IMG/VR virus record: IMGVR_UViG_3300031578_000004
Coordinates: 32,001-96,000 of that record
Direction: 5' to 3' (one strand)
From: a virus
Length of the DNA: 64,000 nucleotides
Shown here: piece after piece, positions 1 to 64,000 of the stretch
How positions within the stretch are numbered: the first letter of the stretch is position 1
How the letters are laid out: the number at the start of each line of letters is the position of its first letter
Position numbers and translations under genes: made by a program
The notes under the pieces: generated by a model
Databases searched by the model: none
What the model was told of the DNA's origin: nothing
The model's input: only the letters and a program-made list of their open reading frames with translations

Positions 1-494
1 TCATATATTTGGTCTGCTGTCATATCTGCAAATCTACTTAGGTCATCATATACAGGAAACTTCATTTTGAGTAATTGTAAAACTACATTCCATTTTTTTA
101 ATTCATTGATATAACCATCCATATTTTCTTCTTTTACATATTCTTTTGCTTTTAGAATGGTATTGTAGCCACCGTAACTTGTATATTTTTCTTGTAATTT
201 AAGATGTTTTTCTAAATACAATCCTATGGTTATATCATCTAAAGACTTTTTATCTTCTTTAATTACAATATCATGAGCAATTGTATAATATACTTTCCAT
301 GCATTTTCGCTAAAGTCTTCTAGCTTTAAATTATCATATGTATATATTAATTCTAAATTTGAATAAAATATTGAAACTATATTTGCTTCAGCAGCTAGTT
401 TAAATTCTCTTACTTTTTTTACAGCTTTTACGAGTTCCTCTTCAAACGCTGTAATTTCTTTTTTTGTAGATGATTTTGTTGTTGTTTTTGCCAA
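1..494 (-). CDS. Replicative DnaB-like helicase, N-terminal part (runs off window)
   Basis: Own translation from TTG at 494: MAKTTTKSS...EANIVSIFY...YGGYNTI..., open to the window edge. Position after ATPase and SSB-like genes mirrors the SPbeta yorF-G-H-I order. Helicase motifs lie outside the window. Confidence 0.55.
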   Translation of the reverse strand, partial: MAKTTTKSSTKKEITAFEEELVKAVKKVREFKLAAEANIVSIFYSNLELIYTYDNLKLEDFSENAWKVYYTIAHDIVIKEDKKSLDDITIGLYLEKHLKLQEKYTSYGGYNTILKAKEYVKEENMDGYINELKKWNVVLQLLKMKFPVYDDLSRFADMTADQIY

Positions 495-506
495 TATATC
501 ACCGTC

Positions 507-950
507 CTAAAACCATAATTCATCTAAATCTTTATTAACTTGTGTTGTTTTACTTTTATATTCAGAGCCTTCATTAGTTTGATTTTCCATTTTCATTTTT
601 TCTATTTTATCTTCAGAATGTTTTACATTTTTCAATCTTATGGTTACATCATTTATTTCATTTTCTACAAATAACATAATAGTATTTATCTTATGTCTTT
701 CATCTTTAAATTTAGTTTGATTACCTATGAAGTATTGTAATATTTTAGACTTGCATATTTTAAATGTAATTAATATTGTTTTATAATCATAATTTGCTTG
801 AGGTGTTTGCTTTTTATTAGCAATAAACTGTCCACTCTCCAACCCTCTTAATCTTAACGCTAAATATTTAGGAAACTTCATATCATTTGGGTACTCTAAT
901 ATTTCTTTTTTTACATATTCACATAAATCATTCCACTCATTGTTAGCCAT
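507..950 (-). CDS. Hypothetical replication-module protein
   Basis: 147-aa ORF, AGGTG RBS, between ATPase and helicase genes. Confidence 0.6.
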   Translation of the reverse strand: MANNEWNDLCEYVKKEILEYPNDMKFPKYLALRLRGLESGQFIANKKQTPQANYDYKTILITFKICKSKILQYFIGNQTKFKDERHKINTIMLFVENEINDVTIRLKNVKHSEDKIEKMKMENQTNEGSEYKSKTTQVNKDLDELWF

Positions 951-1025
951 AGTCTCACCTCTAATTTAATATTTAGGAAGAGAAATTAATCTCTCCCCAT
1001 TATTAAAATCTATAATTTTATAATT

Positions 1026-2168
1026 TTATAATATTTCTATTAAATCTAATAACTCTTTTGCATGTTCTAAATTGTCAACCTTTGTAGGATTTATGTATCC
1101 TAACTCTTTTGATTTAACAAGTAAAGGCTTTAATTTATCTGTATTTGTTTTATTAGCCTTTACAAAATTTGTTATCTTTTTTAATACCTCATCTAATTCC
1201 TTTAAATCGAAATCTGCTTTCTTTATAGAAACATTTTTTTCAACAAGTTTTTCTTTCTCTTTTTCTTGCTCTTTTTTAGTATCTTCTGTAGATTTATTTC
1301 CAACTTGTTTATCATGCTCTACTTTTATTGCATCTTCAACTGCTTTTATAAACTCATCAGGATTCAAAGCTATAGTATCAATAATTTCTGAGAATCTTGA
1401 TTTTGAATCTATATTAAAATTGTCATCTCTAAAAGTAATAAGTCTTGTTTCATTTTCAATTGTACCTTTTACTTCATCTTTCTTTTCTTTGCCTTTTCCA
1501 ACTTTTTTACCAGTTTTAGCCTGAGTAATTTGTCTATCAATAGAAGCTACCCCAAGGACATGTAATTTATTTTTTATAGCATTAAAATATCTATTAGACA
1601 TATTAGTTGTGAGCATGTCATATTCAATACCAGTAACCACATCAGTTAATGTTCTTTTCTTTGTATGTCCTAGTATAAACATACTTACTCCGACTTTCTT
1701 TAATTCCCAAATTCTATCAGTAATAATTTCTATTGCTTTATCTTCTCCACTCATATATCCACCGAAAGCTGCTTTTATTGTTGTAACTGGCTTATCGGGA
1801 TTTTCACTATTGTGTAGTCTTATAACTTCCGGTTCTGCTATTTCAAATAATTCATCCAGTGTATCATATACAATAACTTTTAAATCTTTATAATCTGTAA
1901 GTTTATTTTCCAATATATCATCAGTAATTTCTTCAAATGCATCCCAATCTGGAACGTCTTCATACATTGCACCAGCAATGGCATCTATACCATCTTCTTT
2001 ACCTATATTTGCTATTATATATCCATTTTCTCCAACTAACTTCTCACAAACCTCTTTTGCAAGAGTAGTCTTTCCAATTCCACTTTCTCCAATTAACCCT
2101 AAATTATAAGCTAAAGGGTCTATCTTAATTACATTCTTTTTACCGAATTTCCCCAAAACATATTCCAC
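1026..2168 (-). CDS. P-loop ATPase (AAA_24/Sak4-like, SPbeta YorG-like)
   Basis: Walker A GESGIGKT, Walker B VIVYDT, LGH motif. Confidence 0.75.
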   Translation of the reverse strand: MEYVLGKFGKKNVIKIDPLAYNLGLIGESGIGKTTLAKEVCEKLVGENGYIIANIGKEDGIDAIAGAMYEDVPDWDAFEEITDDILENKLTDYKDLKVIVYDTLDELFEIAEPEVIRLHNSENPDKPVTTIKAAFGGYMSGEDKAIEIITDRIWELKKVGVSMFILGHTKKRTLTDVVTGIEYDMLTTNMSNRYFNAIKNKLHVLGVASIDRQITQAKTGKKVGKGKEKKDEVKGTIENETRLITFRDDNFNIDSKSRFSEIIDTIALNPDEFIKAVEDAIKVEHDKQVGNKSTEDTKKEQEKEKEKLVEKNVSIKKADFDLKELDEVLKKITNFVKANKTNTDKLKPLLVKSKELGYINPTKVDNLEHAKELLDLIEIL

Positions 2169-2201
2169 CTTTCAATTATTTAATTTAATTATTTAAGTTG
2201 A

Positions 2202-2224
2202 GAGGAGAGCGATAAACTCTCCTC
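2202..2224 (-). terminator. Hairpin, probable terminator
   Basis: gaggagag-cgataaa-ctctcctc inverted repeat just after the stop of 2243..3427. Confidence 0.5.
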
Positions 2225-2242
2225 GTGTAATTTTACTTAATT

Positions 2243-3427
2243 TTAATCTTCGCCTAGTGCATCTAACCAAGATGTATCTTCTTCAGGTTCTTTTTTATCT
2301 ACGTCAAATGGCACTTCTCCATCCTCGTCATCCTCATCATCTTCAAGCATAAAATCAAATATTAAATCTTCATCTTTATATTTTTCTTCTTCTTTTAGTA
2401 TAATTGGTTTCTTATTATCATCTTCGCCAACCATTTTAATAGTAGGTCTACGAATAATCATTCTTTTTTCTTTAGTACCTCCAACAGCAAGTTTATTAAC
2501 TGCATCTTCCATTGTGTAAGCACCCATCTCAATTAATTCCATAATATCAGCAGGTATATCTTTTTCAGTGATATTTACTAATGATTGACCTTCTACTATA
2601 TCACCTTCAAGAGTTATTTCTGTATAACCCTTCTTAACCTTTAGTATTTTGTCAATAAACTTCTTAGTGTTTTCTGGATTCTTTTTATCTACTTCTAGGT
2701 CAAAAATCTTACTAAAAGCAATATTCTGTTTAACTAATTTGTCGTTATATTCTTTTATATAATCAACTATTCTAACTTTAATAGGATATAACGCTTTATC
2801 CTTATCTAACTTGCCAACACAATCTTTATTAATTAATACAGTTTGTGTAAACGTTGCCTTATACCTAGATGAATCGTCTACTTTTGATAAGAATATACTC
2901 TTAATTTCTTTTGATGCTTGAGTAACATCATTATAAGTTTTATATTTAAACTCACCCTTAACATTAATAACCATTCCACTTTCAAGATGCTCTTTTACAT
3001 ATTCAATTGCATCATATGCTGATAAAAATTTCTTAGCATATACTTTATCTTTCTTATCTTTTTCTAATCCAACAGTTATAAAGCATTTTTCACCTAGCGT
3101 TTCAAGTATATCTTCATCAAATCTGTCTTCCCAAGCTATTGTAAATCTGTTTTCAAAATCATCTACATCTTTGTCATTGTTATTCTTTTTCTTACCATGA
3201 ACATATAATACATTCTCTCTATCTGAGCCATATCCACCCATTAAGTCAGCATAGACTACATTACCATTTCCACAATCAACACCTAAGTTTAATTGATTCC
3301 AAATCCAATCTGACTTCTTGGAAGTTTCATCAATCTTAAATGTAAAATCTGTAATCTTAGCTTCACCTATAAACTGAAATAGTGATTGACCTTTCTTTAG
3401 TGGTTTTTTTACTTCTTGTTTAGCCAT
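2243..3427 (-). CDS. Putative ssDNA-binding protein (SPbeta YorF-like)
   Basis: 394 aa, beta-rich, strongly acidic C-tail (EDDEDDEDGEVPF...WLDALGED), next to the ATPase. Confidence 0.5.
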   Translation of the reverse strand: MAKQEVKKPLKKGQSLFQFIGEAKITDFTFKIDETSKKSDWIWNQLNLGVDCGNGNVVYADLMGGYGSDRENVLYVHGKKKNNNDKDVDDFENRFTIAWEDRFDEDILETLGEKCFITVGLEKDKKDKVYAKKFLSAYDAIEYVKEHLESGMVINVKGEFKYKTYNDVTQASKEIKSIFLSKVDDSSRYKATFTQTVLINKDCVGKLDKDKALYPIKVRIVDYIKEYNDKLVKQNIAFSKIFDLEVDKKNPENTKKFIDKILKVKKGYTEITLEGDIVEGQSLVNITEKDIPADIMELIEMGAYTMEDAVNKLAVGGTKEKRMIIRRPTIKMVGEDDNKKPIILKEEEKYKDEDLIFDFMLEDDEDDEDGEVPFDVDKKEPEEDTSWLDALGED

Positions 3428-3621
3428 TATATATGTATCCTCCTAATATTCTATTATTATTTTTATAGTTATCATTCTTTATATTGCATTGTTCCTTATA
3501 ATTCAGTATATTTTATTTTAATAGGTGGACTTTTAGCTCTACGGATAACTTTACGTATGCCCTTCTTGAACTTTATACTTATCAACTCCTTATAATTATT
3601 TTAAAATTTCAATATTCTATC

Positions 3622-3825
3622 CTAACACAACTCTAACCATCTAATGCTAAAATTATAATCACTACCTACTAAATAGTAACTAGCATCACTATCAGTACCA
3701 AAATACCTATCCACAATAAATTCTTTATCAAACATTTCATTTAACTCATATTGAGGTATTCCAGATTCATACTGTGTTGTAGTTGTTTTAACTTTTACTT
3801 TTTCTCCAACTTCGATTAATTCCAT
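3622..3825 (-). CDS. Hypothetical protein
   Basis: ORF with GGAG RBS, co-oriented. Confidence 0.6.
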   Translation of the reverse strand: MELIEVGEKVKVKTTTTQYESGIPQYELNEMFDKEFIVDRYFGTDSDASYYLVGSDYNFSIRWLELC

Positions 3826-3837
3826 AATATCTCCCTC

Positions 3838-4173
3838 TTAATTAACCATATAATCTTTTATATCACTAGCTCTCCTATGTCTAGCCATTTGAACGTTTAC
3901 ATCAGCCTTAAATCTGCCTTCTTTATTCTGTATTACCTGTCTCATCTTATGTACTGATATAATTGATAAATCCATAATATGTAAATCCTTTAAATCTTTT
4001 GCACCAAGTTCTTCACAACACTTCAAATACAATGTCGTATCATTTGCTCTAGTCTCTGGATAATATTCTAATGTGTGTTCTACAAGGTCTTTAATTGTAT
4101 TTAGGTGATTGGTTATTGAATTTATTGTAGTCGTATTTGTGTTTGTGTTAATGTTTGTAACCTCCTTATTCAT
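3838..4173 (-). CDS. Hypothetical phage protein
   Basis: 111-aa co-oriented ORF. Confidence 0.6.
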   Translation of the reverse strand: MNKEVTNINTNTNTTTINSITNHLNTIKDLVEHTLEYYPETRANDTTLYLKCCEELGAKDLKDLHIMDLSIISVHKMRQVIQNKEGRFKADVNVQMARHRRASDIKDYMVN

Positions 4174-4317
4174 TTAGTTTTATATTTCTCTTTTATATTT
4201 TTTATAATTTAAAGTGAAATTCTCCGCACTCAATCCCTACAGCCATCTTTCAAACTGAGCTAAGTCATAGATGGATACGATTTTTTCATCACTTAGGGAC
4301 TTTCCCTATCTATTGTA

Positions 4318-4509
4318 TTAAACTTCAACCACTTCATCAGTAACTAATTGACATTGTAATTTTGTATTCTTTATATTTGTTCTCACTATGTAATATTGAT
4401 TCAAATGTTTATAATATGGATAACCAAACATATTTGCCTCAATCATTAAATGCTCATTTGTTACTGCTTCATTCTTTAGTATGTAATTGCTATTAATTCT
4501 TCTTATCAT
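4318..4509 (-). CDS. Hypothetical protein
   Basis: ORF with GGAG RBS. Confidence 0.5.
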   Translation of the reverse strand: MIRRINSNYILKNEAVTNEHLMIEANMFGYPYYKHLNQYYIVRTNIKNTKLQCQLVTDEVVEV

Positions 4510-4518
4510 ATGTATCTC

Positions 4519-4773
4519 CTATATAACGTCAAATCTATATGTAGAATTTTCTGTATACACCCAAATTCCTCCATCTGTCTCTTCAAACTTTTCTACGTAT
4601 GAAGTTCTCATTGCTTTACCTTTTAATTCTTCTGAATCATACTCAAACCACATTGGAGTATTTATTTCTAAATAGGATATTAAACCAGTTCTACCTATTG
4701 TATGTTGAGCAGATTCTTTTGGAGTCTTTGCATCCTTTTCATAAACAGCACCTATTATGTATCTTTGTTGCAT
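4519..4773 (-). CDS. Hypothetical protein
   Basis: ORF with GGAGG RBS, downstream of promoter. Confidence 0.65.
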   Translation of the reverse strand: MQQRYIIGAVYEKDAKTPKESAQHTIGRTGLISYLEINTPMWFEYDSEELKGKAMRTSYVEKFEETDGGIWVYTENSTYRFDVI

Positions 4774-4817
4774 GTTTTCCTCCTTACTATTTTTATATTA
4801 TTTGTTATTACTTATTA

Positions 4818-4845
4818 AGTATATCACAGATTTGTAGCGTGTCAA
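4818..4845 (-). promoter_or_regulatory. sigmaA-type promoter, 16-bp spacer
   Basis: TTGACA-CGCTACAAATCTGTGA-TATACT. Confidence 0.65.
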
Positions 4846-4863
4846 TATGTAGTTTTATAGTTT

Positions 4864-5058
4864 TTATTCTTCATCTAACAAATATTTATAACTATATAAT
4901 TCTTCATTTAATTCATCCGCCCAAGTAATTAAATCATCAATTTTTACATTTTCAGATACAAAAATTGAATATTCATGTATTGCTCTACTTAATTCTTGTA
5001 TTCTTAATAATTTATGTATTCTTTTAGGGGTTACACCCAATGGTGGTTTATTCATCAA
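4864..5058 (-). CDS. Hypothetical phage protein
   Basis: KPPLGVTP...RIQELSRAI, GGAGG RBS. Confidence 0.6.
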   Translation of the reverse strand: MMNKPPLGVTPKRIHKLLRIQELSRAIHEYSIFVSENVKIDDLITWADELNEELYSYKYLLDEE

Positions 5059-5183
5059 AATAATTTCCTCCTTTTCCTATAAAATCTCCATACTGAAGTT
5101 ATTTTATAATCAACAATGGGATGATATAGAGAGGAATTACCAGAGTAACCCATTTTCTATAGTCCCATTGTTGTTCTCATTTA

Positions 5184-5900
5184 TTATTCTTCCTCTTCAA
5201 TATCCTCTTCAACATTCCTATTTAACCAATCACAATACTTCTTACATTCTTCTTTTGAACTAAACAACGTGTCATCAAGGTCTGAAGCCACCGATTCATC
5301 AAATACATTAACAAGTTGAGTAAATTCCAGTTTGTTCCATCTATAATCATCGCCACTTCTATCTTGATATTTTGGAGTAATACCAAATTTCTTTTCATAA
5401 CTGTCTGATTTATATAAGTTTAATATTTGTATTACAGAATGTTTAGGTACATAATAAGCATAATTTTTCAAACATAAACAATCTTTTTGTACAATATCAC
5501 CTTTTAGAGAAGTATATGTAACCTTTCTATTTTCGTCACAATCTTTACATTTTCTTTTCATTTTATATGTATGTACTGCATAATATCCACTATATTGCTC
5601 TTCAAATGGTTTTAATAATTCTGAAAACTTCTTACGGTAGAAGTTACTTTCTAGGCTACTTTCTAATGTCTTTTCTCTAGCATCTAACACCCTTTGTTTT
5701 TGCTCTACTTGATTTTGTGAATCTCTTAATTTTTTATTTTCCTCTTTAAGCCTTGTATTCTCAGATTTAGTATTTTCTATACTAGACTTAACACTGTCTA
5801 ATAAAGCATCCTTCATTTTCTGTTGATACTCTATTAGTATCTCATCGGCTACAGTTGGTTCGTAATATGGTTCATTGTTGTAATCATCTTCGTAAAACAT
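5184..5900 (-). CDS. Hypothetical coiled-coil/Cys-motif protein
   Basis: 238 aa, coiled coil then CxxC and CxC. Confidence 0.65.
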   Translation of the reverse strand: MFYEDDYNNEPYYEPTVADEILIEYQQKMKDALLDSVKSSIENTKSENTRLKEENKKLRDSQNQVEQKQRVLDAREKTLESSLESNFYRKKFSELLKPFEEQYSGYYAVHTYKMKRKCKDCDENRKVTYTSLKGDIVQKDCLCLKNYAYYVPKHSVIQILNLYKSDSYEKKFGITPKYQDRSGDDYRWNKLEFTQLVNVFDESVASDLDDTLFSSKEECKKYCDWLNRNVEEDIEEEE

Positions 5901-5933
5901 TATTTATCTTTCCTCCCTAATAATATTATTTAT

Positions 5934-6146
5934 TTAATATATCTTATCACTTAACCTATCAACTAATTCATATATTTCTTTTATTTCTGACAGAGCAGTA
6001 AGTGGTTCTAGTTTGTCTTTTATCTCATTTAGATAACATTCTATATCATTAATAGTGTCTTTTGCATCTTCTAGTGTTATATAAGTTATTCCATCAAAAT
6101 CTATACTATCTCGCTCTAAGTCTTTTCTAAATTCACCTTTTGACAA
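5934..6146 (-). CDS. Hypothetical protein
   Basis: ORF with AGGAG RBS. Confidence 0.6.
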   Translation of the reverse strand: MSKGEFRKDLERDSIDFDGITYITLEDAKDTINDIECYLNEIKDKLEPLTALSEIKEIYELVDRLSDKIY

Positions 6147-6208
6147 TTGATTTCTCCTTTCTTTTTATATGTTTATATTAATTATGTATCAGATAGTAGA
6201 GAAGGGAA

Positions 6209-8179
6209 TTAACCCTTTCTCCCTATCATTTCATTAAACTGTTGCTCTGTAATTATAGGTACTCCCACTTCTTTAGCTTTTTGATTTTTACCAGACACAG
6301 AAGTAATATCACTATTTATTAAATATGCTGTATTCTTTGATACACTTCCTGATAACTTCCCATTGAGTGAAATTATTAAGTCCCCTAATTCATTCCTATT
6401 CTTATAGGTTGTGACTTCACCAGTAACTACAAACGTTTTACCTGTTAAATCTGTTAGTGTATTATTAACTTTCTTTTCTTCTTGAATAATCTCAAGTTCT
6501 TCAATTAAATAAATCCACATTCTTGATTCATTTTTATCCTTATACCATTTATTAATTGACTCACTTGTAATACTACCGAAATCCTCTAATTTACTAAAAT
6601 TAAATCCAAAACTACAAGCTCTTAAAAATTCTTGTAAATTATTATTAAAATATTTCGCAATTGTTTTACTTGACGAAACACCTATATTTGGTATTCCTAA
6701 AGCATATATGAAGCTACTTAATTTAGCTTTTCTTGATTTATCTATGGCTTGAATAAGTTTATTATAACTTCTATCTCCCCAGCCTTCTAATTCAAGGATT
6801 TCACACTTATAATCTTCGAGACCGTAAATATCATCAAAATATTGTATAAAACCTTTACTGATAAACAATTCAATTCCTGCTTCAGAGAATCCATCTATAT
6901 TCATTGCATTCTTTGAACAGAAATGCACAACTTTATTAATCAACTTAGCAGGACAATTATCATTTTCACAGAATAAAAATCTTGCTTCTTTAGGTCTTCT
7001 AATAATAATATTACTTTCACATGAAGGACAATGCATATCTATTTTATAAGCACCAGAACGAGTTAGGTTATCTTCTATTTGAGGAATTACTGCATTGGCT
7101 CGATAAACCGTAACTATATCTCCTACACCTAATTCTAGTTCTTCAAATATATCATAATTGTGTAAACTTGCCCTTGATACTTCTACTCCATCAATATTAG
7201 TAGTATCAAATAATCCTGTAATTGAAACCATTCCTGTACGAGTAGTATTTAATTCTACCCCTCTAAATATTGTTTCATTTGTTTCATCAATCCACTTGAG
7301 AGCAAACATATTTTTGGTATGATGTCCTGTAAGACCTTGCATTTTACCATATATTATATCATTAAATTCAAATATCAATCCATCTGTCAGATAATCAAGT
7401 GTTTCAATTTGTCTTTTAAAATAACCAATTGCATTATTTATATTGTTATTAGTAACATCTACACTTTCAACTACATCAAATCCTAAAGATTTTAAAAATT
7501 CAAACTGTAGATTTTTATATAGGATATAATTATCACACTTTACAATTCCAAATGTTATAAATATAAGATTTCTATTCTTCGTAATTGTAGCATCTAATTG
7601 TCTTACGCTTCCTGCTGCCAAATTTCTAGGACTTGAATAAGGCTCTTCGCCTTTAGCTATTAATTCAGCATTTATTCTTTCAAAATCTTTAAATGTAACT
7701 AATCCTTCTCCACGAATTTCAAGATAGTTTTTATATTCTATTGTTAAAGGAATATTAGTAAAAGTTCTTACGGTGTGTGTTACATCCTCGCCGATATCAC
7801 CCCCACCACGTGTAATTGCTTGTAGAAACTTACCATCAATGTATTTTAATACCAACGTTAAACCGTCTAACTTCCATGATAATACACAATTTTGATTGCC
7901 CATGAATTTAATTACATCAGTTATATCTTTTGATTTCTCTGCTGATAACATAGGTTCTGTATGTTGTACTTTTGTTAGACTATCTATTATTTCACCTTGA
8001 ACCTTTTGAGTTGGTGATGAAGACATAATATAGTTTGTTTGTTGCTCAAGTGTTTCTAATTCTGAATATAACTTATCATATTCTTTATCTGTAATTTCAG
8101 GCTTATCTTGAGTGTAATATAATTTACTATGATAATTACAAAGTTTAATTAACTCTTGAATCCTTTTAATATTTTCCAT
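6209..8179 (-). CDS. ligA: NAD-dependent DNA ligase
   Basis: KLDG adenylation motif, TRGGG, EIRGE, PRNLAAGS, Zn finger, HhH repeats, C-terminal BRCT. Start moved to MENIKR after GGAGG. Confidence 0.95.
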   Translation of the reverse strand: MENIKRIQELIKLCNYHSKLYYTQDKPEITDKEYDKLYSELETLEQQTNYIMSSSPTQKVQGEIIDSLTKVQHTEPMLSAEKSKDITDVIKFMGNQNCVLSWKLDGLTLVLKYIDGKFLQAITRGGGDIGEDVTHTVRTFTNIPLTIEYKNYLEIRGEGLVTFKDFERINAELIAKGEEPYSSPRNLAAGSVRQLDATITKNRNLIFITFGIVKCDNYILYKNLQFEFLKSLGFDVVESVDVTNNNINNAIGYFKRQIETLDYLTDGLIFEFNDIIYGKMQGLTGHHTKNMFALKWIDETNETIFRGVELNTTRTGMVSITGLFDTTNIDGVEVSRASLHNYDIFEELELGVGDIVTVYRANAVIPQIEDNLTRSGAYKIDMHCPSCESNIIIRRPKEARFLFCENDNCPAKLINKVVHFCSKNAMNIDGFSEAGIELFISKGFIQYFDDIYGLEDYKCEILELEGWGDRSYNKLIQAIDKSRKAKLSSFIYALGIPNIGVSSSKTIAKYFNNNLQEFLRACSFGFNFSKLEDFGSITSESINKWYKDKNESRMWIYLIEELEIIQEEKKVNNTLTDLTGKTFVVTGEVTTYKNRNELGDLIISLNGKLSGSVSKNTAYLINSDITSVSGKNQKAKEVGVPIITEQQFNEMIGRKG

Positions 8180-8195
8180 ATATATTCCCTCCTTC

Positions 8196-8651
8196 TTAAT
8201 AATTGTCATAGTATCTATATAGACTAGACACACTAATATCTCTTTCTATACTACCATCATATATTACATATGTATTGATTAACTTCCCACCTAGTCTTTC
8301 TATTTCATTTTTTATCGCATTTCTAGTCTTACCACTGTAAAAACTATCATCTATGAATATATAATCTTCAGTTTTTATTTTGTATTCTAAGTATGTTAAA
8401 TCTTTTATTTTTATATTCTTTCTTAGTCCACCACTTACAACTATAATATTGGGATGGCTACTAAACAAATTCTTAAAGAATACACCGAATTTACCAGATA
8501 CTATTATATTCTTTCTATCATGTTTTATAGAGTCAAATAAATCATATACTACTGGTATTTCTTGTATTGTTTTATCAAGATGGTCAAAGAATTTTTCTCC
8601 GCCTTTATGTTGCTCTAAACATTGTCTTACTATTTCGTCTAATAAATTCAA
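8196..8651 (-). CDS. Phosphoribosyltransferase-like protein
   Basis: PRPP-loop-like motif IFIDDSFYSGKT. Confidence 0.65.
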   Translation of the reverse strand: MNLLDEIVRQCLEQHKGGEKFFDHLDKTIQEIPVVYDLFDSIKHDRKNIIVSGKFGVFFKNLFSSHPNIIVVSGGLRKNIKIKDLTYLEYKIKTEDYIFIDDSFYSGKTRNAIKNEIERLGGKLINTYVIYDGSIERDISVSSLYRYYDNY

Positions 8652-8673
8652 ATGTATTCCTCCTTTTATATAA

Positions 8674-8701
8674 ATTATATCATAGATATTTAGCGTGTCA
8701 A
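8674..8701 (-). promoter_or_regulatory. sigmaA-type promoter, 16-bp spacer
   Basis: TTGACA-CGCTAAATATCTATGA-TATAAT, near copy of the promoter at 4818. Confidence 0.65.
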
Positions 8702-8731
8702 TGCGTAATTTTATATTATTTGTTTATAATA

Positions 8732-8917
8732 CTATATTAATTCCACAAAATCAGATGCTTTTACTATTTCAAGTAACAAATCAAATTTACTATTTCTTAA
8801 TTCTTCTACTTGCAAAATCACATATTGAGAACTTTCAATCACTCCCATATTTGTATTTGCAAAGTTTGAATCATGATGCACTTTAACTATTTTACTTTTG
8901 GGGTGAGACTTTACCAT
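8732..8917 (-). CDS. Hypothetical protein
   Basis: ORF with RBS. Confidence 0.5.
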   Translation of the reverse strand: MVKSHPKSKIVKVHHDSNFANTNMGVIESSQYVILQVEELRNSKFDLLLEIVKASDFVELI

Positions 8918-8933
8918 TCTTATGTCTCCTTTC

Positions 8934-9134
8934 TTATTTAGTCCACAAGTAATCTAAAAAATCTATATACTCATTAAGCTTCTCAATAGTAATTCTTTCA
9001 AAAGACTTTTCTTCCATTCTAAACTCATATTCACTACTTCTTATAAAGTCTAAATAATTTTCCACTGGCATTATAACTGAAAGAGTATCAAAATTACATC
9101 TTTGGTTTAACTTTTCTTGTACTGCTTTATCCAT
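8934..9134 (-). CDS. Hypothetical protein
   Basis: ORF with RBS. Confidence 0.55.
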   Translation of the reverse strand: MDKAVQEKLNQRCNFDTLSVIMPVENYLDFIRSSEYEFRMEEKSFERITIEKLNEYIDFLDYLWTK

Positions 9135-9145
9135 TTACAATCTCC

Positions 9146-9454
9146 TTACTCATACTCATTAACACATTCAATATCCTTCAATTCTTCTTTAGTCAAAGGC
9201 AATACATGTTGTTCTAATATATCAAAACCTCTGAAACTAAAATTATATTTATGTCCACATAAACGACAATACATATGGAATTCCTGACCATTTCCATCTG
9301 ATTCATAAAATTCTAAAGTGCCATCATCATTAATATAATATTCAGTATAAGTATTATCTTCAATCTTTAATACTAGCCTATTATCATCTTCATTTTCTTT
9401 ATAATACTTAATACAGTCTATATTCTTACATTTGAATTTTTTATTTATTTTCAT
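9146..9454 (-). CDS. Hypothetical protein with Cys motifs
   Basis: GGAGG RBS; CxxxxC and CxxC. Confidence 0.6.
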   Translation of the reverse strand: MKINKKFKCKNIDCIKYYKENEDDNRLVLKIEDNTYTEYYINDDGTLEFYESDGNGQEFHMYCRLCGHKYNFSFRGFDILEQHVLPLTKEELKDIECVNEYE

Positions 9455-9469
9455 AATTTCCTCCTTTTT

Positions 9470-10558
9470 CTAACTAATTTCAAACTTATAACGCTCATCG
9501 CTATCATCTGAATAGCTTTCAATATCACATATATCTTTACTCATGACCTGTTCAAAACTTACGTCATAATTTTTAATAATAAAGGTTTTAGCTTCTCCTA
9601 TGTTTTTAAAATCTTGTACGGCTACTTCTTTATCATCATAATCTTTTACAATTAATCTAATACCACTTAAAGTAATGTCTAACAAACTAATAATCTCTTT
9701 TACTTCAGCAACATTAGACCATTTTCTCAAAACAATATCAAAATCTTTGTTCTTTTTTAAATCTTGAATTTCTGACTCTTCAAGTAATTTAACACAATTC
9801 AAAGCAATATCATGTAAACCGCAATCTAACAACGCTATTATTACTTTAGTTTTATAATAATCATACTGTTTAAAATATTTAACTAAACCATTTTCAAGTA
9901 AATATCTTATATTTGTTTTAGATGCTGTACTAGTATCTTTTCTGTTGAAATTACTTTTTATTGTATTGTCATAATCATTGCTAAGTATTATATCTTTTAG
10001 TGAAATTTCAAATTCTGTAAATGTTTCTTTTATGTATTTAAAGTAGTCATACAATCTTATGTCATAACCTTCGTTTGCATATGAAAGATTCTCAAACATC
10101 TGAGATGAAAAATCCTCAAGTAATCTATCATTATACATTTCTTGAAATACCTCTTCTTTGTTTGCAAATTTCTTGACAACATCAAACTCTGAAACCTCAT
10201 AAATTACCCTTGTTAAATAACTATAATTATTTCTTACTTCGTTTGAAGCCAATGGTTTAATTTTATATATTATATAATTATCATAATCATATAAATAAGT
10301 TGTAAATGAAGAGTTATATATAGTGTCTAATGTAAATTTACAATTATATAAGTTACAATATCCAGAGTCTAATTGTTTAATTGTATCTTGTTGTTGTTTT
10401 AAGTTTTTATTTTTTTCTTTTAGTTCATCTGCTGACAACTTTTTCTTATCTTTCTGTGGTTTAAAATGATTTTCTCCATATTTACACAAAGTCAAATAAC
10501 AATTTTCAAGTGGTACTTTTACATTATATTTTTCTAGTGGTAATGAGTAAAAAGCCAT
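9470..10558 (-). CDS. Hypothetical protein
   Basis: 362-aa ORF, no recognised motif. Confidence 0.7.
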   Translation of the reverse strand: MAFYSLPLEKYNVKVPLENCYLTLCKYGENHFKPQKDKKKLSADELKEKNKNLKQQQDTIKQLDSGYCNLYNCKFTLDTIYNSSFTTYLYDYDNYIIYKIKPLASNEVRNNYSYLTRVIYEVSEFDVVKKFANKEEVFQEMYNDRLLEDFSSQMFENLSYANEGYDIRLYDYFKYIKETFTEFEISLKDIILSNDYDNTIKSNFNRKDTSTASKTNIRYLLENGLVKYFKQYDYYKTKVIIALLDCGLHDIALNCVKLLEESEIQDLKKNKDFDIVLRKWSNVAEVKEIISLLDITLSGIRLIVKDYDDKEVAVQDFKNIGEAKTFIIKNYDVSFEQVMSKDICDIESYSDDSDERYKFEIS

Positions 10559-10747
10559 TTATAATAACCTCCCCTGTTTATCATACGTAGTGTACTTATT
10601 TTTATTTTCTTCTTTCTTTTGTTCTAAAGTGAATAATTTTATCTTTAGTCTATTATTTAAATATGTAATATAGGCTTCAACCTCTAGTAGTATTAAGAAT
10701 ATTATAAAGAAAGTTAATATTGGATGCTCAAAACACCATTCTTTCAT
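10559..10747 (-). CDS. Small membrane protein
   Basis: N-terminal hydrophobic helix. Confidence 0.55.
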   Translation of the reverse strand: MKEWCFEHPILTFFIIFLILLEVEAYITYLNNRLKIKLFTLEQKKEENKNKYTTYDKQGRLL

Positions 10748-10749
10748 AT

Positions 10750-10938
10750 TTACTTCTCCTTTTTATTATCAGTGCAATAGAAACCGCCACCTGTAAAAAT
10801 TGTACCGATAGGCGTATATACTCTATCAGATGTAGCACTACAGTTTGGGCATTGTTCCACTTCACTATATTCAGATAGTTTTCTATCTACCTCAAAACAA
10901 CCACATCTATAGGGACATTTATAACGATATGTAGGCAT
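10750..10938 (-). CDS. FmdB-family zinc-ribbon protein
   Basis: MPTYRYKC..CG..FE...CPNC...F.GGGFY.TD. Confidence 0.85.
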   Translation of the reverse strand: MPTYRYKCPYRCGCFEVDRKLSEYSEVEQCPNCSATSDRVYTPIGTIFTGGGFYCTDNKKEK

Positions 10939-10951
10939 ATATTTATACCTC

Positions 10952-11467
10952 CTATTTCTCTTTAACTGGAAATGTTTTATCTAATAAGATATTCATTTCT
11001 CTATAAATTTTTAAGAATTCATCTAAAGAAACTTCTTCTCTCTTCTTTACCTCATCTTCAACCATTACTTCATGTAGTCTAAAGAATGCCGACTTATAAT
11101 CAGAACGGAAGCATTTTAATACATTTACCCACTTTTTATATTCCTCTCCTATTTTAACTCCTTTGTTATCTTCATCATCTTTTTCGTCTTTTGTTCTTAT
11201 TTTAATTATTAACCTTTGAATAATTTTATTGCGACCATCCGATTCATCTATCCTATATGTATCCGTGATATTGATAATTGCTTTTGGTGTTTCGACCGTA
11301 AACCCCTTTTCTCTACCTCTTGTTTTCTTAGTTTGTTCTTTTTCAATATCTATATCTTCTTCTTGAACTTCATTATTAACTTTTTCTTTAACAGGTTTGG
11401 TATCCTTTTTTATATCTTTCTTTTGTTGTGTAGTATTTTTATTTATTTCAACTTTTGCCTTTGCCAT
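10952..11467 (-). CDS. Hypothetical protein
   Basis: 171 aa, charged, GGAGG RBS. Confidence 0.6.
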   Translation of the reverse strand: MAKAKVEINKNTTQQKKDIKKDTKPVKEKVNNEVQEEDIDIEKEQTKKTRGREKGFTVETPKAIINITDTYRIDESDGRNKIIQRLIIKIRTKDEKDDEDNKGVKIGEEYKKWVNVLKCFRSDYKSAFFRLHEVMVEDEVKKREEVSLDEFLKIYREMNILLDKTFPVKEK

Positions 11468-11512
11468 ATATTTACCTCCATATAATTTTATATTTATTCT
11501 ATATTTTATTAT

Positions 11513-11812
11513 CTACTTGCTTTTAACTAGGTTAACATCTGCAATTCTACCTTCAGAAACCTTAATACTGACAATATCTCCAGTTTCAATTTCTAAGAAG
11601 TCATATTTGCCGATTGCTCCAAGTGTCATACTCTCTTCATTTATGTATATTGTCTTGGTTGTATTACCTACTGAAGCAGTTACCTTATCACTATCTATTA
11701 ATATTATTGTTGCTTGATATTCTCCTTTGAGAGATTGTTGTGTGCAGGATGCTAGGGTTAGTGTTGTTAGTATTAAGGTTATTACTAGAATTATCGTTAT
11801 TAGTTTTTTCAT
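11513..11812 (-). CDS. Putative lipoprotein
   Basis: MKK + hydrophobic stretch + lipobox LASC. Confidence 0.65.
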   Translation of the reverse strand: MKKLITIILVITLILTTLTLASCTQQSLKGEYQATIILIDSDKVTASVGNTTKTIYINEESMTLGAIGKYDFLEIETGDIVSIKVSEGRIADVNLVKSK

Positions 11813-11835
11813 TATTTTTATATTCTCCTTTTTTA

Positions 11836-12051
11836 TTATAATAAAGTTTCTAAATCTTCTATTATTTTAATTGTATTTACTAAATCTTCACTAAATCCAG
11901 ATGCTCTTAAAAACAATTTAAATTCATCTACTAGCAATTCAAAATCTGAATAATCTTCTATACACGCTGTTGTTAATGTTTTAGTCGTTAATGATTCTTG
12001 ACCAAATTCATCTGTATATGAAAAACTTATTTTTAACATTTTTTCTTCCAT
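11836..12051 (-). CDS. Hypothetical protein
   Basis: ORF with RBS. Confidence 0.6.
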   Translation of the reverse strand: MEEKMLKISFSYTDEFGQESLTTKTLTTACIEDYSDFELLVDEFKLFLRASGFSEDLVNTIKIIEDLETLL

Positions 12052-12053
12052 TT

Positions 12054-12245
12054 TTATATCTCCTTTTCCTGATTATTTCTCACTATCTCAAGTTGATTTT
12101 CTACATATTGCAAGTGCCTTTTTATCTCTAATATTTTTTCTTCTCCACAACATTCATCATCAGCTAAAAACTTATCAAGTAAATAACAAGATTCAAATCT
12201 ATCTGATTCTAAATAATTAGGGCATTTGCTTTTAATACACTTCAT
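12054..12245 (-). CDS. Hypothetical Cys-rich protein
   Basis: ORF with GGAGG RBS. Confidence 0.55.
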   Translation of the reverse strand: MKCIKSKCPNYLESDRFESCYLLDKFLADDECCGEEKILEIKRHLQYVENQLEIVRNNQEKEI

Positions 12246-12371
12246 ATATTACCTCCAAACTTGTCTTTTATTATAAATTAGTCCTCTTCATCTTCATCAT
12301 CGGTTGAATACTTGCAAAAATCTTCATCTCCTTCTAATATTTCTATAAACGCATTTTCAATAACTGATGCT

Positions 12372-12554
12372 TCAATAAATTTTACTTTCTTTAAACCATT
12401 GCCTCCAGTTAATAAATTTTTTAAATTGGACATCATCTAATTTCTTAATATCCTCAACCCAAAATTCTTTATTGCTAGGTATATGTATATATCTATCTCC
12501 TGCGTATTCAAAATTATTTTCTTTGAGAACTTTTATTCTTTTATCCCAATCCAT
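12372..12554 (-). CDS. Hypothetical protein
   Basis: ORF with GGAG RBS. Confidence 0.55.
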   Translation of the reverse strand: MDWDKRIKVLKENNFEYAGDRYIHIPSNKEFWVEDIKKLDDVQFKKFINWRQWFKESKIY

Positions 12555-12629
12555 ACAAATCTCCCTTCACATAATTACTTGTATGTTGTCATAGTGTTAT
12601 TTGCTTCGCTATATTCTTGAATTGTGCAA

Positions 12630-12740
12630 CTAAACTATTTTGCTAATTTTTTCATTTGCTATGTTGTAGTAACTTTCGTCTAATTCAATTCCTATAAAGT
12701 TTCTATTAATATTTATACAGGTCAACAACGTACTTCTCCC
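12630..12740 (-). pseudogene. C-terminal remnant of an N6/N4 DNA methyltransferase
   Basis: Own translation GRSTLLTCININRNFIGIELDESYYNIANEKI matches the family C-terminus (NRNFIGIELD); the rest of the gene is absent. Confidence 0.65.
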
Positions 12741-12815
12741 TCTTTTTCTTGCGTAATAACAAAACCTTTTATTTGTTCGAGTGTGAGTTCTCTGCCAAAC
12801 ATTTCAATCATTTTA

Positions 12816-13004
12816 TCACCCCTTATATCGCAATATAATATATTTAGATAAATTAGCAAGTGCCTTTCTGTATTTTTCATTTTCTTCTATACAGGCAATT
12901 GCTGTTTCTAGTATGTCTTGCATTAATACACTGTTCATACTCCCATTCAAATCATTTATCTTGTTCTTTCGTAGGTATAATTCTAAATCTTTTTTGGTTT
13001 TCAT
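12816..13004 (-). CDS. Hypothetical protein
   Basis: ORF with GGAGG RBS. Confidence 0.55.
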   Translation of the reverse strand: MKTKKDLELYLRKNKINDLNGSMNSVLMQDILETAIACIEENEKYRKALANLSKYIILRYKG

Positions 13005-13017
13005 ATTACTAACCTCC

Positions 13018-13275
13018 CGCGTTATATATTCATAGTGTTCTTGATATGTGCATCAAGTATTTGAAAAATAAAATTATATTATATCCAAATACTTGAATAC
13101 GATTTTTATGTCCTATATATCCAATAACTACTAATCCGTTAATACTGTTACACATATAAGCACCTCCATGTCCGTCTATCTTTTTGGTAATCCATTCATC
13201 ATCGATATGTTTTTTCATAATTCTCCAACTTTCATTACTTCGCGTTATATATTCATAGTGTTCTTGATATGTGCA
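13018..13275. repeat. Perfect 35-bp direct repeat pair bracketing one ORF
   Basis: cgcgttatatattcatagtgttcttgatatgtgca at 13018-13052 and 13241-13275. Confidence 0.95.
13030..13218 (-). CDS. Hypothetical protein (cassette-like)
   Basis: C-terminus HISRTL is encoded by the repeat. Confidence 0.5.
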   Translation of the reverse strand: MKKHIDDEWITKKIDGHGGAYMCNSINGLVVIGYIGHKNRIQVFGYNIILFFKYLMHISRTL

Positions 13276-13276
13276 A

Positions 13277-13612
13277 CTATTCTATCCATTCCAAATTAAG
13301 CAATGCCTTTTTCGCCCTTTCAAGGAACTCCTTGCCAACATACAGATTATGTTTCCCGTTTTCGTCTAACGGTTCAGACTCAAAAGCCTTAATTTGTTTT
13401 GATATAAAATCAAATCCTGCTTTACTCTTGATTTTTAATTCTTCATTTCTTCTATCCAATTCTGCTATTGTTGCAATTAAACTTAAAACAGTTGTATTCG
13501 CCCAATTGAATTGTGTTTCGGCTCTCGCTTTTATTTCTTGAATTTGTTTGTCTGTAAATATTATTTCACTCATTTTAAACCTCACTTTCTGCAAATTAAT
13601 GTTACGATTCAA
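13277..13612 (-). CDS. Hypothetical protein
   Basis: ORF; probable start MSEIIF after GAGG. Confidence 0.55.
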   Translation of the reverse strand: MNRNINLQKVRFKMSEIIFTDKQIQEIKARAETQFNWANTTVLSLIATIAELDRRNEELKIKSKAGFDFISKQIKAFESEPLDENGKHNLYVGKEFLERAKKALLNLEWIE

Positions 13613-13946
13613 CTTTCCCGCTCAAGATAGACAGCCATTCCTCATTAGGATTTAACCACTCGCCCGCATTGACATAAAATTGAATGTGCAATCCAAGGTC
13701 TGCGTGCTTATCATAGTGTACTTCACCATCAAATACCCTAAATGTATGTTGTCCTCTAAACTCCCTTGTATCAGTATTAAAATGTAACTCGTAAACCAAA
13801 CTAATTTCATGTCCTCTTGCTACTTCAATTGCTTTTTTCAATGCATCATCAAATTTGTCATATAAGAAATAATCGAACTCACCATTTAACGTTACTAAGT
13901 ATTCAAACAATGGTTTTTCTGTCTTTTTCAGCATTGGGTATTTCAC
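13602..13946 (-). CDS. Hypothetical protein
   Basis: 114-aa ORF, AGGTG RBS. Confidence 0.6.
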   Translation of the reverse strand: MKYPMLKKTEKPLFEYLVTLNGEFDYFLYDKFDDALKKAIEVARGHEISLVYELHFNTDTREFRGQHTFRVFDGEVHYDKHADLGLHIQFYVNAGEWLNPNEEWLSILSGKVES

Positions 13947-13966
13947 ATTTTCACCTTCTTTTTATT

Positions 13967-14012
13967 ACGTAGTTTTATTCAGATAGTGACACTATTTTCT
14001 TGAAATGTGTAG
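13967..14012. repeat. Fold-back intergenic repeat (atagtgacactat family)
   Basis: ttttattcagatagtgacactattttcttgaaatgtg; same family as the copies at 25.9-26.9 kb. Confidence 0.85.
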
Positions 14013-14464
14013 CATTATTTTAATAAAATTAAATTCTTTAACATAGTTAATCTCCTTTCTATATTTCCTCCAAATACCTATACCAAGGCAATTTTAATAA
14101 AAACTATCTTCAAATTGACTACAAATATCATCTGCTAAAGACTTAGCACCTTCCGCAATCTTATCATCTGTCATTATTTCTTTATTTTTATCAATAACCT
14201 CAAACCACAACTTATCACCATATCCATATAAAGAACATTCATCACCATAAAAATTTAATATATAAAATCCATATTGGCTATCGGTATAAGAATCACATTT
14301 GCAACCAGTTTTATATTTGCCAAACTTAACTTCTCTAGTTACCCAATCTTTCCATATACTTTTTACTTTACTACCTTCTATGACTTTTTATTGTTTTGGT
14401 CTAGTAGGTTTGTGTCTCTCATTTATATTCTCCTTTCTTAATTTTCACTCCTTTGATGGTCTTT

Positions 14465-14818
14465 TTATTTATTTTTATATTTATTCATAAAATAAAACTG
14501 TGGTATTACTATTAAAAAGAGTATCCAGAAACGTTGTGTATAGACACTTACTATGAATATCGCCATTAGGATAAAAGCACCTATAAGCATATCTCTTAGA
14601 AAAATCCAGTTCTTATTTTTAATATCGGTATACACTATGCTAAATAATATTACAAAAATCATTAGTGTATTTACTATAGGAATAATAGGTATATAATATA
14701 TTTCTTTCAAAACTTGCTTAAAAGTCTTTTGTTTACTAACTGGCATATACCATGCCATAATACATATCATAAATGATAGTAGATACATGAATAACCACGT
14801 TGTTATTAAATTTAACAA
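14465..14818 (-). CDS. Multi-pass membrane protein
   Basis: About four hydrophobic segments, GAGG RBS. Confidence 0.55.
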   Translation of the reverse strand: MLNLITTWLFMYLLSFMICIMAWYMPVSKQKTFKQVLKEIYYIPIIPIVNTLMIFVILFSIVYTDIKNKNWIFLRDMLIGAFILMAIFIVSVYTQRFWILFLIVIPQFYFMNKYKNK

Positions 14819-15200
14819 TATTTTATTCCTCCTATAAATGTCTATTTTTATAAAACTTATAATCTAATCTAAGCATCAGTCTAAGTGTTTTAAAGGCATT
14901 TTCTTCAGAACTTCCAATTCTTATCATATATGTAATAAATCTTGAAATTAGTGATTCACAAGTAACTAAACTACCTATAACAACACCTAATAATATCCAC
15001 CATATAAACAAATTCTTCCTCCTTTATTTCACGACCAAATTGTTCTTCTATCTAAATTGAATTACTGATACCAATAATTAAAAATCCTAAGAATAAATCA
15101 TTTGACATACCTAATGTTAATCCAATTCTAAATTCATCAGTAGTTCCAATATAAGTAACCCAATTTCTAGTAATCCATTTTTCTAACCAAAACTTTTTCA

Positions 15201-15416
15201 TTATTTATCCTCCTTTAAACAATCATATATGTCCTCATTATGTATTTTCTGACACCCACAACTTTTTGTATGATTATTCTTTAAATCTGCACCACGAACA
15301 AAAACTTCTTTATCACTTCCACAATCACACTTGCATAGCCATATACTTTTGCCTAAATATTTCATTGCTGTTAAATGATTAAATTTTAATCCTGTTAAAT
15401 CAATTAATTTACCCAC
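15201..15416 (-). CDS. Truncated HNH/AP2-associated zinc-binding module
   Basis: DLTGLKF..LT...WLCKCDCG...TKSCGC repeat typical of phage homing-endonuclease N-termini; no nuclease domain follows. Confidence 0.6.
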   Translation of the reverse strand: MGKLIDLTGLKFNHLTAMKYLGKSIWLCKCDCGSDKEVFVRGADLKNNHTKSCGCQKIHNEDIYDCLKEDK

Positions 15417-15427
15417 GTAAATCCTCC

Positions 15428-16072
15428 TTAATAAGTCTTGAAATAATCTTCCATATTTTTATGTTTAAATCTATCTTTCCAATTAGGTAAATCTTGCATC
15501 TCAGGCATATACTTTTCAAAGTGCATTACTGCAAAAGCATTCCATACAACAGCAGCCGAATGGTCTTCGTCATCCCAACCATCTATTAATTTAGTTAAAT
15601 GTCTCATACCACTATCAACACATCTTGAAATAGGCATCCCTTTTTCCCAATTTCTATCACTGTATTTATATGAGCCTAATTCTCCCCATTTTGCAAGTCT
15701 TATCAATCCTTTCGGTGATAGTAAATCATATCTACCTAGTTTATTTATTAATTCATATTTTGTTATTTTTATTGTAGATTCTGTTTCTATAATCTGAATA
15801 TAGTTTAAAATATTAGCTCCTACACCAGCTATAAAATCCTCTGTGCTATTACCACTTATATATTCAACATAGCAATAGAAAGCTTCATTTAAATAATCTT
15901 CTTTACTTTTAGTTGAATATTCTTCAATATGTTTTTCTATGTATTTTGCAGTTCTTCTTAATCCCTCTGTAGCTATTAAATCAAATCTTCCTTTACCTGT
16001 GGTAGTGTCTCTAACTGCTCCTGTACCAAATTCTTGTCTCTCTCCTGAGTCATGCATTTGACCATCAATCAT
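15428..16072 (-). CDS. DUF5664 (dATP/dGTP diphosphohydrolase-like) protein
   Basis: F.TGAVRD...GKGRFDL, G..KY.DRNWEKG, RHL, DEDH.AA..WN. Confidence 0.8.
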   Translation of the reverse strand: MIDGQMHDSGERQEFGTGAVRDTTTGKGRFDLIATEGLRRTAKYIEKHIEEYSTKSKEDYLNEAFYCYVEYISGNSTEDFIAGVGANILNYIQIIETESTIKITKYELINKLGRYDLLSPKGLIRLAKWGELGSYKYSDRNWEKGMPISRCVDSGMRHLTKLIDGWDDEDHSAAVVWNAFAVMHFEKYMPEMQDLPNWKDRFKHKNMEDYFKTY

Positions 16073-16089
16073 TCTGTTCTATTCCTCCT

Positions 16090-16734
16090 TTAATTTCTTT
16101 TTAATATAATAATATTTGCTTTAGTTAAACCGAAATCCATAGCCTTTTGTGAAACTTTTTCACCTGTATCTTCCATAAAGAAGTCTATCTTATTACCTTT
16201 GATTAATCTTCCTGTATCTTCGGCGTGATATATTCCTGAAAAGTTTTTATATTCTTCATTAGTAAACTGAATATAAACTTTACTACCTAATGGTATAACA
16301 CTTGGGTCAACTGCTATTACTCTTGCTGTCTTATATGTATGACCTTTTAAATCAAATCCTGTTCTAGTAATGCCATAACCCCTTGATGTTATTTTCTTTC
16401 CACAGCTTTGTACGGATAAATCATAGGCTGACACTGTAAATCCTTCTAATATTTCATATGTATTTTCTTTTACTTGAGCCTTTGGTTTAGGATTATCCAT
16501 CCACTCTCTCAACTCAACAGGTAAACCATTCCAATTCTCTAAAAACTCATTTTGTTCCTTTGTAAATATGTATATGCTTTTATTACTTTTATATTCTTCG
16601 TTCTTTGTATTTTTTAAATTATTCGCATTACCAAACAATATCACAGCTATTAAAATTATTCCTAGTAAACATTCATATAACCTGTATTTATCCACATCAT
16701 CTTGATACTTTTTCATATGTATAACCTCCGTCAA
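16090..16734 (-). CDS. Membrane-anchored 3D-domain (cell-wall) protein
   Basis: IAVDPSVIPLGSKVYI...AEDTG..IKGNKIDFF; N-terminal TM helix. Confidence 0.85.
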   Translation of the reverse strand: MTEVIHMKKYQDDVDKYRLYECLLGIILIAVILFGNANNLKNTKNEEYKSNKSIYIFTKEQNEFLENWNGLPVELREWMDNPKPKAQVKENTYEILEGFTVSAYDLSVQSCGKKITSRGYGITRTGFDLKGHTYKTARVIAVDPSVIPLGSKVYIQFTNEEYKNFSGIYHAEDTGRLIKGNKIDFFMEDTGEKVSQKAMDFGLTKANIIILKRN

Positions 16735-16789
16735 TTTATTATAGTACTTATTGGTGAAAAATCTAATAATTTATATCTCCCATAATTTA

Positions 16790-16817
16790 ATTATAACACC
16801 GTTAATTTATATGTCAA
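16790..16817 (-). promoter_or_regulatory. sigmaA-type promoter, 16-bp spacer
   Basis: TTGACA-N16-TATAAT with TGn. Confidence 0.6.
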
Positions 16818-16915
16818 TACCTAGTTTTATATTTTTTGTTTTGTATTATAAATCGTAACAAATGGATTGCTATATCTCGTATAACATTAATCCAATTGCT
16901 ACTTTTTTATATGTT

Positions 16916-17476
16916 CTATTGTTTGCTTAATTGTTTTATGTAACTTATGTTATAGCAGACCAAGCTTTTTAAATTTCTTTTCTGTAAGTAGAAACCGTAT
17001 ATGTCAGAGGCATCTAATCCAATATGTATTAATCCTAAGATTCTATCAAATATATGCTGTTCTATTGGTTCAAGAAATAGCTCTTGCAAAGTCATATGGA
17101 GTGCCGAGTGACACTCATATTTAATCATTTTATCCATTACACCTAAATATTCATCTGTACTACCCCTACTATCTAATATGTATCTTCTATATTTCCTAAA
17201 TTGCTGTGCAATATTTCCATCAGCATCATAAAACTTTTCATAAAACACTTTAAGTCTTTCTGTTGTGTTACAAAGTAAGTTTGCTAACTTGATAAAATAG
17301 TAGCTGTGAAGCTCTAGGATGCCTTTAAAGACATTTTGGGGATATATATAGTTATAATAGTATAATACTTTGTTGTTTTTAAGACCTAATATCTCATCAT
17401 TTAATCCTAATTCAAATATAAACCTATTAACCTCTGCAACCATTTCTTGAGCAGATAACTTAGTGTTTTCCTTCAT
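16916..17476 (-). CDS. All-alpha protein, possibly dimeric dUTPase/MazG-like
   Basis: C-terminal LGL..IGL..DIY.FYLQK resembles dUTPase_2 tails; weak. Confidence 0.35.
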   Translation of the reverse strand: MKENTKLSAQEMVAEVNRFIFELGLNDEILGLKNNKVLYYYNYIYPQNVFKGILELHSYYFIKLANLLCNTTERLKVFYEKFYDADGNIAQQFRKYRRYILDSRGSTDEYLGVMDKMIKYECHSALHMTLQELFLEPIEQHIFDRILGLIHIGLDASDIYGFYLQKRNLKSLVCYNISYIKQLSKQ

Positions 17477-17534
17477 GTTTTTCTCTCCTTTACATTATAA
17501 TTTGGTGTTGTAAATTTTTGTCGAAAACTTTTGT

Positions 17535-17639
17535 TTGTATTATAAAGAGAAAAACATTATAATGATTTGTAGGCAAAAGTCGTGAACTCGGCAAAAGACA
17601 CACGATTGCTACAGAGGCTAGAGGAAACTCTAGCTTTTT
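17535..17639 (+). ncRNA. Candidate ~70-nt small RNA with own promoter and terminator
   Basis: TTGTAT-N17-TATAAT, hairpin GTCGTG/CACGAT, terminator GCTAGAG-GAAA-CTCTAGC-TTTTT; no ORF. Confidence 0.55.
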
Positions 17640-17700
17640 GTTTTTCTCAAACTTTTTTGTTAATTGTTTTTTAATTAAATATGTAGAACATTTTATTTTA

Positions 17701-17742
17701 TATCTCTTATTTTATATCTCTTATTTTATATCTCTTATTTTA
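17701..17742. repeat. Tandem repeat, 14 bp x3
   Basis: tatctcttatttta three times, next to the IS end. Confidence 0.9.
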
Positions 17743-17772
17743 TTACCTCAACAAGAACACTCGTGACTTCAG

Positions 17773-19011
17773 TCATGAGATGAATTGTTGACAATCTATA
17801 ATCCATGATTTTCTAGCCTGTATTCTTTCCATTTTACTAAACTTAGGAATAGGTTTTAAATTAATCTTATTTCCTTGAATATCCATTAAAATTGCATAAC
17901 CTGTAGACATTCTCCCCTTGATAAAATATTCATTACCCAAATACCTCACCTTATCAAACTTTCTAAAACCTTTAATTTTACCTGTGTTGATTCGTTGCTC
18001 ACTTCTAATGCCTTTCGTTTGCTGACAATCACCATCGGAAACACACTTTTTTAACAATATTATATTGTTTTTAAATTGAATTTCATTCCCTTGACTTGCA
18101 ATAACTACAGCATCCATGTAATGCTCTTTAGGCAAGTTCAATAATTGTCTATGTTCTTTGGTTATAAATCCAAAGGTTTCTTCCGCATTGGGTAATAACT
18201 TCAATAATTGAGTTCTTATGCTATTCATTTGAGTAGCATGTTTTAATTGCCCTTTGATTTTTCCACCTTTTAAAGTAATATTTCCTTCATGTAAATTATC
18301 ATGACAGGTTTTACATAAAGTTATCAAATTACTTTCTTCATCTGAACCTCCATTTCTTCTAAAGGTTATATGATGTACTTCAAGTTTACTATTCTTATTT
18401 TTATCTTTACAATGTTGACAGGTGTAATTATCTCTATTTAATACATATGCCTTAGTATTAGCAAATCCATAATTAATGCCTTTTTGATATAACCACTTAT
18501 TCCATAATACACTAGGATTCTTTAAAGCATGTGTATCAAATGTAGCAGTTTCTAATATTACTTTTGTAATAGGCAATATTGATTTTACAAAATTAATTTC
18601 CTTTAAATGGCTGTTTATTTTACTATTCATTGTGGGAGAAAATCTGTCCTTTTTAATTGAATTTTTTCTGTTCAACCATCTTGCTTTTCTGTATCTGGTT
18701 TTCCTATTACGTCTATTTCTGCGATATTTAGAACGTCTTGTCATCTTGTCTGAAATATCATTTCTAATTTCAACTTGCGACATATAAACAACATTACCAT
18801 TATCTTTAACTGCCGAACTACCAATTTTACTACTTCCAGTATCAATGCCTAATATAATATTTTGAGTGTAGTTTGTAGTTTGATAAAGAAGTTTAATAGT
18901 AAAGGGTATTCTTCTAATACATTTAGCTTTGCATTGTTTGAGCAGTAATCTTGCAATCGCTGATGAACAAGGCATCAATGGTGTGCCATCATAATTAATT
19001 ACATAAACCAT
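17773..19011 (-). CDS. iscB: RNA-guided endonuclease IscB
   Basis: PLMP motif, RuvC-I GIDTGS, Arg-rich helix RRNRRNRK, RuvC-II E, HNH (CQHC..EVHH..NLITLCKTCH), RuvC-III HYMDA. Start MVYVIN after AGGAG. Confidence 0.93.
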   Translation of the reverse strand: MVYVINYDGTPLMPCSSAIARLLLKQCKAKCIRRIPFTIKLLYQTTNYTQNIILGIDTGSSKIGSSAVKDNGNVVYMSQVEIRNDISDKMTRRSKYRRNRRNRKTRYRKARWLNRKNSIKKDRFSPTMNSKINSHLKEINFVKSILPITKVILETATFDTHALKNPSVLWNKWLYQKGINYGFANTKAYVLNRDNYTCQHCKDKNKNSKLEVHHITFRRNGGSDEESNLITLCKTCHDNLHEGNITLKGGKIKGQLKHATQMNSIRTQLLKLLPNAEETFGFITKEHRQLLNLPKEHYMDAVVIASQGNEIQFKNNIILLKKCVSDGDCQQTKGIRSEQRINTGKIKGFRKFDKVRYLGNEYFIKGRMSTGYAILMDIQGNKINLKPIPKFSKMERIQARKSWIIDCQQFIS

Positions 19012-19029
19012 ATAATCAACTCCTGATAA

Positions 19030-19291
19030 ATTCTCTACATTACTGTAGGATGTGCGTATCTTATTACTATTACCATAATAAGAATTCGTCTTCATCTCGA
19101 CAAAGATAATTAGGCTTTTGCACTTATATCACCGAACCTTACCTTAGTTCTACTTAAATATAAGTGATAGAGCAACGGTCTGATGCGTCAACCATAGGTA
19201 TCATGACCTAACTATCGTAGTATCCGTTTCTGGGTACTGAATCTGGTGAACTTAGCATTAGATGCCTACGACTTTAGTCGTGGGTAGTTCA
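19030..19291 (-). ncRNA. omegaRNA (HEARO-type) scaffold
   Basis: Begins TGAACTACCCACGACTAAAGTCGTAGGC..ACCAGA..CTACG..TGTCGAG directly upstream of iscB; 3' limit approximate. Confidence 0.8.
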
Positions 19292-19445
19292 AATCCGTAC
19301 AATGTATGTTCGTTTGCTATAATAATAACACTATTATGTTAATTAATATAGTAAAACCATATTGCATAATTCAACATAATTCGACATATTTTTCATATAC
19401 AAATGTTAGTTATATTCACAATATACTTAATTTATCAATATTATA

Positions 19446-19494
19446 GAATGTATGTTCGTATTTATAGTATATTACTTATTGTATTTATTCGCAA
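19446..19494 (-). promoter_or_regulatory. sigmaA promoter with LexA (SOS)-like box
   Basis: TTGCGA-N17-TATACT; CGAACATACATTCT box just downstream; weaker copy at 19300-19312. Confidence 0.55.
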
Positions 19495-19741
19495 GGTATT
19501 TATGGAAATTAAGGTAATATTTTTTATATCTTTTATCAAATATTATTGACATTATGCATTAATTTGATAATTAAGCCACTTTCCTTTTATTGATTTATAA
19601 TATAATCTTTTTATGGCTTTCTTTCTAATTCGCCATGATTTAGAATGTATTGATATATTTGTTAATCTTATTTCTTGTTTTACTGTTAAATATGACATGT
19701 TTTATTCCTCCGTTGAACTGCCTTCCAAATATCGTTTTTTT

Positions 19742-19993
19742 CTAAACTTCATCTTTATCCCATATGTCTTTTCTTACAAACAAACTATCCCAATTCAAAC
19801 CAAAATCTTCAGAGTTACATTCATTTTCAAAATCACTACGAACATTATCAAAATAATCGTCCATATCACTCCAGCTATTACTATACTCAAACATATACTT
19901 ATATTGTTGACCATCTGTTGTTTCAACTAATCCTGCTACGCTATGAAAGACCCCTATACCATATTCAAATGTGCTTATTGATTTAATCTCCAT
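19742..19993 (-). CDS. Hypothetical protein
   Basis: ORF with GGAGG RBS. Confidence 0.6.
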   Translation of the reverse strand: MEIKSISTFEYGIGVFHSVAGLVETTDGQQYKYMFEYSNSWSDMDDYFDNVRSDFENECNSEDFGLNWDSLFVRKDIWDKDEV

Positions 19994-20075
19994 TTTTGCT
20001 TCCTCCTAATATAATTGACTTTCGACAGTATCCCGATTCTATAGACATTTCTGATTGTTACAACCATTGGAAATA

Positions 20076-30261: not shown

Positions 30262-30537
30262 TTACTTTAATAATGCAATAATCTCTTCTATTTTTAATAT
30301 CAATACCTCTTTCTTATCAGGAGTAACATCCACATCTTCAGTTAAATTAATTAACATTCTTTCAATTGTGTTAAGATACTCTGTTTCAGGAGTATATTTC
30401 TTATAGCAAACCATATCATTATGAATAACTATCTCAAATGGGTCTCCTTCTCTAATACTCAATGTTCTTCTAATTTCTTTAGGAATAACCACTCTTCCTA
30501 AATCGTCAATTCTTCTTATAATTCCAGTTGCTTTCAT
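30262..30537 (-). CDS. AbrB/SpoVT-family regulator (SpoVT-like N-terminus, no GAF domain)
   Basis: MKATGIIRRIDDLGRVVIPKEIRRTL.IREGDP.EI; only 91 aa. Confidence 0.88.
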   Translation of the reverse strand: MKATGIIRRIDDLGRVVIPKEIRRTLSIREGDPFEIVIHNDMVCYKKYTPETEYLNTIERMLINLTEDVDVTPDKKEVLILKIEEIIALLK

Positions 30538-30695
30538 TTTATATTTCCACCTTTCAATATTTATTTATTTCCGTTTGATTCGTTACACTCATATTACCAT
30601 ATGTTGTTATTTGCTGTCAAGTGGTTTTTGTAATTATTTTTATAGTTTGTTTTCTTTATATTATTATATAAATTCCGTCAACTATTTATACCTTG

Positions 30696-30928
30696 CTGTT
30701 ATAGGAAATTTTGAAAAGTCCTTCAACCATTTCAGGCTCGCTGTTATAGTAACTTTTCAAAATCTCAGGGTCTACCACACATCGGCTGTTATAGTGATTT
30801 TACCTTTTCTAAACTAAATACCCTATAATATTCTTTGGCTGTCTTGTCTGTAATGCTGTACTTCTTACAGACTTCTGTTATAGACATTTTGTTAAAATCC
30901 TTGATGTAATTTTCCTTCGCTGTTATAG
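30696..30928 (+). repeat. Phased CTGTTATAG repeats
   Basis: Starts at 30696, 30741, 30786, 30875 and 30920 (spacing 45, 45, 89, 45). Confidence 0.75.
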
Positions 30929-31226
30929 TCCATTTTGTGTCCTGCTCTGGTTGTTCTAGTTGCATCGGTTGTATTAGTTCTGTTATATTAATATTTAGAA
31001 TGTCGGAAATTAGTAAAGCTGGTATAAAGTCAACTTTATATGAATTATAAACTTTTCGTATTTGGTAAATAGTTTGAATTGATAGTTTTGACTGTTCTGC
31101 TATATACTGATTTTTAAGTCCAGAGGCATCTATAAAGCGTTTTATATTGGCTTTGATGATATCTTTATCAGTTGAATTATATTGGCTTATAAGGTGAATT
31201 AATTGCTTTTGTTGTAGTATATCCAT
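30789..31226 (-). CDS. Helix-turn-helix protein
   Basis: XRE-like GLKNQYIAEQSKLSIQTIYQI plus a second C-terminal HTH-like segment. Confidence 0.65.
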   Translation of the reverse strand: MDILQQKQLIHLISQYNSTDKDIIKANIKRFIDASGLKNQYIAEQSKLSIQTIYQIRKVYNSYKVDFIPALLISDILNINITELIQPMQLEQPEQDTKWTITAKENYIKDFNKMSITEVCKKYSITDKTAKEYYRVFSLEKVKSL

Positions 31227-31468
31227 TATTATATATACCCTCCGAATTGCTGTGATTAGTTGTAGTGAGTTTAATTGATTTATGCTATTATGTATAATGT
31301 TATTAACTATAATTGCTTAGAATTGATTTAAACGCTTTGTATATTGCTGTATATGGTTATGTAATAAAAATAGCTGATACAATAACCCTATAAAGGCTAT
31401 CATATCAGCTACAAAGATTTACACTAATTAAAGTAACTTTTGGTTTATGCTGTTTATTAAGTTTTGTA

Positions 31469-32380
31469 TTATCCTGCTATTTCTGATAATTCATTGACTA
31501 AATCGTAAATATCACCAGTGTATATTTTGTTTAACTTCTCAAGCTGCTTTTTACACTTTTTATAAATCTTTTCTGCTGTTCGGCTGTCTGAATCGTATCC
31601 AAATTCACTACAAAAGTTTTCAAAATTTTCTTTTGCTGATACTGCATCACCTACAAAACAATAAAAAGCATTTAATATGTCATACTCTGAGTTTAATACT
31701 GGATTCACTATTGATGCCCAAAATTCAAAAGTTATTTTTTGTTCTGTCTCTGTGTTTGTTACTGTTACCATGTGATTATTAAAATTATCACTTGACCAGT
31801 CGGCTTTTTTAGTTCCTTTATAACTTGCTTTGACTTCAAATTGCTTATATGTTGCTTTGTTTGTTTTCTGTTCTGTATGCTCAACTTTGTTATACTTTTC
31901 AAATATTGAGGTAATTTCTGTTATTACTTCTTCTGGTAGTGGATTAACTAACCATGCATGACCGTATTTATAATTATTATCTTCATATAATTCAGCTTTT
32001 TTTAATGCTTCACATACTGCCGAATATTCGTATTTGTTATTTTGTTCCCACTCTTTTATAAAAGCTTGTTGTTTTTCTGTTCCTGCTTTTAAATCGTTTA
32101 GATGCCATTTTTCCCAGATATTTATTATAGTTTGTAAATCTTCCTGAGAAACAAATAACTCTTTATAATTATTAATATCGGCTGTCTCTTCTCTGTTTTG
32201 TCCGTTTGTTCCTGTTATTGATAAGCTTTTATATGCTGTTATTGTTTCCAATGTTGTCGTTTGTTTTTCTCTGGTTTCTGATTCTTGATTGATTGTTAAT
32301 TCTACATACATCTTTTTACTTTTGTTTGAAATTCCTGTGTAAAGCTTTTTGTTGAAAAGTGTTTTTGTGTCATTAAACAT
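31469..32380 (-). CDS. Hypothetical phage protein
   Basis: 303 aa; W.KWHLNDL.AG and FENFCSEFGYD.DSR motifs, probably two domains. Confidence 0.7.
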   Translation of the reverse strand: MFNDTKTLFNKKLYTGISNKSKKMYVELTINQESETREKQTTTLETITAYKSLSITGTNGQNREETADINNYKELFVSQEDLQTIINIWEKWHLNDLKAGTEKQQAFIKEWEQNNKYEYSAVCEALKKAELYEDNNYKYGHAWLVNPLPEEVITEITSIFEKYNKVEHTEQKTNKATYKQFEVKASYKGTKKADWSSDNFNNHMVTVTNTETEQKITFEFWASIVNPVLNSEYDILNAFYCFVGDAVSAKENFENFCSEFGYDSDSRTAEKIYKKCKKQLEKLNKIYTGDIYDLVNELSEIAG

Positions 32381-32510
32381 ATAAACTCCTTAAAATCTAC
32401 CTGCTATTTCTAGTTCAGGATTTATGATTTTTCCTCTGCTCTGTATTTTCAAGGGCTTGCAACCTTATAACATTGCTGTTATGCTACATTAGAGGAAGGG
32501 CAAAAGTCCT

Positions 32511-32789
32511 TTACTCCTCTATAAATTCCTTCATCATATCATTTAATTCTTCATAACATATTCTAGTTGATATATATTTTATATTGTCTGGTGTTCTGTC
32601 TTCCTGCATATAATTAGCTTTTATAAATGCTACATATGGCTTTTTGCCTTTGTATGTTTTCATAAATTCTACTGCTGCTCTATATAGTGGTTCATCGTTA
32701 TTAATCCACAAACTAATATTCCAAGTCTGTCTGTTTTTCCATCCGTTGTATGTTGTGTCTGCTTTTGTGTTTATGTTTGTATTTGTCAT
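32511..32789 (-). CDS. Hypothetical phage protein
   Basis: YNGW.N..TWN..LWINNDE.LY motif; own promoter at 32858-32886. Confidence 0.7.
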   Translation of the reverse strand: MTNTNINTKADTTYNGWKNRQTWNISLWINNDEPLYRAAVEFMKTYKGKKPYVAFIKANYMQEDRTPDNIKYISTRICYEELNDMMKEFIEE

Positions 32790-33167
32790 TTTTAAAACTC
32801 CTTTTAAAAACAGCGTGCCTGTTAAGGTTCACGGCTTATGTTTTATTAACTATCTTTAGTATAAACCTTTTTATTTAGTATGTCAATACTATTATATGAA
32901 GTATTTTAAAAAATATTCAAGTATTTTTATTTACTTTTAGATGCTCCAATACTGATATATAATATTTAAAAATCATCAATAGTAAACCAATTCATAATAG
33001 CATTATATACCTTTAGGTTAACGCTAAGATAATTCAAAATAGAATTGTTGATAATTAATATTATATTTTGGTGCTGGCTGCATCCTCCTGTAAATTTAAA
33101 ACGCTGTAATTGATTGTAATCGATTGTTTAATGATTGTTTAATTTTGAATTTGGATTTTATAGACTG

Positions 33168-33377
33168 TTATATCACTTCTATTACTTCAAATATTTCTGC
33201 ATTCCTCAGCATACTAACAAAACAATGTGCATATTCTTTTGTTCTTTGATTTAATGCTATATACTCATTATAGTCATTTTTAGATATATGCACTATATCC
33301 TCTTTTTTGGTCATATTGGTATCAATTAACATTTTCCCTATTATTTGATTAAATTTTCTTGGTATTTTGTTATTCAT
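33168..33377 (-). CDS. Hypothetical protein
   Basis: GGAG RBS. Confidence 0.55.
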   Translation of the reverse strand: MNNKIPRKFNQIIGKMLIDTNMTKKEDIVHISKNDYNEYIALNQRTKEYAHCFVSMLRNAEIFEVIEVI

Positions 33378-33631
33378 TTTTATACTCTCCTTTTAATATT
33401 TATTTTGATAAAATACTTTATTTATTCAATTATTATATAATAACATTGTTTAACTTTACTGTAATAAATTTTATTATCATTTATACTTTGTTGTCTATAC
33501 TCTGCATCTTTTGGAAGATTTTTAACAGTATGTTTACGAAATGGATTTTGCGATATTTTTTTTATTATCATTTATATATCACTCCTTAATATTTTATTAA
33601 AGCTTTGAAAGAGGTATTTCTACCTCTTATT

Positions 33632-33801
33632 TTAAAATGCTTGATTATGATTTATATAAGCGTGTGCCATACTGTGAAGTTTTGTTCTTGTCGTATAGTC
33701 AAATTGCTCTATGTATTGTCTTGTTTGTTCGCTCCAGTATCCTGTGTTATCTAATATTTGTTTTAAGTCTGCTTTAACTTGTTTTGTGATTCTGTTTTTC
33801 A
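33632..33801 (-). CDS. Hypothetical protein
   Basis: Start MKNRIT after AGGAG; promoter at 33840-33868. Confidence 0.5.
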
Positions 33802-34003
33802 TGTTTTCGTCTCCTGAATTTTTATATCTTATGTCTATTATATTATAGTATGTTTGGTTTAATGTCAATATATATTTTTATATCATATGTCCTTTAAATT
33901 GTCATAAAATAAAAACCTCTTGAATATCTACAAAAGGTTTAAAATGTTTTGACCAAATTGTTATTTCATGGGAACAAAGAAAAAAGGCTTCCCAGCCTTT
34001 TAA

Positions 34004-34258
34004 CTATTTATTGCAATATCTTTTTAATCCTTCTTCTCTTGCTTCATCGTTATAAGGTTTTAATAATTCCATTGCTTGTTTATTTGATATTCCCGTGAAT
34101 TCATTTTCTGATATTTGTTTATTATATTCAACTCCATCTATTATTAAATGTACTCCGCAACCTTGTGTTACAAATAATTTAACTTCATGTTTGGTTAAAT
34201 AATTAATGTTAGATATAACAGTTTCTAAATATTTTATTGATATTCTATGTTGTTTCAT
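34004..34258 (-). CDS. Hypothetical protein
   Basis: Promoter at 34297-34325, RBS, terminator hairpin near 33981-34000. Confidence 0.6.
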   Translation of the reverse strand: MKQHRISIKYLETVISNINYLTKHEVKLFVTQGCGVHLIIDGVEYNKQISENEFTGISNKQAMELLKPYNDEAREEGLKRYCNK

Positions 34259-34418
34259 TTTTATTCAGCTCCTTTTAATATGTATTAATTATCTTAATTA
34301 TAAATCTTAATATAGTATATGTCAACAATTATTTTTATATACATTGTACTTTAAATTAATATTTCAATAAAATACAGATTTTGAGATAAATTTTAGTAAA
34401 TAAAAAAGGCTTTACGCC

Positions 34419-34814
34419 TTAATTATTTATTTTTGCATATTCTTCAGATTCCCTTAATTTTTTAATTACAAATTGTTTAATGTCATGTTCATCATTTAAA
34501 TCATTTGTAATATAGTCGTTAATCATATTATAAATTTCTGATTCTTCAAGTTCAATTTCTTCTGCTAGTTTTATTATTTCTTCTGCATCATTTTCGTAGT
34601 TTGTAATATATTCTTTCCACCAGTCAAAATCTTCTTCTACCATTTCATAATTTTCGGTTTCATCATTCCAAAAATCTGATGCTGTTATTAGGTCTGCTGT
34701 ATATTCTATTCCATTTATACCTATAATAGTCAAATCTTTAATTTCAGAACAAACCGTATTACCCCTTTTACCAATTGTTTTTACTCTAATTTTCATTTTT
34801 ATTCCTTCTTTCAT
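34419..34814 (-). CDS. Acidic hypothetical protein
   Basis: Very D/E-rich; promoter at 34841-34870, terminator near 34402-34420. Confidence 0.6.
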   Translation of the reverse strand: MKEGIKMKIRVKTIGKRGNTVCSEIKDLTIIGINGIEYTADLITASDFWNDETENYEMVEEDFDWWKEYITNYENDAEEIIKLAEEIELEESEIYNMINDYITNDLNDEHDIKQFVIKKLRESEEYAKINN

Positions 34815-35249
34815 TTTTTATTTATTTGTTGATTTTACTAATTATAACATATCAATAATTTTATTGTCAATAGTATTTTATGTAGTTTTATATTATTTAT
34901 GCATGTTTTTAAAATATATTTTTATATAGTTTTTTTGTGTAGATATTATAGATATTTTATATCAATATTAATAGATAAATTATAATTAATTTTATATAAT
35001 GTATTATATGCCTTTGTAACGTCATAGGATTGATTTTAAGCGTGTTTGGTGATAGTATTTGTGTATAAGGTTTAAAATAAGCTGGTAGAATAAATTATGA
35101 TGCTTTGTTTTTGTTGTTGTTATACTCTGTTATATGTATTTTTCGCTGATATAGAATAACGTGGCTGTTATAGCGTGGCTGTTATACTGATATTTTAGGA
35201 AATAAAAACAGACTCAACTATTTTGTCAAGTCTGTTATAGTGATTCTGT

Positions 35250-35531
35250 TTATATTTTGCTTATTGTTTTATATATTGGTGTTATTGATATTATTAAATC
35301 CTCATAGCTGTTAATGGCTTTTGTTATATATTCTTTTGTTTGTTTCCACGTTTCCATTTTATCAATTTTAAAAGATTGTCTATAATCAGAGCCGTCAAAA
35401 CTTATATGACTTTTTATAGTTGTATTAAAATTTTCTATAAACCAGTTTATTTTGTTTATGTTTTTTGATGTGCATCTTATAATAAAATATTCTAGTTCAT
35501 TTTTATATAGATATTTATTCATTTTATACAC
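35250..35531 (-). CDS. Hypothetical protein
   Basis: ORF with RBS. Confidence 0.5.
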   Translation of the reverse strand: MYKMNKYLYKNELEYFIIRCTSKNINKINWFIENFNTTIKSHISFDGSDYRQSFKIDKMETWKQTKEYITKAINSYEDLIISITPIYKTISKI

Positions 35532-35624
35532 TCCTTTATATATTATAGTGATTCTGTTATACTATTATTTCACGCTACAATCTTTTTTAAGCTTCTGTTA
35601 TTGTTATAATACATTTTTTTTATA

Positions 35625-36002
35625 TTATTTTAGAATAATACTTTTATTTTCAAGTTTTGCTATAAATGTTTTGATTATTTCAATTCTAGCATTAATCATA
35701 TTTTGACTTTCAGAGGTGAATTGTACTTCATCCCTTATATATTCTATCATATCATTGTTTAAAGGTAATATTTTATTGATACTAATATAATTGCATATAT
35801 CCTTCCAAGTATTTATTAAATAGCTGTTATTATCCAGTATAACGTTATTTTCTGCATCTACTATTATGTCATTGCTTAATACTGATTTTAATATTGTTTT
35901 GATTCTGGTTATTGTATTTGAATCTATGAAGTTGTAATGATAGTAATTAGCGTACTCGATTTTATAGGCATCTAAAATGTTTTTTATTTCTGTTTTTGTC
36001 AA
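35625..36002 (-). CDS. Hypothetical protein
   Basis: GGAG RBS, upstream promoter-like hexamers. Confidence 0.55.
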   Translation of the reverse strand: MTKTEIKNILDAYKIEYANYYHYNFIDSNTITRIKTILKSVLSNDIIVDAENNVILDNNSYLINTWKDICNYISINKILPLNNDMIEYIRDEVQFTSESQNMINARIEIIKTFIAKLENKSIILK

Positions 36003-36432
36003 TGTGATTCACTCCTTTATATTTGATATCTAAATACTATTATACTCCTATTATATTCAATTGCAATAGTATTATTCAAATATTTTTATATTATTTGTGA
36101 TTTATTTTTTTGTACTATATATAGGTAGAGATTTATTAATTAGCTCTTAACTACTGATATTAGATTGATATTAGATATATTTTATGCATTATATTAGCTA
36201 ATTACTAATATTTGATTATATACGCTGTAAGTATTGCAATATAAGGATTCCTTTTATTTTTGTGAATTAGTGTTAGTATACTAGATAATAGGTTTAATCG
36301 GTTTAAAGGCATCCTGGAGCGTTATGGAGGTATGTTGGAGTTTGTAATTTTATAGTTATTGTTGGTGATTGTTTATGCAGTGGATGTATAAAATTGTGAG
36401 ATGCATTATAATTTTAGGCAAAGAAAAAAGCC

Positions 36433-36930
36433 CTAATTTAAAGGCTTTTCAAATTCTAAATAATAATCATTCATATCTTTTACTATCAATGGGTTTTTAT
36501 ATACTTCTGAAAATGTCTGATTTAAAAAATCATATGAATCAATTTCACCGATAAAATCATTATAATAGTCTATGCATTCTTCTCCGCTGGAAAAGTGTAT
36601 ATTAACTATATTATTCAAATTTGGTTTTTTACCTTCATATTCATAATTAAATCTTATAATTGTATTATCTGCATATTTGATTAAAAAAGTTTCATCTTCA
36701 CTCATCTCATTTGTTAGCCAATTTTCAATGCTATATTTCAAACATTGTTTTAAATCACTTTTATAAATTTGTGTTTTATCTTGCTTTGATTGTCTTATAT
36801 ATTGTTTACACCAGCTTTGCTTGTCTAGTTTACTATTCATGTATTTTGGTTCTATTTGGTTTGTGTAATCTTCATGGGTTGTTGTTAGGTTTGTAAGGTT
36901 TAAAAACTCTTGATATAACATTGTTAACAA
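36433..36930 (-). CDS. Hypothetical protein
   Basis: Promoter TTGACT-N17-TAGTAT at 36963-36991; AGGAG RBS. Confidence 0.6.
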   Translation of the reverse strand: MLTMLYQEFLNLTNLTTTHEDYTNQIEPKYMNSKLDKQSWCKQYIRQSKQDKTQIYKSDLKQCLKYSIENWLTNEMSEDETFLIKYADNTIIRFNYEYEGKKPNLNNIVNIHFSSGEECIDYYNDFIGEIDSYDFLNQTFSEVYKNPLIVKDMNDYYLEFEKPLN

Positions 36931-37631
36931 CTCCTTATTAATTTTTATAGTTATTATCTAATATACTACTACTACTATATGTAAGAGTCAATAGCATTAT
37001 ACTATTTATTTTTATAGTCTTTATTCCTTATTATATGAAGTGTTTTATTAGTTGGTGTATTAATTGTGTAGTTGATATATAAGATAGTTTATAATCAATT
37101 GTAGTAGCTTGCAGAGGTATTGTAAAAGGTGATTGTATTGGTATAGATTGTATTGTCAACTGCTTTATATTATATAGTTAACAATAGTATTGAGTTTGAT
37201 TAGTTTGATTGTCAACTTTGATATTGTAGTTAGTTAACAATATGTATAATTAATATATGAACATTATATGCCTTTAATGGTTTAATGTTCGTGTTTATTA
37301 TGTGATATGTTTGATTGATATTAATTGAGTATTGAATAATAAAACACGAACATTATTATTATATTAGTGTTTAATGTTCGGATATTATAATATGAATTGT
37401 ATCGCTACAATTATAGTATATATTGTTTAATAGTGTATTAGTACATTGGTTAATTAGTGTAGTAACTAACCTTAATACTTCAGTGAGTTGTTCGCTGTTA
37501 TTACTGCCGAATTTTAGGCATATTTATGCATTATATTGTAAGTCTATACAATTACATTGGCATCCTGCAAAGCTCCAATAAACAACATCAATATACTCTT
37601 ATTATTCCCTATTTTTATTAACATAATACAT

Positions 37632-37665
37632 AACATATCTTATAATAATCATTATAGGATATGTT
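37632..37665. other. dif-like palindrome, candidate tyrosine-recombinase site
   Basis: aacatatcttataa-taatca-ttataggatatgtt; arms match 13/14, 6-bp spacer. Confidence 0.45.
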
Positions 37666-37771
37666 TTTAATATATAATAAATGACTGTAAAGCCTTATAT
37701 ATCAACGTTTACAAGGCTTTTACTGATATACAATCAACAAATCAGCTTATGTAGTGGGGCATAGTTTACAT

Positions 37772-37786
37772 TGATAATCATTATCA
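37772..37786. promoter_or_regulatory. Fur-box-like 7-1-7 palindrome
   Basis: TGATAAT-C-ATTATCA, perfect match to the 7-1-7 consensus. Confidence 0.45.
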
Positions 37787-38512
37787 TTTAGCAGGATGGA
37801 GCATGAGTACATCAACAAACACACCCACTTTAAAATACGAAATCGACTCTCCAAAATTACATAAAAATACAAAACAAAAAACCCAAAAACCCTTCCTCAC
37901 ACTCGACTAAATTATCGTACACCCTTTTCCACTCCTATTCCATAAGGGGGCGTACATTAACAACCAACACACTAAAAACACCCTATACACCACCATACCC
38001 TTACAAAACACTAACATATTACGACTGTAATCCATAAACTCAATATCCAATAATCCACTAAACCTATAAATACCAATACTTCAACTATATTTCTAATACT
38101 ATATCTAAACCATAACCGAACACCATTTCACATACCCTCTCTCCAAATACCACATTAATCCTAAACAAAACTTCCCACCCTTCCCATATAAATCTACCAC
38201 TAAAATATAAACTATCTTAAAACTCATTACAATACCCAACTCCAAACCACCTCACTCCCAAATTCAAACCCCACTTCACGACAATAAAAAAGTAGGGCAT
38301 TAAACCTTACTAAAAATTACACTATAATCCTTATCTTTTCCTTCAAACCATTCATGTTGTCTAACAAATCTTCTGGAAATATATAAATAGCACGATGTTT
38401 AATTGTTTCACAAGTTTCTATCTTTGCAATCGCATAAAAGTAAGTTATAAATAGAGGAATTTGTGAAAAAATATAGAAGTAATATAAGAAATTTGCAAAA
38501 GGGGGAAACAAA

Positions 38513-38968
38513 ATGAAAAAATCAATTTTTAAACGTTGGTGGTTTTGGGTAATTATTGTTGTAGTTTTAATAGGTGCGATTAGTTCGCAAGGGGGAAATG
38601 ATGTAACTCCAACACAAAGCACAGCTGCACCAGCTCCGGTAAAAGAGGTAATGCCAGAAGTTGTTGTTACTGCAGCAGACCTTTCTGCAGCTTTTGAAGC
38701 TAATGAAGTAAAAGCAAATAAGGATTATAAAGATAAATTAGCTGAAATTACAGGAACAGTTGACAGTGTCGGTGAAATGCTAGGTCAGACATTTGTAGTG
38801 TTATCATCTGGTAAAGATTTTTCAATTGTGAATGTTCAATGTTTTTTTGATGATAAAGCAGAAATAGATAAAATTGCTGAACTTAATAAAGGAGATACAG
38901 TTACTATTATGGGAAATATTGATGGAATGTCGATGAACGTAGGAGTAAATGGTTGCATTCTTAAATAA
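38513..38968 (+). CDS. Membrane-anchored OB-fold (tRNA_anti-like) protein
   Basis: KRWWFWVII anchor; A.L...F..NEV.A...YK.K...ITGTV; terminator near 38981-39014. Confidence 0.75.
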   Translation: MKKSIFKRWWFWVIIVVVLIGAISSQGGNDVTPTQSTAAPAPVKEVMPEVVVTAADLSAAFEANEVKANKDYKDKLAEITGTVDSVGEMLGQTFVVLSSGKDFSIVNVQCFFDDKAEIDKIAELNKGDTVTIMGNIDGMSMNVGVNGCILK

Positions 38969-39128
38969 ATATTAAAATATAAAAACTGTCTACAACTTTA
39001 AGTAGTCAGTTTTTTCTTTGGAATATATTCAATTAAATCTGTAAGACAAGCTATTTAACAATCATTATAGTAAAAAAGCCAGAGCTTTCGCCCTGACTCC
39101 TTAATATATCTATTGTAAGTTTTTTCAA

Positions 39129-39998
39129 TTACCTTAATAATTGAAGTACACCTTGTGGAGCTTGGTTTGCTTGAGCTAACATAGCTGTTGCTGCTTGATT
39201 AAGGATGTTATTCTTGCTGAACTCCATCATTTCCTTTGCCATGTCTACGTCACGGATTCTAGATTCAGAAGCCGATAAGTTTTCTGATGATGTATCTAGA
39301 TTCTTAATAGTATGTTCAAGTCTATTTTGCAATGCACCTAATTGTGATCTTTGTGTAGAAACTTGACTGATAGCTTCGTCGATAGCACCCAATTGATTGT
39401 CAAAAGATGTAAGGGTGCCGGATGCTCCAAAAGTTTCAACATCTATAGTATCCATTGTTAAAGACGAAGCAGGGGTGGCACCAATTGTACCTAATGCATC
39501 AGAGCCCATATCTGCCACGTTTATTTTTAACGTTTGACCCGCGTTAGCGCCAATTTGTAAATCAATACTAACAGCTGAATAAGCTCCATTCAACAAAGTT
39601 TTTCCATTGAATTCTGTTCTGTCTGAAATTCCTGTAATTTCATCTGATAAAGCAGTTATCTCAGTTTGAATTGCTGCTAAATCTTCATCTGCGTTTGTTC
39701 CGTTACCAGCTTGAACAACTAGCTCACGCATACGTTGCAAAATTGCATGTGATTCGTTTAATGCACCTTCTGCCGTTTGTATCAATGAAATACCATCTTG
39801 TGAGTTTCTTGAAGCTTGATTTAACCCTCTGATTTGACCTCTCATTTTTTCTGAGATAGAAAGACCAGCAGCGTCATCTCCTGCTCTATTGATTCTTGAA
39901 CCTGATGATAACTTCTCCATTGACTTGGCATTGGCATTTGCATTGATACCTAATTGTCTGCTTGTGTTCATTGCCATTATGTTCGTGTTTATTCTCAT
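39129..39998 (-). CDS. hag: Flagellin
   Basis: MRINTN..EKLSSG.RINRAGDDAAGL.ISEKMR; RSQLGALQNRLEH; SRIRDVDMAKEM..QANQ.PQGVLQLL. Confidence 0.97.
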   Translation of the reverse strand: MRINTNIMAMNTSRQLGINANANAKSMEKLSSGSRINRAGDDAAGLSISEKMRGQIRGLNQASRNSQDGISLIQTAEGALNESHAILQRMRELVVQAGNGTNADEDLAAIQTEITALSDEITGISDRTEFNGKTLLNGAYSAVSIDLQIGANAGQTLKINVADMGSDALGTIGATPASSLTMDTIDVETFGASGTLTSFDNQLGAIDEAISQVSTQRSQLGALQNRLEHTIKNLDTSSENLSASESRIRDVDMAKEMMEFSKNNILNQAATAMLAQANQAPQGVLQLLR

Positions 39999-40027
39999 AA
40001 AATTTCCTCCTTAGACGCGTTAATTTA

Positions 40028-40039
40028 CACATCCATGTG
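40028..40039 (-). promoter_or_regulatory. CsrA-binding hairpin in flagellin leader
   Basis: CAC-ATGGAT-GTG (GGA in loop) upstream of the AAGGAGG RBS. Confidence 0.7.
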
Positions 40040-40066
40040 ATTTATTTACAAACTGATATTATCAGT

Positions 40067-40285
40067 CTATATCGATATTAAAGGTTTGACTAATTCTGTT
40101 CTCAAAATTTGTATACTCTTTGGAGCATCTATTGCTACTCTAAACAAGTCACCACTTGTTTTTAGAAAGAATATAGAAATTACTCCATCTGAGGTTTGAA
40201 ACTTGATTGACTCACCAACTTTTCTACCTAAAACCAACCCTCCTATGTTGTTTACTTTTGATGATTTCTTTATTATATTGCTCAT
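40067..40285 (-). CDS. csrA: CsrA-like translational regulator
   Basis: LVLGRKVGESI....I.I......RVAIDAPKSIQILRTEL. Confidence 0.85.
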   Translation of the reverse strand: MSNIIKKSSKVNNIGGLVLGRKVGESIKFQTSDGVISIFFLKTSGDLFRVAIDAPKSIQILRTELVKPLISI

Positions 40286-40365
40286 TTGTTTTCCTCCTTG
40301 ATTGATTCGGTAGTTTATTTAGTAGTTCCATCTACAAAATTTGTTGTTTTGTTGTCCTTAGTTAT

Positions 40366-40393
40366 TATATCGGAATATTTTAATAATACATTA
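40366..40393 (-). promoter_or_regulatory. sigmaD/FliA-type promoter
   Basis: TAAT-N16-CCGATATA upstream of csrA-hag. Confidence 0.65.
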
Positions 40394-40797
40394 GTGATTT
40401 TTTTAGATTTTTTTAATATAAGTGGAATGTTCGTTTTTACTTATTTATCTCAACCTCAACCGTAACCTTCTTGCCCTTTTCCCCCGACCTTATAATCCCC
40501 ACGATATAGCAGTGTTACTGTCTCCACGTTCCTCCGTTTTTAATACCATTTTATCACATCTACAATTTAAAAACCGTTCTCTGTAGCAAAACTAATTTGT
40601 CAGCGTACAAACTGCGGGGAATTAAACCCGTCTTTGATTAAAGCAACCCCCATTATGTCAATTATATAGCATCAACTGTACAATGTAAGCATTGATAAAA
40701 ACGACACAGAATTGATTGTAGATTAATTCAATTTTAAATTGTCACCTTTCAATATCATTTAAACATGACCTATATTTTAATATTTTTTTACTCTGCA

Positions 40798-41400
40798 TTA
40801 TTTGTTAAATTCCTGCCTGATTTCTTGTATAGTTGAAACTAATGCTAACATTTCCTCATAGTTCTCATGTATATAATTAGATATCTCCCTATCTAACTCT
40901 GCAAAAAATTCATATAGCTTAGCATCATACTTGTATTTATCAAATAAAATTAGTGCGCCATCACTTCCCATTAAATACTTTTTAGTAATGAATCGTTTTG
41001 CATATCCTAATGCTAAAACTGCGTATCCATAAGTGATACTTCCTGTTCCTCTATACTTCAGCCTTGCTTTAGACCATTTCTCAAGTCTTGAAAATAAATA
41101 CTTATATTGTCTTTTATCTAACATATATGTTGATAATCTGCAAATATATCCAAATGCTATGGCTGAAAGCTCATAAGAATAATTTACTTTATCTTGGTGT
41201 TTTATATCTATTTGAAGAAGTCTTTTATCATCCATAAAATCATTCAGAATTTTGTCTATAACATACAAAGACATATCAACAGCAATTGAATTAATTTTAC
41301 TACTGTCTTTAACTGTAATCCTAATATATATTGTTTGTAATACCTTCCAAGTTATTAATATTGTCAGTGCATATGTAACATATTTAATAAACATTTTCAT
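40798..41400 (-). CDS. Membrane-anchored hypothetical protein
   Basis: N-terminal TM helix, GGAG RBS. Confidence 0.6.
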   Translation of the reverse strand: MKMFIKYVTYALTILITWKVLQTIYIRITVKDSSKINSIAVDMSLYVIDKILNDFMDDKRLLQIDIKHQDKVNYSYELSAIAFGYICRLSTYMLDKRQYKYLFSRLEKWSKARLKYRGTGSITYGYAVLALGYAKRFITKKYLMGSDGALILFDKYKYDAKLYEFFAELDREISNYIHENYEEMLALVSTIQEIRQEFNK

Positions 41401-41580
41401 TTCTCCCTTTACACATTTTTTGAGGCTTCTCTAATTTATGCCATCATCTCTTCTTACTATAATTCGCAATTTTCAAGTTTCTCCTTTTAATTTTATTTAT
41501 TAAAAGTTATATAATAAATGAGCCTCTACGGTCATTGTAGAAGCTCTAGAAAGTTATCCCGTTAAAGGTAGACAGAAATA

Positions 41581-41976
41581 TTAATACAGCCAATTTCCAT
41601 TACTATCTACTCTACCTTTTAATTTTGGTAGTATACCTAGCTTTTCCAAAATAATTCCCGTTAGGCTTCTTCCATTTTGATAAAAATATCCGTTTTGTTT
41701 ATCTCCTTCATCCATTATGTACCCAAGTGTTTTTGCATTTCTTAATGTGTTTTCTTTCAAATCTAATGCTGTTACTTTCTCTTGTGTTAAGCTTAATGGC
41801 GAATAAAAAACATTTGTATTAGTGTCGACATAAACAATGGCATTGTCTGGAATTGTTCCCATAGAACCAATTGTAAGTCCCAAACCCAACAAAGCCACGA
41901 TTGCAATTATTAGATTTAGCGTATATTTTTTTATCTTTTCCAATAAAAACACCCTTTCATATAATACAATGAACAT
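41581..41976 (-). CDS. Membrane-anchored hypothetical protein
   Basis: N-terminal TM helix. Confidence 0.55.
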   Translation of the reverse strand: MFIVLYERVFLLEKIKKYTLNLIIAIVALLGLGLTIGSMGTIPDNAIVYVDTNTNVFYSPLSLTQEKVTALDLKENTLRNAKTLGYIMDEGDKQNGYFYQNGRSLTGIILEKLGILPKLKGRVDSNGNWLY

Positions 41977-42021
41977 AAGTAATACAAATTCGAGAGTAAT
42001 ATACCAAATTTTCTTCTATGT

Positions 42022-42273
42022 TTATTTATTCAAATCATCTAAGCTCTTTTTAGTTGGTGGGCGACATACTTTACATGCTTCTAATCCATCATATAAAGCC
42101 CTAGAGAGATTTATATCTATCGCTTTACCTTTTACATATCTACAATTCATACGGTGATATTTTGCCCCTGCTGATGTTTTATAGACTGATATATCATTCT
42201 TTGGGGCTTGATAACATGATGTGAGTGATAAACACAATATAACTAATAATAACATTAGCAATTTTCTTTTCAT
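42022..42273 (-). CDS. Small lipoprotein with metal-binding motif
   Basis: Lipobox LTSC; VY.T..G.KYH..C...ACKVC.P. Confidence 0.7.
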   Translation of the reverse strand: MKRKLLMLLLVILCLSLTSCYQAPKNDISVYKTSAGAKYHRMNCRYVKGKAIDINLSRALYDGLEACKVCRPPTKKSLDDLNK

Positions 42274-42563
42274 ATAATTTCATCCTTTGGTATACATATA
42301 GCTATTAGAACTTTCAGAATAATTCCCCCTATTATATATGTAAATACAATAATAGAATATTTAGTTAAAAGTGTATGGCTAATTTCGTAGCCTAGTATGA
42401 TTAAGTATATTTGTGATACAAACGGAAAACATAAACTTGCTAATCCCCATAAAACCCCGTTTATAGTATAAATAATATAAGCAGTCCACAAATGAATCCC
42501 TCCACCAACTAATCCTAATAAAATATTAACAATAAAACTTACATAGAATATGCTTTTTCTCAT
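42270..42563 (-). CDS. Membrane protein
   Basis: Three hydrophobic segments, GGAGG RBS. Confidence 0.6.
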   Translation of the reverse strand: MRKSIFYVSFIVNILLGLVGGGIHLWTAYIIYTINGVLWGLASLCFPFVSQIYLIILGYEISHTLLTKYSIIVFTYIIGGIILKVLIAICIPKDEII

Positions 42564-43099
42564 AATATTACCTCCCTTATTTTTACAACCACATTAATCC
42601 CTCTTTCAAATTAATAACATATATATCAACATTGAACACATACCTTTTTAATGAATAGAACCACAAATTGTTCGCTTGCACCCAATCCATCCTATAGATA
42701 TCAAATGTTCCCCTTTAGTATAAAAATAAACAGCGTAACCTTCAGCATCATAACTTTTTTTATAATATTCCCACCCGCAAGAATTTAATAATATTATGCC
42801 TTTTCCCATTGAAGCAGTTTAAGCACGATTACACATAACCATCATAAATTAGTCCTCCTTCATTAATATTGTTATATATAGACTTTCTCGATGAGCATTT
42901 GTCGACTTTTAATAATAAAAATCTATCCTAATTTTAAGCTGTTTAGATCAACCTTTTATTGAGATATATCTTTATTCTTTTGTTTCAGTAACATCTTTAG
43001 AGACTCTACAGTACTATATTCCCCTTGGCCAGCAGGTACTAATAATACATAATTTTCTATGCAATTGAGATTTTCTATATCAGTTGTTTTCTGATCCTC

Positions 43100-43704
43100 A
43101 TAATAATCTTCTACTATGGAATCTACACAGTCTTGCTTCTCTTCTCTGTATTGTATTTCATATGTTGCAACCTTAACTCCACACTTACTACAATATTTCT
43201 CGTTATCTATGATAACATTACCACATTGTGTGCAATACTTTGCTAATTTACTAACTTCTATTGAATCACTCTCATCATTATTTTGTATAACATCATAGTT
43301 ATTTTGTCTTTGATCGATTCCATAATTATTTAATCCGCTGTAACTTCCCTTAACTAGTAAAAATATATAAAATACTAGGTTAACTATAGGAATATAGCCG
43401 ATTATAAAATACCCCCTGGCAAATTTATATCATGTAATCTCCTTATAAAGTTAACAATAGATATCCAGACTATTAATAATGTAGCTGGAAGAAAAATCTG
43501 ACGGGCAAATTGATATGTATATTTAAATGTTTTAAAAGCCTCTCTATTATTTGTTCTGCCTATCTCTATCATTGTCTTATTTACATTACTAAGCCACACG
43601 CTTAATATAACAAAGGCAAAAATTGTGACAATGAAAGTAATAGCATATCTTATTCTTGTATTCCGCCCCTTATAAAAAAAAACTTTATTTAAGAACTTTT
43701 TCAT
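43100..43704 (-). pseudogene. Frameshifted DUF805 membrane protein with downstream zinc ribbon
   Basis: KGR..R..Y and RRLHD in the ORF; continuation YIPIVNLVF..KG...N.YG in another frame after a G5 run; YCTQCG..YCSKCG further downstream after another shift. Confidence 0.65.
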
Positions 43705-44093
43705 TAATATTACCTCCTTATATTTTCTTTTCAGAGTGTATCTTATCGATTTCTTAATTATAAAACTTTACATTTGATTATACGTTTTAGTTATTATTAT
43801 AGTCATCAATAAATCTTTCTCTTCTGCTATTAAATTCTCTCCCTTTTCTTTTGTATATTGCTTCTTAAAATTCGCATTATCTCATAGAAGATAAAAATAA
43901 GTTCTCTTGCCTATAGTAGCTATGGGAAATATCCTCTTACGTATTAACTTATACATGAGTTTATTAAATTCTTAGCTCATTATTTAATTATGTACTAAAC
44001 ATTTGAATGTCATTTCTGGGATAAGAATCAATGAAGGTTCACCAATTACTGCTACTATTGCATTTCCCTCCAATCACTTAACACCAATAATTA

Positions 44094-44657
44094 CTATTTA
44101 AAAGCTTTCCACATTTCAGCTTCAGCTTCAGTTACCGCATTATTAATTTTAACATAATTAGAAAAGCTCCGAACCGCCTGAATACCTCCAAATAATATAG
44201 CACCCCAAGTAACGACGTATGTTCCGCCACCACTATTTACCGCAGCCATATAGCTTCCAAAAGTAACCACTAATCCACCGATCAACCACGCCATGCCAAC
44301 CGCAACTGATCTTTTAGCCTCTTCTTTATATGGCTTGACCTCCTCATACAGTGCATGAATATACCGTTCAATGTCTGCCGCAGTAGCACGAACACTACTA
44401 TAATATGACGACGATCTTTTATCAGTAGTTTGTTGCTGAGACGCTCCCTCTTGATAAAATGCATCCCAGTAATTCTTTTGTGCAGGATCTGCTAATATTG
44501 CGTACGCTTCCGCAACGTCCCTGAATTGAGCAGTCATTTGTTGGCTCCCGCCGTTTAAGTCAGGATGTGTCTCCTTTGCCAAGCGACGAAAAGCGGATTT
44601 AATCTCGTCAGTTGGCGCATTGGTTGGAACACCCAAAACTTCGTAAGGATTTTTCAT
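44094..44657 (-). CDS. J-domain (DnaJ) membrane protein
   Basis: NPYEVLGV..IKSAFRRLAK.THPD; two C-terminal TM helices; visibly GC-richer than flanks. Confidence 0.85.
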   Translation of the reverse strand: MKNPYEVLGVPTNAPTDEIKSAFRRLAKETHPDLNGGSQQMTAQFRDVAEAYAILADPAQKNYWDAFYQEGASQQQTTDKRSSSYYSSVRATAADIERYIHALYEEVKPYKEEAKRSVAVGMAWLIGGLVVTFGSYMAAVNSGGGTYVVTWGAILFGGIQAVRSFSNYVKINNAVTEAEAEMWKAFK

Positions 44658-45640
44658 TTTTTTACCCTCCCTTTTCTTTGTACCATTAATTCCTAAGTTC
44701 TGCATTATCAATTAAAGTCCTTTAATAATTATGAACTGGATTGACTTATTTTCTAATTTAATAGTTACCATTAAAACTCATTATAATTTATCTAACCAAT
44801 TAAAACAATCTTAACCAATAAAAAACCATTCCCCATACTAAAACAAAATCCCACCCATAACAATCCCTCACCATATCCTCTCCGAATTACAATCTATTCC
44901 CACAGCCACTTTTACCCACTTTACCTATAAACACCTTACTCACTATATAAATGTCTCAAACTTACTTTAAATTAACCATATCAAACTAAATATAAAAAAC
45001 ATTTAAACACCCACTGTTTACACCTCACACTTAACACACTATACTGTTTAGTCTATAACCTTAACACGCAAATTAACCGCAATTCAAACACAAATCTATC
45101 CACAAAACAAAAGGATGCTCTCAAACACCCTCACAAATCACATCACATTTATACCCTTAATTTTAATTCCAAGGTAACTTATCAACAAAACCCATAACCT
45201 TATCTAACCAAATCCCAAACCCAAACAATACACTAATAATACTTTCCACATTATAATTACTTAAATACACCATTATAAATCTTCTATTTTTCTTTAAATT
45301 TCTCATATTTTACCTCACTTTTAAAGAATTTTTACATATAATTAAAGTATTTTACTAAAATCTAACCAATACCATTTTATTAACATTTTGGTATATTATT
45401 GTTTTTTAGGAATTTTTTTATTAGATATTTATTTTTTATTCTCTTTAGCATATAATGTATTTGAGGTGAATATTTATGTTAAGTCAGAGAAGATAAATAA
45501 TTCAAAATATAAGTAGCAAAATTATTATTTGTCATTTATTATTTGAGGATTTGGTTGTGGATAACTTTGTCAATATTTGTGACAGTTTTATATTTTAATC
45601 GAATTTTAAAACATTAAACAAATAATATAAAAATAATTTA

Positions 45641-45668
45641 TTGACAAGGTAGAAATGCGTGATATACT
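45641..45668 (+). promoter_or_regulatory. sigmaA-type promoter, 16-bp spacer
   Basis: TTGACA-AGGTAGAAATGCGTGA-TATACT. Confidence 0.65.
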
Positions 45669-45709
45669 TAATTTAGGATTGAAAAATATATTTAGAAAGG
45701 AGGAAAATA

Positions 45710-45988
45710 ATGGTTAAAATAATAGAAACAAATTTATCATTAGATGCTTGTAATGAAATAAAAGACCATCAATCAAGAGTAATAGAAGTTTTTGATTGGA
45801 ATTCTTACATAAATGAAATTAAAGAATGCAAGTCTATAAACAGAAGTAGTGTAATAGGAAGTTTATACGGTTATTCTATACCTAAAGAATCTACAGTTGT
45901 AAACCTTACATATGATGATAAACATTTAGATTGTGATGTTATTAATAGATTCGGAATTAAAACTAAAAAATTAGTTTATTTGGTTTAG
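45710..45988 (+). CDS. Hypothetical protein
   Basis: AGGAGG RBS. Confidence 0.65.
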   Translation: MVKIIETNLSLDACNEIKDHQSRVIEVFDWNSYINEIKECKSINRSSVIGSLYGYSIPKESTVVNLTYDDKHLDCDVINRFGIKTKKLVYLV

Positions 45989-46030
45989 TAGAATAAACAA
46001 TATAAAATAGTAAAAAGAAAGGAGGAAAAG

Positions 46031-46381
46031 ATGTTTAATTTATTTAAAAAGTATTATATTAAAGAGTTTACAATAAGTGATTTTAGCGAAGGTAGACATG
46101 GTTACAACAACTCATATACTCATACTTGTGCTAATGTATCATATACAGGCATATATAAAGGTGAAAGTTATTCTTATACTTATAATTTACATTCTAGTAA
46201 AGATGGTTATTATTTTTGGAGTAAAGTAGGAGAAGATAGTATTAGTAAGGAATATGCTTATAAGTTTGCCACAGATATTAAAAAGGGAAAATATAAAAAT
46301 ATTATTAAGAATTTACTAGAGAATGATTTTAAGAAATGTATGATTAAAATGGAATATGAAAAATTAAGTTTAGTAAATTAG
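46031..46381 (+). CDS. Hypothetical protein
   Basis: AGGAGG RBS. Confidence 0.6.
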   Translation: MFNLFKKYYIKEFTISDFSEGRHGYNNSYTHTCANVSYTGIYKGESYSYTYNLHSSKDGYYFWSKVGEDSISKEYAYKFATDIKKGKYKNIIKNLLENDFKKCMIKMEYEKLSLVN

Positions 46382-46394
46382 AAAGGAGAAAAAT

Positions 46395-46592
46395 ATGGAA
46401 AGTAAAATAGATATTAGAACAGAAGTATATATGATTAAAAATAATAAAGACAAATATATACTTCCTGTAGCATATGAAACTAAGGGATTTGCAGAATTTA
46501 TCATGGAAGTAAAATTTAATTCTCTGTGGATACATAATAATTGGGTTGAGGTTATAGTTATTCCAGTAAAGTTTTTAAAAGAAACGTACTAA
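46395..46592 (+). CDS. Hypothetical protein
   Basis: AGGAG RBS. Confidence 0.55.
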   Translation: MESKIDIRTEVYMIKNNKDKYILPVAYETKGFAEFIMEVKFNSLWIHNNWVEVIVIPVKFLKETY

Positions 46593-46636
46593 CAAATAAT
46601 ATAAAAATAAATATAATTTAGAAAGGAGGCACTTAT

Positions 46637-47074
46637 ATGAGAGATATAAAATTTAGAGCATGGGTGAAAGAAGTTTATGAAAATGGAGAATTTCAATATG
46701 GAGGGTATATGATAGATAATATTCACTCTTTGAATTTCAGTAAAGTTACAAACTTAATGCTCGGTGTGACCCCTGTAGGAATTAGTTATTATCAACCAAT
46801 GATGTATTTTGGGTCAATTGAAAATCTAAAGCAAGAGGAAATTGAGTTAATGCAATATACAGGATTAAAAGATAAGAACGGCAAAGAGATATATGAAGGT
46901 GATATAGTTGGATTTAAAGGCATAAGAGCAAAAATAATTTATGGATTTTGCGGATTTGAGTTTGAATGGATTGATGGCAACACTGATAAAATAAGACAAC
47001 GCAAAACGGAAGAAATGTTTGAAAACACATCTATAATTTTTGAAGTAATCGGCAACATATACGAGGTGAAATAA
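46637..47074 (+). CDS. YopX-family protein
   Basis: MRDIKFRAW; LMQYTGLKDKNGKEIYEGDIV; EVIGNIYE. Confidence 0.9.
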   Translation: MRDIKFRAWVKEVYENGEFQYGGYMIDNIHSLNFSKVTNLMLGVTPVGISYYQPMMYFGSIENLKQEEIELMQYTGLKDKNGKEIYEGDIVGFKGIRAKIIYGFCGFEFEWIDGNTDKIRQRKTEEMFENTSIIFEVIGNIYEVK

Positions 47075-47268
47075 TGAAATACATCTATGTAATCTTATGT
47101 GGAGACACTGTATCAGGACTAGGTTTTGATTCATTTGAGAAAGCTGAACAGTGGTTAATTACAGAAAGGGATTGTGAGAGAGTGGGTAATGATTGGATTT
47201 ATAAGGATAAGAGTGCTGATAGATGTAATTGTTTTTATTATAAGATAAAAGAAGTTAAGATTGTTTAG
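47074..47268 (+). CDS. Hypothetical protein
   Basis: Translationally coupled ORF. Confidence 0.55.
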   Translation: MKYIYVILCGDTVSGLGFDSFEKAEQWLITERDCERVGNDWIYKDKSADRCNCFYYKIKEVKIV

Positions 47269-47362
47269 TGTTGTGAGGTTATGAATAAAATATATAAAAA
47301 TAATAAATAAAATCAAACTAACAATACATCAATAAATAAATATACAATACGAAACCACAAAT

Positions 47363-47566
47363 GTGAATTGGAGGATTATTAATATGGTATATGTAATAAA
47401 AAATGAAAGGCTAAGAGATTATTTATATTGTCTAGGTTTTAATTATAAACAAACAACAGATAAAAACCAAATACAAGAATACATATATTTATTTAAGAAA
47501 ACAGAAAAATTATTAGAAGCAATTACTTACTACACAAACTTTAAACAAGACCAAAAACATAATTAA
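47363..47566 (+). CDS. Small hypothetical protein (DUF5659-like)
   Basis: L..YL..LGF......YLF..T..L..AI; probable ATG start after GGAGG. Confidence 0.55.
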   Translation: MNWRIINMVYVIKNERLRDYLYCLGFNYKQTTDKNQIQEYIYLFKKTEKLLEAITYYTNFKQDQKHN

Positions 47567-47678
47567 AAAACAAAACTTAATAACGAACAAAACAATCATA
47601 AAATAAAACAAGTTTTAAGCGAAGAAGAGATTATTATTTTCTCTTATTATATCTTTAATTACTATTACTACACCTTAA

Positions 47679-47766
47679 TGAGGTACACGATTTATGTACC
47701 TGAGATTTGGCTTCTACTTGTTTTGAGGTACATGAATTATGTACCTGAGATTTTTTACTTGTTTTT
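47679..47766. repeat. Two direct repeats each holding AGGTACA-N7-TGTACCT (candidate origin or operator)
   Basis: Palindromes at 47681-47701 and 47726-47746, 45 bp apart. Confidence 0.8.
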
Positions 47767-47849
47767 GATAAGTTTTTAAGTGTTTGATTTATAAGGGTTA
47801 TGTAGGTTTTAAATGTAAATATCATGTTGATTTAGGAGGAAATTATATC

Positions 47850-48812
47850 GTGACAAAAAACAAGTATTTTTCAAAAATACCAAACAACTTATTTTATCTA
47901 AAAAGTAAAAAAAGTATATTTAAAATAACAAATGATTATAATGTTTTGTTTGTATTGGATTATCTCTATACTAATACAAATAGGAGAAATCAAACTTTAT
48001 TTACAATAGAAGATATTGTTAGGTATTGTGGACTTAAACCAGATGCTCACAGAGGTAAGAGTAATAATAGAATAAAAAGTATTGTAATAATGTTAAAGGA
48101 ACTAAATTTAATTAATGATGATACAGATTATAGTCTGTTGGGAACTAAAGGTTATAAAAATGATAAAGATATATTATATACAAATCTAAACCTATTCAAG
48201 AAAAATAAAGAAGGTAATGATGTAGAGTTTGTATTATTAGAAGATAATGAAAGAAATAAGATTGTAAATACAGATACAAATCTTGATAAAACAAAACTAC
48301 TATTCTATTATTTGTATTTAAAATCAAGAATATATAAAAGAAATGCTGAAACAGAGGGAGATTTAATTATGAATGGTGGAAAATCTGAGTCAGCATATAT
48401 AAGTTTTGAAAAAATAAATGAGGATACTCTCCTTACAGCAGATACAATTAATAAATATAATGAAGTATTAGTGGATTTACATTTAATTAAATATGATAGA
48501 GCTGAACACTGGTATTATAAAAGTGACCCTAATAAAACCACTTATGAAAGTTGTAATGTTTATGTTTTATATAATAATGGTAATTTTAAAACCAATTTAA
48601 AAGAAGGTATAAAACAATATAAATTATTCTATTCAGAGAAAAGAGTGTTTACTAAAAATGAATATACTAACAATAATAGAAGAATTAATGGTAAAATAGG
48701 TAGATTATCTTATCTTGAGAGAATCGGTAAGGCTACTGAACAACAAATATTAGAGAAAAATGATTTAATTAAGTTGGTAGAATCTGAAAAGGAAAAGTAT
48801 CTAACAAAATAA
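47850..48812 (+). CDS. Putative replication initiator or winged-helix DNA-binding protein
   Basis: F.KIPN N-terminus, Y.YLKSR, HTH-like segments; GTG start after AGGAGG; repeats upstream. Confidence 0.45.
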   Translation: MTKNKYFSKIPNNLFYLKSKKSIFKITNDYNVLFVLDYLYTNTNRRNQTLFTIEDIVRYCGLKPDAHRGKSNNRIKSIVIMLKELNLINDDTDYSLLGTKGYKNDKDILYTNLNLFKKNKEGNDVEFVLLEDNERNKIVNTDTNLDKTKLLFYYLYLKSRIYKRNAETEGDLIMNGGKSESAYISFEKINEDTLLTADTINKYNEVLVDLHLIKYDRAEHWYYKSDPNKTTYESCNVYVLYNNGNFKTNLKEGIKQYKLFYSEKRVFTKNEYTNNNRRINGKIGRLSYLERIGKATEQQILEKNDLIKLVESEKEKYLTK

Positions 48813-48848
48813 TTTAACAAAAACTATAAAATTATTATTCAAACCCTA

Positions 48849-48876
48849 TTGACATACTCCAAACACGTGCTATAAT
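48849..48876 (+). promoter_or_regulatory. sigmaA-type promoter, 16-bp spacer
   Basis: TTGACA-TACTCCAAACACGTGC-TATAAT. Confidence 0.65.
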
Positions 48877-48993
48877 TAGTATATGGAGGTGATGATGATA
48901 ACGGAAACTTAGTGATTGCAACAAATGATTTATAGAAGTGTAAAGAACAAATAATATAAAAATAAACCAAACAACATAAAAGGAGAATTATAA

Positions 48994-50031
48994 ATGAAAT
49001 TATATAGTAATGAGATAGTTTTTAGAGGACATCCTGATAAGACTTGTGACCAAATAAGTGATGCATTATTGGATGCTTATTTAAAAGGGGATAAATATAC
49101 AAGAGCAGGAATTGAAGTAATGGGTGGTAAGGGTAAAATATTTGTCACAGGTGAGGTTACATCAAAAACAGAAGTAAATGTAGAAGAAGTAGTAAAAAGA
49201 GTTGTAAAAGAAATAGGTTACAATCCAGATAATTATGAAGTAATAGACAATATAGGTAAACAAAGTCCAGATATAGCACAAGGAGTAGACTTAGGTGGTG
49301 CTGGTGATAATGGTATGATGTTTGGTTATGCTTGTAATGAAACTATAGAATTATTACCTAAAGCTATGATAATACTTCAAAAATTAAGTCAATCATATAA
49401 TAATTTAACACATCTTTATATGTTTTTACCAGATGGTAAGGCTCAAATAACAGGTTATTATGATGATGATTTTAGATTAAAAAAGATAAAGACATTTACT
49501 ATATGTTATCAAAACACAGAAGACAATAGAGAATATACAGATAAGATAATTAAAAAATTAGCTTTGAGTATATGCAAAGAATATGAGATAGAAGTAGAAG
49601 AGTTTTTAATTAATCCTACTGGTAAGTTTTTAATTGGATTTTTTGAAGGAGATGCAGGTTTAACAGGTAGAAAAATAGTAGTAGATGCATATCAAAGTTT
49701 TGCAAATGTTGGCGGAGGAGCTTATTCAGGGAAAGATGGTACGAAAGTAGATAGAAGTGGAGCATATAAATCAAGACAAATAGCAAAGAGATATTTAATA
49801 AAACATAACCTTAAATGGTGTGAAGTACAATTAAGTTATGCAATAGGCAAGGCAGAACCATTGGCAATTTATATAGATAGTGATATAGGTAATTTAGATG
49901 CAGAAGATGGTTTATACCAAGAATGTATACCATCAAATATTATAAGAGAATTAGATTTAAGAGAACCGAAATTTGAGAAAACAGCTATGTATGGACATTA
50001 TGGTAATTCAGATTTTAGTTGGGAAATGTAA
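48994..50031 (+). CDS. metK: S-adenosylmethionine synthetase
   Basis: GHPDK.CDQISDA, QSPDIAQGV, GAGD.GMMFGYA, DGKAQ, GLTGRKI.VD, GGGAYSGKD. Confidence 0.95.
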   Translation: MKLYSNEIVFRGHPDKTCDQISDALLDAYLKGDKYTRAGIEVMGGKGKIFVTGEVTSKTEVNVEEVVKRVVKEIGYNPDNYEVIDNIGKQSPDIAQGVDLGGAGDNGMMFGYACNETIELLPKAMIILQKLSQSYNNLTHLYMFLPDGKAQITGYYDDDFRLKKIKTFTICYQNTEDNREYTDKIIKKLALSICKEYEIEVEEFLINPTGKFLIGFFEGDAGLTGRKIVVDAYQSFANVGGGAYSGKDGTKVDRSGAYKSRQIAKRYLIKHNLKWCEVQLSYAIGKAEPLAIYIDSDIGNLDAEDGLYQECIPSNIIRELDLREPKFEKTAMYGHYGNSDFSWEM

Positions 50032-50072
50032 AACAAATAATATAAAAATAAAATAATAAAGGAGAATAATTA

Positions 50073-50862
50073 TTGAGGTATTTTGGCGGAAAAGCAAAGA
50101 TTGCTAAAGATATAGCAAATTTTATTAATGGGAGGTTTCTATGCAATATTTCGGAGGAAAACAAAGGATTGCAAAACATATTGCAGAATGGCTTAACTCT
50201 ACACACACACACACACACACTATGTAGAACCTTTTTGCGGAGCGTGTAATGTTGCATCTAAAATACATATTAAAAATAAGATATTAAATGATAAAAATCC
50301 ATATTTAATTGAAATGTTTAAAGCAATTCAAAAAGGATGGATACCACCTACTTATGTATCTGAAGAAGATTATGCCAATGCAAAAAAGAATCAAGATAAT
50401 GAACCGCATATAGCAGGATTTGTTGGATTTGCTTGTAGCTTTGCAGGAAAGTTTTGGGGAGGATATGCTAGAGATAGTAAAGATGGTAGTGGAACTGGAA
50501 ATTATGCTTTGAGAGGTCATAATAGTATTTTAAAGAAGATGGAAATATTGATGGATGCACAATTTACATGTAAAGATTTTATGGAATTAGATTATGAAAA
50601 TTGTTTAATTTATTGCGACCCTCCATATAAGGGAACTACACCTTATTATAAAAAGATATTAGGAGAATTTCCATATGATAAGTTTTTAGAATGGGTTAAA
50701 GAACAAAGTAAGAATAATACAATAATAATTAGTGAATATAAACATAATGTTCCTAATGATGCATACATAGTTTTGGAAATACCATCAAAAACAAGTATAA
50801 GAGATAAAACTGGCAATGTAATTGAAACAATTGAGGTTTTATGGACTTATAATAATTTTTAA
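50073..50862 (+). CDS. Dam-family DNA adenine methylase, out of frame at an (AC)10 tract
   Basis: Two YFGGK N-termini (50073, 50141); YVEPFCGA..NDKN..IYCDPPY body in the third frame from 50221. Confidence 0.85.
50201..50220 (+). repeat. (AC)10 simple sequence repeat
   Basis: acacacacacacacacacac inside the methylase gene. Confidence 0.97.
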
Positions 50863-50916
50863 TACATAAAACAAATAATATAAAAATAAAATAACAAAAC
50901 GGAGGTAACAAAATAA

Positions 50917-51384
50917 ATGACAAACAACACAAACAATTCCACTTCCCCAGATTCCGACTCCCAAATAGAAGGTTTTAACCACACAGGTATACTACTACTA
51001 AAGCCTATGCAAAACAAAATAGAATATAGACTATATGACACAAAGATACCTTATCCTATATGTGTAGAGAATTGGGATGTAAATGAGAGTCTTGAATTAC
51101 ATACATATAAAAACACATCACAAGAAACATATATACATATTTCAAGCGGTAATGAATTAATATGTGAAGGTATAGGTAAATTGAATAAGTATGTTGAAAA
51201 TGGAGTAGATAAATATTATTTAATTACAGGAAAATATGTAGATTATATAGACCTTGAAAGAATCTTATTTAACTCAACAGAAAAAACAATTAATATAAAA
51301 ATAAACACATTCCACAACGAAGAAGTAATCGTAGATGAGAAAGGAAGTCAAGCAGATGAGTCAAGAGAAGAACAACAAAGTTAA
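50917..51384 (+). CDS. Hypothetical protein
   Basis: GGAGG RBS. Confidence 0.6.
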   Translation: MTNNTNNSTSPDSDSQIEGFNHTGILLLKPMQNKIEYRLYDTKIPYPICVENWDVNESLELHTYKNTSQETYIHISSGNELICEGIGKLNKYVENGVDKYYLITGKYVDYIDLERILFNSTEKTINIKINTFHNEEVIVDEKGSQADESREEQQS

Positions 51385-51553
51385 TACGGCTAAAAATGAA
51401 GGATACAGTGATGTTTATGAAAGTTGTAGTATTTGTGGTAGAGATATGAGCAATCCAAAATACATATTTGTAGAAGTAGATTCAGATTTATATATTTGTG
51501 CTATTTGTAAGAAAAAACATAATATTCATGCTGTACAATGTGCAGAGATATAG
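51335..51553 (+). CDS. Small zinc-finger protein
   Basis: CSICG...ICAIC. Confidence 0.55.
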   Translation: MRKEVKQMSQEKNNKVNTAKNEGYSDVYESCSICGRDMSNPKYIFVEVDSDLYICAICKKKHNIHAVQCAEI

Positions 51554-51607
51554 AAATCTCAACCAATTGCGAAATTGATTAAAAGTGAATAATGAGTTTT
51601 ATATGGC

Positions 51608-51641
51608 GTGAACACTCGTGATTTCAGTCGTGTGAGGTTCA
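51608..51641. mobile_element. Solo IS200/IS605-type end hairpin
   Basis: gaacactcgtgatttcagtcgtgtgaggttca, similar to both ends of the IscB element. Confidence 0.65.
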
Positions 51642-51749
51642 GGCTAGAGAAATAAAAAATCCATTTTCAAAAATGAAGAGATATTGCAAAGCTGAGTTCT
51701 GTGAAATTTTATTGAAGGATTATGAGGTTTAGAAAGGAGATAAATATAA

Positions 51750-52337
51750 ATGACATGTATTATAGGTGTATTTGATAAAGAACAAAATTGTGTTTATATA
51801 GGAGCGGATAGTTTAGGTTCAAATGGATATAGTCAACAATTATTTAGAAATAAGAAAGTATTCAAAGCAACAGATAATTCAAATATAGTAATGGCTATTA
51901 GTGGAGATTATAAACTCTCTAATATATTGTCTATAGAGGATAAATTAGTTGAAGAGTTGAAAGAATTGAAAAACGAAGTTAATATTTCACATATTATTCA
52001 ATATACAGTTCCTAAAATAATTGACTCTGCTATGAAATATAGATGTTATAAGAATAGAGATGGGTATGTAAGTATTGAAGGAGATATTATATTTGCATAT
52101 AAAAATCAATTATATATAATAGAAAGTAATTTACAGGTTTTAGAGTCTGATGATGATTACTTAGCTAGTGGTTCGGGGAAACAATTCGCTATGGCAGTAC
52201 TTTCACAGAATAAAGATAAAAGTACCATAGATAGAATTAAAGAAGGTTTAGAGGCATCTGAGAAGCATGGTATTGGTATTAAAAGACCTTTTTATATTAT
52301 GAATACTAAAGATGATAAAGTTATTAAGATTGATTAA
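51750..52337 (+). CDS. HslV/proteasome-like Ntn-hydrolase protein
   Basis: N-terminal MTCIIG, GADS, NKKVF, ASGSG. Confidence 0.75.
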   Translation: MTCIIGVFDKEQNCVYIGADSLGSNGYSQQLFRNKKVFKATDNSNIVMAISGDYKLSNILSIEDKLVEELKELKNEVNISHIIQYTVPKIIDSAMKYRCYKNRDGYVSIEGDIIFAYKNQLYIIESNLQVLESDDDYLASGSGKQFAMAVLSQNKDKSTIDRIKEGLEASEKHGIGIKRPFYIMNTKDDKVIKID

Positions 52338-52776
52338 GATAAAATGCGAAATTGGTAGAAATATAAAAGAGGAAATTATGAATAAATCTAACAACATTAT
52401 ATATATAGTCGATATAGAAACATTTATAAAAGACTTCAGAAATTATGAAACAGGTAAAGAAATAATAGAACGTTTTACTCAAGGGTATTGCTATTGGTTT
52501 GCATACATATTAATTAATAGATTTCCAGACGGAGAAATTTATTATAATACCATGAACCATTTTGTTTTTAAATATAACAATAGACTTTATGATATTACAG
52601 GTGATTGCACTGATAAATGGGATAATGAGTATTTATATGATTGGAATGAATATCAGAAAAAGGAAAAAGATTCAGAGCATATTAAACTTTTAGAACATTG
52701 CTGTATTAATAAAAATTATTATTATCCATATGGCTCTTTGGAGTTGGAAAATAAATATCAAAAAACATATATATAA
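52312..52776 (+). CDS. Hypothetical phage protein
   Basis: F..G.CYWFA.IL...H......YDITG; probable start MNKSN. Confidence 0.65.
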   Translation: MIKLLRLIKIKCEIGRNIKEEIMNKSNNIIYIVDIETFIKDFRNYETGKEIIERFTQGYCYWFAYILINRFPDGEIYYNTMNHFVFKYNNRLYDITGDCTDKWDNEYLYDWNEYQKKEKDSEHIKLLEHCCINKNYYYPYGSLELENKYQKTYI

Positions 52777-52827
52777 AATTACGACCAATGCTCAATTTTG
52801 TAAAAATAAGAAAGGAGAAAATTTAAT

Positions 52828-52989
52828 ATGAAATCGAAATGACATTTGTATATCTCGCTTACCAAATCAATAATCAGAATTCTAGCCTGTATTGTTGCTA
52901 TAAAAACAAATAATGTATGGGATTTAGCAATAGGTTTAGCGGTAGCTGAGGTTTTGGGGATTTTGGAAGAAGTTAGGGATGAGAGATAG
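52828..52989 (+). pseudogene. Small membrane protein with in-frame TGA at codon 5
   Basis: AGGAG RBS; MKSK*HLYISLTKSIIRI...AEVLGILEE. Confidence 0.5.
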
Positions 52990-53029
52990 GGAAATATGAG
53001 ATATATAAAATTATAAGGAGGATACTAAA

Positions 53030-53896
53030 ATAGAATTTGAAAAATATAAATTAATAAAGAGTCCACTTAATTATGTGGGTGGCAAATATAAACTACTTCC
53101 GCAGATACTCCCTTTATTTCCTGAAAATATAAATAGGTTTGTTGATTTATTCTGTGGAGGAGGAAATATAGGGGTTAATGTAAAGGCAAAACAAATTATT
53201 TGTAATGACTTTCAAAAAGAAGTAATAGAATTTTTAGATGCATGTAATAACACAGATAGTGAAGAAATGTTGTTAAAAATATTAGATATTGTTAATACAT
53301 ATAAGTTATCCAAAACTAATGCAGAAGGGTATTTAAAACTAAGAGAAGATTACAATAATGGACATAAATCTTGGCTGACTTTTTATTCTTTAATATGTCA
53401 CGCTTTTAACAACCAGATAAGATTTAATTCTAAGGGTAATTACAATATGCCTTTTGGGAAAGATAGAAGTAGTTTTAATCCAACACTACAAAAGAAGTTC
53501 ATTAATTTTGTTGATGAATTAAAAAAGAAAAATATAAAATTTATAAATAAAGACTTTAGAAAATTACCTTTTGATAAATTAAATTCCAATGATTTTGTAT
53601 ACGCAGACCCTCCGTATTTGATTACTTGTGCAAGTTATAATGAAAATGATGGTTGGAATGAGAAACACGAAAGAGATTTAATTAGTTTACTAGATAAATT
53701 AAATAAGCAGGGAGTTAAATTTGCTTTAAGCAATGTGTTAGAAGATAAAGGTAAATCTAATGATATATTAAAAGAATGGGTAATTAAATATAATATTAAT
53801 CATTTAAATCATACATATGGGAATTGTAATTATCAAGCAAAAGATAAAAGCAAAGATGGAACGGTTGAAGTTTTAATTACAAATTATAAATATTGA
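53030..53896 (+). CDS. Dam-family DNA adenine methylase
   Basis: KSPLNYVGGK, FVDLFCGG, RFNSKG.YNMPFG, YADPPY, FALSN, EVLITNY; likely ATA start after AAGGAGG. Confidence 0.9.
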   Translation: MEFEKYKLIKSPLNYVGGKYKLLPQILPLFPENINRFVDLFCGGGNIGVNVKAKQIICNDFQKEVIEFLDACNNTDSEEMLLKILDIVNTYKLSKTNAEGYLKLREDYNNGHKSWLTFYSLICHAFNNQIRFNSKGNYNMPFGKDRSSFNPTLQKKFINFVDELKKKNIKFINKDFRKLPFDKLNSNDFVYADPPYLITCASYNENDGWNEKHERDLISLLDKLNKQGVKFALSNVLEDKGKSNDILKEWVIKYNINHLNHTYGNCNYQAKDKSKDGTVEVLITNYKY

Positions 53897-53947
53897 AACT
53901 ATAAAAAATGTCCTCAAAAGTTCAATTTGATGGAAAGGAGAGAATAA

Positions 53948-54181
53948 ATGATAGATAAGAGTAATCATAAAAAAGTAGGTAGAGGGTTATATTTAAAATT
54001 CACACCAGAAAATTTTATAAACACATTTAAGTAATATGAAATTAATGAAAAAGATATTGAAGTTGGAGATACTTATGATTTAGAAGAATGTACAATACCT
54101 ATATATATTGCAGAAAATGTTCAAGGTGATTATGAATGTGTTTGTGAATTTGGAACTGAAATACATGAAATTGGAGATTAG
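53948..54181 (+). pseudogene. Small ORF with one internal TAA
   Basis: AGGAG RBS; MIDKSN..NTFK*YEINEK..EIGD. Confidence 0.4.
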
Positions 54182-54198
54182 AAAAAATATAAAATTAG

Positions 54199-54426
54199 AT
54201 GAAGGAGGAATATAAAAATAATATGATAAAAACAGAACATGATGTAATAAGATTCATAAAGAGATTTCCAGATAAAATAATAACTTCTGAAAACATTTCC
54301 GAAAGAATGATTGCTAAAACATGGAAATGCTCAAGTTGTAAGACAAAATATTATAGTGAACTTGGTAGGATAATACCGAGTCCGTGTGAGATGTGTGGTG
54401 GGATTGGGTTTGAGAAGGTTGAGTAG
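54199..54426 (+). CDS. Small zinc-ribbon protein
   Basis: WKCSSC...PCEMCGG. Confidence 0.6.
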   Translation: MKEEYKNNMIKTEHDVIRFIKRFPDKIITSENISERMIAKTWKCSSCKTKYYSELGRIIPSPCEMCGGIGFEKVE

Positions 54427-54459
54427 GGGATAGGATTTGATAGTAGATAGGAGGATAAT

Positions 54460-54693
54460 ATGAGCATAAAATATATAAAACAATTTAGTATTCCTTATTG
54501 GATAAATAGAAAATTAGATTTAGACTTGTTTTGGAGATTTAGTAATATTGAAAATATTAAAGAATTAATTCTAACAATATGGAAAGTTAAAAGATTAACT
54601 GATTATAAATGTCATGAAAATGAATGGGGTAGTAATTGGTGGAAACATATTGTGATTTGGAAGAGTAAGGGAAGGCTTAGACAGGAGGAATAG
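54460..54693 (+). CDS. Hypothetical protein
   Basis: GGAGG RBS. Confidence 0.5.
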   Translation: MSIKYIKQFSIPYWINRKLDLDLFWRFSNIENIKELILTIWKVKRLTDYKCHENEWGSNWWKHIVIWKSKGRLRQEE

Positions 54694-54694
54694 A

Positions 54695-57412
54695 TTGAAG
54701 AAAGAAAATGCATACATAATGAATTTAGAATCTGCTTATATATATAAAGATATTCAAGAAAATAAAAAGATAACCATTAAAAATAGAGATTTAACAAAAT
54801 TATTTTCAGCCACAATACCTTATAGTTTGGAAACTATTAGAATGAATAATATGTTTTCTGATACTTTTTATACAATAAAAAACAGTGGAAAACAATATAC
54901 TACAAAAATTATAAATGTCACTTTTGATAAAAACTATACTATATGGGATGACATAAATAAAAAAAGAATTACTTTAACTAATAAGAAAAAAATTAGAAAA
55001 CATCTATATGACAATGGATTTGTGATGGATGATGTGAAATATATTTTTTATAAAAGGGGAGCAGGAAAAGCTAAAAATGGTTACGCTTTCTATATTCAAG
55101 AAGATATGAGGGATAAATTAATCAATAGAAGTAGGTTAAATTTAAAATTTGAGAAAGATGAACTTCTTGATTTAACTTCACTTTTAGCTTATGAATCTTT
55201 AATTTCATCAAGTATAGATTTTACAATTAACTTAAATCCCTTAACAGAAATCCTATTAATAGATGATATATATGGGTTAGAGTTTGAAAGTCTTGCTAGT
55301 GTCACCAGAGAGCAAAATAAACACGTATCTACTCAGAATGAAACTTTAATTTTACAGAACTACTTAACAGATGGGCAGGGACTTCTTGATGAGTCAGTTT
55401 TTAAACAATATGATAAATCAGATAAAGGATTTATGCTTTTAAGAAGTGATATGTTTAAAGATTGTGGATTTAATACTAAGTTACAAGTATGGTTTAAGTA
55501 TAATAATATAGATACTCTAACAGATATGTTTGGAAATATATATGAAGCAAATAAAATAAAATTAGTAATTACCCCTAATTCATTAAAGTTCTTAAAGTTT
55601 GCTTATAAATTTACAAAAACAAAGACAATGGAAGAATATAATAATTTAAATAAAGAAGAACAAATAAAAGTAAAAAAAGAATGCTATGACTATTGGAAAA
55701 ACAATATTGATGATATGTTTGGTGTAGTTAAATGTGACAAAGAAGGTAATTATGGTAATTATAATAGAACTACATATCAAGTTTTAAATAGTATACCTAA
55801 TTTAACGTATGCAGAATTAATGGAAATTACGGAAATTGAAAGAGAATATGTAATGCTATTGAAGAACGATTTTGCTGTATTTAGAAACTATTTAGGCTGT
55901 GATGCTAAAACAAGTTTAAAATTAGAAAAGAAGTTAGAAGAAGGGGATATTAGTTTATATGAAAATACAGACTTAATAAATGCACTACTGTTGGTTAATT
56001 CAGATATTCAATATACCACAAAGTTTAAAAAGATAAAAAGTGATTTGATTGCTAATTATATTACTCATTTAAAAGAAGGCAAGATAAGAATGAAAGATTC
56101 TAAATATGTAACGTTAGTTTCTAATCCTTATGAGATGCTTTTAGCTTCAATAGGTAAATATAATAATAAGTCAATTATGAGTGGTAGGGAGGTATATTGT
56201 AAATATTATCAAGATGGTCAAAACTTTTGTGCCACAAGAAATCCTCATATTAATTCAGGAAATTTGATGCACACCACAAATAGATATCATGAAGAATATG
56301 AGGATTGGTTTAATTTAACTGATAATATTTGTGCAATAAACTTTTTTGATAATGATGCTCCAGATAGACTTCAGGGGTGTGACACCGATTCTGACACAAT
56401 TCTGCTAAATTCGAGTACCATATTGTCGAATAAAGCCAAATATTGTGAAGAGAACTTTCCTACTCCTATAAATAGAGTCGAAGGTAATTCAAAACCTAGA
56501 AAAAATAATATGACTGAATTACATAAATTAGATATTATATTGAGTGATAATTACATAGGTAGAATAGTTAATATGTCTCAAATAATTAATTCGTATTTAA
56601 ATGATGCTATTTCAAAAAGTAAGTCTAATGAGATAATAGATGAATTATATCAAGCAAGTAGTAAGCTATCAAGTATGAGTCAAATTGAAATAGATAAAAG
56701 TAAAAAGGTTTTTGATAATATTAAAATGAATAAAGAATTAGGAAAAATGAGAAATATTAGTTCTATAAGGTATGTTGAAGAAAAAGATAAGTTTGAAAAT
56801 ATGGTTAAGAAAATGGTAGTTCCTAATTTTTTTAATATGATTTCAGACTCTAATGATTACAGGGTGTTTGAGAAGTTTAATACCCCTTTAGATATATTAC
56901 AAGATATATTAGTGTTTAAGCACTCTGATTATAAGAAAGGAACAAAGAATATAGAATTAGTTGATTTATTAGTTAAGTCAAAAGAATTAGATGGAATATA
57001 TCAAATAAATAGTGCATTAGCTATATGTAAAATAATTGAGGATTGTGGAAAAAAGATAAATGGATTAAAGCTTAAAACATGTACATTGAATGATAAAGCT
57101 AAAAAAACCGTTGAGAGAAAATCTAAAAAAGAAGCTATTGAAAAATTAAAAAAATTAACCCCAAATGATGCAACGATTTTATCAATATTAAAACAAAGTT
57201 TTGGTAAAAAAGAAGATGATAGACTTGGATTTAAAAAATATAGTATGTTAACTTTAAATTTATTATTTATTTCTAAAAAAATTCAAGTGCTAAAATGTTT
57301 TAAAAACAATAATATGGCTATGGATGAAGTGTTGATAAAAATAAAAGATGAATATGATTTTAATATCTTTGGAGAAAATTATCAAAAGATGTTAAGAAAA
57401 GAAATTTTATAA
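54695..57412 (+). CDS. yonO: Single-subunit two-barrel RNA polymerase (SPbeta YonO-like)
   Basis: TDGQG, LR..FK, RNPH, LQGCDTDSD metal loop, IG.I.N, ID..K; 905 aa. Confidence 0.8.
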   Translation: MKKENAYIMNLESAYIYKDIQENKKITIKNRDLTKLFSATIPYSLETIRMNNMFSDTFYTIKNSGKQYTTKIINVTFDKNYTIWDDINKKRITLTNKKKIRKHLYDNGFVMDDVKYIFYKRGAGKAKNGYAFYIQEDMRDKLINRSRLNLKFEKDELLDLTSLLAYESLISSSIDFTINLNPLTEILLIDDIYGLEFESLASVTREQNKHVSTQNETLILQNYLTDGQGLLDESVFKQYDKSDKGFMLLRSDMFKDCGFNTKLQVWFKYNNIDTLTDMFGNIYEANKIKLVITPNSLKFLKFAYKFTKTKTMEEYNNLNKEEQIKVKKECYDYWKNNIDDMFGVVKCDKEGNYGNYNRTTYQVLNSIPNLTYAELMEITEIEREYVMLLKNDFAVFRNYLGCDAKTSLKLEKKLEEGDISLYENTDLINALLLVNSDIQYTTKFKKIKSDLIANYITHLKEGKIRMKDSKYVTLVSNPYEMLLASIGKYNNKSIMSGREVYCKYYQDGQNFCATRNPHINSGNLMHTTNRYHEEYEDWFNLTDNICAINFFDNDAPDRLQGCDTDSDTILLNSSTILSNKAKYCEENFPTPINRVEGNSKPRKNNMTELHKLDIILSDNYIGRIVNMSQIINSYLNDAISKSKSNEIIDELYQASSKLSSMSQIEIDKSKKVFDNIKMNKELGKMRNISSIRYVEEKDKFENMVKKMVVPNFFNMISDSNDYRVFEKFNTPLDILQDILVFKHSDYKKGTKNIELVDLLVKSKELDGIYQINSALAICKIIEDCGKKINGLKLKTCTLNDKAKKTVERKSKKEAIEKLKKLTPNDATILSILKQSFGKKEDDRLGFKKYSMLTLNLLFISKKIQVLKCFKNNNMAMDEVLIKIKDEYDFNIFGENYQKMLRKEIL

Positions 57413-57634
57413 TTATTTCTAAAAACAAGTGATTGCAAGGTGAAAATATTTTTATACCCCTCAAACCTTGTAGTACCAATGGTTCTACGATTGTCTATCT
57501 TCCTTGTATATGATATAGAACAACAAATATAAAAATAAATAATATAAGTGAGGCTTGTTGTGATAATAACCCTTTATATTATGTTTTTAAAAATACAGAC
57601 AGATAAACAATAAATAAGTAAGGGGATAGGACTT

Positions 57635-57934
57635 ATGAATAATTCCTGTAAAAATTGCATTATGGATTGTGACCAATATACAGAAAATGAATTATGTAAC
57701 AACTTCAAGAAAGCGAAGCCTGTTTCCGAATATAATAAAATTGTTAGAGAAGAAAATAGAAATCTACATAAATTCTGCGATAAAAATAATCTCAAATACA
57801 GTGAACTAATGAAAATGCTAAGATATAAGATTAGGTTTAAATATAAATATCGTGTTTTACTAGAAAATTTCTTGTATATGAAAGATGAGTGGAGTCAATG
57901 GATTGAGGATGGCGAAAAAACATATGGGGAATAA
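57635..57934 (+). CDS. Hypothetical protein with Cys cluster
   Basis: CxxCxxxC...C, possible HTH. Confidence 0.55.
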   Translation: MNNSCKNCIMDCDQYTENELCNNFKKAKPVSEYNKIVREENRNLHKFCDKNNLKYSELMKMLRYKIRFKYKYRVLLENFLYMKDEWSQWIEDGEKTYGE

Positions 57935-59363
57935 AAAGAAAAGTGAAGATAAGATAAAGATACAGTTTATCGGAGCTACAGATGAAGTTACAGGTTCATG
58001 TACATATATTCAAGTAGATGGAATAAATATATTAGTTGATTTTGGTTTGATACAAAACAATGAATTAACAATAGACCAACTATATAGATTAAATTCAAAA
58101 GAATTACCACTTCCAATGAGTAAAATCGACTATGTAATAATATTACATTCTCATTATGACCATTGTTCGAGACTCCCTATATTATCAAATTCTGAATTTA
58201 CAGGTAAGATTATTACCACAACTTTAACAGCAAAGCTAATGAATCTTATACTGAATGATTCAGCTCACATAATGAATAGAGAAGTAACAAGGGTGAATAA
58301 AAAGAGAACAGTAAAAAAGTTATCACCTTTATATACAAAATCAGATGTTGAATACATTATGACCTTTGTACAAGGTTATGATTTTAATAAAGAAATAATA
58401 TTAAATAATAGAACCAAAATAACTCTACTTCCTGCATCTCATATTAGTGGTGCAGCAATGTTGTATTTAGAATTTCAAGAATCTGAATATGTAAAGAAAA
58501 GAATCCTAGTTACATCAGATACAAGTGGAATAGATAGAGATGTTCCTTTTACTATGAAGCCTGATATAGAAAAATTAAAAGTAGATTTAATAGTTTCAGA
58601 ATCGACTTATGGTGATAGAGAACATGATGATATTAATCCTGAAGAACAGTTAGAAAAATGTATTAGGGATACTATTTTAGATAAAAAGAAAACTTTAATA
58701 ATCCCTTCGTTTGCGATGTCCAGATGCACGAATATAATATTAATGCTTTATAATTTATTTAATAAATATAAGGAATTTCAAGATATAGAGTTATATTTAG
58801 CAAGTCCTATGAGTATTAATGCACATAAGATTATTGGAGAAGATGAAAGTTTTGATTTCTATGATAAGCAATGGAGTCAATATAAGGACTTATTTAAATG
58901 GGATAAAATACAAATGATTGATGATTTTGAAATAGTTCAAACAAAATTAATTAATGACACTCCAAAACTGATAATCTCGGCTAGTGGAATGTGCGATAAT
59001 GGCTTTGTGAAATACATAATTAGTAAGTATTTACACATTAAAGATAATAAGATTTTAATTTCTGGCTATCAATCAAATGGAAGCCTTGGTAGGAAATTAA
59101 TTGACGGAATTACTAAAACAGTTACTATAGATGGAATAGCCGTACCTATAAAAGCAGATATAGAAATGCTTAAAAAAATGAGTAGTCACGCAAGTAAAAG
59201 TGAACTTGTGAATTTACTAAAGACAGTAGAAAAAAAGAAAGTAAAAAAGATTGCTTTGGTACACGGGCAAAAAGAAGCAAAAGAAAGTCTTAGAGAAGCA
59301 CTAAAGAAGGAATTTGATTGTGAGATTATTATACCGTATGAGAACATGATAATTAAAATATAA
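57885..59363 (+). CDS. MBL-fold beta-CASP ribonuclease
   Basis: GA..EVTGS, HSHYDH, SHI.GA, ESTYG, SGM, GYQ, SSHA, VHG. Confidence 0.9.
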   Translation: MSGVNGLRMAKKHMGNKKKSEDKIKIQFIGATDEVTGSCTYIQVDGINILVDFGLIQNNELTIDQLYRLNSKELPLPMSKIDYVIILHSHYDHCSRLPILSNSEFTGKIITTTLTAKLMNLILNDSAHIMNREVTRVNKKRTVKKLSPLYTKSDVEYIMTFVQGYDFNKEIILNNRTKITLLPASHISGAAMLYLEFQESEYVKKRILVTSDTSGIDRDVPFTMKPDIEKLKVDLIVSESTYGDREHDDINPEEQLEKCIRDTILDKKKTLIIPSFAMSRCTNIILMLYNLFNKYKEFQDIELYLASPMSINAHKIIGEDESFDFYDKQWSQYKDLFKWDKIQMIDDFEIVQTKLINDTPKLIISASGMCDNGFVKYIISKYLHIKDNKILISGYQSNGSLGRKLIDGITKTVTIDGIAVPIKADIEMLKKMSSHASKSELVNLLKTVEKKKVKKIALVHGQKEAKESLREALKKEFDCEIIIPYENMIIKI

Positions 59364-59404
59364 ATAATTAATATAAAATAAAAGGAATAAAAGGAGAAAT
59401 AAAA

Positions 59405-59602
59405 TTGGCAAATAAAAAGAATTCGGTTAGTTTCAAAAAAGGATTTATACATTTTGAAGATGATAAAATAACTTTTGAAGAAATAACTAAAGACGGTAGT
59501 TTCTTTTATGATTTAATAGCTACTTTAAAGGAATTTGATGGTATTGAAAATGTAAGTATCACAATAGGAAATGATAAAGATATCGCTCCTATAAAAGAGT
59601 AA
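59405..59602 (+). CDS. yonK: YonK-like protein
   Basis: SVSFK.G......EITK....YDL...L.EFDG..VSITI; downstream of the YonO-like gene. Confidence 0.65.
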   Translation: MANKKNSVSFKKGFIHFEDDKITFEEITKDGSFFYDLIATLKEFDGIENVSITIGNDKDIAPIKE

Positions 59603-59616
59603 TAACAAATTTAAAA

Positions 59617-59800
59617 AACGTGGTGGCGGAATAGATTTCTATTAGCATGAGTGCGAGTAGAGAGGTCTAGGAATGACCAGTAGACGCAAGCAAATTACAG
59701 GTTCGATGTGCTGAACGCACGTGGGTATAGCCAATATCCCACAACATGGCGCTGTCAAAAACTGTATGATATGTAGAGTGCAAATCTTTACCCACGTTTA
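59617..59800 (+). ncRNA. tRNA-like RNA with large insertions
   Basis: Acceptor AACGTGG/CCACGTT, split D arm TGGCGGAATAG...GTAGACGC, T-like arm GTAGAG-TGCAAAT-CTTTAC; no normal anticodon arm. Confidence 0.55.
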
Positions 59801-59814
59801 ACAAATTAATATAA

Positions 59815-60680
59815 GCCGAAGGGCATTATAAATAAATAGAATATGTGGAAGGGCATCGAAAGAGTAAGTCCAGCCACAATAGAATGAATAGGGTATAGAA
59901 TCCCAACAAAGAAGATTTAACTATCCAGTGTGAGAAATCACACACCTGCCTATAACACAAATAACAGTTTACAAGTTTATATTTTGTGTGAAGAAAAACT
60001 TGTCTGAAACATATATAGTTACCTGTCGTATATGTGAATGGTTTACTGCTTGATAAAAGCAACAGGCAAAACTATTATTTATTTAATAGTCGGTACAATA
60101 TCACCGAATAGTCCTCATGATAGAGGTTTGTCAGAAGCCTACCAAATATCTGCATGGTAAAGCATGTAAAAACTTAGAGTGCGAGGTTTAGAGGAAAAGC
60201 CTTCCAAGATATTGTTTGAGGCAATGCACTTAAAAAACCCTGCTTTTATTACTTACTTGCTTTAGAGCAAGAGATTTTATCACATATTCTACATGTAGAA
60301 CACGAGAGGATATTGGACGTTCTGACATCTTCTCAACCCCTTAATTTTTACTATTTTGAGGATAGAACAGGCAGCTATCACACCATGAAAATGGTCTTAT
60401 AAGAGATGCAGGAGCTATATCAATAAGGATATAGAGTTTATAGATTAGAAATACATTTATAAACTGATTGTCGCCCTGCCAAATAGTTTAATAATCCTAC
60501 AGGGCATGTAATTTTGCTTGTGGAATAACATACATTTTAATGGTGTATCACAAGTTGGTAATATACTTTGTCAGAAGTACAAACTGACCATGTCCGAATT
60601 TGCCTTATATATAATTTTTTATTATACTCCCTCTAAAATACAGGTGCTTACTTGCTAATGGGTGGGCATCTGTATTGATT
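59815..60680 (+). ncRNA. Candidate structured noncoding RNA region
   Basis: ~870 nt with no plausible plus-strand ORF, raised GC, many hairpins. Confidence 0.4.
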
Positions 60681-60725
60681 TAAACTAAAATAAGTAAATA
60701 ACGAAAGGTGTTTGTTTAATAGAAA

Positions 60726-60899
60726 ATGAACAATTTTGAAGATAATTTTATTGATGAACTGGATGAAGCAGAGCAATCATACAATATCGACCTAAAAGTA
60801 ATAAAACAATTTAAACGAGAAAGTAAGCAGAAAAAGATAGATGGTAAGAAGAAGAAAAAAATTAATAAAATTAAATTAGAGAATGAGGAAAAGGAGTAA
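60726..60899 (+). CDS. 57-aa charged protein
   Basis: MNNFEDNF...KLENEEKE; abuts next gene. Confidence 0.45.
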   Translation: MNNFEDNFIDELDEAEQSYNIDLKVIKQFKRESKQKKIDGKKKKKINKIKLENEEKE

Positions 60900-60902
60900 A
60901 GA

Positions 60903-64000: not shown

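Follow-up and report, generated by a model that had tools for sequence, protein, structure and literature searches.

Flagella are a major phage receptor, a major antigen and among the costliest structures of the cell, and to our knowledge the RNA-guided TldR of enterobacterial prophages is the only case to date in which control of flagellin by a phage has been demonstrated. The flagellin-remodelling prophages (FR-phi) of Enterobacter carry the TldR-fliCP system (bioRxiv 10.1101/2023.11.30.569447; Nat Microbiol 2026, PMC13418256), in which the phage TldR silences host fliC during expression of the phage fliCP (PMC13418256). The same article describes chromosomal csrA-tldR-fliC loci in Oscillibacter and Flavonifractor, the accessory CsrA of which binds the 5′ UTR of another fliC and was found by RIP-seq to bind the motif CAAGGAUG in a stem-loop; the authors report no bacteriophage association of the csrA-associated TldRs. 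The Hag-FliW-CsrA partner switch of Bacillus subtilis (Yakhnin 2007; Mukherjee 2011/2016; Oshiro 2019/2020; PMC7652899, bioRxiv 10.1101/2020.07.02.184341) has a near 1:1:1 stoichiometry and is sensitive to perturbation (PMC6529632). Sobrero and Valverde (2020, PMC7366521) reported csrA alleles from 30 of 2517 phages, the majority of them phages of Pseudomonas or other Proteobacteria; the main text of that survey does not connect the alleles with flagellin, nor is any Bacillus or Clostridium phage named in it. No description of phage csrA-flagellin units was found in the literature, the supplementary tables of which might list further loci.

The stretch of DNA analysed here (64,000 nt, hereafter called the window) falls inside a 130-kb IMG/VR phage record with a CheckV completeness of 78 %. 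The record encodes a tape measure protein, portal, split terminase, endolysin, DnaE and NrdDG, as well as a large serine recombinase and tyrosine integrases, and hallmark phage genes flank the csrA-flagellin cassette on both sides, in agreement with the preliminary description of the unit as phage-borne. The DnaE has 44.5 % identity with that of large C. difficile phages, and the carrier is probably a large, temperate siphophage of low-GC anaerobic Firmicutes from soil, the temperate lifestyle being predicted from the integrases only. The GC3 of the csrA and flagellin genes (0.26) is close to the range of the phage (0.12-0.22), and the overall GC of the nearest chromosomal flagellin loci is 0.29-0.50. 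No convincing direct or inverted repeats flank the cassette, only A+T-rich matches of 14-24 nt, and Rfam gave no match to either the cassette or the spacer of 380 nt upstream of it. The neighbouring Sie-like moron gene (Table 1) is convergent with the flagellin gene.

The preliminary description had listed a promoter, leader, csrA, hairpin, flagellin and terminator, and all of these were found on the minus strand where it had placed them. The features support a self-contained unit of csrA and flagellin, extending from the predicted SigD promoter to the predicted terminator, the hairpin of which was not listed by the consensus scanner.

Table 1 Features of the csrA-flagellin cassette and the adjoining gene, in positions of the window
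Feature	Position	Strand	Basis
SigD/FliA-type promoter, -35 TAAT (40393..40390), 15-nt spacer, -10 TCCGATAT (40374..40367)	40367..40393	-	sequence, script scans
csrA 5′ leader, about 75 nt	40286..40360	-	sequence, fold
GGA in csrA leader	40357..40355	-	sequence
Hairpin GUAG-AUGGAA-CUAC, GGA in 6-nt loop	40335..40322	-	sequence, MFE fold
csrA SD AAGGAGG	40299..40293	-	sequence
csrA, 72 aa	40067..40285	-	Pfam PF02599, 44.6 bits (cut-off 27), residues 17-67
10-bp hairpin over csrA stop codon (AUAGACUGAU..AUCAGUUUGU)	40048..40070	-	MFE fold of 75-nt spacer, z -4.1
Flagellin leader operators (candidate CsrA sites)	40006..40039	-	sequence, fold
CACAUGGAUGUG, candidate CsrA site; GGA at 40034..40032	40039..40028	-	SELEX-like sequence
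Flagellin SD AAGGAGG	40012..40006	-	sequence
Complete flagellin, 289 aa, minimal D0-D1 (Hag) type	39129..39998	-	Pfam, structure alignment
Intrinsic terminator, G+C-rich stem, GAAA loop, T-run	about 39072..39102	-	fold z -3.4, sequence
Neighbouring moron, membrane-anchored OB-fold, 'superinfection exclusion Sie-like' type	38513..38968	+	tRNA_anti-like Pfam 4.3e-32, phrog_8545 1.1e-17

As in the fliW-csrA-hag region of B. subtilis, csrA is directly followed by a Hag-type flagellin gene, and the cassette shares with the partner switch a GGA hairpin and a GGA-containing SD in the flagellin leader, a predicted SigD-type promoter and conserved RNA-binding residues in CsrA. Unlike the switch, it is carried by a phage and contains no fliW, its CsrA has neither Asn55 nor the C-terminal extension and carries Q in place of D41, csrA has a CsrA-type leader of its own, and the SigD promoter stands before csrA, so that csrA and flagellin form one unit. 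The absence of fliW, noticed earlier in the window, extends to the whole 130-kb record (78 % complete), in which PF02623 had no match and fliS and sigma-70 region 2 were likewise not found.

With the TldR-FliCP prophages the cassette has in common a complete phage-borne flagellin, a FliA/sigma-28-type promoter (here before csrA), a moron location in a temperate-type phage and a predicted dedicated repressor beside the flagellin gene, potentially acting on flagellin expression. Whereas TldR is RNA-guided and transcriptional, the repressor here would be the translational CsrA; the hosts are Firmicutes rather than Enterobacter, the record has no TnpB-type domain (PF07282 gave no match in it, and the ORFs adjacent to the cassette carry no TnpB-type Pfam domain), and the sequence reveals no preference for the host flagellin over that of the phage. 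An accessory csrA is linked to an accessory flagellin also in the csrA-tldR-fliC loci, but these are chromosomal and include tldR and hin, whereas the cassette has no tldR and is phage-carried. Like the surveyed phage csrA alleles, the cassette encodes a CsrA-family protein in a phage; three IMG/VR csrA loci of the PMC7366521 kind differ from it in having no adjoining flagellin. The PHROGs 'CsrA-like regulator' families phrog_9500 (1.2e-07 with the window CsrA) and phrog_8397 and the flagellin-like phrog_16088 are matched by the proteins of the cassette.

The SigD consensus is TAAA-N15-GCCGATAT. The promoter noticed in the preliminary description, TAAT-N15-TCCGATAT, agrees with it at 3 of 4 and 7 of 8 positions. 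Since 13 sites of equal quality occur on both strands of the 130-kb record, compared with 3.8 ± 2.0 in 100 Markov simulations, the motif alone is not unique, and its weight comes from its position and from its conservation in sister cassettes. The sequence TAAA-N14-16-xxCGATAT was found by script 39-56 nt upstream of csrA in six other viral cassettes, and 7 of 12 cassettes have, by script, a SigD-type promoter ahead of csrA, to which phage EZ-2018a can be added by eye; the background rate is 0.042 sites per 260 nt. That the flagellin gene might have a SigD promoter of its own was considered and rejected, as directly before this gene there is only the poor match ATCGATAT, without a -35 element.

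The phage CsrA consists of a Lys-rich N-terminal extension of 16 amino acids, the CsrA core, which contains a 3-residue loop insertion, and 10 residues past Arg44. Alignment with the PDB chains 2jpp, 1t3o, 5dmb and 5z38 showed that the RNA-binding residues of beta-1 and beta-5 are kept, namely L2, L4, R6, K7, R44 and E46 (L17, L19, R21, K22, R62 and E64 in the numbering of the window protein), of which R6, R44 and E46 are invariant among 16 short CsrAs. The new observation is that the protein keeps these residues yet ends before the Asn55 required for FliW, stopping at the residue equivalent to 54 in B. subtilis. Roles of N55 and of D41 (salt bridge) in FliW binding are described in bioRxiv 10.1101/2020.07.02.184341. 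In an HMM alignment, all 53 FliW-linked chromosomal CsrAs have N in the N55 column, as opposed to none of the 12 phage-borne CsrAs, all 12 of which keep R44. Because the phage CsrA ends before Asn55, has no C-terminal extension and has Q at D41, FliW antagonism is predicted to be lost and the protein would be a FliW-blind form. The earlier term 'divergent' for this CsrA can thus be made specific, as a form without Asn55 and the C-terminal extension that is predicted to be blind to FliW.

A word-based homologue search found a sole relative (P0002), also of 72 amino acids, which has 83 % identity and keeps both termini. An alternative TTG start, which would remove the N-terminal extension, was rejected, as the SD of the TTG lies right against the codon, AAGGAGG is ideally spaced from the upstream ATG and the extension is retained in P0002. 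A homodimer model of the CsrA scored 0.46 against 0.00 for the best control, a mark that 20 of 30 solved pairs attained, as did 1 of 23 single chains, but CsrA dimers have been solved and the pass may reflect likeness only; subject to the same limit, the runs of the model agree in at least 97 % of contacts, with pLDDT of at least 66.

The csrA leader contains the GGA motifs and the GTAG-ATGGAA-CTAC hairpin that had been pointed out in it; the hairpin, a weak one of 4 bp, forms part of the MFE fold, and the fold of the leader overall was no improvement on shuffled sequences (z -0.16). Elements with GGA in a loop or in the SD are found upstream of csrA in all eight promoter-bearing cassettes examined. 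In the flagellin leader two CsrA sites are predicted, CACAUGGAUGUG and, over the SD, AAGGAGG. Of the SELEX consensus RUACARGGAUGU, as given in a review (PMC7652899), the former retains ACA, GGA and GU. In the MFE fold of this leader, GGAUGUGU pairs with ACGCGUCU, forming a competing 9-bp helix that hides the first GGA. The hairpin over the csrA stop codon may serve as an attenuator, a processing site or a stabiliser; the spacing between csrA and flagellin is very short or overlapping in four of the eight cassettes examined. The leaders of the nearest chromosomal flagellin genes contain GGA hairpins and the SD CAAGGAGGAA, suggesting that putative CsrA targets exist in host-like genomes. Since CsrA-type sites are predicted on both leaders, and ahead of csrA in eight of eight cassettes, it was reasonable to infer, as had been done, that the unit is self-regulating.

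The flagellin is complete, as had been claimed: both Flagellin_N (PF00669, 4.4e-49, profile positions 1-137 of 139) and Flagellin_C (PF00700, 8.3e-33, positions 1-86 of 86) are matched, and residues 1-289 align end to end with residues 1-304 of B. subtilis Hag (6gow, 5wjt, 5maw; E about 1e-101). The nearest chromosomal relatives have 60-76 % identity. In the C-terminal D0 region the protein scarcely differs from Hag, which makes binding of the chaperone and of FliW plausible.

The csrA-flagellin cassette is a recurrent phage module. Among 35 assessable IMG/VR flagellin loci, csrA stands directly upstream of flagellin in 10, and the local FliW HMM found fliW in none; with the same HMM, fliW was found adjacent to 53 of 59 chromosomal csrA genes beside flagellin. 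The remaining 25 viral loci have no csrA, and csrA is therefore not needed for the role of the flagellin, whatever that is. The same unit is carried, unannotated, by Bacillus phage EZ-2018a, and the carriers of phage csrA-flagellin cassettes span 34-57 % GC. Nucleotide searches with the cassette gave weak flagellin matches in only two records of GenBank phages and hag-type matches in 15 plasmid records. A tblastn search with the CsrA against 50,697 phage records gave no match at E 0.01, the query being too divergent for the method, since the csrA of EZ-2018a also went undetected. In IMG/VR, a scan with only the window CsrA gave no match, and one with orphan short CsrAs (A2) gave the three viral csrA loci mentioned above, none adjoining flagellin.

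Phylogenies against chromosomal hag and csrA, proposed earlier as a check, were run, and neither placed the window CsrA nor allowed a flagellin donor to be named. The CsrA tree, of 50 columns, is poorly resolved, and the window CsrA remains unplaced in it on a very long branch (2.14 changes per column). One clade (97/93) unites the CsrAs of L003, L007 and EZ-2018a with three short chromosomal orphans, and a single clade of all 11 FliW-less CsrAs was not rejected by the AU test (p 0.264), which does not in itself show such a clade. In a quick flagellin tree, from which flagellins outside 230-330 aa were left out, the viral flagellins need six changes for seven rows, indicating no single phage origin.

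The reading that we prefer, with a probability of about one half, is that the cassette is a lysogenic-conversion moron acting on flagellin translation, by which filament composition or amount changes. The host SigD/FliA RNA polymerase would make one bicistronic mRNA, csrA followed by flagellin, the transcription of which would be confined to the late-flagellar programme of the host cell. A dimer of the phage CsrA would recognize GGA hairpins and GGA-containing SD sites, repressing its own translation, so that it sets its own level, and repressing flagellin mRNAs with GGA-type leaders. Host FliW would be unable to switch this CsrA off, and repression would be uncoupled from the Hag-FliW-CsrA secretion checkpoint. 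The complete phage flagellin would be exported and polymerized by the host machinery, with the net outcome that translation of host flagellin would be damped while phage flagellin is supplied, altering the composition or the amount of the filament. The cassette would then most likely be the post-transcriptional counterpart of the TldR-FliCP flagellin-remodelling prophages. As the phage flagellin leader has near-consensus CsrA sites, repression by a FliW-blind CsrA should extend to the phage flagellin, and a selective escape of the latter is a speculation drawn only from the alternative fold that hides the GGA. Such an escape, for example through a leader hiding its GGA operator in an alternative helix, is part of a more far-reaching reading that we regard as tentative. 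According to it, cassettes of FliW-blind CsrA and flagellin would be a widespread post-transcriptional takeover of the filament by Firmicute phages, in which the resident flagellin mRNA is silenced, the phage flagellin partly escapes and the lysogen, swimming with a filament specified by the phage, avoids flagellotropic competitors; it would be a protein-only, convergent analogue of the RNA-guided TldR-FliCP remodelling.

The CsrA sites on the phage flagellin leader, together with the lost FliW determinants, could also point to a module for shutting off motility or excluding other phages, in which CsrA represses all flagellin mRNAs including that of its own neighbour and the phage flagellin soaks up FliW (and FliS), freeing host CsrA and leaving a poorly flagellated lysogen that is resistant to flagellotropic phages or economizes on resources. 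The Hag-like D0 region, through which FliW and the chaperone could be bound, and the Sie-like exclusion gene adjoining the cassette would fit this, but a complete flagellin, conserved end to end and provided with a strong SD, would be a costly sponge, flagellin seems the primary cargo given that csrA is missing at 25 of 35 loci, and negative autoregulation of CsrA would cap the build-up of repressor; we therefore consider it unlikely. It is quite unlikely, too, that CsrA only doses the phage flagellin by a private negative feedback, avoiding overload or an upset of FliW-CsrA, with a negligible effect on host flagellin. The bicistronic arrangement with CsrA-type sites on both cistrons in eight of eight cassettes, the tight coupling suggested by the very short or overlapping spacing in four of them and the perturbation-sensitive, near 1:1:1 B. 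subtilis system (PMC6529632) would all be expected of such an insulated unit, and yet CsrA is diffusible and host-like flagellin leaders have the same type of operator, making cross-talk hard to avoid; moreover, the accessory CsrA of the csrA-tldR loci binds the UTR of another fliC (PMC13418256, as cited above).

An origin without adaptive role is very improbable, whether as a recently captured host csrA-hag piece that hitch-hikes in the phage or as a chimeric assembly join through the conserved flagellin gene. The adjacency of csrA and hag is ancestral in Firmicute chromosomes, the breaks in the Logan contigs fall within the conserved ends of flagellin, and the depths of the left and right flanks are unequal (80 and 33 in X2, 17.8 and 7.0 in X3, about 0-6 and 15 in X1), all of which could be expected of a capture or a join. 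However, contigs in three runs bridge the left flank to the 3′ end of flagellin and the 5′ end of flagellin through csrA to the right flank. In a run from another study the 5′ end of flagellin, csrA and the promoter are present with about 98 % identity, 550 letters showing 10 differences and 1 gap. Both flanks consist of phage DNA that a single genome plan requires, GC3 is near that of the phage, both ORFs are intact, the promoter is conserved, the 83 %-identical homologue keeps the full length and the FliW-binding tail is lost in 12 of 12 phage-borne CsrAs. A mis-assembled chromosomal fragment is thus unlikely. None of the ten sequencing runs listed for the stretch was an RNA run. Parts of the stretch were without cover in runs X1 and X4, which are uninterpretable there, as is a joint of 38343 to 40878 that rests on 21 letters on its short side.

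If the preferred reading of the cassette as a moron acting on flagellin translation is true, phages would have a second, mechanistically different solution to the control of flagellin, in which the homeostasis checkpoint of flagellin would be their direct target. A CsrA without the handle for FliW recurs in about three of ten phage flagellin loci, and these proteins would be FliW-insensitive CsrA variants of natural origin, of use in taking the partner switch apart. The cultured phage EZ-2018a offers a direct experimental entry point.

The csrA-flagellin unit of the window lies on the minus strand (40393..39072), and every element that the preliminary description had listed, from promoter and leader through csrA, hairpin and flagellin to terminator, was found there. 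The flagellin aligned over its whole length with Hag structures of B. subtilis (E ~1e-101). In RNA folding the z score was −4.1 for the flagellin leader and only −0.16 for the csrA leader. The element CACAUGGAUGUG retains ACA, GGA and GU, the invariant parts of the SELEX consensus RUACARGGAUGU, and forms a short stem with a six-base loop, as selected CsrA ligands typically do, as described in the accessible part of PMC7652899. The first GGA of the flagellin leader pairs with ACGCGUCU in the best fold and is not in a loop there. Upstream of the unit is a non-coding spacer of about 380 nt (40417-40797, minus strand) with G-rich stretches unusual for this genome, a sigma-70-like promoter CTTACA-17-TATAAT (40689..40661), a possible 23-aa ORF after GGAGG and no Rfam match.

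Elements of the csrA-flagellin unit, in order of transcription (window positions)
Element	Position	Strand	Evidence
SigD/FliA-type promoter, TAAT-N15-TCCGATAT	40393..40367	-	sequence
csrA leader, ~75 nt; three GGA elements, including hairpin GUAG-AUGGAA-CUAC, and Shine-Dalgarno AAGGAGG		-	sequence
csrA, 72 aa	40285..40067	-	Pfam CsrA, 44.6 bits (cut-off 27)
csrA-flagellin spacer, 68 nt; 10-bp hairpin over csrA stop codon, element CACAUGGAUGUG, second AAGGAGG		-	sequence and fold
flagellin, 289 aa	39998..39129	-	Flagellin_N 4.4e-49, Flagellin_C 8.3e-33
terminator hairpin and T-run	3' end of unit, 39072	-	sequence, fold z −3.4

Aligned to solved CsrAs, the window CsrA has the RNA-binding residues L2, L4, R6, K7, R44 and E46 (B. 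subtilis numbering), ends at residue 54 and has Q in place of D41. Asn55 is needed for FliW binding and reported to be invariant wherever CsrA and FliW co-occur, and D41 makes a salt bridge needed for inhibition of CsrA, according to the accessible text of bioRxiv 10.1101/2020.07.02.184341. The 78 genome loci with the closest chromosomal flagellins yielded 59 csrA ORFs, 53 of them with fliW directly upstream (Pfam confirmed 47 of the upstream ORFs submitted and a local HMM covered the remainder). When these proteins were aligned by HMM, the N55 column was N in all 53 FliW-linked chromosomal CsrAs and in none of 12 phage-borne CsrAs, all 12 of which kept R44. After R44 there are 25-38 residues in the 50 parsable FliW-linked CsrAs (one mis-parsed row aside), compared with 10 in the window CsrA. 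Judged by its sequence, the window CsrA is thus a FliW-blind form, lacking Asn55 and the C-terminal extension that FliW needs; the consequence, set out below, we infer.

The 16-aa N-terminal extension of this CsrA appears genuine, since AAGGAGG is well placed, seven bases before the csrA ATG, and a 72-aa homologue with 83 % identity retains both termini. Only 120 relatives (E ≤1e-3) came out of an exhaustive profile search, mostly short (55-70 aa), with some tandem two-domain proteins; P0004, P0010 and P0012, among the nearest relatives, have two CsrA domains in 114-170 aa and look like single-chain 'dimers'. A homodimer model scored 0.46 against 0.00 for the best control, reaching a threshold that 20 of 30 solved pairs and 1 of 23 single chains also attained; runs agreed in at least 97 % of contacts and pLDDT was at least 66. 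Because CsrA dimers are already solved, this result shows likeness at best. Of the positions K7, S11, E45, L47 and I25, called predictive in a functional survey (PMC13443453), the protein has K7, S11 and L47 but T45, the accessible part of that source giving the positions without the direction of each prediction.

The unit had been described as phage-borne, and this held: phage genes stand on either side and both ends of the IMG/VR record (linear, 130,358 bp, CheckV completeness 78 %; the window is its bases 32001-96000) are more than 30 kb away. Outside the window the record encodes a 1845-aa tape measure, portal, tail fibres, virion proteins, endolysin, DnaE-type polymerase, primase, exonucleases, NrdDG, a large serine recombinase and a terminase whose gene is interrupted by homing-endonuclease genes; in locus L013 (774-3765; record 96274-99265) the large-subunit gene is apparently divided in two by a gene for a homing or HNH endonuclease. 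Within the window are genes for NAD ligase, tyrosine recombinases, MazEF, YopX, SAM synthetase, Dam methylases and ClpP. The nearest named relatives are C. difficile phages of 132-134 kb (DnaE identity 44.5 %). The G+C content of the window is about 28 %, and GC3 is 0.26 for csrA and flagellin alike, slightly above the 0.12-0.22 of the phage; loci with the nearest chromosomal flagellins have an overall G+C of 29-50 %. The earlier statement that fliW is missing now extends to the whole record, in which fliS, sigma-70 region 2 and a TnpB-type domain were not found either; since the record is incomplete, their absence from the whole phage is unproven. Elsewhere in the window, a 440-aa RRXRR and HNH protein (17773-19292, minus strand; Pfam 6.1e-53 and 5e-11) whose gene immediately follows a full-length HEARO RNA (RF02033, 101.8 bits) constitutes an IscB-type nuclease with guide-like RNA in the phage replication region, and a 'skipping-rope' RNA motif (RF02924, 56.5 bits, gathering 36.7) lies between phage genes at 60350-60487 (plus strand).

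Similar units recur in other phages. An IMG/VR profile scan with viral flagellins gave 41 loci besides the window's own record, 35 of which extend 500 nt or more beyond the flagellin start on the upstream side; csrA was within 225 nt upstream in 10 of these 35 and fliW within 3 kb in none. The loci are surrounded by phage genes (endolysin, holin, integrases, terminase-portal), and the ten with csrA span 34-57 % G+C. The window flagellin was matched by only 12 of 50,697 GenBank phage records, mostly small fragments; the sole long cultured one, the unannotated Bacillus phage EZ-2018a (118 kb), carries a csrA-flagellin unit with TAAA-N15-GACGATAT, leader hairpin UGUCAGGAUGACA, short csrA, flagellin and no fliW. 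A script placed a SigD-type promoter 39-90 nt ahead of csrA in 7 of 12 cassettes, and inspection by eye added that of EZ-2018a (background 0.042 sites per 260 nt). All eight promoter-bearing cassettes have GGA or a Shine-Dalgarno sequence in a hairpin loop of the csrA leader, followed by a flagellin cistron that has a GGA hairpin and/or Shine-Dalgarno sequence ACACGGAGGU, or overlaps csrA. Such CsrA-type elements on both cistrons suggest that the cassettes are autoregulated and co-regulated.

Short CsrAs (53-56 aa, 73-75 % identity) are also encoded, without adjacent fliW and just upstream of extra flagellin genes, in bacterial contigs of three unrelated Firmicutes, a Clostridia MAG, Vallitalea and Paenibacillus (contigs L033 5567-5737, L058 5611-5772 and L079 9155-9322). 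Their presence in such different bacteria looks like that of a mobile accessory csrA-flagellin pair outside recognised phages. They group with three phage CsrAs (support 97/93, 50-column tree). In a quick tree the viral flagellins are dispersed among chromosomal ones (6 changes for 7 rows), and the window flagellin is nearest to uncultured Bacillota and Syntrophomonadaceae MAGs (identity ≤76 %), so phage flagellin was probably captured repeatedly from lineages resembling the host. At about 60-120 nt before their flagellin genes, L015, L016, L024 and L041 share a conserved GGGGCGGCCGACC-centred element within a longer hairpin, a motif common to several uncultured Bacillota chromosomes that was not recognised.

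At least 93 % of sampled words of the window were found in each of three soil-metagenome runs (X1-X3) of the same year, which possibly comprise the source sample and do not count as independent, and 30 % in a fourth run from another study; no RNA run was among the runs listed as holding them. In X2 and X3, contigs connect the left flank with the flagellin 3' end (38249-39411, 36830-39219), others run from the flagellin 5' end through csrA into the right flank (39954-42551, 39954-41610), and one 7.2-kb contig of X1 spans 39690 to past 44000. Mis-assembly, which the preliminary description had named as fatal to its reading, is unlikely; contigs break within the conserved flagellin-gene ends and flank depths vary between runs, which leaves a small chance of a chimeric join and which we take as a sign of related phage populations that have parts of this region in common. 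A fourth-run contig matches 39867-40417 (10 differing letters and one gap in 550) and departs from the window 24 nt before the −35 element, probably the upstream boundary of the cassette. In three runs, contigs join 38343 to 40878 and skip 2534 bases that hold the entire cassette together with the Sie-like gene; this possible cassette-less variant is unsupported, as the joint has only 21 letters on its shorter side.

That the cassette alters the host filament through a FliW-blind CsrA and a phage flagellin is about an even bet (roughly 0.5). Host SigD polymerase would transcribe a single csrA-flagellin mRNA in flagellum-building cells; phage CsrA would limit its own synthesis and repress flagellin mRNAs with GGA operators, such as the nearest chromosomal flagellin leaders carry. 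Because FliW could not relieve it, its action would be uncoupled from the secretion checkpoint, while the host apparatus would export the phage flagellin. The layout of the unit, its place in a phage, its recurrence and the missing FliW determinants are seen in the sequences; transcription, RNA binding, lysogeny and any effect on the host are inferred. The main problem for this reading is the leader of the phage flagellin, which itself looks a good candidate CsrA target; an alternative helix in which its GGA is hidden hints, short of proof, that phage flagellin may escape repression.

One rival is a private dosing circuit for the phage's own flagellin, which we consider improbable. A motility shut-off or exclusion module is unlikely too, if a shade less so; a convergent gene (38513-38968, plus strand) for a membrane-anchored, tRNA_anti-like OB-fold protein (PHROG 'superinfection exclusion Sie-like', 1.1e-17) adjoins the flagellin gene, which would place the cassette in a moron or exclusion island. 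Functionless capture, or an artefact, is very improbable: the contig breaks speak for it, the bridged flanks and the recurrent loss of the FliW-binding tail against it.

Compared with the Hag-FliW-CsrA switch, the cassette resembles a truncated form without two of its defining features, fliW and the Asn55 tail. In the accessible parts of the sources, Clostridial csrA-tldR-fliC loci are described with no bacteriophage association detected (bioRxiv 10.1101/2023.11.30.569447), one of their CsrAs was later shown to bind a fliC 5' UTR (PMC13418256), and a survey of 2517 phage genomes reported csrA in 30, chiefly from phages of Proteobacteria, its main text making no flagellin link (PMC7366521). Neither 'phage-encoded CsrA' nor 'prophage-encoded CsrA' occurred in any of the matching papers listed, and 'phage-encoded flagellin' solely in records of two TldR papers. 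Phage control of flagellin is already known; its csrA-flagellin form was not found described in the literature searched, to which subscription journals and supplements may add. The logic is that of the TldR-FliCP flagellin-remodelling prophages of Enterobacter, but the cassette has no TldR and would act, if at all, on translation. It is a real phage moron, ordinary-looking and biologically interesting, through which the filament of a lysogen may be altered in composition or amount.

What the first reader, a model, noticed from the sequence alone, without database searches (positions are those of the whole stretch)
50073..50862. Three-state phase-variable Dam methylase with two duplicated N-termini in different frames
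Seen: two homologous starts, each with its own RBS: TTG 50073 (MRYFGGKAKIAKDIANFIN) and ATG 50141 (MQYFGGKQRIAKHIAEWLN). They lie in different frames and both are open up to the (AC)10 tract at 50201-50220. The catalytic body (YVEPFCGA...DPPY) starts at 50221 in the third frame. With 10 units both starts hit stops (OFF); 9 units fuse start 2 to the body; 11 units fuse start 1 through a longer linker. Established: SSR slippage switches bacterial methylases on and off. Inference: the duplication makes two of three tract-length classes ON, a tuned bet-hedge between methylation-blocked and methylation-dependent restriction.
Basis: partly seen in the sequence, partly recalled or inferred. Interest (0 to 1): 0.82.

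Follow-up and report, generated by a model that had tools for sequence, protein, structure and literature searches.

The report
Three-state repeat switch on phage methylase
A large uncultured phage keeps a DNA adenine methylase gene behind a slippery (AC)10 repeat and two out-of-frame copies of the enzyme's essential first 19 codons, so that gaining or losing one repeat unit should give a short enzyme, a long enzyme or none, a design that related phages carry in all three states.

Summary
TTG 50073 and ATG 50141 open two homologous YFGGK N-termini in different frames. Both run through (AC)10 at 50201-50220, and the D12 methylase body (50221-50862) lies in the third frame. Resizing the tract in a script fuses N2 at 9 units, N1 at 11 and neither at 10.

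In 31 related metagenomic loci with two N-termini:
- the N1-N2 spacing takes six lengths, all 2 mod 3, in 29 of 31;
- the N1 frame stays open across N2 in 29 of 31, against 2 of 31 for the third frame;
- all three states occur: 14 OFF, 10 N2-ON, 7 N1-ON.

N1 is under the same purifying selection as N2 (pN/pS 0.21 and 0.20; 1.7 and 2.5 when the same DNA is read in shifted frames). State shows no signal on the gene tree.

Distant homologues in Clostridia carry the same design with poly-G, (AG)n, (AT)n or (GACA)n tracts.

Not shown: switching within a population (only contigs were available), enzyme activity, target site, and the bet-hedging rationale.

This scan noted the same design before on other DNA. 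Six literature searches found no published description.

The parts
50058..50064 (+). Shine-Dalgarno-like AAAGGAG, 8 nt before the N1 start
   Evidence: Read. An AGGAG-type box 8-10 nt before the N1 start position is kept in relatives.
50073..50129 (+). N1: first copy of the methylase N-terminus (TTG start, RYFGGKAKIAKDIANFIN), frame 0
   Evidence: Pooled pN/pS is 0.21 over 31 loci, against 1.7 and 2.5 for the same DNA in shifted frames.
50073..50249 (+). N1 open frame as it stands with 10 units (58 aa plus stop). It reads through N2 in another frame, through the tract, and stops 29 nt into the body
   Evidence: At 8, 11 or 14 units this frame continues into the whole body.
50130..50135 (+). 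Shine-Dalgarno-like GGGAGG, 5 nt before the N2 start
   Evidence: Read.
50141..50197 (+). N2: second copy of the N-terminus (ATG start, QYFGGKQRIAKHIAEWLN), frame 2
   Evidence: It matches phrog_56 positions 66-88 (E 0.0023), directly before the body's match at positions 90-322. pN/pS is 0.20.
50194..50196 (+). TAA that closes the body's frame just 5' of the tract, so the body has no start of its own
   Evidence: The same stop is present in L002.
50201..50220 (+). (AC)10 tract. It reads Thr-His in all three frames, so it has no stop in any frame
   Evidence: Close relatives carry 7 to 23 AC units, or 8 and 11 AG units.
50221..50862 (+). Catalytic body of a D12-class N6-adenine DNA methyltransferase, frame 1. 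Motif I EPFCGA is at 50227-50244 and DPPY at 50617-50628
   Evidence: PF02086, 53.2 bits (cut-off 22). phrog_56 'DNA methyltransferase', E 1.3e-30.
50031..50056 (+). 26-nt intergenic motif 42 nt before the N1 start. An identical copy lies at 50869-50894, after the gene's stop. Promoter-like; function not shown
   Evidence: 5 matches with up to 3 mismatches, all on the + strand. Four lie 42-94 nt before + strand ORF starts and the fifth (62077) lies 151 nt before one. 0 matches in 100 shuffles.
48994..50031 (+). Phage S-adenosylmethionine synthetase gene directly upstream, same strand
   Evidence: PF00438, PF02772 and PF02773 all above their cut-offs.
53075..53896 (+). Second, uninterrupted D12 methyltransferase of the phage, in the Dam subfamily
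   Evidence: PF02086, 138.6 bits. TIGR00571, 164.8 bits against a cut-off of 114.85. It shares only motif-level similarity with the switched enzyme.

Best explanation
This is a contingency locus in a phage genome. The gene encodes an orphan D12-class DNA adenine methyltransferase.

How it is built:
- The coding sequence is interrupted, in the loop between the N-terminal helix (YFGGK, motif X) and the SAM-binding motif I, by a dinucleotide repeat that has no stop codon in any frame.
- Upstream lie two copies of the ribosome-binding site plus the first 19 codons, offset by 2 mod 3. Each copy is in a different frame from the other and from the body.

How it should work:
- Slipped-strand mispairing during replication adds or removes AC units, 2 nt per step.
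- One length class joins the proximal copy N2 to the body, giving a short enzyme of about 239 aa.
- The next class joins the distal copy N1, giving a long enzyme of about 263 aa. In it, the N2 region read out of frame becomes a disordered loop of about 26 residues.
- The third class joins neither. The window's allele, with 10 units, is this OFF state.
- From OFF, a slip in either direction turns the gene ON.
- The two starts often differ in strength (TTG against ATG here; ATA, ATC or ATT against ATG in many relatives), so the two ON states probably differ in enzyme level.

Shown: the anatomy, its conservation, selection on both N-termini, and natural alleles in all three states.

Inferred: that slippage happens at a useful rate in the phage, that both fused enzymes are active, and that the benefit lies in facing hosts with opposite restriction systems.
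For: Anatomy and frame arithmetic.

Family: PF02086 and phrog_56.

Census of the window plus 32 non-duplicate close loci, 31 of them with two N-termini:
- N1-N2 spacing is 65, 68, 77, 80, 83 or 86 nt, which is 2 mod 3, in 29 of 31.
- The N1 frame is open across the N2 region in 29 of 31. The third frame is open in 2 of 31, and those are the same two exceptions.
- States: 14 OFF, 10 N2-ON and 7 N1-ON, plus 2 single-N-terminus loci that are ON.

Selection:
- pN/pS is 0.209 for N1 and 0.200 for N2. The N1 DNA read in shifted frames gives 1.69 and 2.50.
- Within the 15 loci whose N1 starts with an Ile codon, pN/pS is still 0.17, against 1.3 and 3.1 in shifted frames.

Tract behaviour:
- Tract length ranges from 7 to 23 units.
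- The state changes 16 times on a 31-tip gene tree. Shuffled labels average 14.5 changes, and 281 of 300 shuffles give 16 or fewer. Seven sister pairs differ in state.

Called proteins, best 120 of 1885 homologues:
- 23 are long N1-type fusions;
- 32 are short fusions with a TH or RE repeat;
- 31 lack motif I by the script's pattern. Most are truncated calls; five (P0012, P0014-P0017) begin at motif I itself.

Individual alleles:
- L037 has an interrupted tract and sits in N1-ON.

Structure:
- In the AlphaFold model of the N1-fused relative P0028, the N1 helix (residues 8-23) has pLDDT about 93 and the linker (26-51) is below 50.
- The model aligns to EcoDam, T4Dam and Mcbe1 from residue 1-3 onward, with Z 17-19.
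- The N2-fused control P0004 gives the same helix.

More distant homologues (82 loci scored): a repeat before motif I goes with two N-terminal motifs in 24 of 29 loci. Without a repeat, two motifs occur in 2 of 53.
Against: - No within-population length variation could be measured. All four runs are kept as contigs. The two that span the tract show 10 units and may be the source. The third run's contigs stop on either side of the tract, but the tool itself skips repeats there.
- All seven locus pairs with 100% identical bodies have identical tract lengths. Upstream identity could be scored, and was also 100%, in six of them. Many of these pairs may be the same contig filed twice.
- N1 is not always intact. 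L013 and L024 have GRK and GEK in place of GGK, L023 has lost N1 by deletion, and L034 and L035 have N1 out of register by 1 nt.
- Many N1 copies sit at ATA, ATC or ATT rather than a canonical start (13, 1 and 1 of 15), so the N1-ON state may give little protein.
- The AlphaFold support is weak as a test, because the alignment supplied places N1 on the family's N-terminus.
- No activity, target site or phenotype is known.
Confidence: 0.75

Rival explanations
1. Two-state switch with a relic. Only the proximal N-terminus (N2) gives an active enzyme. N1 is a decaying duplicate, so two of the three tract classes are OFF.
For: - N1 carries GRK or GEK instead of GGK in L013 and L024, is deleted in L023, and is out of register in L034 and L035.
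- N1 sits at an Ile codon in 15 loci.
- The N1 fusion adds a disordered loop of about 26 residues.
Against: - N1 pN/pS is 0.21, the same as N2, and 0.17 even in the clade with an Ile codon at the start.
- The spacing varies only in steps of 3, with six lengths, in 29 of 31 loci, and the N1 frame is kept open across N2 in 29 of 31 while the third frame is closed in 29 of 31.
- L037 has an interrupted tract in the N1-ON state.
- A repeat and a doubled N-terminus occur together in distant homologues, 24 of 29 against 2 of 53.
Confidence: 0.12
2. Recoding rather than mutation. The tract is a site of ribosomal or RNA-polymerase slippage by 2 nt, where re-pairing on ACA/CAC is perfect. Every allele, including the 10-unit one, would then make some full-length enzyme, and the tract would set a ratio of products rather than ON or OFF.
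For: - The sequence allows exact re-pairing 2 nt away (read).
- Loci with identical flanks have identical tract lengths, so the DNA tract is not wildly unstable at the consensus level.
Against: - Tract length differs between close relatives, for example 12 against 10 units at 96.7% body identity (L030 and L031).
- All three phases occur without preference. This is what a mutational switch gives, whereas a fixed recoding signal would be expected to hold one phase.
- Relatives use poly-G, AG, AT and GACA tracts, which share hypermutability but not a recoding mechanism.
- I did not look for a stimulatory RNA structure.
Confidence: 0.07
3. Dead gene or assembly artefact in this phage. The 10-unit tract is a miscount or a pseudogenising slip, and the gene has no role here.
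For: - The window comes from a metagenomic virus record.
- The allele is out of frame with both starts.
- The phage has a second, intact Dam-family methylase.
Against: - Two runs give 10 units at depth 12.5 and 24.8, although they may be the source.
- The 20-nt tract is well within read length.
- The body has no other stop over 213 codons, and it is 81-86% identical to the relatives' bodies, which are intact where the contig covers them.
- 14 of 31 relatives are in the same OFF phase with otherwise intact parts.
Confidence: 0.05

Closest known systems
Phase-variable DNA methyltransferases of bacteria (phasevarions: Type III mod, Type I hsdM/hsdS, Type IIG cj0031)
   Same: A simple sequence repeat inside a methyltransferase reading frame changes length by slippage and moves the gene in and out of frame, so methylation varies heritably between siblings. 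I saw only search listings and abstracts for PMC5909438, PMC7383803 and PMC4889913. I read passages of two reviews, PMC13076061 and PMC12707154.
   Different: - Those genes are cellular, belong to restriction-modification loci, and are described as ON/OFF switches.
- Here the enzyme is a small orphan D12 (Type II-like) methylase in a phage.
- The repeat sits inside the catalytic domain, between motif X and motif I.
- A second, frame-shifted copy of the essential N-terminus makes two of the three phases productive.
licA (lic1) CAAT translational switch of Haemophilus influenzae
   Same: A repeat near the 5' end of the reading frame, with initiation codons in two of the three frames, so two repeat classes express the gene and one does not. 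I read passages and a figure legend of PMC2212159.
   Different: - In licA only start codons are supplied in two frames. The residues before the repeat are not a conserved functional motif.
- Here a whole 19-codon functional segment with its own ribosome-binding site is duplicated, and one copy is read through the other.
- licA is a choline kinase gene in a bacterial chromosome with a tetranucleotide repeat.
EcoDam, T4 Dam, DpnM and Mcbe1 (solved Dam-family structures)
   Same: The model of the relative P0028 aligns over 202-216 residues to EcoDam, T4 Dam and Mcbe1 (Z 17-19, rmsd 2.6-3.8 A) and over 208 residues to DpnM (Z 15.1), starting at the N-terminal helix. It has the same motif order: N-terminal motif X, FxGxG, DPPY.
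   Different: - Sequence identity is 17-22%.
- phmmer with P0004 finds no PDB chain at E up to 0.001.
- The TIGR00571 cut-off is not met.
- The target site is unknown.
- None of these known enzymes, as far as I recall, has a repeat or a doubled N-terminus.
Earlier notes of this scan on other genomes (e1-5334995, e1-5950248, e1-2902255)
   Same: A Dam-like phage or prophage methylase with two alternative N-termini in different frames before a slippery tract, with relatives found in all three states. My saw such poly-G, double poly-G and (AG)n loci independently.
   Different: Those notes concern poly-G or (AG)n tracts in gut and rumen phages. This window is the (AC)n form, in a phage record of at least 130 kb held by runs labelled soil metagenome, with an adjacent SAM synthetase gene.

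Membership tests
D12-class N6-adenine DNA methyltransferase (Pfam PF02086) | Profile match above Pfam's gathering score | tested here: met
   Body alone: 53.2 bits against a cut-off of 22. Full-length relatives P0004 and P0028: 72.2 and 57.9 bits.
D12-class N6-adenine DNA methyltransferase (Pfam PF02086) | Motif order: N-terminal motif X (YxGGK), motif I (FxGxG), motif IV (DPPY) | tested here: met
   YFGGK occurs twice, EPFCGA is at 50227-50244 and DPPY at 50617-50628. The motif names are recalled, not taken from a call.
D12-class N6-adenine DNA methyltransferase (Pfam PF02086) | Dam-like fold | tested here: met
   This was tested on a relative, not the window's own product. The P0028 model (pLDDT 83.9) against EcoDam, T4Dam and Mcbe1 gives Z 17-19.
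D12-class N6-adenine DNA methyltransferase (Pfam PF02086) | Methylates adenine N6 in DNA | not testable with these tools
   No assay or methylome data.
Dam subfamily (NCBIfam TIGR00571; GATC methylases) | Score at or above the curated cut-off of 114.85 bits | tested here: not met
   P0004 scores 62.4 bits and P0028 scores 52.8 bits. The phage's other methylase (53075-53896) scores 164.8 bits.
Dam subfamily (NCBIfam TIGR00571; GATC methylases) | GATC specificity | not testable with these tools
   The target site is unknown.
Repeat-driven phase-variable (contingency) gene | Simple sequence repeat inside the reading frame, far longer than chance gives | tested here: met
   (AC)10 is the only dinucleotide array in 64 kb, and an (AC)7 word occurs in 0 of 100 shuffles.
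Repeat-driven phase-variable (contingency) gene | Repeat number differs between related genomes and moves the gene in and out of frame | tested here: met
   7 to 23 units among relatives. States are 14 OFF, 10 N2-ON and 7 N1-ON in 31 loci. State shows no signal on the tree.
Repeat-driven phase-variable (contingency) gene | Reversible, high-frequency length change within one population | tested here: inconclusive
Repeat-driven phase-variable (contingency) gene | Expression or phenotype follows repeat number | not testable with these tools
   Needs cloned alleles or methylome reads.
Phasevarion (phase-variable Mod/HsdM of a Type III or Type I restriction-modification system controlling a regulon) | The methyltransferase belongs to a Type III or Type I system with res or hsdR/hsdS partners | tested here: not met
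   The enzyme is a D12 Type II-like methylase of about 240 aa. Its neighbours are a SAM synthetase, three or more ORFs with no family match, an HslV-like peptidase and a YunG-like protein, with no Pfam or PHROG restriction-enzyme or specificity-subunit hit among the nine neighbouring or related translations scanned.
Phasevarion (phase-variable Mod/HsdM of a Type III or Type I restriction-modification system controlling a regulon) | Switching changes expression of a set of genes | not testable with these tools
   No expression data.
Multi-start translational switch (licA type) | Initiation sites in two of the three frames upstream of the repeat | tested here: met
   TTG 50073 (frame 0) and ATG 50141 (frame 2), each with a ribosome-binding site. 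The third frame is closed.
Multi-start translational switch (licA type) | Both in-frame classes give functional product | not testable with these tools
   Supported only indirectly, by selection on N1 and by natural N1-fused proteins.

The most novel reading that the evidence does not exclude
The two ON states are not redundant. The pair of N-termini would form a heritable three-level 'dimmer' (high, low, none) for phage DNA methylation. The level would be set by start codons of different strength, including genuine AUA, AUC and AUU initiation kept by selection. The design would have been assembled repeatedly or maintained for a very long time, with whatever repeat suits the genome's base composition ((AC)n, (AG)n, (AT)n, (GACA)n, poly-G, sometimes two tracts). 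That would make it a general, undescribed strategy of phages and prophages of Clostridia for varying their epigenetic identity.
Probability: 0.35. Interest if true: 0.82.

Novelty: new variant of a known kind. Interest (0 to 1): 0.7.

Why it matters
Repeat-driven switching of methyltransferases is known from bacterial pathogens as an ON/OFF device.

If this reading holds, three things follow:
- Phages use the same trick on their own orphan methylases.
- Evolution solved the 'only one frame in three is ON' limit by duplicating an essential protein segment in a second frame and reading one copy through the other. This is a compact example of overlapping coding kept by selection.
- The design is widespread. 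It appears in dozens of uncultured large phages here and, with other repeats, in prophage-like loci of gut and rumen Clostridia.

It offers a directly testable model for how a phage population keeps both methylated and unmethylated progeny. It also bears on annotation, because gene callers split or truncate these genes: 37 of the best 120 called homologues lack the N-terminal YFGGK segment. Finally, it bears on reading phage methylomes and host range.

Tried and rejected
Close relatives in deposited phage genomes: none found. blastn gave one 66-nt match. tblastn gave 230 records, all below 60% identity.

Species-representative bacterial genomes: no relative above about 51% identity. The host of this clade therefore stays unknown. 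I did not pursue a host assignment.

Read-level heterogeneity:
- The look-up of sequencing runs gave 4 runs, all kept as contigs.
- Laying them showed no insertion or deletion rows.
- In run X3 a contig ends at 50192 and the next begins at 50230. The tool says it skips repeats at 50193-50229, so I draw nothing from this gap.
- Run X4 held only a small share of the words, at under 95% likeness. I draw nothing from it about habitat or strain.

phmmer of P0004 against PDB sequences: no match at E up to 0.001. The fold search was needed instead.

Sigma-70 promoter and terminator scan of 48800-51500: 14 promoter-like sites against 18.7 expected. The only notable one is a 12-of-12 consensus site before the SAM synthetase gene. 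There is no terminator between the genes.

Considered and set aside:
- N1 as a leader peptide or separate small protein. Its first 19 codons are homologous to motif X and are under the same selection as N2.
- A trans-acting split enzyme. The body has no start codon before motif I.
- One polypeptide carrying both N-termini through two successive frameshifts. There is no support in this clade. However, L111, L119 and L130, which have two G tracts, do have N1, N2 and the body in one frame.

I did not resolve whether the duplication arose once or several times. The 19-residue segments are too short to tell.

Supplementary files of papers were not opened. The surveys of repeat-bearing methyltransferases (PMC5909438, PMC7383803) may list Type II or orphan enzymes in supplements that I could not see.
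Full report
WHAT IS THERE

The window is bases 32001-96000 of a 130,358-base linear virus record, estimated 78% complete, with about 28% G+C.

- AAAGGAG, 8 nt, then TTG 50073 opens M/L-RYFGGKAKIAKDIANFIN (N1, frame 0).
- GGGAGG, 5 nt, then ATG 50141 opens MQYFGGKQRIAKHIAEWLN (N2, frame 2).
- (AC)10 occupies 50201-50220.
- From 50221 the third frame reads YVEPFCGA...DPPY... for 213 codons, to the stop ending at 50862.
- The body's frame is closed by TAA at 50194-50196. It has no start codon until a Met 31 codons in, past the SAM-binding motif I.

The tract is the only dinucleotide array among 99 rows from Tandem Repeats Finder. An (AC)7 word occurs in 0 of 100 shuffles. (AC)n reads Thr-His in every frame, so it cannot introduce a stop.

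Resizing the tract in a script gave the following:
- N2 fused to the complete body at 6, 9, 12 and 15 units (237-243 aa);
- N1 fused at 8, 11 and 14 units (261-265 aa);
- neither fused at 7, 10 and 13 units.

The window's allele is therefore in the OFF class.

WHAT THE GENE IS

The body matches Pfam PF02086 (D12-class N6-adenine DNA methyltransferase) with 53.2 bits against a cut-off of 22. It matches phrog_56 'DNA methyltransferase' at profile positions 90-322. The 28-residue N2 peptive matches the same PHROG at positions 66-88, directly in front.

The close full-length relatives P0004 and P0028 do not reach NCBIfam's Dam subfamily cut-off. They score 62.4 and 52.8 bits against 114.85, while the phage's other, uninterrupted methylase at 53075-53896 scores 164.8. 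The two enzymes share only motif-level similarity. I therefore call the switched enzyme Dam-like, with unknown target site.

The gene follows a phage S-adenosylmethionine synthetase gene (48994-50031) on the same strand, with no terminator-like site between them. None of the nine neighbouring or related translations scanned matched a restriction-enzyme or specificity-subunit family, so the enzyme is an orphan.

RELATIVES

Deposited phage genomes hold nothing close. Uncultured sequence does.
- A protein scan and a pattern scan of IMG/VR gave four contigs.
- A scan of metagenome contigs gave 470 relatives, of which the best 80 were returned.
- A protein search gave 1885 homologues at E up to 1e-20, of which the best 120 were listed.

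All loci with 58% or more body identity that have enough upstream sequence carry a dinucleotide tract at the same point, except L040. Nearly all of them have two N-termini.

Before the census I dropped these rows:
- exact duplicates: L004, L005, L007, L019, L020, L021, L029 and L032;
- loci with no or too little upstream sequence: L011 and L044;
- L036, in which no body start was found;
- L040, a single-N-terminus locus with no tract.

This left the window plus 32 loci. L027 and L028 are near-duplicates and both stayed in. Thirty-one of the 33 have two N-termini.

IS N1 REAL?

Four results say that it is.

1. The N1-to-N2 distance takes six different values (65, 68, 77, 80, 83, 86 nt) and is 2 mod 3 in 29 of 31 loci. 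Insertions and deletions between the copies have therefore been accepted only in multiples of three.

2. The N1 frame is open across the whole N2 region in 29 of 31 loci. The third frame is open in 2 of 31. Those two are L034 and L035, the loci in which N1 is 1 nt out of register.

3. Pooled over 465 pairs, pN/pS for N1 codons 2-20 is 0.209, against 0.200 for N2 and 0.354 for the first 100 body codons (ungapped, approximate). The same N1 DNA read in the other two frames gives 1.69 and 2.50.

4. Among the 120 listed proteins, 23 are long N1-type fusions, 20 of them with a TH or RE repeat. They read MRYFGGK..., then CNISEENK-like residues (N2 read in N1's frame), then (TH)n-YVEPF. Another 32 are short fusions with a repeat. 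Twenty-eight are short with no repeat; these are the more distant ones. Thirty-one lack motif I by the script's pattern. Most of those start inside the body, but five (P0012, P0014-P0017) begin at motif I itself, and two (P0106, P0117) are full-length proteins with a divergent motif I. Six start in the linker or at the body.

P0078 has an N1-plus-linker almost identical to the window's.

STATES IN NATURE

The 31 two-headed loci split into 14 OFF, 10 N2-ON and 7 N1-ON. The N1-ON loci are L008, L014, L016, L024, L033, L037 and L042. The 2 single-headed loci are ON. By my own arithmetic this is not distinguishable from thirds (chi-square about 2.4 on 2 degrees of freedom).

Tracts run from 7 to 23 AC units. 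L017, L018 and L021 have (AG)8 or (AG)11 instead.

On a maximum-likelihood tree of the body DNA (31 tips plus L040 as outgroup; L055 was left out as too short), the state changes 16 times. Labels shuffled 300 times give a mean of 14.5 changes (range 11-18), and 281 shuffles give 16 or fewer. State therefore carries no phylogenetic signal. Seven sister pairs differ in state. This is what a fast switch predicts at this sampling depth.

EVIDENCE AGAINST A VERY UNSTABLE TRACT

All seven locus pairs with 100% identical bodies have the same tract length. Upstream identity could be scored in six of them and was also 100%. Several of these pairs are probably one contig held in two collections.

The informative near-pairs are:
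- L017 and L018: 99.7% body identity, 8 against 11 units, same phase;
- L030 and L031: 96.7% body identity, 12 against 10 units, N2-ON against OFF.

READS

Four runs hold the stretch or part of it, all as contigs.
- Two span it with 10 units at word depth 12.5 and 24.8. They may be the source of this DNA.
- In a third run the contigs stop at 50192 and resume at 50230. The tool states that it skips repeats there.

DECAY AND VARIANTS

- L023 has lost N1 by a clean deletion and remains N2-ON.
- L013 and L024 have GRK and GEK for GGK in N1.
- L015 has an 8-nt duplication just after the tract.
- L037 has an interrupted tract (ACACACGCACACACAC) and sits in N1-ON. This looks like a locked long form.
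- L035 carries a run of 8 G between its two N-termini.

START CODONS

The pair is TTG/ATG in the window.
- Across the 31 loci, 9 are ATG/ATG.
- Twenty have ATA, ATC or ATT at one or both start positions.
- In the 15-locus clade with an Ile codon at N1 (13 ATA, 1 ATC, 1 ATT), an AGGAG-type box is kept 8-10 nt upstream in most loci.
- In L015 and L024 the frame is closed by a stop three codons upstream. L006 has no canonical start before its upstream stop. Several others have an in-frame GTG or TTG, but it overlaps the ribosome-binding site.
- N1 pN/pS in this clade is still 0.17, against 1.3 and 3.1 in shifted frames.

I infer weak, non-canonical initiation, and hence that the two ON states differ in enzyme level. 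This is not shown.

STRUCTURE

An AlphaFold2 model of the N1-fused relative P0028 (78% identical to the window's body; 67-row alignment) has:
- mean pLDDT 83.9;
- an N-terminal helix at residues 8-23 with pLDDT about 93;
- a linker at residues 26-51 with pLDDT below 50.

VIA-align places the model on Mcbe1, EcoDam and T4 Dam with Z 17-19 (rmsd 2.6-3.8 A, 202-216 residues). The alignment starts at model residues 1-3 against chain residues 4-9, so N1 takes the family's normal N-terminal position and the out-of-frame N2 region loops out.

The N2-fused control P0004 gives pLDDT 89.6 and the same helix at residues 8-21.

The alignment that I supplied aligns N1 with other N-termini. This is therefore a plausibility check, not an independent test.

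THE DESIGN IS GENERAL

Among 82 more distant homologues with at least 200 nt of upstream sequence (7 further loci were not scored; loci L040-L134 less the close ones):
- 29 have a repeat within 30 nt before motif I, and 24 of those have two N-terminal motifs;
- of the 53 without a repeat, 2 have two motifs, 49 have one and 2 have none.

These counts are not phylogenetically independent.

The repeats are (GACA)7, (AT)8-9, (AG)6-16 and G7-11. Some loci have two G tracts, one after each N-terminus. Three of them are isolate genomes by their record titles: Ruminococcus sp. YE282, Flintibacter muris DSM 110149 and Acutalibacter caecimuris M00118.

This scan had already noted the poly-G, double poly-G and (AG)11 forms on other DNA. 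I reached the same loci independently before reading those notes.

MECHANISM AND ITS RIVALS

The best reading (0.75) is a three-state contingency switch, as set out under Best explanation.

A consequence of the geometry, by arithmetic:
- from OFF, a slip of one unit in either direction gives an ON state;
- from either ON state, one direction gives OFF and the other gives the other ON state.

The rivals are:
- a two-state switch with a relic N1 (0.12);
- recoding by 2-nt ribosomal or transcriptional slippage (0.07);
- a dead gene or an assembly miscount (0.05).

The adjacent SAM synthetase and the second, constitutive methylase fit a phage that invests in methylation. Nothing here tests that purpose.

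COMPARISON WITH WHAT IS KNOWN, AND NOVELTY

Repeat-driven switching of methyltransferases is established for Type III, Type I and Type IIG systems of bacteria. I saw abstracts and listings and review passages.

A repeat switch with start codons in two of three frames is established for licA (passages of PMC2212159).

Six full-text searches returned no paper describing:
- a D12 orphan methylase switched by a repeat between motif X and motif I;
- a duplicated out-of-frame N-terminus;
- a phage-borne repeat-switched methylase.

The library lacks most subscription journals, and supplements were closed, so this is absence in what I could search.

I class the finding as a new variant of a known kind. 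Interest is 0.70.

Noticed in passing
window 45616-45641, 48945-48970, 50031-50056, 50869-50894, 62077-62102 (+ strand): A 26-nt A/T-rich motif (AAACAAATAATATAAAAATAAAATAA) occurs five times with up to 3 mismatches, always on the + strand. Four copies lie 42-94 nt before + strand ORF starts and the fifth lies 151 nt before one. Two identical copies bracket the methylase gene. It does not occur in 100 shuffles. It could be a phage promoter or a gene-boundary element.
   Followed up: partly
window 48849-48876 (+): A perfect extended sigma-70 consensus (TTGACA, 16 nt, TG, TATAAT) lies before the SAM synthetase gene. It is the only 12-of-12 site in 48800-51500. SAM synthetase and the switched methylase may be co-transcribed.
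   Followed up: no
window 48994-50031 (+): A phage-encoded S-adenosylmethionine synthetase (all three MetK domains) lies directly upstream of the switched methylase, and a second methylase lies 2.2 kb downstream. Together they look like a methylation module.
   Followed up: partly
L006, L009, L010, L012-L016, L024, L025, L027, L041, L042, L055, L002 (N1 start position); L003, L006, L012, L017, L018, L023, L038 (N2 start position): ATA, ATC or ATT stands at the start position behind a well-placed ribosome-binding site, while the downstream codons stay under purifying selection. In two loci a stop lies 3 codons upstream. These are candidates for genuine AUA, AUC or AUU initiation.
   Followed up: partly
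L111, L116, L119, L121, L122, L124, L127, L130 (about 150 nt upstream of the match start, i.e. up to position 1500 in each locus): Distant homologues in Clostridia genomes have two poly-G tracts, one after each N-terminus. In L111, L119 and L130, N1, N2 and the body are all in one frame, giving a 'double-headed' product.
   Followed up: partly
L035 about 430-450: A run of 8 G lies between the two N-termini of an (AC)10-type locus, and N1 is 1 nt out of register. This is either a second switch or an assembly error.
   Followed up: no
L023 about 1400-1425; L015 about 1490-1500; L037 about 700-719: Three natural variants of the switch: a clean deletion of N1 (L023), an 8-nt duplication just after the tract (L015), and an interrupted tract in the N1-ON phase (L037).
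   Followed up: partly
window 51750-52337 and 52312-52776 (+): An HslV/proteasome-like peptidase (PF00227; phrog_1040) and a YunG-like phage protein (PF24591) are encoded in overlapping ORFs between the two methylase genes.
   Followed up: no
window 54695-57412 (+): A 905-aa ORF has no Pfam match but a strong match to phrog_8308 (unknown function, E 4e-81). I did not test that.
   Followed up: no
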